From: Magallana gigas
Taxonomy: Eukaryota
Reading direction: 5' to 3'
Length of the DNA: 64,000 nucleotides
NCBI RefSeq assembly: GCF_963853765.1
Contig: NC_088860.1
Coordinates: 11,284,001-11,348,000, forward strand
In this document: positions 1-64,000 of the stretch, one piece after another
Layout of the letters: the number at the start of each line of letters is the position of its first letter
Numbering within the stretch: the stretch's first letter is position 1
Made by a program: the position numbers and the translations under genes
The notes under the pieces: generated by a model
Told to the model about the DNA's origin: nothing
What the model saw: only the letters and a program-made list of their open reading frames with translations
The model's database searches: none

Positions 1-22400: not shown

Positions 22401-25400
22401 ATATACTTAAAAAAATGAGTTAAAGTTGGCTTTCTGTAGCAAAATAAGTATTTCATGACAACTGTTTATTTACATGTGCATGTATATCTTATGTAATTAT
22501 GCATTAATCTTTTTAAAGAAACAACTGAGATTGAGGAGAAGTCAAAGGCTGTTCCATCCAAGTTATCACCCAGACAACAGGTTGTCATGGAGTTACTGCA
22601 AACCGAGAAGAACTATGTGGCCATTTTGCATACTATTTTAAATGTAAGCTGTACAAATTGCAGTATGTCTATTAAGTGGACAACTATTGCTCCAACAAAT
22701 CATAAAATATAAAGTCTAGATGCTTGTGTGCATTCATATGCTACACATTAAGCAAGTAAAGTCATTTATATGATATTCTGGAATGCATTTTTCCCTTGTA
22801 ATTAGCACATTAGACTGTCTCAAACATTAAGCCCAATATGTATCAGTAAGGTGTTTAAATTATTTCTAGAAATCATTGTTTCAGGATAACAGAAATCATT
22901 AACTGTCAACATGGCATTACTTTACGTTGTATCGTCATGTTTGTAGGTTTTTAAATCTGAAATAGAGAAACCCAATCAATACCATGGTGCCATTTTGGCT
23001 GCACAAGACATCAAACTAATTTTTGGAAACATTCCTCCCATCTACAAAGTCCACTGTGAAATCAAAGATGAACTGATGGCCCTCATGGAAAACTGGACAG
23101 AAGATTGTCTTGTGGGCCAGGTCATATCACAGCATGTAAGTAGGTCATTTGACTCATTTCAAGAAAGACTGATCAGAAAATAATTCATATGTGGTAAGGA
23201 CAGTTTGGTTGCATCATTAGTTAGATTTTGACACTTGTTTCGATCAGATTTGTCTTCAAACAGTAATTAGAGCAAAAAAAAAATGTTTGCAGTTTCTTTC
23301 TTGATATGTGTTCAGTTGAACATGCACATGTGAGCGTTCACTGGAATTCCCAATCTCTATAACACAATGTGAGCACCTATTCTGCTACGCAGGCCTCTAG
23401 ATAGTCCTCCGTGGTAAATATTGTTTTTACAGTGTTTTATCTATAATTAATTCTGATTGGTTTACTTTTCAGGCTGAAGCCATGCTGAAAGCGTATCCTC
23501 CATTTGTGAATTACTTTGAGCAGACCAAGGAAACCATAACCAAATGTGATAAATCCAATACAAGATTCCATGCTTTCCTCAAGGTAAGATTGATTCACTG
23601 ATTATGCTGTTTGGTGGGTTTTTATTTATAAGCATTTTCTCTGGCACAATGGACTGCCTCAGATTGGGCTCAGAACATGGCCATCAGTCATTTTGGATAT
23701 CACTCCTACCACATTCCATGATTTTCTTCCTATTTTTTTTTTTTTTTTTTGAAAATGGTTTATATCTACAAGTAATCCTTTAAATGTAAGGATGTAGAAT
23801 TTGTCAGAACTCTGTATTTTGATATATATGTGTGTTGTGTATTACAGGTGTGTTGAAGAACTCTTTACTATATGTGTTGTGTGTTACAGGTGTGTCAGAG
23901 TAAGCCTGAGTGTGGGCGTCAGAGTTTGACGGAGCTGTTGATTCGGCCCGTACAGAGACTGCCCAGTGTGTCGCTTCTATTGGGAGGTAATGTCTGATCA
24001 CTGAAATGGTATTGACAAGAAATATTAACTCTTGAAGATTTTAGTATATTTAAGTACCTATATTTAAGTGCAAAATTAATTGTACCAAAAATTATTAAAA
24101 AAACTTGACTGAGTGATGTTACATTTAAAGTCACACAACTTAATGATTTTTAAGAAATCATTAAATCTGTAATAACTGTACTTGGCACTACTGGTAATTT
24201 GATAATTAAATTAATCATATTTGCTGGATCACAGATCACAAGGGCTCAAAAGTGTTGGCCCCAACATATCTAATGTCATCTAGCAAATAAATTTGTGATT
24301 AGTCAACATATCTGCCATTCCTTTTTTTTTAGAAAAATATAGCTGTTTTCTTTTTTGTAGATATTTTAAAGAAAACCAGTCAGGATAACCCAGATTATGA
24401 AAGACTGGAAAATGCAATTGATCTTCTTAAAGAAATTATGACGTAAGCACACTTTTCTTTTCATTGCTAAATGAAGTGTACATCTATGAAATGTACATCT
24501 ATGTATATAGGAATGACACATTTCATGGCTTCTGTTTACAGACATATCAATGAAGATAAAAGGAAAACAGAAAACCAGGTTGTGATGTTTGATATTATGA
24601 ATGAAATTGATAATTGTCCGGTAAGTATTTCTGTTTAGATGCTATTGTATCTAGAATTATTTTAACAAGACCTTGGACTTTCAGTAGGATGTAACCTTTT
24701 ACCTGCATCAAAACAAGTTAAAAATGATGCTGGTTTCAAATGAAATATACAAGGATTGTGTAGTCTTTGCTCAAAAGCCAGACAATTCTTGTTGATATCA
24801 AAGAGCCACAGCTGAGTGGCTAGCAATGCAATTGACAGACCTAAATCACATTGCTGTTTGAGACAACTACCCAAAGTCCAAGCTCTCTTGTTAAAATGGT
24901 TCTGTTGTAAGTTATATTCTTTGCTTTTCTTCTGGTATCTCTAGCTTTAGTAATTTCAAGTTGCTTTACATTTTATTACTAAAAGATTAATTCTATGGCC
25001 TATACTACATGTAATTTGCAATTGTGATTTTGATTCTTAAATCATTTAGAATGATGAATAAAGTCAATGGTAGATAGATTTATGCATTTGCATTACAATT
25101 AAGATGTTCTCAAACATTTATAAATATTTGTGTATGGATTCATATAACACATGTACATATTGTATGTTTATTTCATAGTATTCATAAAGTACTTTTGTTG
25201 TAATGAAGTAGGAGGACTACCGGTACATATTTGTTTATGCCTTTATACTGCAGGCAACAATTTTGTCCTCCCATCGGAGTTTTGTGACGAAGGCTGATGT
25301 GATAGAACTGTCGGACGAGCTGAGTGGACGAAGCTTCCCTCTGTCCTTGTTTCTATTTACAGATACGCTAGAGGTTTGTTGACAATGAATTAATATTTAC

Positions 25401-27821
25401 TGTCAAATTATTAAATTCATGTAGGCCAATTTTTGTGAATTTTTAAAAATGATTGGTTGGGATTTAATTTTGTGGATTTGCTCCTATGTACATGTACAAT
25501 ACTGATAAATACTGAGTTTAATGATTTATTAAAGATGTTAAATTGTGGATAAGGAGTAGCCATGAAATCTTCTAAAATTGAATTACAACAAACTAAATCG
25601 ATTCTGCAGTAAAAAAAAAAAAAAAAAAGATATTAAGTTGAATTGATACATGTTCATGGCTATTTTGTAGGTTTGTTCAGTGTTTCCCACACCTTTACTT
25701 ATGTATGCACATATATTATTAGATCTGTAAGAGGAGAACCAAGCATGGTAGTACTGCCAAGAGCCCCGCCCTCAGGAGGAGTCCCCAGAAGCCATACAAA
25801 CACCTGGGTCTGTTACAACTGAAGACGGTCAAACGGATCATCAACTACAGGGAGTCCGAAGGTAGGGCTGTGTGTAATTAATACACAAGGGGACACTGTA
25901 AGCAGGATGTGTTAGTTTCTGTGAAAAAGAAAGATGGGTTAGTTTGAGTCATTTTTTTCTTTGTTCATGCCATGACTGGAAGAGCAAAACTGTCAGTGTT
26001 TCAATAAGGTCTTTTCTACAGATAAAATGATCATAATTGATTTTAACATATAAAGAATAAAATTTACATATACTTGTATATCAATGATGCTTTGGAATTG
26101 CAGATTGTCAGAACAGTTTCGGAATCATTTTTAAATCACATCCTGATGACAAAGACAAGCTTTACAGTTTCATGGTGGACGAGACGGATGTAAACAAAGT
26201 TCAGTTCCTGACCTCCCTGGCCAAATCAATCGCCCAGACCAAGTGTCTGGCTGATCATGTGAGTGCAATTTGTATGATCTTCTTCTGTGAGCAAGGGGTT
26301 GTCTTTCTCTCCACTTTAATAAAAGATGGCATACATTTGTAGTCTGTTTAGCATCTTTGGTGGAATGTCATGCATACAAACATGTTTGTATGTAATGTAT
26401 GTATGAACTTTCAAAATCAGATCAGTGCTAAAATGTGGATTTATTAATTTCAAATAAATATCATACATACATGTACATTCTAGATGAAATACCAGTTAAA
26501 GACACAGAACTTATGGATATGGATATACAATAATATGCAGACTGCATATCTGTAATATACCGGTTGATTAAAGTGGCTTTGATAGATAAGGTCAAAAGAA
26601 ACTTTACATGTAAAAAATCATGGTATATTACTAAGATATATATAACATTATCAAACACAATTTTTTGTCCACCTTGGGTATTGTGAACAGAACAAACCAG
26701 AGGTTATTTATGCATACGTATTCCGAACTTTATAGCAAGTGTAAGGAATGAACATTGATTTGTGTTTTTTCCTTGATGTGAAATAGGAGGGACTGATCGC
26801 CACAGTGGAGGGGCGGGACCTACAAATCAACACCTCCATCCTGGGGAGGAGCACATTCAGCAGGGCCGCCAAGTACGTTCATTAAGTAGAATAGCAAGTA
26901 CATTTTATCAAAGCATTGTTCCCGTCATTGCTAGAATTATTTTTCTTTTGTGCAATAGATTTGCTACTACAGGTGTAATCTGTGATCATTACTTCACGAG
27001 GTCGATTACTGGATAATTTAACTTGATAAAATATTATTTGCGACAACAAGTGATGAATATTGGTAATGTTTTATTGACAGAATTGGTAAACGAGTCAGTA
27101 GGGCATTTTCCTTCAACAAGACACCCAGTAGATTAAAAAGAGCAGTGTCCAGTGTTCTCAGTCCATTCTCCCACGAAAACAACCACAACACCATCAATGT
27201 GATGGGCACGCCGCGACGTGGTGGTGATCTGTTCAACCGCAGACAGGCCAGCTGTATGGACCTCACTGTAAGTTGTTACCTGTAGACTTAGTAGTACTTT
27301 GATTCTTAATAGACATGTACATCTGTAGCTATAATTACATGTACATGTAGACTTACTCAAATGATACGTTGGTAAGAAACATTTAATTCTAATAAAAGTA
27401 TAAATTTATTGGTGGGGGGGGGTCTACATGATTAATGACATATCTTATAAAATGTTACAGGTATAATCAAAAGGATTGAAAATGAATGCTCTTAGTTTAT
27501 TTTGGGAATTTGAGTGGTGGTTTATCTCAATTATCTCATTTACTGTTTACCAGGAGTGAATTTGAGAATGTTTTTGTTCATAACAGAGTGTCCAGAAAAT
27601 TGCACTACTTTTACCTTACTATCTAGGTTATTTATTGAATTCCATTGTTTGCTTTTCTGTATCTACAGGACTCCATCTCGATGCTGAGTAGCTACCCCAG
27701 CTCTACCACCCTGTACCAGGAGGAGGACACAGTCAGTCTGGGGGCCTACTCCCTCCAGACCCCCATGGAACACTCTAACATGAACGACTACAACAGTCGA
27801 CTCATGAAGCCTCCCAGCTAA
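13494..27821 (+). CDS. ECT2: Protein ECT2 (RhoGEF; BRCT0-BRCT1-BRCT2, DH, PH), ~873 aa
   Basis: Exons 13494-13539 (least certain), 17076-17149, 17551-17730, 17957-18043, 18705-18812, 20782-20880, 21064-21163, 21499-21614, 21709-21771, 22015-22240, 22519-22643, 22947-23135, 23473-23583, 23890-23986, 24361-24442, 24542-24620, 25254-25373, 25723-25861, 26104-26258, 26787-26872, 27081-27267, 27669-27821 read in phase. Motifs: RPLYNTAM, HHMGGSIRRD, LGTPIVKPDWI, ELLQTEKNYV, PECGRQSLTELLIRPVQRLPSVSLLL, HINEDKRK, SRAFSFNKTP. Confidence 0.93.
15621..15802. mobile_element. Degenerate Tc1/mariner-type MITE in ECT2 intron 1
   Basis: Starts TACTGTCAAACT with repeated TTCGAGATATC/GATATCGA subterminal motifs; the right TIR is degenerate. 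Confidence 0.5.
18198..18449. mobile_element. MITE copy 1 (ECT2 intron)
   Basis: 26-bp TIR AGAACCATTTTAACAAGA(C/G)CTTGGAC with TA on both flanks. The internal sequence aligns with the copy at 24652-24903. Confidence 0.8.
18765..20452 (+). repeat. 51-55 bp minisatellite derived from the ECT2 exon 3' end plus 5' splice site, 15 units, interrupted by a MITE
   Basis: The unit CAAAGTCACTCACCGCATAGGGACTGCACAGACGGTCCCAAATACAGG|GTAGGT matches the exon end (KVTHLIADCTDGPKYR) and its donor. Eleven donor-bearing units lie before 19398 and four after 20256. Confidence 0.95.
19399..20255. mobile_element. hAT-type non-autonomous element (857 bp)
   Basis: Perfect 16-bp TIR TAGTGCTGAAACGAAT/ATTCGTTTCAGCACTA, perfect 8-bp TSD ACAAATAC (19391-19398, 20256-20263) and subterminal TTCGAATATTCG repeats. 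Confidence 0.9.
24652..24903. mobile_element. MITE copy 2 (same family as 18198-18449)
   Basis: Colinear similarity throughout, e.g. CTCAAAAGCCAGACAA, AAAGAGCCAC(A/G)GCTGAGTGG and ACAACTACCCAAAGTCCAAGCTC; same orientation as copy 1. Confidence 0.8.
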
Positions 27822-29769
27822 CTGGGCAAAGATATGACAGTGAAATGTCCTAGTCTGTAATCTGACACAAATGAGAAGGGGTGACCAAATGAAGTCAATT
27901 ACTTATATCTCAACTTACAGTCAATCAAGTGGAAAGAAAAAATATATGTTGGGAGTGATATCATTCTTGGTTTACTACCAGCATGTTTTGAATTCTTGTA
28001 CATACGAGTAAAAGTATCTCCACAGAAGTTTAAAGTGCGGTTCAAAGAATATGTTGGCAAAAACGATCGAGTGAGAGTTAACTGAAAAAGTGCTATTTAT
28101 TTTGTAACTGTACAGAACTTGCAATGAAACTTGCACTGTGTGCTCCAGGCGTGGAAGAAACATTTTGGAAGTGGAAGCTAAGAATGTCAAGTGCCTTGTT
28201 TTATGCATAATTAGCAGAGAAATGCTTTAATGATTCCTTCTTTTTTTCTTTCTCTTTTACTTAGATCTGATTGATGTGGTTTTTGTATTTTTAACTGTTT
28301 TTTTAAACAAAAATTGCTTGGTTTTTATTTCTAAAAATATTTCCCCATTTCACATTTTCAAATCTTTATGAGTTAAGAGGTACACATAAAGGTAATTGAT
28401 TTTTGACTGATGTTCCAATTGTTCCAGAATAATAGAATTACAATGTATCTCAGATTTTCTTTTTATTGATGCCCTGAAATGAGATACAGCGTACAATCAC
28501 TTTTAAGTACATGAATGCGAGTTCCTCTCCGTTTTCTGGGGTTGTAAGGTTTAGTGAACTTTATTAAGTAATTGTCTAGACAGTAGCTAGTGTAGACAAA
28601 CAGGAGAACCCAACCTCCCAAGTGAAGTGTAGACAATCGTAAACATGAGCAGTTAACATCCCAAGTTTATAGTCATTCTTTAAAATCTTTGCACTGAACA
28701 TGGTTCCCTCTCAGAGTACAAGAAACATGTATCTACATCTTCTTTCAAGAAGTACAAAATGTATTATGATGTTATTTTAAGTGTAAAGGTGCAAAAGAAC
28801 ATAAGAAGTAGTAAGGAGGTTTGTTTTTCCTCACTATATACATCATAGATTTGTTCATTAGATACAGTTTCAATGTTTTTCTGTGTACAAGTGTATGAAA
28901 ATGCAGTATTCAGATCATTTATCTATGCCTACACCATTATTATCTTTTAAATATTATAAAGTTGGGGATCAAGGTCACATTTGATGTAATCTATCATTTA
29001 CACTGTACATTATTTGTACCGTAACCATTTTTTCTTGTTCTGTGATAGAGTCGACAGGAATCTGCTTTAATTTTTGGTCTACAGCATTGTACAAAAGGTA
29101 GGTCTGTCTTGGTACAGCCTTGGCCAAATCATCTTAGTTTTAAGTATAATGTGATGACAGTCATTTTTACCCCACCCTGTACCTGATGTTTGTTATGTGT
29201 GACAACTGTAAATTATGTAACATAGACATGTAGTCCACAGTGTGATGAGAAAGGTTGTGTATGATGAAGGCAGTGCCATAGCACGCAATGACGTCAGTAA
29301 AGAATGCTAAAACATCAGATGTACCGGTGTTTGTTTCATTTATAAAAAGATCTTATGGTTATCGTTTTTTGACAATTTTGAATTGTATTAGGAAACCTTG
29401 AAAAAAAATACCATGTTGATTGATGAACGGACGATGTTATTCATTGCTGACACAAGGATTGGCATATGGAAACAACTGAATATTAATGCAATATTAAACG
29501 AAAATTCAAGATTTGGACATGATTGAAATAAATGTGAGTCCTAATAAAAAAAAATGCGCAATCCTGAGATACGGAAGAAACAGCACAACACAGTTATGAA
29601 ATACAGTTTAACAACTGCAACAAAGTCAGGTTCCGTCACTTTGATACTCAAGACGTACTTAGAAGCAAACACTCTACATTTCTCCTCTACATTATGAGGA
29701 AATCATTTTCAAATGAAAATGGATGACCAGTATTTATCAGCAGAAGGCTAACCGATATGCATGGTATAC

Positions 29770-29966
29770 GTTTCATGCGCGGATTTAAGGAAGGGGGGGG
29801 GGTCAGGAATCACCCCCTTCTTAGGAAAATTCAAATTTAATGAATTCACATTGTTTAATTTCTGAAACGGACCTTGGACCCGACTGGAAAACAAAATCAT
29901 CCCTTGCCGCCCCCCCCCCCCCCCCCCCTCCACCTTGCAACAATTGTCTAGATCCGCGCACGAAAC
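29770..29966. mobile_element. G/C-tract MITE
   Basis: Imperfect TIR GTTTCATGCGCGGATTTA/TAGATCCGCGCACGAAAC with poly-G and poly-C runs. A related partial copy lies near 31759-31865. Confidence 0.6.
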
Positions 29967-30638
29967 TGGCAACGGGACATATGCACCAGCACATTTTGAA
30001 TTTCCATTGGTTCGTCCGTCTGTCAGAATTATTAGATGAACTCAATGTAGTTAAAAATTCATATTCTTACAGAAGAAAGTAAATAGACGTGGCAGAAACA
30101 ATCAGCATCCTTATGTATATGGTACAGAATGGATTTAACAGGCTACTAAATTTTATTTTATTTTTTTATTTAAGAGGTAGCCAAATCATCCTTTGGAGTG
30201 TGATTGGTGGTTGGTGGTGTTTTGTAGATGTTTACATTGGTTTGAGAATTTTAAATTATGTAATGGTTGATATAATTAGAACTTACAAGTTTAAAATAGC
30301 GGTCTGCCAGTCATGTTTAGAATAGGATTGTTTTGTTTTGTCGATTTGCATTATGGTGCACGAGTTTGATTTTGAAGTTCGTTTTTATTTGGAATAATCA
30401 TACGCTGAAGTAGTGATGGCAACCCATTGCTTCTAGATCTTCAACTATATATTGGAATATACCAGTGACAAATTAAATCAAATGTCGTTTTTTATGTGAA
30501 GAAATGTATAAGGAGAAGTAATAATTAATTGGCTTGCACGACAATTATTTAAACATTAACTAAATTTGATTTGGTCCGAGGTCTTTGAAGGTCAAGCGTG
30601 TTTGAAATTATTTAGAGCTGTTGTCATCATAGAAATGC

Positions 30639-30798
30639 ATAACCTGTAGATACAATAGACGAGCATTGTCTGAAATCTATAACCTGTAGATACAATAGAC
30701 GAGCATTGTCTGAAATCTATAACCTGTAGATACAATAGACGAGCATTGTCTGAAATCTATAACCTGTAGATACAATAGACGAGCATTGTCTGAAATCT
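30639..30798. repeat. Perfect 40-bp tandem repeat, 4 copies
   Basis: ATAACCTGTAGATACAATAGACGAGCATTGTCTGAAATCT; AACCTGTAGA occurs at 30641, 30681, 30721 and 30761. Confidence 0.95.
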
Positions 30799-33387
30799 GT
30801 TGACGATCTTACATTAGCCCCTGTGTCCTCGGCGACGACAAACGAGCATGGTCGCCGCGCTAATACCAGTGCCCCTGCCAAAAGTAGTATCAATATTACA
30901 TTGGGAAGGAAGGAATTGCCTGTGTCTTATTATATGTCAATAGTTTTGGCAAAAACAGTATCTGCTTATTATAGTCCATTCCCTTGACCTTCGCCGGTCG
31001 CTCTGAAGGTCAAGGTTATGGCAATATTATGGATGAAGTGCATGTCCAGTTTGGCGCTATGCCTGGTTCGGTTTATACATATAATACAATGCAAAGTAAC
31101 TGGTGATTGGGGTAAATATGTATCCAACGAGGTTGGACGCCCTTCCCAAGTCAAGGGTCCGATCCGCTCCGCTGTAGTATATGTAGAGTGGAGCGGATCA
31201 GAAACCCCGGCTTAACTTGGGAAGATGGCTGGACACAAGCCCATACCATTTGCTGTTACTATATATTTGCCCAATTTTTTATGCCAATGTTATATATATA
31301 AGTGTATGTATACATAATAAACCAACAACTTTTAGAGCACTCTAAAGGCTACATCTCCCTGCAAGACATATGCATGCAGTCACATTGAAGCCTATCGCTT
31401 GAGGATGCAGGCATTTTTCCGGAGAGTTGGGCTTGTTTTCTGAGGAGACATTTTAGTGAGGCAAATCCATTGCGACCGGAGGTCCAGGGGCCGCCTTAAG
31501 CCCTATCAGGTCGAGGACAGAGCCCTGGTTGGGGATTCAAAGGGGGGGGGGGAGCATATTTGTCCTGGACAGTAATTTAACCGATTACATCATAGAAGTC
31601 TTAGGCATGCTTGTACTACATAACAGGGATTTACTAGTAGAAAAGATGTTTGTTTTAACCGAAGCAAGTGTAGGGCATTAATTTATTTCGAAACTGTGTT
31701 GTGTTTAAAGATTATAAAATTATTTATTGGTTTATATGATAATGTTTTTTTTTAAGTACATGCACCCGCAGATCTAGGATGGGGGGGGGGGGTAGGGGGC
31801 TCAAGCCCCCTCTCCCCTGCAAAATTCAAATTTCTTTATATGCCTCAGACCCCCCTCCCCCCGGCCATCAGTTTTTAGAACGCAGTTCGCTCTTCGCAGT
31901 TAGGTAGAGGTATGAGGTATGAAATTTCCAGGGTCATCTAGAACGCAGTTCGCAATTCAAAATTTATAATTCATAATTAATGTATGAAATCTCCAGGGTC
32001 ATCTACTGGTGGTATAGCATTAGCGCCTTAAAATATGGTGGAGTGGTCATCTATAGTTTTTGAGATTCGGGCTAATCTGCAATTGAAAAGTGAACTGCGT
32101 TCTGGAACGCAGTTCGCAATTCAAAAATCTAAGTGATATGTAATCTAACTTTCCTCTTTTTTTTCAAATCTATTGTATAAAGTGTTTACGTATATAGTGT
32201 ATATATGAACTGGTAGTTCTTGATATTAATTAATAAAAGATAATCGACGATTTCCGTAGTTTGTGTACTGACACCGAGAGTCTCGAACATTTGCCGATCC
32301 ACACAACAAAATAGCCTACGGAAATTCTTTCAAGTTATCACATGTAGTATTTCAAATGGAACCCTCATCAAAACAGCACAAATACTAAAGTGTTTTATTT
32401 TGTTCGTGGCTTTGTGATAAAAAAAAAATTGCTTATTTTTTGCATACAGGGTCACAAAAATGTGTGCATTTCAATAAACAATGGTACTCTCTGTAAAATG
32501 AGTTAAGGAGTTGAAGACAGGAATTGGTGGTTGGAGGGGGGGGGGGGGGGGCTTTCACGTATTGTTTAGCCTCGTAAGTGCGCCACTTTTCAACACTTAT
32601 TGTATAACTACTTCCATGTACAACAACAATCACCTTGCTTACAGGATCGATGTCTTTACTTTATCTGTTTGTTTGAAGTGTTGTTTGGCTTATCTCTCAA
32701 TTTCTTTTGACAGTTTTGTTGAAATTATTGTTTTGAAAATGCTAATGCCAAGTGTATTGACCTCCACAAACCACATCCATTGAATTCCCGAGATTGTAGG
32801 AGAACCTGTGGTTTCTAGGATCCCATTCAGTCGGGGAAGAGTAATAACACAGAGAAACAGTAAACGGCGCATATATTAAGAAACTCTAAGTCTTTAACAT
32901 CTCTTTAATTTCAAATAAAATCTTATTTTTGCAGTTTGATAAGGTCTTTACTTTATATTTATGAGTGCAAGTTAAAGTTCATAATATTCATTCATTAATC
33001 GTTTTGTTTCATTCCTGTCCCGGTAATGAAGGATTTTTTTTAATAGAATGCTTATTTCGACGACTCTATGCAGCTAAGTTCGAATAACTTGTAGAGTTCT
33101 AGGGGGTTTTTTCCAAGTGTAAATATAAAAAATTAAAAATAATTTACAATTTTTGAATTATTTTAAAATTAGAATTGTGTATATATACGTGGATATAAGT
33201 AAAACTCTAATGTACTAATTTGAATTTTTTTTTTTTTATCTAAAACTGTTAATTTTGTGATATAATTTTGATATATAGATATACAAATTATACTGTATAT
33301 TTTTTTTAAATTTTTTTGTGTAGTGTTTCACATATACAAGTATATAGATTCAATTTCCTTCCATAGTCATAAGACTTTGACATGTGT

Positions 33388-33391
33388 TTTA

Positions 33392-33467
<76 letters not shown>
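33388..33467. repeat. (TA)n microsatellite, ~40 units
   Basis: Uninterrupted TATATA run about 350 bp upstream of the DUF885 gene ATG. Confidence 0.95.
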
Positions 33468-33469
<2 letters not shown>

Positions 33470-33817
33470 TAAAATTATGAAGTCATTTAAATATAATTTG
33501 AATTATAATCAAACACAACAAATGATACATAAATCAAACTGTAAGACTTTTACAATGTAGTTGCTTTACTCTTTTTAATTTAATTAGAAATAATTTTTAA
33601 ATTCGAACACGCAGTGAATGAACATACATATAAAAGAAGCGTCCTGAACCTAATTGCCCCTAAAAAAACCAGTGTTGCATTTTGCATAACAAAAACATCA
33701 CACCTTGTTATCCAATCATTTCACAGCTCTGCTGGAGGGAGATACATGTAGAAATGACTTAATACCGGTACAGAGGGTGAATTTGGCCACTACCTGCCGC
33801 GGTAACCAAAGCCAAGG

Positions 33818-36800
33818 ATGCAGAGTGCCGGTGGAGTGACTGTGTTTTGTTTGGTTATTTTGGGCTTTGTGCAAGCTTCTCAAGGTAAATATTGCCGGTA
33901 GAAATCTGCTATTTGTTACCGCAATTATTCATTTAGGAACAAACCGCAATTAATTGCACCAATTTAGATTCAGTTATATACATGTTACTTGCTAAAATTT
34001 GTATTTTTACGGTACTAGTAAGTTGTTATCAATTTGCACCAGTATTCAATAAAAACTTACTAAAATCATTTTACTAAAAAGTTGCTAATGAATCTAATTT
34101 TCTTATCAATTAATACATTGGGAAATAACTCTCATCTGGTTGTTTAATTTTAATTTTAGCATATTGTTTTTATTTTTGATATTGTTGTTTTATTTTTGCC
34201 CAAAGTCCGTGGTCTACATAAATATCCAGGAAGTGGGGTTGTCAATTCTAATGGCTTTATCATTTTGACAAATATGAAGGACACGACATAACATTTTCAC
34301 ATTTAAGTTGTGACGTAACAAGGCCCAGACAAACCATTAAACATTTTGCAATTAAATTTGTCTTTGAGGTCAATATCTTGACACGAAACAGAGAAAAATC
34401 GTGCAATTTGGAAAACATTAAAACGTTTAAAACCATTTCATATTTCTTTAGCTGAACTTTTCCATTTATCAAATTTGATTAACAAGTGGGAAAAAAATTA
34501 GCAAAATATTTTGGCATCTTTTTTCTAATGCACATATTTTTACTGGAACCGGTAAAGATAAGACATTGTTGTGACATAATATCTTAAATTGCTTTTACAA
34601 CTTATGATTGCATGTCCAATACTTTGATTTCCCTTTGCATTCTTTGTCATATCTCCCCTTTTCCTCAAATATATTCAACATACTGCCTGTCTAGCTTTTT
34701 CGTAAATAGTTTATGATGAAAGAATATGCATGTATGTGTTCATGGAAGCTTATCAATCTGAATCTACCGAAAAAAAAATTGGTTTATTATTAAGCTTTAT
34801 ATTTATTATCAATTCAACCTATGATTTAATTAAGTTGCAAATAGTTGCAAATACATGTATACTGTATACCTTTTTACATGTTCGCCAGACGTAAAATGTA
34901 AGAAAACTGCGGGATAAATATACTTATACTAGTGACTTTAATAAAATAATCAAATTAAAGAATCCCCATAAAATTCTTAACCCAAAGTATTTGCAAAGAA
35001 ATTTATTAGCTAAACTTTACGAGTGGGTATGGTACATACAGCGTTATTGAGGTATTTCATCTATTCATGATATGATTGTTTTATTCAACACAAACAAAAA
35101 TACTGATAAGAAGGGGTTTTCCTCCATTTCTTACAAAACTTAACCTTGCATAAGAAATGCTAGTTACCCCCCCCCCCCCCTCCGACGATCAATTACGAGC
35201 ACTTGGTGTACCCGCGAGATTTTAGCAATGAAATATTGGCTGACGATTTGAAGAATTTCGTCAAGACATCTGCATGGCATGAGGGTATACATGTACCAGC
35301 AAAAGATGGCTGGCTCAGGCAATCGCAGCAACACCGGCGGTATTTAGTACATCTGCCCGCAGGGAATAGTGGGTATTATCGCGGATAATATGGCAAACGA
35401 CCCGGATCATTAGCAGACGTACACCTATTTACTGGGTTAATCAGGTCAAGACGCCTGGATTCTGGTGGAAAAATGTCTGCTCCACTCGTTTTTGGATTTC
35501 GATGTCTGGGAAGTGCGCATTTTATGAATGAATTTTAAGAGATGCTTATCGGGGATAGGACATTCTTATAGTTCTTATAGACGCGGGCGGTTTTGAAGGG
35601 TCTTTAATGCATCAAACTTAAGGTATATCTGCAAGTTGATAACAGACAGACAGCTAATTTCATTGGTCGGTTATACTTATCTTATATAGCAAGGAATCTG
35701 GATGATGTTTTAGGTTTTACTTGGGCTTCGTACTGTCATTGTAGTACTAGCATATCGCCAACCAAAGCTGCACTGCGTGAATATGACACATTGTTTGAAA
35801 TAAATTTTAACCTATCTAAAAATAATGACCTTGCACTTGGTATTCAATCTAACACTGACTTGAAATTTTTACCCCAAATTTATTAAGGTTGTGCAAACGG
35901 TGTATTATAACACCAAATAGTCTTGCAACTCGTAACATGTCTGACACTGACCTTTGAAAGATTTGACCTTTGATATCCAGTCGGTCATTAAGTTTAGAAT
36001 TTGGTCATGACTTAGTCAATCTGTAATTTTTAGCTTGGATTTTGTCTTTTTGCTAGTTGGAGTTTAATAGATTGCTCTAACCTTTGATATTAATTAACCT
36101 CATTATGACGCCACTCTTGTCCTTAAGCTTCTGCTTCGTCTTTACAGTGCTTGCTCAGTCAAGTTACAAAATGAGACATAATTAAGCATCCAAAACATTT
36201 TAATTTGCAGGGTTTTAACCAATTGTAGGAGTTAACTATACATTTCAGGTCAGGAAGGTCTGAAACTGCGAGCCTTGGAGCAGAAGCTGTTGGAGATCAT
36301 ACAAGACGAGTTTCCAGAATTCTCTGAATCCTCGGGGCTTTCCCCGAACGACGGACGGGCGGAGTCCTACACATTCCAGGGGTTCGAGAGACGAAACGTT
36401 AGAATCATCGCATACTAGTTTTACAACCAGAAAAAAATATTAAAGCAAAAACGACTTCTATATACAGTGTAGTACTGTACTTAAATAGTGTGTTTCCAGT
36501 TCCACGGCAGAGTAATAATTAAGTTATTCTTATTTTGGTCTCTACTGTCTTCAAAACAATCTTATGTCATAATACAAAACAATACTACAAAACTAAAAAC
36601 CACTTACAAAAAAAGTTTCCTACTTTAAGCCCCCCTTTATAACTTTCATGAACGCTAATTTCACTTAAAAGAAATTCGTGGTACATTGATATGAAATTTC
36701 AATAAAACGTCTTTCATTTTCAATTTGCAATGAAAAACCTATTCTTAATTTAGTTCAATTATTCCTTTCATTTTTGTCTGGTTTGTTATCTCTGACATAC

Positions 36801-39800
36801 GTGAACATGTGAATTATCAATCCTACATGCATCCTTTAAAACAGAGATATCTAAGTAGGTATCTTAAGGATATAAAGATTAGAGTCTTAATATGTAGTAC
36901 TGATTTTTATACCGATAAAAGATTAAGAAGTTACAAAAAGTTTTTTAATTGTGGTTTTGTGTTCGTCTGGATCTGATAACCAAGTTTTTCAAAGGAATGA
37001 GTGATTTATGCTTGATTATTCCCGTACAACCTGACTACGCAAAATGGGCATTGTTTATTTGGGGGTAAAATGAAATTAATTTTATTTGTCTACACACAGA
37101 ACCGGAATATACAGCTCCTGCAGCAGCTGGAAAATATAGACAGAAACCCACTGAGCCGGGATGAATTGAATGATTGGAAAATACTGCGCTATCACGTCCA
37201 AACTATATTGAAAGGCTACAAATTCAGAGAGTAAGTTACAGGCAATCATTTCACCTATGTCCAGCCGTCGATCAAAAAAGTATGCATTGTAATTATGCAT
37301 AATTGAAAAATATTGCAATGCCACGTCCAAACAATATAAAAACGTCTTAAGAAAACCTTTAGAAAAAAGGATAAATTACTAGCAACCTTTTTACTTTTAA
37401 TCACCAGTATCAGTCTGAAAAATGCAAGATTTTATATATAGCGCATATTTGATTGTTACGTATTTCATGGACATTGTAATGCTATTTTGCTTTGTTTTAC
37501 AGATGGGGACATCTAAACCCGATCAATTTCCTCGAGGCACCTTTGAAGCACCGCGACTGGATTACTAAGAAGACGACACAAGACCGGGAGAAATATGTTT
37601 TACGACTTCAAGCCATTCCACAGCAAGCAAGTTTAACTTGATCTGAGATTTTCATCAATTCAGAATGTTAAGAATAATGTTAAACTTTAGAGAAAAAAAT
37701 TAAGGTCTGACTAATAATTTTTCTCCGACGAGAAGGTAAATCATTTTTCATTTGAACCGCATTACATCACACTCAAAAGCTGGAAAACAACAAACTTTAA
37801 GATAGTTCTTTTTATACTTGGAAACTGAATGTCCATTAAAAAGCTTAATAACAATCAAAAGAAGTAGATAAAGTACACATTGAAATCATAAAAAACAGAC
37901 GAAGTAGGAATATACAGTCAGAAATCAAATACATGTACTAGATGAATAGGAATACATTGATGATATTCCTGGGCTGTTTCCTTGCTTCAATTAAAGTTAA
38001 CTACGGTAAGTTTCCTTTAGGAGCAATAAATGTGTTTTTCATTTCTGTAGATTGAAGAGCAAATTTCACTCATGAGAAGAGCCATCAAACTGAACAGGAC
38101 CAACCATTTCATATCTATGGTAGCAATTCCTTACTATACTAGTATATATATGTTTGTGACATATACCGTGGAATCATTTGATTTCGTGGGGGCCAATTTT
38201 CGTGGATTGTGGTGTTGTTTTTTTTGCTTATTCGCGGGGTGTAATTTCGTGAATGCGTCGGTTTTAGTTTTTAGTAACAAAGATAACTCTTTCTATATTT
38301 GTTTTCGTAGAGGATGTAAATTCGTGGAGGAAAGGTACCCACGAATACCACGAAAATTGAGCCATCACGAACTCTAAAGATTCCACAGTATATTTAATAA
38401 ATTTTCATAATTTCACTTTTTCGATTAGAAACAGTTTCAAATTACCGGTATAATAGACGATGAAATCTTACATGTATACAGCTTATATACACTGAATAAT
38501 TATTATTTGATAATTTTTCCTCTAGCGACTCTACTAGAGATTTTTTTTAAAAAATCAGATTTAAAAAAAAATCATACAGCTTCATTACATGTTGGTCACC
38601 TTATCTTTCCTTTGAAAAAACTCAAAACTCAAAACGTTTTAGGTAATCCATGTTATTAAATTTCTAACGTGCTATTTACTTTTATTTGTGATAAATTTCT
38701 TCCTCATATCAAATAATTTTAAGATAAATTATAATTATGGAACGTCATTTACAGAACGGGACTCTAGAGAGCATATGGAGTGACGTGTTCCTCGTATACC
38801 AACACCAAAATCGGAAAAGTGTGAATGGTTCTTCGCAACACTCTCAGAGGTATGCATCCTTTATCTTATCGCCAGATATCAGATAAAAATTGATGACTGT
38901 TGGAATTGCCGTTTTATTGCAACTGTAATCAGAAAAGCCGCACTAAATATATCCATTGGCTGTCGTATTGTGTCTGTGGCTTCAAAATTGGCATGGTTGG
39001 CCTTTGGGTTAAGGTCAAATACAATCTGATATTGGCCTTCCCGTAATTTGCAGCAAATATTTATTTTTTTTATCAAAATCAAGGTTAGGTTATATATTTA
39101 CTGATCCGCAGCCCGTTTTTCAAAGTAATTTGTTATCATAAAATACAAAGAATATAGTTACATGTATGTATTATGCTATTTGTGTAATGTATGTAGTTTT
39201 AGGAGTAAATAATTTGATTTTTGCAAGGGAAAATGACACATACAATCTTCATACACGAAGCACAACTGGTGTCTGGTATACCAAATGAACCGGAGTCAGA
39301 ATTGATTACTTATAAGTATAAGATTCCTACACAAAATTCAAATTTATGACATGACCACGATTTTTTTGTTATTATATGAGCTGTAACAATTGCTAATTGT
39401 TGGGTACAGTTAAATACACGATGACCAATAGATATTTTTTAATCTTATATAGTCTACAGCATAAAAATAGCTAATCATAATTTAAATTAGCTCTTTTTGT
39501 TTTTAGTATCATTGAACTTAAAAAGCATCCACCTGTCATTAAAAGTGATTGCTAAACAAATGTTTTCATTTGCACAACATCTTGTTTGAACTGTTTGTAT
39601 TTATTTCACCGGCCCATAGCAATCTTCTAAAGGCTTGGAACCTTAGTACAGACAAACTAGCCGAGTCATTGATGAATCTACAGACTTTTATTAGCACGGT
39701 CAGTGATTAACATTATAATTCGTGCATTTTTTTTAAATTCCTCTATACTAGTACAAGAATTCTTAATTTTCGAATTCAGAAGAATAAATATTAAATAAAT

Positions 39801-42705
39801 GCTACTAGCAATCAGAGAAGATTTTTTTTTCTAATTTTAAGTAAGAGTAAAATCCAAAATAAAAAAGAAAAATGGTAAACTAAGTAAAGAAACATAATAT
39901 TTGATGTAATTTTTTAGTAAAATGAAGGTGTTAATTACCTCTAGTAGGAATATTTCCCGGCGACACGTCCGAACATCGGGGTCCATTCCATGCCGGGGGG
40001 TCAGGAGTACTACCAGGCCTGTCTGGACTACCACTTAGGGACCCACCTCACCCCCTCACAAATACACAGCCTGGGGTATCGGGAGGTGGAGCGGTTAGAA
40101 GGACTTATGAGAAAGGTACGAAATTTTGTGATTGGTTATCTTTATTTTTGCTGTCAAAGAGTTCATTAAATTCCGGAAGTATATGTGCTTGGTTTATTTG
40201 AAAAATATGTAATTTCAGATTATGATACAGCATAGATTTACCGGGAAAATATCCGAATTCCTCCAATTTTGGCAAACGAAAAACCGCCAACAAGACAAAA
40301 AGGTAAGACATTACAGATTTATTTTCAAGAGAAATACTTTAAACTTTAAACGATTATAATTGTATACGATGTACTTGCGAAATAAAGGAAGACTGTCACT
40401 CTCTCATCTTTTACAGTGGAACATTTACCAGGTATACAGGGGCGTCATTGACCGCGCGCGCGACTCGCTGTGGCGGGTCTTCCACAGAATTCCACTAACC
40501 CCTTTACGGTATTAACCATTTGTAATTTACCAATTAACACTGTTTCTTTTTATAATGAGTTACCAAAATACATAAGAAAGGTACACTGCAAATCGAATAC
40601 CTTAAACAATGCTTTTTTATTGATTTTCCAGAATTGAGTTATTCAACAATTCCAGAGTTCCGGCAAGAGGCCATTACACCAAAAATGTGTTCTACCTTAA
40701 TACATTCTATGAGAATAGGTAATGCAACATATTGTAGGCAATGTAATAAAAAACGTCTGAAATCTCTAATTTTAATAAATATACCCAAAGTATTGTTGAT
40801 TTCAGCGTCATGTATAACTACATGTACTAGTAATGTATAAATTTGTTCATGCTTTAACGAAATTAACCCCGTGTAATGTTATCTATCTCTATTCTAAATT
40901 CGAAATATAATAATTCATTTAACTTGACACGGAAATGTCTTCCTAAAAAAACGGAATCATAAAAAGCTTTCTGTTGTAGGACCAATTCTAATGTCCTCCC
41001 ATTGGCTTTTCACGAAACCTACCCAGGGCACCATTTTCAGGTAAAAGTGACGTCATCTCTTGTAATCCTTTGGAGAATGTTTTGTAAGTTCATGTTACAT
41101 GTAATGTTTCATTAGCTACATGTATATTTTGGAATCTTAACGACACAATTAAATTAATGAGGATTGTTATGACGTCATCACTTTAGGAATGTTACAAGAG
41201 GCAGCAGAATCTACCGCTGTACCGGCAGTATCCGTTATACCGGCGGAGGTTCGCAATACCGTTCACATACCCAACCTATGCAGCATATTCAGAGGTAGGG
41301 TTTAATGAAGTCTAAATAGTGAAAACAGGGGTTAGAAAATGGGAAATTCATTCTAGCCGGTATAAATGATTGTAATTTGAATTAATATTTATTTCATGAT
41401 ACATTACAATTGTTTTTCTCAAAAAATTAACAGTTTAGAATATTTCTCGTACTTGTGTTCATAATCTTTGCATCTTTCTTTTCTGAAGGGATGGGCACTG
41501 TATGCGGAACATTTAGGGATAGAATTAGGCTTCTATGAGACTCCTGTCGACATGTGAGTTATATTGTTCGGTTTTTGTTACAGCATTTCCTGATCTTACC
41601 CATCATGTTTAGTTTCAAAATAACATACTGTGCTATTTAAAATACCGATATATTAAAGTAGTGGAATCTTGAAAACGGTTGAAATTTGTTTCAGGTTTCA
41701 AAAATATATGTCGGAAATATTCAGGGCTTGTCGCTTGGTAGTGGACACGGGTATCCATGCTTTTGGGTGAGTAGTGTTTTTATAGATCATTTAAATATCT
41801 TTTAACCTTATAAATATTAAAAGTCTATTTCTTCAAATGAACATGTACCAATTGATGTGAACAGTTTTGTTCCATGATCTTCTTCAGATGGACAAAAGAA
41901 AGGGCTATCAAGTTTATGAAAAAATATACAAACGCGCCAACAGGAGAAGTTGCTAGGGAGATAGATAGGTATATCACGTGGCCTGGACAAGCATGTGCTT
42001 ATAAAGTAGGGGAGTTGAAAATCAGGGAACTTCGCCGACGGGCAGAAACTATGTTAGGTAAGGCTATGTGAACCCATTATATCAATGATACGGCAGTGTT
42101 GATTACTAATACCAGGTGTCTATGGAGGCTGGGTGGTCAACAAATTAACCATAGATCTAGATCTGCTTAGAATTTCAAGATATTATTTGTTTAGCTGCAA
42201 ACTATTATTTTGTAAAAACCTAGTATACATTTAACCTTTAAAATTTAGACACATTTTATATTTTGATATAGAGCTCTTCTTCTATAGGAAATCAGTTTAG
42301 TCAAAAAATGGCCACGACCATCGAGCCATCTTAATTCTTTTTAAAAAGAGAGTCGTTCAATCTTACACAAATCTTGTACCTCCGGATAATGATATTGAGC
42401 TTTAGCATCAATAATAATCTTGTCTGGTTATCGAAACCTACCCATCATTCCATTTCACAGGTAACAAGTTCAGTGTCAAAGATTTCCATCACCAAATACT
42501 AAAGTTAGGACCTATTGGGCTTGATATCCTGGAGGAAATCATCAACGATTGGATAGCCAGTGCCACGCCCCTAGTGGCACCAAACCCAAACCCAATACTG
42601 TCTCCTCACACCTCATCGGCTGCAGGACAAACCACTGCATCTTGTTTGTTTCATATATCACTGTTTTTGTCCCTTGTAGTTCATTTGTTATGTAGGCGAT
42701 TTTAA
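33818..42705 (+). CDS. DUF885-family protein with signal peptide and putative GPI-anchor signal, ~621 aa
   Basis: Exons 33818-33884, 36249-36397, 37100-37230, 37503-37626 (GC donor), 38051-38119, 38755-38849, 39620-39698, 39948-40115, 40219-40302, 40417-40508, 40632-40718, 40980-41040, 41187-41294, 41489-41553, 41695-41766, 41888-42057, 42461-42705 are phase-consistent. DUF885 motifs: [75 protein letters not shown](S)VKDFH. Confidence 0.9.
38165..38388. mobile_element. Tc1/mariner-type MITE in a DUF885 gene intron
   Basis: TA|CCGTGGAATC ... GATTCCACAG|TA with TTTCGTGG/CCACGAA subterminal motifs. A degenerate relative lies near 48674-48845. Confidence 0.65.
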
Positions 42706-43482
42706 CGTCTATCATTGTTATGTAGAGGGTTATTTTTGTATTGAATGTTGTTATTATTTATTTTGGAATATGTCAATGTGGGTATGCATTCGTTTCAGAC
42801 TTTGTTCATCTTTTAAATGTTGCAGCAGTCGTTTGCAGATTGAGTAGAAGCTTTCATTTTTTTAAGAATTCAGAATTGTTTACTTTTTTGATAGTCTTAT
42901 TGTATAGTTGTTTATTTTGTGCTCAAATAAAGCCATAATTTTGCCTTCCTATGCGGTGAATGTAATTTAGGGTGCTCTGAATTGTTATTATACAGAGAAA
43001 ATTTAACGTTTAAGGAATATTATGTGAAAAACTAGTAGTTTGATTATATCTTATACAGAAAAATATATATAAGAATGGTGTTTTTGTTGCGGGGGTTTTG
43101 CTGTTGGCTGCTAAGCATTTACATTAAATATCGGTCATTATGATGCCTCTTTAGTTATTAACTCAAATCGAGATGTACAGTTCTAATTTATTGTAATCTA
43201 CAAAGCAGATTTTTATTGACACTGTAATATATATAGATATCTTTTATGTACCTATATAATGACTGTTTTATAATCCACATCATGGAAAACAGTTATAAGA
43301 TAAACTAGTGTTATTTTCTTTTTGATTTTTATTTAGCTTTAAAAAATGTAATGACAAACAACTGACATCTTTGACAACAAAACAATTCCAAACAATAAAA
43401 GTATTAAACTTGTAGAACACAAAATCAATACATTCACTATTAACAACTTTCAAATGCAAAAATATAGTAAAATAAACAAAAA

Positions 43483-45132
43483 TCAAATTTCGGCTCGCCA
43501 TTGCATATTTGCTTTTGTTTTTTCCACGAAAAACCCCTTTTTGTTGCCAAGGTAATTGTCCAGTTCTGCCTGGGATTCGAACAGCTGTACATTGAATGGG
43601 CTTCCTCTGACGTGGCGCCCCGACCACTTGACATTGATGACGTATTTCCCGGGCTCCTCTGGGCTGTATGAACACAGAACAGTCCTGTCATTCTCTTCCT
43701 CTCTTTGAATATTGACCTTGAACGCACCTTACAAAAGACGTTTATTAGGACATTAGATAAATTGAACAGGTATTCACGTATTTATTCATTATTTAGTTAT
43801 TAATGGGCGTGCATTCAATCTATTTACCCCCATAACGCTTTTATTCAAATCACTTAAAATGAGTATGAAATTCTAAAGAATTGTATACTAGTATATATTT
43901 ATTTAAAATTACGCGATTATGCCACAAACTGACTTCCAATATTAACTTATGCGTTAACTTCGTGAACGAAAGTTATAGAAAAGAGATTGAATCTTGAGCT
44001 TACTTCGAGGCCCCCTTATCCTCACAGCTAACTGTCCAGCGCCTGCGCCGGAAGTCTCCACCAAAAATTTACTCTCGAAGGTTTGGATAAGTCCGTCCTG
44101 GACTCCAGGCCCATAGACTCGGACTTTTCTCGGGTCGGGAGGCTCCCCTACCGGGATTTTAAATGGACTGCCTGTACAAGTAAAATATCCTATTTCGTAT
44201 GTATGCTGAATACAGATATTTGAATTCCATCTCTATTCATTTACTAGGCTTTATATCAATTGAATTATCATATACATGTTAATGCATTTACGACAAAAAA
44301 AGTATACCTGGCACGTGTTCGTGATCATACGTGATCTCGAGTCGGTGTCTGCACGCCTCCCTAGGGTACATATGCACCTTATAAATACCATTACGTTGGT
44401 CGAACACGTCACATCTTGCCTCCCGGAGCTCTCCGTGACAGCTGACCTTGATTTCACCTTGAGAACAAATCAGCCCACATTACTCCGTTATCTTAGATGG
44501 GACTATTGCACTTCTTATGTTTTAACAAGTGATTTCATCCTGAAATTTAACAAAGAAAATAACAAAGCCCATGTATTCTGTTAGAAGAAAACTTACCGAA
44601 ACCAGCTTCAGTTGTATCGACATCTAGATGAAGTTCTTGACCTACATAACCGCCCTTCAGACCTTGACCAGTAACTTTTACCTTGCCACTTGCCCCTTTG
44701 TTGGAAGCTGTGATCTTATACGGACATTTAGGAACAAGTTGTTCTGACCAATAAACATATAATACATAGGCTCCTAAAATAATAAAACAAACAAACAGAG
44801 CTTAAGTCGACGGAAAAAGTAGAAGGGAAAGTCATGTTGTAATTGTACTTAAACACTAAGTATTTCAATTGATCAAAATTACTTTCCTAATTTGAATTAT
44901 AAAAGCCACAATTCAAGATGTAAAACGTAAAAGTTCAATTATTATCTATTAGCCACCTATAGATTGCATACATCGTGGGTAAATAGAGATACACGTACCA
45001 GGGTTTGGGGCACTGTATGTACATTTGTATCGGTCATACTTCATAGGTGTAATGTTTACATGTACATCCTTTTTAACGCCCTTTAACAGCACTCTTGGTG
45101 TTCCTGTAGATTAAAAAGATATCCTCATAAAG

Positions 45133-45204
<72 letters not shown>

Positions 45205-48200
45205 ACAGAGTTAGATTCTTTACCAGGTCCTGCAAATCTTCCATTGATAAGAAACTCCGCTGGTACTAATGCTCGTGCCTTTTCTTTGCCCTTGCCCTCA
45301 ATGACAACTTTTGTGTGATCAACCGGAAGTGGAGGCCCTGGGCAATACGCCAGTATGGGCGAAGAATCCAGAGGTACATCCGACCAATACACGTGGATGT
45401 AATGGTCACCTACAAATTTTACTCAATTTTGTATAACGCCTTAATATATTCCTGCATTTTGTTTGCTTGTTTTTTTTTCACAAATTCAGACTAAATTTAA
45501 CAAAACGAAACAATAATATTTTACCTTCTTCAACTGCTGTGAAAGCAATCTCCATCTCCTCTTTCTTTGGTTTTCGTGTCTCTACTTTAAGCTTTCCCCG
45601 GGGAGACAGAACAATAGCTGTCATCCTTCCTGAAGATTAGGTGATATATTTAAGACACGAAAGATACACACTTTTACAAAAAAGGATTTAAAGAGACTTA
45701 GCGGAATCTGAAATCTACTTTTGTTTTAAGCCCACTACTTACCTGGGCCAGCGGCACTTATGTCATAAAGAAGCTGTGTTTCCTTTCCACAATCAAGGAC
45801 CAAGTGTCCGTTCTCGTCCATCAGATCCGTGAGGTCCGTGATCAGAGTCACGCGTGATCTATCCGTGATTTTTGCGTAGAATGGACTTCCTTTTGAATAA
45901 TAAAGTCAATATCTCAATCATTATAAGAATTACTGTAACATCTTTAAAAATAAATAAAAAAGATGTTCTTTAGGAAAAAATATTTGAAATTACATGTTTT
46001 AATTACACAAACCTGGGACTGCTCTTTCATCCCAGTTGACATTTATCTTGAAGGTCCCTGCATTGCTAGGTACATACGAGAAAATGTATGTAGAGGACCC
46101 TGCCTCACGCCACGAGGTGTCCACTTCTTTACCTTCATCTTACAAGCAAGACAAACATTTCTATACACATAATGCATGTACAAAACTCATATCAGTTTAT
46201 ATCGGCATGAAATCAACGTGAATTGGTCCGTATATATATGTTGCTTACTTTCGACAGTGACACTTATGTTTCCTCCCAGATCTCCAATGTTAACCTGGAA
46301 TGTACATTCCTTCCCCCTCAAACCTCGAGTTAAACCTTCACCAGTCACAACAATTTGGCCCGGATCCACCACATCAATACTTTTTGGAGACCCTGTATTT
46401 TAAAGATATATCATAAATTGTAACCAATCACTGTAAACTTACTAGAATTTTGATCATTTTACCCCCTTAAAAAATTCAAGAAACCTTTTAATCATAATTT
46501 CATAGCAATATTTATTTTTGTTGGTTTAGGATATGCAATCCGGAGGATAGGCAACCTGTAATTTCCGTGTTGTTGAACTTGCAGTACACAAAGAACATTC
46601 CTGAGTTTTGAGGAACAAACTCTATAGTTTTTATTCCATTGTATTCCGTTTCATTGACCTCGCAGACAATTTCCTTTCCGACATTCCGCACTGCAGCCTC
46701 GATATCACCTATCCCGGCTTCGCTGTAGTTCACTATCAGGCAAAAAATAAAAAAAACAAGACCATCAACTAGTTCATAGGTCCTACATTTTAAACTAGGT
46801 CCTACATTTTAAAATAAGTTCTCATTTAATAATAATACAATTGGATACTATGAGTATTGTCACACCTGTGAAGACAACTTCCTCTCCCACAATTCCTTTC
46901 TGTGGCCCGGATAACCATGCTTTCTGGGGATCGAAGACGTCAAATGAAATAGGACTGCTGGAGATCTCCTCCCCCTGACAGAACACATGGACGATCCACA
47001 GACCTAGCGGAATCAGTTCCCGTTAATATCACTTTCTGTTATTTAATCAAAACATTAGCATGTGTAAAACGTCATTGTATATCATGTTCTTACCGACTGA
47101 CTTTGGTCTAAAAATGGCGGAAAAGACGCCATTTTCATATAGTGTCGTCAGCGATTTGACCTCCTCATTCGGTGAGCAATATTCGATTAATACTTCATTG
47201 CTTTCAGACTCTGACAAAACCTATTCCCAAACATAAAAACACATCATTTATACATTTATACATTTATACATTTATACACGTATTATCAAATTGGCTAAAA
47301 GTCGTCGATCTACAATGCTTAAAATATCAAGAACATCGAACTTATTACAATACTGACTTCAATGTCATTTGATGATCCAACCATGCACGAAGAGGACTGT
47401 GTTCGAAGTTTGACCTTGGAGAGATCGGCCTTGACACTGAATGTCACAGGACAACCTACTAAGGGAGTACCATTATACAGAACGTTGAGCTGCAAAAAGA
47501 ACGGACAAATTTAATTGGTATGCCAGTATTAATGCATTTATTATTCATTCTGTGGCGATCATCATGCTATTTATACAGTGAACAAAAATCATTCGTCGAG
47601 ATTGAATTGTGAAAGATTGTAAAGTACCCCTCCATACACCAATAATTGCAAAGTATATTGAATTCCGTTACCAAGTACTTTTTCATTGACATAAGGCGTA
47701 TACTAGTAACGAAATAAGATCTCCAAAAAACCAAGTTTTTCATGAACCTTAAAATTACATCATCAACCCCTCAGAATAACAATGAAATACTACAGCTGAT
47801 TAAAATGGACAAAATACGCACGCCTTATTCCAGCAATGTCTTTTTGTTTCAAGAATGAGTGAAGCATTAGCTTCACTGTTTAAAGAGCCAGGATTTACAA
47901 TATCATAATGTGGGGGAAGTATAATCTATGTTTTACCGTGTAAGAGCCCGGGTCCGCAGGGGTGAAGCGACAGTCGGCGTACTTGTCCTTCCAGCTGACG
48001 TCACAGCGCTGGTTGCCCTTGGCGCTCTTTATCTGGACACTGGTCAGTTCCTTCTGAACGTCTTTGTCCTCCATGACCAGCTTAAAGTGGATCTAGAAAG
48101 GGAATTTTCAAGAGTGTCGAAATGTCTATGTAACATGCATGTTCATGATTTTAATTATTCAAGCCAGATTTGAGAGAGTGTGATAAATTTCAATATCCTC

Positions 48201-51200
48201 GAGCTCATTGAATTTAATAAAAATATACTCTTTTTATACAATCCAATTAATACAAAAAAAAACATGAAACGGAGAGAGTCACTTTTGGAGACGATGAAAA
48301 TTGATTTCTAAATACCGAGAAAAAAAAGTTGGACGATATATAACGTCGATCATGCCTGAAGTGATGTCTGTATTAATACCTGAACTCCAGTCAGATGGTT
48401 GTCAAAGTCTCCCTGTATGCTCAGTTTCTCGTTGTCTGATTTTACCGGAGTGGCGTACCGGAACCGGTTCAGATATGTCATGACACTCAGATGATCGACG
48501 GAGGGGTCTGATAGTTCGGACGCACTCAGGATCGGGTCCACGCCCATTCTCTTCCCGGCATCAATCGCTATAAGTGTAAGTCAAGACAAAGTTGCGTCTA
48601 TTGTGTATATACAGAATAAGATTATCAAGAGTATTTATTACAGCAATACTGAATAAAAATTGCACTTTTTCAATGCTGTGGTTTCATCAATATTCATCAA
48701 TTTTCGTGTCGCAGATTTAATCCACGAAATCATATGTTACTTTCCAAAGTGCAATCTCTAATAAGGTATTGTATTGATAGGATCACGGTAATTTGCATTA
48801 AATAAACGAAAATTGACGCCAACGAATATCAATGAAATCACTTTATAGATTAAGAATTTACGCAAAGGTGAGTGTACTATTGCTTTAATTTAAAATAAGC
48901 AATTTTTTTTTGTTGGCATTTTCTTAGTCCTATTGCGAGCTTAATTCTACAATTACACTATTTTACTGACAGTGAAACTAAGAGTACACATACCCATCTG
49001 TACATTCTTCATTTTATCTTCTCTGTCGATATTTGGCCAGTCCGGGATCACCCCTCCCATTGATGATACAATAGAGCACAGGTTGTATCCATCATTCCAG
49101 TCCGTCTGCAGAAAAAAAAATGCATTTTTAAAACAGCAAATTCAATGATGGTTTAAGCATTGCATTTGATTTTAAATTAATTATCTAGTAAAAGATAACC
49201 CTCGATGTCTTCTGAAAAAAAAAAATCTATTCCTTACCGTAAGATTTGTGATTTGGGTAGTCCTTAGTTGCTTGCAAACCCAGTTTAAGGTGTCGTAATA
49301 TCCCGGCGATTCTGACCTCACGAAATAGGAGAGGTATGTCATGGCCGACAACTCGTCCAGAGCCTCGCTTGCAAAGTCTTCCGGACTAATAACCCGTGGA
49401 ATGTTCAGGTGCTCTTTAGCCAGAAGTATTGCATTTCTACAGTTTTCTACACTGAATAAACAAAAGAAGTTGAATATTCTCTTGAACTTTTAATTAATAA
49501 ACATTCGGGGAATTGATAAGACAAATGTATTACATTTACATACGCATTTTTGGCGTGGAGCTCTCGCCAGTTTGGGGATGTACCTGGACGAAGATGATCA
49601 ATGAGTGCGCTAAAAAAAATAAAAACATATTTAAAAAAGTGGCACATTTCATCTAAGGACTTTTTTTGGAATCAGTTTCGAGTTGGTTTGGCTTATCTTA
49701 CTGTAGCGGTATTCCGGTGCTCCAATCGGAAGTAAAGTTTGAAATTTCAAGTTCCGGAAGTATTAACCGGAACCAGTTTATCATGAGCTTCTTTGGCGGA
49801 ACCTTCGTCTTCCGGGATGAGATCTGGTAGCGGACGATAAGATGCCATAGCAACCCCAATATCAGCTTCACATTCCCATTGACAATGTCCTCATTTCCTA
49901 GGGAACATTTCATTATGTGAAGTATTTTTGAATGTGTTTCATTTTCAAAATGCTTTTACTTTAACATCAGGCAGGGTTACAATATGGGCAGCGGAAAGGG
50001 CAAAAAATACATTTTTACAAAATCAATGATAAACTCAATTCAGCAATCTAAAATAATATTATCAATGACCATAACTGCAAAACCAACAGTCTTCCGTGCA
50101 AAATAAATGTAATTAAAATCAACCAAAGATATCTAAATACAAATCAAACACAAAAAGTAAAACCAACAGACATAAATGTAAAACAAACATACGTCAACAT
50201 GAAACAAGCGGACGCACAAATAAACGCCAGGTGGCGTTTTTTGGGAAGCAATATGCGTCATCGATTATTGGAATCCGGGATGGTTCGCGCCTATTCTGTT
50301 TCGCCCTGAGATGTTGATATATTTATTATGATTTATTAAAAATTAAAAATGATATTTCAATGACCTGTTTATACTCGTACATTTGTTCGAAATATTCATA
50401 TAGTCTTCTTATAGTCTTCTATAAAAAAAACCAAAAAAACGTCATTTCATTGTTATCCATCAGGCACGTAGCATCGTTTTTGAAAGTTTGGGGGGGGGGG
50501 GGGGGGGGGCAGGCTCATCCAAAAAATCTTGACAAGCCAAAAAAAAGGGGGGCAGCCCCCCCCCCCCCCCCCCCCCCCCCCCCGATGCTACGTGCCTGTC
50601 CATAAACATGATGATAGACAAAAAATTGAAGGAAACATTTTCAAAATGCGACAAGACATATGTTCATTGTAAATTAAAATTTCATAAAGTGCATGTATCA
50701 GAATACTTCAAGCTTATCGACATGAATACTGCCATGTCTTATATTTTCTTCAATCTACTTGTACAGGCAATGCATAAGAATGTAGAGAAATAAATCAAAC
50801 TTCGTTATAGAAAACATTTTAAGCTTTAATTAATGAATATTTTGATGATAACAATTTATACAAAATGTTTACTCTAAGACTTTCCGTTTCCGTCAGGCTA
50901 AGGCACATCTGTATAGATAATTATAGCAAACCAAATTTTCACGCCTCTATTCACGTAATGTCAGTCATTTGTTGCATTTCGTATCACTTTAATTTTACTG
51001 AGTGGAAGTAATGCAAACTATACAACTTGACATCTTTGTCAATTTTCTATTTACTGTCATCCGGTTAATTAAAAATTTACAAACAAACAAACCAACAAAC
51101 AAAAAAATTGAAATAGATCGAATTCTAAACGATTAGGTTTGATTAAGTTTGACTTTTGCTATAAGAATTTTAATTTTTTGATTAAATTTATATTAATTTT

Positions 51201-54041
51201 ATAAGACTGGTAAAAATCGTAGTTAAATAGTGGATGCAAGGGAGGGGAGGGGGGGGGGGGGGGTGGGGGGCAATGTAAAGATCAAGCAGATAGTTTATGT
51301 AATTAAATAATGATCCTCAAAATAGAGCTATGCTAACTATATAATATTTTACATTTGTAATTACATTAACATTCCCGAATTTTTCATAATAAAATACAGG
51401 TAATTCTCAAGTAAGGACAGGCTATAATTGTTATCACAACATAATTCACACCTCTTGTTCTGAACGATATAAAACGACATAACTTCATAAAATTAATAAA
51501 TAAAAATCCTAATAAAGCAAGCACGCTGTCTTGGCCGTGCATGCATAAAAGCAAGCACCGTTTCAATGGGTTTTTAAAAACATATTTCAATTCTTGTATA
51601 GGTAATAATTAATTTCAGAGGAAAAATGATACGAGAAAAGTATCTTAATACAGTAAGATGTTTTGCTCTGAGGCAGGTGCGAAACATCGAGGTGCGAAAC
51701 ATCTCAGAACGAAACAGAATAGGTGCGAACCATCCCGGATTCCAATAATCGATGACGCATATTGCTTCCCAAAAAACGCCACCTGGCGTTTATTTGTGCG
51801 TCCGCTTGTTTCATGTTGATGTATGTTCGTTTTACATTTATGTCTGTTGGTTTTACTTTTTGTGTTTGATTTGTAGTTAGATATCTTTGGTTGATTTTAT
51901 GTACATTTATTTTGCAAAGAAGACTGTTGGTTTTGCACTTATGGTCATTGATAATATTATTTAAGATTGCTGAATTGAGTTTATCGTTGATTTTGTAAAA
52001 TTGTATTTTTTGCCCTTTCCGCTGCCCATATTACAATAAAATATTTTTATAAGTTATCAATTGTAGCAAAATCCAAAAACATTTGTTATGACTCGATAAA
52101 AACCCTTTCTGTTCATACATGTACATGATTTTGCTGTAAAACGCATGGCTGTAATGTCTAATTATCTTAAATTTGAAAAGATTTTCAACGAGTAAATTGT
52201 TAAACCAAATGCTCTTAAATTCTGTAATTTGTTGGCAGATACATGTACCAACTCGATTTTTTAAAAAGTTAACTCGTACATTCATAATTAAATAACTCGT
52301 ACATTCATAATTAAATATATGACGTTTTCTGTTTTCCACAAACATATAATCTACATGTATAGCTATGCTCTTCAAGAATGTTATTTAATACGTACATATT
52401 GTAACTCTATTACTCAAATGAATGAAAGATACATGTAGATCTATTGTATTAATTGTCACACGGTTGTTGAAAATAAACATCTTGGTTTAATTTGTATGTC
52501 CTCTTTATAAACAACTACGAAATGAATATTGTTTACTTTTTTAATATCGCATGTTCATCTTAAAAAATTCTTAATCCAGCAGATGTTAAATCAACAAGAA
52601 ATATCTGTAATTTCATACGTGGTGCATTTAAAATAAGAACATCTAGTATGTACTAAATATTTGTCTATATGTATGACTTGCGCCACATGTGGTTTTTGTC
52701 AATGAATTGAATATACTAGTATATAATAATTTGTACCTCTTGTAACATTCATGTAAAATTCGTAATGTGAATAAGTTGAATTGAATTTCTTTAGTTGCGG
52801 TATGTTGCAAGCCATACTCTCAGACTATGTAATTACGTGTATACACACTAAACATGTTCAAATTAATTAAAAGACCTAAAATTCGATTACATCTGGTGTT
52901 TCAGAATAGAATTTCCTTCAAATTTCGCCCTAATAACTTTAAAAAATCGTAATTCACATGATTCAAGCGATCTACGACTTTTACCTACATTTATGTATCA
53001 TAAATAACTTTTTTTCATAACTCCAGAGGTTATTCTCATTTTCAAACTTGACTTGTAGCAGCTCTGAACTTAGCAACACAAATAAGTTTGGAATGCCTGC
53101 ACGATAAGTCTGAATGAGTTTGTGTTGATCGGCTGTAAATCATTACATATGGTTACATTTAAAGAGACCTAGCTATTTATTGGCTATTCCCTGTCCCCTT
53201 TTTTCTTTAACATCATATCTAGAGCTTTATTTTATATTGAAAGAATGTAAGGACCTGTTATCATGGGATTTTTGTAAAACACAGGAAGATTAGAGCACAC
53301 CATGTGATAATAAGAATAAACAACACGCATTAAAATAGGCGATTAGGAGTGGACATTGAGGGAATATTGTTTCTCGAGGAGAGGCACTTAATAGATATCA
53401 AACTACAAGTTATTATATAAAGTTGTTAACGTTTTATGATAATATTATTTTTTCGTGGAAAACAAAACAGAAATCGAAACAACGACATGAAATTTCGCTA
53501 CTTGCAGAAGTTGTAGTATGTCTTCAGAGGTTTTGGACCTTACCAAATTATCAATTGATTTCACAATATAAATGCACACGTGTTTTGATAACGTGAAGGA
53601 AAAGACAAGAAAGAAAGAGAGAAAAACTACAAGTAAATTAAAATAGCAAATACTCAATGCTTATCTCTAAACTCTGAATAAATGGCATTTTAAGAATCTC
53701 CATACTTCCTCAATCCACTCACCAATGTTAACGAGTCGGACATTGTCTTCCATGATGGCTTTACAGGCCAGGGCCACATTCTGGATCATTTGAATCCGCC
53801 CCGTGGGGTTGGGGATGACCTTCCCGATCTTCTTGAACTGTAGTGATTCAACCAGCGCCACCAAAGTAACTCCATCACAGAAATCCTTCTCGATGTCCTG
53901 TATGACCCGCCCACTAACACTCAACTGTTCATTTATCCAGTTAGTGAACGTCTTCCTCTGAATCTCCACCCAGCGGTTCTCCGGAGACACCTTACTGAGC
54001 TCTTTCTCCTGGGAGGGGCTGGCGGGCTCCACCGTTGACAT
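43483..54041 (-). CDS. Short filamin-like actin-binding protein (3 calponin-homology domains + about 8 filamin Ig repeats), ~1125 aa
   Basis: Exons 54041-53723, 49897-49702, 49609-49544, 49451-49238, 49105-48994, 48567-48380, 48092-47937, 47489-47358, 47220-47094, 47003-46866, 46732-46556, 46392-46249, 46138-46013, 45889-45743, 45629-45525, 45409-45224, 45103-44999, 44773-44597, 44457-44308, 44171-44004, 43727-43483; all GT-AG and in phase. CH1 WVEIQRKTFTNW..EDIVNGNVKLILGLLWHLI; CH2 FTSDWSTG..DELSAMTYLSYF; CH3 TDWNDG..DHLSVMTYLNRF; Ig motifs such as VPGSPF, VRVYGPG and AGAGQLAVRIRGP. Confidence 0.9.
45139..45200. repeat. (AG)n microsatellite inside a 120-nt filamin intron
   Basis: About 31 AG units, read as (CT)n on the transcribed strand. 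Confidence 0.95.
49981..52032. mobile_element. Foldback-type non-autonomous DNA element with ~335-bp terminal inverted repeats (filamin intron 1)
   Basis: 49981-50315 and 51698-52032 are reverse complements at high identity (AATATGGGCAGCGGAAAGGG.../...CCCTTTCCGCTGCCCATATT). The direct repeat TTACAA occurs at 49977-49982 and 52031-52036. Confidence 0.85.
50461..50598. mobile_element. G/C-tract MITE nested in the foldback element
   Basis: Perfect 16-bp TIR CAGGCACGTAGCATCG/CGATGCTACGTGCCTG, TCCAT on both flanks, and long G and C runs. Confidence 0.8.
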
Positions 54042-55196
54042 ATTTGTAGGCTGTGTTTACGCTCCGACTGATTATTGATACACCTTTATTCTGGAATACC
54101 TGTCTGATAACAACTTGACAAAAGGGAGACAACCTCGCCGGTTATCGATCTACCTGTGGCGAGAGTCAACAGGGGGGTTCGTATCTTGATATTGGCCTAG
54201 GTGTGTTAGCCTTCAAGAGGTGTTTTATTAGCCTATATGTAACAAAGCAAATGTTTTGGCTATCCTGAGATAGGAGATATCGTGGATTTGACTAATTCTT
54301 TTTCAATATATATCACAGTAAAGTGTCCTTTTCGATCAATAAATTAAGATTTTGGATTTTGGTTTTCAATATGATAACACGTTCTAGAGAAATATACATT
54401 TGTTTTTGGTCCTCTTTTGTACTCAATCATTAATATCAGCCAAGGTTTATTTAATAATATGCATTAAATACACGTAGAAGTAAATATAGTTTGGACCAAC
54501 GTTTCTGACAACGCTGAATACAAGTCTGAATTAAGAAACACGCAGAATTTTAACCTCTACTCGAAGCAAATATACGTAACTTAACTGCTTGATTCCTTTT
54601 AAAAAGGACCAAAGACAAAAGAACGCACTCAAAAACAAAATCAAAAGCTATTTAATTGATGACACAGTAATGTGTAGTTATAACTATCTACGGTCGTGTG
54701 AGATTATATTAAATTTCTTTAATGAATGTGTAATAAATGACTAAGAGCATAAATAAAAGCATAATGGGAATACAAGTACACATGGTGATAAATAGGGTGA
54801 TCACCATCATATGAATTAATTTCCCTCTTGTCGTTGTTGTTATGCTTTTTTTTCTCATTTTCTACACCACGGGCGAATTTTGCTATTTTGACAACTATTT
54901 TCATTAATGAACAATAAAAAACGATTTTAAAAAATCAGTATTTTATTTTTTAAAAATCTGACAACTAATTATCAACAGCGGTATAAAGCCGAAGTGCTCA
55001 TTTTATAATCCCCAAGTCGTATGAGTATCGGCATGGCAAACTGAAGAATCATACTTTACAAAAATTCTTGTCAGAGGTAAAATTTATAAATATACTGAAA
55101 AACATACTGAAAATAATATATCAATATATCAATTCACGAAAAGCAAGAAATGTTTGATCAGGGCCGTCGATTATAATCTGCTGGCGTGATTGTTGC

Positions 55197-58100
55197 TTAC
55201 TGCACAGTGAAGCCTCCATCTATAACAATGGGTGACCCCGTCATACTGTCAGCGCCAGAGGAACACAGAAACACCACTAAGTCACTTATCTACAAATTAA
55301 TCAATCAATCCATCAATCAATCAATCAGTCAATCGATTAAACATTCAACCAATTAGTCATTCAAGAATCAGTCAACCTTAGTTTATTTAAACATTTCTGT
55401 AGTTGTTTGTTTTCAGTTAAACGATTTATATTAAATTTCAATGCTATATTATTATAATAAAAGACAACCCTTGCTCATATGTTACAAAACTTTCACTATT
55501 CACAGCGGTACATTACATTATAGATACTGATATATTTTGTACTTGAAATTACCTGTCCAACTTCCACAGGTTTTCCAGTTGGAGCTCTGGAAAAGAACTT
55601 CTCCTGGAAAGTAATACAGTACCGTATTTATAACTAAACTCAACGGGAACATATAACGTACAAAATAGTTACAGGACAACATTAAGAAAGCTACCTCAAC
55701 AATCAGTATGTTACCTTTGCTTCATCAAATGTGGCTAGACCCTCTTTCTCTTGAAAAGCGCGCACCTGTGGATCTGTGACTGGAACAAAGAAGAACGTGA
55801 TTTAATACATGGACGCTTTTTCATTAATCGTCCAAACTAAATCACGTCCGCCCCATTTATTAGTCGCATGTACATTTTCTAATATTCAATTCACGTAAAC
55901 GTGTTTTTACAAACAATCGTGATGGTTTTGTGGAACAATTCCAAAGTGCGTAGAAATTACGTTAACCCGCCATCAAAGAAAAGCCAATGCTTAGAGTAAG
56001 GGTTATCGGTTGAATATTTTCTTTAATTACGCAAATAGTTGACAGTCTACCAATTTACTCGAGGACTAAATTTATACTGTCTCTGTATGATAAGTGTTCA
56101 GGGGGGACTACTTAGAATTTTGATGAGCCCCAGATGAACAATACTGCCGGATGTGAAGCACATGCACTGATCCGATCTTATTTGGTTTCTTAATTCGTGT
56201 ACATGCTCCGTCCACAAGTTCATTTCCTGGTAAATTGGAGTTTATCTTATCCTATTTTTTTTATAAATCATAAAAAAAAACAGACAAAGAACTTGTCAAG
56301 CAAGCTAAAGAAGTATGATAACAAGAGGCCCATGGGGCCACATCGCTCACCTGAGCAACAATGGCTTTATATGGATGTTTAAAGGATATTGTGCCATATG
56401 GCCCCTCGGTAGAAAAACAAAAAAAGAATACCATAAAATAAACTGTATCTAAAGTTTACACTTATTTTCCTACACTTAATCTATGACATTATACCCTTAT
56501 GAAATACCATTTTTACCAAAAATAAGATCCTATGCAAGATACAAAATTTTGGTAGGGGTACACTCTTAACTTCCAATTCTCTTTATTTTAGTTCTGCCCC
56601 CTCACTTTAAAAAACGATCAAATCATATATGAAGAGGAAAATTATACCCCAAGGTGCTCAAATTAAAAACATTCAAATATTTAATTGGTCTTCCACATTA
56701 TAAACAATTGTTGTTTACCAGGCGTGAACTCGTGCTACGTTTTATAACCTTACTCACTTGATCGATGAATACACTCGAATGAAAAATGTTGTCATGTAAT
56801 ATGTTAAAGAGCTATTAAATGTATTTTTTATGCAAAGTTAGACATAGCCATACTCAAAATCTTTTTTTTTTTTGCTTGTCAAGATTTCTGATAAGGTCTA
56901 ACCCCCCCCCCCCTCAATGAGCCTCAGACTGAAATGTACTGACAGGCATATCGCTCTATTTTACTAAGGCCCACACTTTATTTTCATCTTTATTCAAGAT
57001 CAACGTTAAAAAAGGGCTACAAATCAAGATGATTTTCCACTGTAATTTTTTCTTAAGAATAGCAATAATAGATTTATCCCGTAAGAGTTATGTTTTAAAC
57101 TGTTTTAAAGAGGTCGTTTTAATTTAATTGTGTCTGAAAAAACCATCAAAGTTGGTGTAGATTCATCGTATAAGAAGGGGGCCCCAAAAAGTTGTTATAG
57201 CATATCATCCTTTTAATTTTTCTGTACAAGTATTTAACGTTAATTGAGACATTTCTAGTGATAAATCAAAATTTCAGCGTCAATCGTAGAATTATAAGCA
57301 AGATACAGAACTCACAATTCTGCTTGGTTTGAGTCAATTTTTTGTTCACAAGAGTTAATTTCATTCAACTTAAGATTTTTAAATTTGGTATTTCCTATTC
57401 AGAATGAACAAAAGCATGGCCTCAGTTCAATCTCCGTTTAGACTGAAAATGCAGAGCATCTTAACAAAACACGTTGCATTATAATCAACCGTAACGTAGA
57501 GATCGTACCGAATTACCAATAAAATGTATAATATTTATAATATGATATGCTGTTAGTGCATCAGATTATGCTAATTTTGCGCAGGTAAAATATTAACTGT
57601 CTGATTTACCGAAGTCTATATTTGATTCGATACATAAAAATCCCAAAATACAGGCAATATTTCCTCACAAGTTAAAGAGCATAAACGAAATTCAAAACAA
57701 CGTAAAACCACTGTCATGAGTGAAAAGGTCCACGCATCGAAAGATTGAATCTCAATTGACTTCACGAAATTGGCACAAATATATTTAGCACGTTTCAAGT
57801 ATCCCTTCGCATGTAAACTGTCGCACAACAAGCAAATACATCTTTGTCAGTTTGACCCGTTTGCCATGCGTCAACATTCAAACTTGGCTGCCTTACACAA
57901 TGAACTTTCGTTTTCGATATGGAATATCGAACCCGAAGTTATAAACTGATTGACAGCGATTATCTCTTTATTTTTATTTTCGTTAATTACTCAAAATTGA
58001 AACAGAGTTCGCCAATAATTTTTGCAATTTATGTTTTCCTTTCCATAAGGATTATTTTTGCAAAATTACATTGAATTTGACTCAATACTTCTTGAGAAGA

Positions 58101-58203
58101 AGATTTTTTTAAATGCACCCCCCTTTTTCTAAAGTTTCGAGGTTTTCTCCGTTTAAAATAAAGATAGGTCTTTTATTTCTGCAATTTATAATCACCTTTC
58201 TAT

Positions 58204-58238
<35 letters not shown>

Positions 58239-58334
58239 GAAGTGGTTTTAGAGAAAAAGTTTAAAATGTGAAAAGTTTACAGACGGACGGACGGACAGAC
58301 AGACGGACGGACGGACGACGGACAAAAGGTGATT

Positions 58335-58376
<42 letters not shown>

Positions 58377-60030
58377 GAATACATGTCTAGTATAAGATCT
58401 TTGCAAGAGTGAGTCTGTAACATTGTTTAAAGTAGTCTTGCTTTCAACGGAATTAAAAAATAATGAGCTGTGAATGTAGACCTTTGCAATCTAATTTGAG
58501 CTGGAAATTATCATAATGTTAAAGTTATCTTTACAATTTTTATTCAATAAGACTTTGCAGTTTTTCACTTAAGGTATAAAGTAATTGTCTTTGAAATAAA
58601 TGATCGACAAACATGGTACATGTATTTACTTAAAACAGAGTAAGGTAAATACCAGCGGTGTAGGCGAATCCAGGACAAATTGCATTACACGTTACTCCAA
58701 AGGGGGCTCCCTCCAAAGCCACGCCCTGTAACAAATAATCAAGAATAACATTACAACAATTGTTCTTCTACTCGTGTGATAAATGTTAATGAAACAGTTA
58801 CAGGACTATGTTGGTTTTTGGAGTTAATTTCTTAATCCGGAATATAAGTGTGTATATGGAGATAAAGTAGATACACCCGAATGCGAACAGATTATTTTCA
58901 ATGTATAAATTGATGTAGTGTACAAGAAAATACTAAATTCAATATCTAAAAAAAACCAACCCTGGACAACCCGATGATTCCCGATTTAGCAGCACTGTAC
59001 ACAGCTTTTCCCGGCTGGCTGATCAAACCCATCATGGAGGATATGTTGATTATTCGGCCCCATCCTGAGAATTACAAACGTCAATTCACACGTGAAAAAA
59101 TTTAACATGAGCGTTTTGTAAATTGGAATTAAAAGAGGTTTTTGGAATAATTAAGATGATTGACATCATGCCTATTCCTCTAACTTATTCTAAAACCTGA
59201 ATAATTTAAAGTTTGTTTTGATTTAGTATGATCGAGATGAGAGCTTCTCTTCATTTGTGACCGATTAACATTTTTACCAAACTTTGTCTTACTTTTGTGG
59301 GAACAAAATAACAGCATATCGAATAGACTCTCCTACGAAATATACATTTATTTCACTATTTATATATTCATATATGATACAGTTATCAAATATGAATAAA
59401 TATTTGTCCTTAGGGCATAGCCGGACTACTAAACTAGACTAACCTTTCTGTTTCATGCTAGGAATGAAATATTTGATAAGATCAAACGGAGAAGTTAGCA
59501 TTATGCTAATCATTACATCCCATTTTTCATCCGGGTATTCGTCGATTGGACTTACATGATTTATCCCTACAATGAAACCACTACAATCGGATGTCATCAC
59601 AATTTTATTTAACTGTTGTAAAATGTCAAGATCTTTTAAAAAAACGTGATGCTAAACATACCAGCATTGTTAACTAAAATATCGACTCCATTATGGTGTA
59701 GTTTAGATATTTCTTTGCACATCTGATGAACCGAATCACGTGATCTTAGATCACATGGTACAAAGGAAGCATTTCCATTGCATGATCTGTCAACACATGT
59801 AACTAAGGTCAAAATGTAGAGATGATGATCATTTTTTATATTATATTGCTTTTACTTCTAAGACAAGACACTTACACTTTGAATTCCTTCACCAATTCAT
59901 CAATGGTCGTTTGATCCCCCAGTCCAGTCAAAATCAAAGCACATCCTTTCTTTGCCAGACTCCGAGCAATGCCAAGTCCTATCCCACTTGTTGAACCCGT
60001 CACTAAGGCGACTTTACCGCTTAAATCCAT
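55197..60030 (-). CDS. Classical SDR resembling bacterial D-3-hydroxybutyrate dehydrogenase (BdhA type), ~262 aa
   Basis: Exons 60030-59876, 59786-59662, 59566-59444, 59064-58961, 58725-58653, 55779-55715, 55603-55553, 55289-55197 are in phase. Motifs: VALVTGSTSGIGLGIA, VDILVNNAG, GWGRIINISS, GKAVYSAAK (YxxxK), VTCNAICPG, MTGSPIVIDGGFTVQ. Confidence 0.9.
56320..58372 (-). mobile_element. Helentron-associated HINE-like element (or two remnants) in the SDR gene intron
   Basis: The minus-strand 5' end is TTTTAGCTCACCTGAGCTGAAAGCTCAAGTGAGC followed by a (GTCC/GTCT)n microsatellite (about 58283-58322). The 3' end is CAGGTGAGCGATGTGGCCCCATGGGCCTCTTGTT at 56320-56355, with complementary subterminal GCTCACCTG/CAGGTGAGC and a terminal palindrome. 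Confidence 0.65.
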
Positions 60031-60853
60031 AACTAAAACATTACAGTTATTTTGACTTAGTTCCAATGTCTGCAGTATGATTTACAAGTACATATTCACT
60101 ACTTTTGAGGACAATTTACTTTCAATGTACTTATGAAGTCTGCTTTTGGTTTGAAAGCTGCTACTCGAAAATTGTACATGTTAACCGGTAGTTTCTCACA
60201 CAATATAATATATAAAGGACGGATAAAAGCTGGTTTGCACTGCTATTTTGGTGATTCTTGGAAGAAAAAATATATACTTTTATACTAATATATACTATAT
60301 AAACCAAAAGTACTTTTACAGTAAAACTGTTGAAATTATATTTTGTTAAGAGCAAAAAAAAACCCAATGTATTTTTATTGTTGAAAATAGACTGACTGAG
60401 CTCTAAAATTAGTTTTTTATACATTTTATGGATTTTTATGTTTTTTAGGAGTCGCAATGTTTCATTAATATTATGACAGGAAAAGCCCTCCGTAGATAAA
60501 TAAACAAAGTCGTCCTCAATCTTGAAACCTACAATGCCTTCCAAACAGAGGATTAAATAATAGAGTATATTTCTGAATATCGCACTTTGAAAAAATGCAT
60601 CGTAAAGTTGCATTTTTACATAGCCACTAGAAAAATTTCTTTTTTTAGATGAATGTGACAGAGATCTCTGTATTTCTCCACTTACCGTAGTGTATGGCTG
60701 CCCTGTTCCGAGTTTCTCAAATCAAATTACATGTACGTGTTAGGGCCGCTAGTGATCGTGGAATTCGACGGAATGAAGAAACGTGCGCTTATTTGCAAAT
60801 TGTACGAGAACTATGGAAAAATTATCAATGATCATTTTTCACATTATTTTAAA

Positions 60854-61211
60854 CACGCACGTAGCATCGTTTTTAAAGGGTATGGGGGGGGGGACTTACC
60901 AAACAAGCTAAAGCAGATAAATAAAATCTCCAAACAGGGGGGTGGGGAGGGTAAGTCAGCATTGTGACAAGCGATTTCACAAATATTTCTAAAAATTCTT
61001 TTTCCCTAATCTTCAACATCCTTAACCGGGGATGGTAGGCATAATAACTAAACCATCTTTTGATAATGGTTCATTTTATTATTTTTTTCCATATTTTTTT
61101 CTAATATTCCAAATATTGGGGGGGGGACTTCCTGAAAACTTCAATTTTTGCATGTTAAAGAAAATTGTTTATTTCCACAAAAAGTGGCCCACCACCGATA
61201 CTACGTGCCTG
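60854..61211. mobile_element. G/C-tract MITE, same family as 50461-50598
   Basis: Imperfect TIR CACGCACGTAGCATCG/CGATACTACGTGCCTG with internal G runs. Confidence 0.7.
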
Positions 61212-61878
61212 TTAACTGCAGCAAATATTCACAGTGTGACAGACCACGTGATACGCATATGATGAAGTATATATCGTTTCGAGGGATTTTTTTCTAGCCT
61301 GATTAAATCCTTATATTTTAAATGGACTGAATGTTTACTTTAAGTTTGAGAAATGCTTGATCACAAAAGCAAAACATGGATAAGTCAATATGTGCGTTTA
61401 TTGAATAATATATAGACATAAAATAAAGATTCATATCATCTGATAATTTTACGTTCACTTATAAAAACTGAAAAATAGTTTTATGCATAAGCCGTATTAA
61501 GTAACGATTTTCAGTCTTTTTAAAATTTTATATATATCGCAAAGAATAAATATACATATACCTCCAAATTTTATTTCAAAATACCCCCCAAAAAAATTCA
61601 AACTGCACATTAATCATAAATATTACTGATATTAATGTGACGAATTACAACGCCAGCTTTATAAAAGGAATTCATTTAAATTCTAAGTATTTAATAGAGA
61701 GCATGATTAATAAAATATATGTAAAATTTTGGACATGTAAAAAAAATTTTAAACGTTTTTTTTTTTTGGTTAAATATTGTAAAATTTAAAAATTCTAAAC
61801 CGGTGAAAGTACATTGTATTCTAATTTTAATGTACGTTAGTCAACATTAATATCGGCAGATGTCCCATATAACCTTAA

Positions 61879-62680
61879 AGCTATACACGCTATAATTTGC
61901 GTCAATTTTGAATAAAGGGGAAAGTGTATGTGTTTGATTACTAATGAAAGTTACCTTTATGCTGTTAATTATAATGCTCAATTCGATCACGTAACAAATA
62001 TATCAAATATTAAACAATAAAAAATATTTATTTTCCTGCCAGGAAAGTAATGCCTCTTCGTGAATATCAATCTATCACGTGATATCGACAGCTAAATTTA
62101 GTCTATCATACCAAAACTGGTGAAGGGTCAACATCTTCATAATTGTGATAGTTTCACAAAGGAAAGGATATTTTCAGTAAAGCATAAATTTGTCCGATAT
62201 ACGAGTACAAACAAAAGAAAAAAATACAAGCCTGTGAGTAGATATGAATACTTCCTTTCAAAAAATGACGTAGACCTGTGTTTTTCCCCTATGTGCTATT
62301 TATAGATCCTATAAGTGTTAATGCAGAAGTAAGGATATCGTGAATGACAAACGTATTTTACTCATTATACATGTATGTATTTCAAATAAACAACTGTTAA
62401 GCATATCAACAATCAAGTTGGATATTTAATTAGGCAAACAATAACGACCACCTAGTTCTCCGCGGACATGCGCAGTGAGGTCGGTTTGCTCTTCCTTCAT
62501 CAATATTCATGAAAAGGTATATTTTCCTGGCAGGAAAACAAACAATTAAAAATCTATATCTTTGTAACTAGATGGAATTCACCATTGTAATTTACAGATT
62601 AAGGATAACTTTTATAAGTAGACAAACACATGCGTTTTCACTGTCATTCAAAATTGACGTAAGTTATAGCGTGTATAGCT
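61879..62680. mobile_element. Kolobok-like non-autonomous DNA transposon (802 bp)
   Basis: TTAA on both flanks (61875-61878, 62681-62684) and a ~35-bp TIR AGCTATACACGCTATAA..CGTCAATTTTGAAT. The AG...CT termini fit Kolobok better than piggyBac. Confidence 0.75.
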
Positions 62681-63431
62681 TTAACAATGATCTAGATTAT
62701 GGATAAAATGCTATGTTGCTAAATATGGAATTCTCTATATGTCATTTATATGTTTTCAAAAAGACCGGTATCTTGCAATACCCGCCCCGGCATACAATTT
62801 TACCCGTCAGGCTACTACACACCTCTGAAAAAAATCCGCATCAGCACATGTTGGACTTCATTCATATTATTGACGTAGATGAACGTCGTACAAAAAAAAA
62901 TAACTAAAGAGTCTCATCAAATATGAATATATAAAAAACAAATAAAAATCCACAACAAACAATACTGAAAACTCCAGAGGTACCTTTGGACACAGATTTG
63001 TTCATATTTGATATAAAACAACATTAAAACATATAGCTTAAAGAATTTAATTTATGCGAGTTTATGCTCTCATTTCATTTACTGCGCCAATCCAATTTTG
63101 TCTTAACGCCTAAATGTTAAAATTTGTCAATTTGAGAATACTTAAGAAAAAAAAAAACACAGATGAAAATTTTTTTTCAAAATCTTTGCGCTGAGAAATG
63201 TATTAAAGAACAACAAGTAAGGCAAAATGTAAAAGAACGCAGTGACTTTGTGAAGAAAAAACATATGTGATTATTAACATGATACCAGTATCATCGGTGC
63301 CACTAGCACCGTAAATGTGATCTACAAGAGTACCATACTACATATACTATTTAAACATTGTACTCGTATATCAATGTCTAAAATAAGGTCGTGGAAAAGA
63401 TAATGTAGGAAAAAGGTCATTTAATTTTGGA

Positions 63432-63681
63432 TTAAATTCTTTCATAATTAAGCAGATTTGCCTGCTCAGACCAAGCTGGATACCGGGCTCCGTCCATTTC
63501 TCCAGCAAACTGGTTATCATCCCGCAGCCGATGGCTCGACCCACCTATTGTAGCACTACATTCTGGACACTTACTCTCCACCGTAGCTCCTCCACAATCC
63601 CCTATCATATATACATGACCTGAAATAATAATCTTAAGTTAATAATCATTGTTCGAATTTTTTCTGCGTATTAAAAAATAA

Positions 63682-63739
<58 letters not shown>

Positions 63740-64000
63740 ACCATTTGGGCATTTAAACCAACGTCCTTTACTCTCTGGCATTGCTCTAACAATTTCAATT
63801 CTTTCTTCTTCGGATACACCAAGTCCACTTGCAGGGAAATTCTTTTCTAAAGCTGCTAACACATTCTTCAAGTATTCCTTTTCGTCATCATTCAACTTTT
63901 TCCCTTTAGTAAGCATATTTTCAACTTTCTTCAGGTTTTCAAATTTGGTAACAGTTTGAACGCCACGTGATTCAAGTCTGTCAATGCATACGATATAGCG
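63432..64000 (-). CDS. ZNFX1: NFX1-type zinc finger-containing protein 1, C-terminal RZ-finger region (partial; gene continues beyond the window)
   Basis: Exons 64000(partial)-63742 and 63619-63432. GLGVSEEERIEIVRAM..GRWFKCPNGHVYMIGDCGGATVESKCPECSATIGGSSHRL...EMDGARYPAWSE matches the ZNFX1 C-terminus. Confidence 0.88.
63686..63734. repeat. (CT)n microsatellite in the last ZNFX1 intron
   Basis: Reads (GA)n on the transcribed strand, starting 7 nt after the donor. Confidence 0.95.

What the first reader, a model, noticed from the sequence alone, without database searches (positions are those of the whole stretch)
33818..42705. Intron-rich DUF885 gene encoding a predicted secreted, GPI-anchored metallo-hydrolase of a mostly bacterial family
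Seen: an N-terminal signal peptide ([20 protein letters not shown]), a full DUF885 domain with HETYPGHH and a downstream EGWALYAE, then a P/S/T-rich linker, small residues (SSAAG) and a hydrophobic tail ([20 protein letters not shown]). Established: DUF885 is an uncharacterised family known mainly from bacterial lipoproteins. Inference: the HExxxxH(H)...E arrangement resembles a zincin-type metal site, and a lipoprotein anchor may have been functionally replaced by a GPI anchor. This would be an uncharacterised cell-surface enzyme, either an ancient horizontal acquisition or a family lost in many animals. Seventeen exons show it is fully domesticated rather than contamination.
Basis: partly seen in the sequence, partly recalled or inferred. 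Interest (0 to 1): 0.75.

Follow-up and report, generated by a model that had tools for sequence, protein, structure and literature searches.

The report
Oyster DUF885 surface metallopeptidase-like gene
This is a real, expressed 17-exon Pacific oyster gene for an uncharacterised zinc-peptidase-like (DUF885) protein that probably sits on the cell surface; it descends from an ancient animal gene and was not recently acquired from bacteria.

Summary
Window 33818-42705 (+) carries a 17-exon, 621-aa gene. My hand-built model is letter-identical to RefSeq XP_019922541.3 (Magallana gigas LOC105327651, named "DUF885 domain-containing protein" in UniProt). RNA contigs from three studies splice introns 3-15 exactly as predicted.

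The protein is a full-length PF05960 member (360.6 bits). Its AlphaFold2 model (pLDDT 90.9) matches solved DUF885 structures at Z 28-37. After those, it matches only zincin metallopeptidases. HExxPGHH and EGWxLYxE are invariant in 87 homologues.

It has a signal peptide on its own exon, a disordered P/S/T linker and a terminal hydrophobic tail. That tail recurs, without sequence conservation, in mollusc orthologues, so a GPI anchor is plausible but unproven.

The horizontal-transfer reading fails:
- The gene lies in a mollusc-only clade inside a well-supported Metazoa clade (98/98).
- Grouping it with bacteria is rejected (AU p=0.0014).
- 14 of its 16 introns share position and phase with sponge, amphioxus and horseshoe-crab homologues.

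Sponge, cnidarian, deuterostome and protist homologues lack both signal and tail. The surface form therefore looks like a lophotrochozoan derivative of a cytosolic enzyme, not a replaced lipoprotein anchor. It is an ordinary, already annotated gene of unknown biochemistry.

The parts
33818..33884 (+). Exon 1: start codon and signal peptide (residues 1-22; predicted cleavage after A20, VQA|SQ). It is followed by the only intron not shared with other animal DUF885 genes (phase 1, 2364 bp).
36249..36397 (+). Exon 2: start of the DUF885 domain ([10 protein letters not shown]...).
37100..37230 (+). Exon 3.
   Evidence: joint 37230>37503
37503..37626 (+). Exon 4, followed by the GC-AG intron (donor GCAAGT).
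   Evidence: joint 37626>38051 GC..AG in X1 and X3
38051..38119 (+). Exon 5.
38755..38849 (+). Exon 6.
39620..39698 (+). Exon 7.
39948..40115 (+). Exon 8.
40219..40302 (+). Exon 9.
40417..40508 (+). Exon 10.
40632..40718 (+). Exon 11.
40980..41040 (+). Exon 12, carrying HETYPGHH (residues 393-400, window 41011-41034). H393, E394, P397, G398, H399 and H400 are invariant in 87 homologues.
41187..41294 (+). Exon 13. Its last codon is the invariant E438.
41489..41553 (+). Exon 14, starting with GWALYAE (residues 439-445). G439, W440, L442, Y443 and E445 are invariant.
41695..41766 (+). Exon 15 ([12 protein letters not shown]; R473, V475, D477 and G479 are invariant).
41888..42057 (+). Exon 16 (WTKERA...[17 protein letters not shown]). 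This is the best-conserved block: 76.7 bits to PF05960 on its own.
42461..42705 (+). Exon 17: end of the domain; disordered P/S/T linker (residues ~577-601, window 42568-42642); candidate omega site S592-A594 (42613-42621); hydrophobic tail residues 602-618 (42643-42693); RRF; stop codon at 42703-42705.
42926..42931 (+). AATAAA polyadenylation signal, about 220 nt after the stop codon.
   Evidence: read directly from the sequence

Best explanation
This is Magallana gigas LOC105327651. It is an expressed, vertically inherited 17-exon gene for a 621-aa member of the DUF885 family (PF05960, Pfam clan Peptidase_MA).

Shown:
- The gene model and its splicing.
- Family membership.
- A two-lobed helical fold identical to solved DUF885 structures and otherwise resembling only zincin metallopeptidases: MATCAP, M32 carboxypeptidases, M3 oligopeptidases, M1/M4 catalytic domains and M2 ACE.
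- Strict conservation of H393, E394, H399, H400, E438 and E445.
- Placement in a mollusc-only paralogue clade nested within Metazoa.
- An intron map inherited from the common ancestor of sponges and bilaterians.

Inferred:
- The protein enters the secretory pathway through the signal peptide encoded by exon 1 (cleavage around A20|S21). It carries 6 N-x-S/T sequons.
- The C-terminal signal (small residues S592-A594, a 6-7 residue spacer, a 17-residue hydrophobic tail and only 3 residues after it) is exchanged for a GPI anchor. The catalytic domain would then sit on the outer face of the plasma membrane on a flexible P/S/T stalk.
- It works as a zinc-dependent peptidase. H393 and H399 or H400 plus E438 would bind the metal and E394 would act as the general base. 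The closed M32/M3-like channel would restrict it to short peptides, most likely as a carboxypeptidase or oligopeptidase acting on extracellular peptides.

Evolutionary reading: the ancestral animal enzyme was cytosolic. A lophotrochozoan duplicate gained a 5' signal-peptide exon and a 3' extension of the last exon, then diversified in molluscs.

My confidence by component:
- Gene and family: about 0.99.
- Vertical descent, no mollusc-level horizontal transfer: about 0.9.
- Extracellular location: about 0.8.
- GPI anchor rather than a transmembrane anchor: about 0.6.
- Active zinc peptidase: about 0.6.
For: Gene model:
- The hand-built model equals XP_019922541.3. An exact spliced aligner reproduces it.
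- RNA contigs from runs X1, X3 and X7 show the joints of introns 3-15. One 1490-nt contig spans exons 3-16.
- An AATAAA signal lies about 220 nt after the stop.

Family and fold:
- PF05960 scores 360.6 bits over residues 45-566.
- PDB sequence hits are 3o0y (2.7e-49), 3iuk and 3u24.
- The AF2 model has pLDDT 90.9 and pTM 0.89.
- VIA-align gives 3o0y Z 36.8 (536 aligned residues), 3iuk Z 34.0 and 3u24 Z 27.9. Next come MATCAP Z 13.5, the M32 enzyme BsuCP Z 12.8 (359 residues), M3 oligoendopeptidase F Z 11.9, Dcp Z 11.4, neurolysin Z 10.4 and ACE about Z 9.5.
- In the unbiased search of 48,161 chains, every non-DUF885 hit with Z of 8.2 or more is a zincin peptidase or the M1-derived TAF2 subunit of TFIID, apart from one Chloroflexus hydrolase entry (3cmn) that its depositors call a novel fold.
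- Invariant residues are listed.

Published support:
- Pfam places DUF885 in the Peptidase_MA clan, and ZincSight predicts an enzymatic two-His-plus-Glu zinc site in a DUF885 model (PMC12572635).
- IPR010281 appears among PDB zinc sites (PMC4539273).
- A 599-aa DUF885 protein in spider venom was reported with an M32-like fold (PMC7682650).

Phylogeny and introns:
- Careful IQ-TREE analysis (LG+C20 by PMSF, 78 rows): Metazoa 98/98, window clade of 13 molluscs 100/100.
- AU test rejecting window clade plus prokaryotes: p=0.0014, delta lnL 85.7.
- Intron sharing.

Targeting:
- Signal peptide and tail survey across clades.
- ShK (extracellular, disulfide-rich) domains are fused to gastropod members of the same clade.
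Against: - No DUF885 protein has a demonstrated activity in the literature I could search.
- The motif is HExxxxHH with a Pro-Gly break between two helices, not the canonical HExxH.
- Z scores of 10-13 can arise among unrelated helical proteins, according to the tool's own note.
- The GPI call rests on hand-made heuristics only; no SignalP or NetGPI was run. The tail contains two His residues and ends in RRF, so a short transmembrane anchor is not excluded.
- My strict tail detector missed several orthologues whose tails are visible by eye.
- The root of the family tree is unresolved. The ichthyosporean, the chytrids and one prokaryotic metagenome sequence sit in a weakly supported basal region at 77/97. 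A very ancient bacterial origin of the whole eukaryotic family therefore cannot be judged.
Confidence: 0.72

Rival explanations
1. Horizontal transfer: the gene, or its mollusc clade, was acquired from bacteria and later gained introns.
For: Pfam describes the family as bacterial. Bacterial homologues (31-33% identity) are about as similar to the oyster protein as non-mollusc animal homologues are (about 33%). One exon is 63% identical to a bacterial lipoprotein-like sequence.
Against: The window clade is nested inside a Metazoa clade supported at 98/98. The AU test rejects joining it to prokaryotes (p=0.0014). 14 of 16 introns match sponge, amphioxus, Limulus and an oyster paralogue in both alignment column and phase. 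The equal similarity is explained by the long branch of the oyster lineage.
Confidence: 0.03
2. Same protein, but anchored by a single C-terminal transmembrane helix as a type I membrane protein with a 3-residue cytoplasmic stub, or simply secreted after tail removal, rather than GPI-anchored.
For: In the AF2 model the tail (602-620) forms a helix. The tail ends with RRF, which fits the positive-inside pattern. Some clade B relatives lack any tail and would be soluble. No GPI predictor was run.
Against: The hydrophobic stretch is only about 17 residues and includes two His. In most orthologues 0-5 residues follow the stretch. Small-residue triplets lie 6-10 residues upstream in most of them. 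This is the textbook GPI-signal architecture (my own knowledge).
Confidence: 0.25
3. The protein is a catalytically inert binding or scaffold protein, a pseudo-peptidase, that only keeps the zincin fold.
For: No activity is known for any DUF885 protein. The motif is non-canonical. One zincin-fold match, the TAF2 subunit of TFIID, is itself a pseudo-enzyme. A bacterial DUF885-annotated outer-membrane protein has been discussed in the context of host vitronectin binding; I saw only the title and abstract of that paper (PMC10281475).
Against: H393, E394, H399, H400, E438, E445, Y443, R473, D477 and Y522 are invariant across 87 sequences, from bacteria to animals and across cytosolic and secreted forms. 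That pattern is expected for a catalytic site, not for a binding surface. A published predictor classed a DUF885 zinc site as enzymatic.
Confidence: 0.2
4. Assembly contamination, or a mis-predicted gene assembled from chance ORFs.
For: None beyond the family's bacterial reputation.
Against: The same protein is encoded on a 51-Mb chromosome-scale record. It is spliced in RNA from three studies. It lies next to a CH-domain (filamin-like) gene. GC content is 28-39%, like the flanks. Orthologues exist in other oysters at 67% identity.
Confidence: 0.005

Closest known systems
Solved bacterial DUF885 proteins: 3O0Y (Colwellia lipoprotein), 3IUK (Arthrobacter), 3U24 (Shewanella lipoprotein)
   Same: Same Pfam family. 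Same fold over about 500-535 residues (Z 28-37, rmsd 3.3-3.5 A). Same HExxPGHH and EGWxLYxE motifs.
   Different: Only 17-24% identity. The bacterial proteins have signal or lipoprotein N-termini and no C-terminal extension. The oyster protein has a eukaryotic signal-peptide exon, N-glycosylation sequons, a P/S/T stalk and a C-terminal hydrophobic signal.
Cytosolic animal DUF885 proteins (for example M. gigas P0354/P0350, Branchiostoma C3Y2L0, Saccoglossus, Sycon, Nematostella)
   Same: Same family and the same intron map: 14-15 of 16 introns shared. Same catalytic-motif residues.
   Different: 29-35% identity. They have no signal peptide, no tail and 10-15 cysteines, and they evolve slowly. 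The window gene belongs to a fast-evolving lophotrochozoan branch with secretory signals.
M32 carboxypeptidases (Taq-type; BsuCP 3HQ2, T. cruzi MCP-1 3DWC), M3 oligopeptidases and M2 ACE
   Same: Two-lobed helical gluzincin architecture aligned over about 350-385 residues (Z 9.5-12.8). The title of PDB entry 3IUK itself states a fold similar to M32 carboxypeptidases, as I remember its full wording; the tool output cuts the title short. All belong to the same Pfam clan, Peptidase_MA.
   Different: No detectable sequence similarity: Pfam reports only DUF885 at E up to 1. The motif is HExxxxHH with a Pro-Gly helix break instead of HExxH. No activity has been demonstrated.
MATCAP (KIAA0895L, tubulin tyrosine carboxypeptidase; 7Z5G/7Z6S)
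   Same: Best non-DUF885 structural match (Z 13.5, 241 residues). From my own knowledge, it is also an atypical gluzincin with an extended HExxxH motif.
   Different: About 10% identity and a much smaller protein (about 330 residues in the solved chain). It is cytosolic and binds microtubules. It covers only the catalytic lobe.
GPI-anchored ectopeptidases of animals, such as membrane dipeptidase and carboxypeptidase M (from my own knowledge)
   Same: The predicted overall layout is the same: signal peptide, zinc peptidase domain, and a C-terminal small-residue site plus a hydrophobic tail.
   Different: Unrelated folds and families. GPI anchoring of the oyster protein is only predicted.

Membership tests
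Pfam PF05960 (DUF885) | Full-length match to the family HMM above the gathering score. | tested here: met
   360.6 bits against a cut-off of 32.4; residues 45-566 match profile positions 1-530 of 532. Separate exon pieces hit the profile in collinear order.
Pfam PF05960 (DUF885) | Family-wide invariant motifs HExxPGHH and EGWxLYxE. | tested here: met
   H393, E394, P397, G398, H399, H400, E438, G439, W440, L442, Y443 and E445 are invariant in the 87-sequence alignment A1.
Pfam PF05960 (DUF885) | Same three-dimensional fold as solved members. | tested here: met
   AF2 model pLDDT 90.9. 3o0y Z 36.8 with 536 aligned residues; 3iuk Z 34.0; 3u24 Z 27.9.
Clan MA gluzincin metallopeptidases (M32/M3/M2-like) | Zincin catalytic fold. 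| tested here: met
   In an unbiased search of 48,161 chains, all non-DUF885 hits with Z of 8.2 or more (up to 13.5) are zincin peptidases or their derivative TAF2, apart from one hydrolase entry (3cmn) described as a novel fold.
Clan MA gluzincin metallopeptidases (M32/M3/M2-like) | Canonical HExxH motif on one helix. | tested here: not met
   The sequence is H393-E-T-Y-P-G-H399-H400. In the model, helix 387-394 ends at HE and a new helix begins at H399.
Clan MA gluzincin metallopeptidases (M32/M3/M2-like) | Third metal ligand (Glu) on a downstream helix, with geometry able to bind zinc. | tested here: inconclusive
   The invariant E438 lies at the start of helix 434-450. Model coordinates are not readable from scripts, so no distances were measured.
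Clan MA gluzincin metallopeptidases (M32/M3/M2-like) | Zinc-dependent peptide hydrolysis. | not testable with these tools
   No biochemical report on any DUF885 protein was found.
GPI-anchored surface proteins | Cleavable N-terminal signal peptide. | tested here: met
   By heuristic only: a 10-residue hydrophobic core (mean Kyte-Doolittle 3.2) starting at residue 9, with V at -3 and A at -1 before S21. It is encoded on its own exon and is present in almost all full-length members of the clade. SignalP was not available.
GPI-anchored surface proteins | C-terminal signal: small omega, omega+1 and omega+2 residues, a short polar spacer, then a hydrophobic tail reaching the C-terminus. | tested here: met
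   By heuristic only: S592/S593/A594 are candidate omega residues, G596-S601 is the spacer and the tail is 602-618 followed by RRF. The same architecture, without sequence conservation, occurs in bivalve, gastropod, chiton and clade B relatives. NetGPI was not available.
GPI-anchored surface proteins | Actual GPI attachment (PI-PLC release, C-terminal processing). | not testable with these tools
   This needs an experiment.
Bacterium-to-animal horizontally transferred genes | Recipient clade nested among bacterial sequences, apart from other animals. | tested here: not met
   The window clade lies inside Metazoa (98/98). The AU test rejects window clade plus prokaryotes (p=0.0014).
Bacterium-to-animal horizontally transferred genes | Introns absent or lineage-specific. 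| tested here: not met
   14 of 16 introns are shared in alignment column and phase with Sycon, Branchiostoma, Limulus and an oyster paralogue. A 15th lies within 2 columns in the same phase.

The most novel reading that the evidence does not exclude
A lophotrochozoan lineage converted an ancient cytosolic clan-MA enzyme into a family of surface-tethered (GPI) or secreted ectopeptidases. The conversion added one signal-peptide exon and extended the last exon. The family then expanded in molluscs into at least two clades, with oysters keeping one member of each alongside the cytosolic form. In gastropods some members are fused to ShK domains. Secreted DUF885 proteins also turn up in a gastropod venom-candidate transcript list and in spider venom. 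If the enzyme is active, this would be an unrecognised class of invertebrate extracellular peptide-processing enzymes with an atypical HExxxxHH zinc site.
Probability: 0.4. Interest if true: 0.5.

Novelty: new member of a known kind. Interest (0 to 1): 0.3.

Why it matters
DUF885 is a large family: the one-exon query alone found 2850 cluster representatives at E up to 0.001. Structures have been solved, but I could find no reported biochemical function. It is present in most non-vertebrate animal phyla and did not appear in vertebrates or insects in my searches.

The oyster gene itself is ordinary and already annotated. What this work adds:
- The bacterial-transfer idea can be dropped. The intron map is shared with sponges.
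- Animals have two cell-biological versions of the enzyme: an ancestral cytosolic one and a derived lophotrochozoan extracellular, probably GPI-anchored one. That gives a concrete, testable handle (express the ectodomain, test zinc content and peptidase activity) on an orphan peptidase-like family.

It does not open a long-standing question by itself.

Tried and rejected
- The search for homologous proteins cannot take a spliced protein by reference, and a single exon only finds fragments. I therefore used the one search of protein representatives on the best-conserved exon to reach full-length homologues. The listing of cluster members then gave an id (P0268) identical to my model.
- My first tblastn-based intron mapper missed short exons. 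I replaced it with an exact spliced aligner.
- NCBIfam gave no family for P0268.
- Pfam at E up to 1 gave no second family, so there is no direct sequence link to M32, M3 or MATCAP.
- Literature searches for DUF885, PF05960, IPR010281, LOC105327651 and the three PDB codes found no functional study. No supplement text was held for PMC4539273, so I could not find out which residues bind zinc in the crystals.
- Model coordinates are not exposed to scripts, so I did not measure metal-site geometry.
- The look-up of encoding contigs had no record for P0386, P0285 or P0181, and the Babylonia gene range was too long to return. Clade B and the gastropod clade A members are therefore missing from the intron comparison.
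- The 74-aa ORF in intron 1 (35164-35385) has no Pfam hit and no place in any homologue alignment. I rejected it as an exon.

Full report
**Observation.** The + strand between 33818 and 42705 carries stop-free segments that match Pfam PF05960 (DUF885) in collinear order. Using splice-site consensus and tblastn with homologues, I assembled a 17-exon model. Its CDS is 1866 nt and encodes 621 aa. It has 15 GT-AG introns and one GC-AG intron (intron 4, donor GCAAGT). An independent exact spliced aligner that I wrote recovers the same 17 exons. The translated model is letter-for-letter identical to P0268 = NCBI XP_019922541.3, "uncharacterized protein [Magallana gigas]" (LOC105327651). UniProt entries of the same 90% cluster are named "DUF885 domain-containing protein", and the encoding record is 51 Mb long. 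So the window is Pacific oyster and the gene is already annotated. The signal-like N-terminus is residues 1-20. HETYPGHH is 393-400, EGWALYAE is 438-445 and SSAAG is 592-596. The hydrophobic tail is 602-618, followed by RRF and the stop codon. An AATAAA signal lies at 42926-42931.

**Expression.** Assembled contigs from three RNA data sets of different studies (X1, X3, X7) lie on the exons and skip introns 3 to 15 exactly at the predicted junctions. This includes the GC..AG intron (37626>38051). One 1490-nt contig runs from exon 3 to exon 16. A few raw poly(A) reads of run X20 show the same joints. Introns 1 and 2 lay outside the 6-kb stretch I was allowed to lay, and the intron 16 joint was not among the printed rows. 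A transcript-length Logan contig (1978 nt) from a related oyster encodes a collinear 622-aa protein with 88% identity, with no gaps at any exon junction.

**Family and fold.** The whole protein matches PF05960 at 360.6 bits (cut-off 32.4) over residues 45-566, which is profile positions 1-530 of 532. No other Pfam family appears at E up to 1, and there is no NCBIfam hit. By sequence it hits the three solved DUF885 structures: 3o0y (2.7e-49), 3iuk and 3u24. An AlphaFold2 model built on an 87-sequence alignment is confident (mean pLDDT 90.9, pTM 0.89). Residues 1-21 and 602-620 form terminal helices, and 588-601 are disordered. Structural alignment gives 3o0y Z 36.8 (536 residues, rmsd 3.4), 3iuk Z 34.0 and 3u24 Z 27.9. 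Next come MATCAP Z 13.5, the M32 carboxypeptidase BsuCP Z 12.8 (359 residues), M3 oligoendopeptidase F Z 11.9, Dcp Z 11.4, neurolysin Z 10.4 and ACE about Z 9.5.

Scores of Z 10-13 can be unspecific for helical proteins. I therefore ran the exhaustive search against 48,161 representative chains. Every non-DUF885 hit down to Z 8.2 is a zincin metallopeptidase or the M1-derived TAF2 subunit of TFIID, apart from one Chloroflexus hydrolase entry (3cmn) that its depositors call a novel fold. The peptidases are MATCAP, M32, M3, M1 catalytic domains, LTA4 hydrolase, thermolysin and LasB (M4), M36, M30 and ACE/ACE2. Unrelated helical proteins begin only below Z 7.8. The zincin relationship is therefore specific. 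It agrees with Pfam's placement of DUF885 in clan Peptidase_MA, as cited in PMC12572635.

**Candidate active site.** Across 87 homologues from bacteria, a protist and animals, the invariant positions are H393, E394, P397, G398, H399, H400, E438, G439, W440, L442, Y443, E445, L447, R473, V475, D477, G479, W485, P516, Y522 and G525. The first motif is not the canonical HExxH. HE ends helix 387-394, a Pro-Gly turn follows, and HH opens helix 399-407. E438 sits at the start of helix 434-450. This fits a gluzincin-like site with two His and one Glu as ligands and E394 as the general base. I could not measure the geometry, because coordinates are not exposed to scripts.

Published computation points the same way. 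ZincSight predicted a two-His-plus-Glu site in a DUF885 AlphaFold model, and MAHOMES II classed it as enzymatic (PMC12572635). A survey of PDB zinc sites lists IPR010281 (PMC4539273). I found no biochemical characterisation of any DUF885 protein.

**Origin: distribution.** Searches with the C. virginica orthologue, a Limulus homologue and an amphioxus homologue show the family in many groups:
- Porifera (Sycon).
- Cnidaria (Nematostella, Orbicella, Acropora, Actinostola).
- Hemichordates and cephalochordates.
- Chelicerates, crustaceans and a myriapod.
- Annelids, a nemertean and many molluscs.
- An ichthyosporean and chytrid fungi, and a sequence labelled Colp12 in EukProt, which I take from memory to be a colponemid protist.

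No vertebrate, tunicate, echinoderm, insect or nematode appears among the best 120 hits of any search. That suggests loss in those groups but does not prove it.

**Origin: phylogeny.** I ran a careful IQ-TREE analysis (LG+C20+F+G4 by PMSF; 78 rows, 601 columns).
- All animal sequences fall in one clade, supported at 98/98.
- Within it, the window protein lies in a 13-member mollusc-only clade (100/100) that contains a chiton, gastropods and bivalves.
- That clade is sister (98/93) to a second clade of molluscs plus Lineus, which includes another oyster paralogue, LOC105326090.
- A third, slowly evolving lophotrochozoan clade holds two further M. gigas entries (P0354 and P0350).

Forcing the window clade to group with the 22 prokaryotic sequences costs 85.7 log-likelihood units and is rejected (AU p=0.0014). 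One caveat: I named that group after seeing the tree. The base of the eukaryotic part is unresolved. The ichthyosporean, the chytrids and one prokaryotic metagenome sequence sit on a weak 77/97 branch.

**Origin: introns.** This line of evidence is independent of the tree. I fetched the loci of an oyster clade-C paralogue, Branchiostoma, Sycon and Limulus and mapped their exons exactly.
- Of the 16 window introns, 14 fall in the same alignment column and phase as introns of these genes.
- Twelve of those are shared with all four species.
- A 15th lies 2 columns away in the same phase, within a variable region.
- Only intron 1, the phase-1 intron directly after the signal-peptide exon, is unique.

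The exon-intron structure therefore predates the split of sponges and bilaterians. Seventeen exons are a mark of ancient animal ancestry, not of domestication.

**Targeting.** I surveyed the N- and C-termini of labelled homologues.
- Window clade: almost all full-length members have an N-terminal hydrophobic signal and a 35-50-residue extension beyond the domain. The extension ends in a hydrophobic stretch of about 12-21 residues, followed by only 0-5 residues. Small-residue triplets lie about 6-10 residues upstream. The sequence of this extension is not conserved but its architecture is.
- Clade B: most members look the same, and a few lack the tail.
- Gastropod members of the window clade: some carry ShK domains (Pfam PF01549 on P0153; UniRef name of P0156). 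From my own knowledge these are extracellular modules.
- Clade C, cnidarians, hemichordates, amphioxus, the sponge, the ichthyosporean and Colp12: the protein starts directly with the domain (…FWxWRL…PEFAT…), ends right after it and has 10-15 cysteines. This is a cytosolic pattern.
- Arthropods: mixed.
- Bacteria: signal or lipobox N-termini and no tail.

For the window protein the candidate omega residues are S592-A594, the spacer is G596-S601 and the tail is 602-618. There are six N-x-S/T sequons. This is the textbook layout of a GPI signal. A short transmembrane anchor is not excluded, and no dedicated predictor was available.

The simplest history is that a lophotrochozoan duplicate of a cytosolic enzyme gained a 5' signal-peptide exon and a 3' extension of its last exon.

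**Surroundings.** GC content of the locus (28-39%) matches the flanks. Downstream, on the minus strand, an exon at 53667-54038 encodes a calponin-homology domain. This agrees with the first-stage note of a filamin-like gene there. Nothing suggests a bacterial insert.

**Verdict.** It is wrong on horizontal transfer and on anchor replacement. The gene is an ordinary, annotated member of a known but biochemically orphan family. What is modestly new is the split of animal DUF885 proteins into cytosolic and surface forms, and the intron evidence for deep animal ancestry.

Noticed in passing
window 38180-38379 (intron 5): RNA-contig depth here is 40-100 times that of the exons (for example 5753 against about 100-270 in X1). 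Many loose ends and variant letters are present. It looks like a dispersed repeat or transposable-element fragment that is transcribed elsewhere. It overlaps a 101-aa ORF at 38072-38377.
   Followed up: no
window 36780-37230 and 37627-37732: In all three RNA contig sets a contig runs unspliced through the end of intron 2 into exon 3. In X7 one also runs on into intron 4. This could be intron retention, pre-mRNA or an alternative 5' start. UniProt also lists 447-aa isoforms of this gene (P0272, P0274).
   Followed up: no
window 33400-33470: A (TA)n microsatellite lies about 350 bp upstream of the start codon. It reads as YIYIYI... in translation.
   Followed up: no
window 35164-35385 (intron 1): A 74-aa stop-free stretch follows a poly-C run. 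It has no Pfam hit and no counterpart in homologues, so it is probably not coding for this gene.
   Followed up: partly
L001 8001-9749; L002 8001-9848: A well-supported clade inside Metazoa (P0322, P0314, P0337 and about 17 more unnamed sequences) is encoded by intronless DUF885 genes. These sit on long (0.39-1.3 Mb), gene-sparse metagenome contigs. They come from unidentified eukaryotes whose DUF885 gene has lost all the ancient introns.
   Followed up: partly
P0153, P0156 (gastropod members of the window clade): ShK/ShKT domains are fused N-terminally to DUF885 in Plakobranchus and Lymnaea. A 606-aa DUF885 transcript is listed among the putative venom components of the snail Raphitoma purpurea (PMC11359391), and a 599-aa one is abundant in pholcid spider venom (PMC7682650).
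   Followed up: partly
P0001, P0002, P0005: Multi-domain proteins with two or three tandem DUF885 domains occur in Amycolatopsis (1654 aa) and in chytrid fungi (Boothiomyces 1690 aa, named LEM-domain protein in UniRef; Polyrhizophydium 1133 aa).
   Followed up: no
window 53667-54038 (- strand): An exon encodes a calponin-homology domain (PF00307, 1.1e-12). It belongs to the neighbouring filamin-like gene, which converges on the 3' end of the DUF885 gene.
   Followed up: partly
P0267-P0276 (alleles of the same gene): M. gigas and C. angulata database versions differ from the window protein at 6-23 of 621 residues. Differences include A595T/G596E next to the candidate omega site and changes in the last residues of the tail. 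None touches the invariant motif residues.
   Followed up: partly
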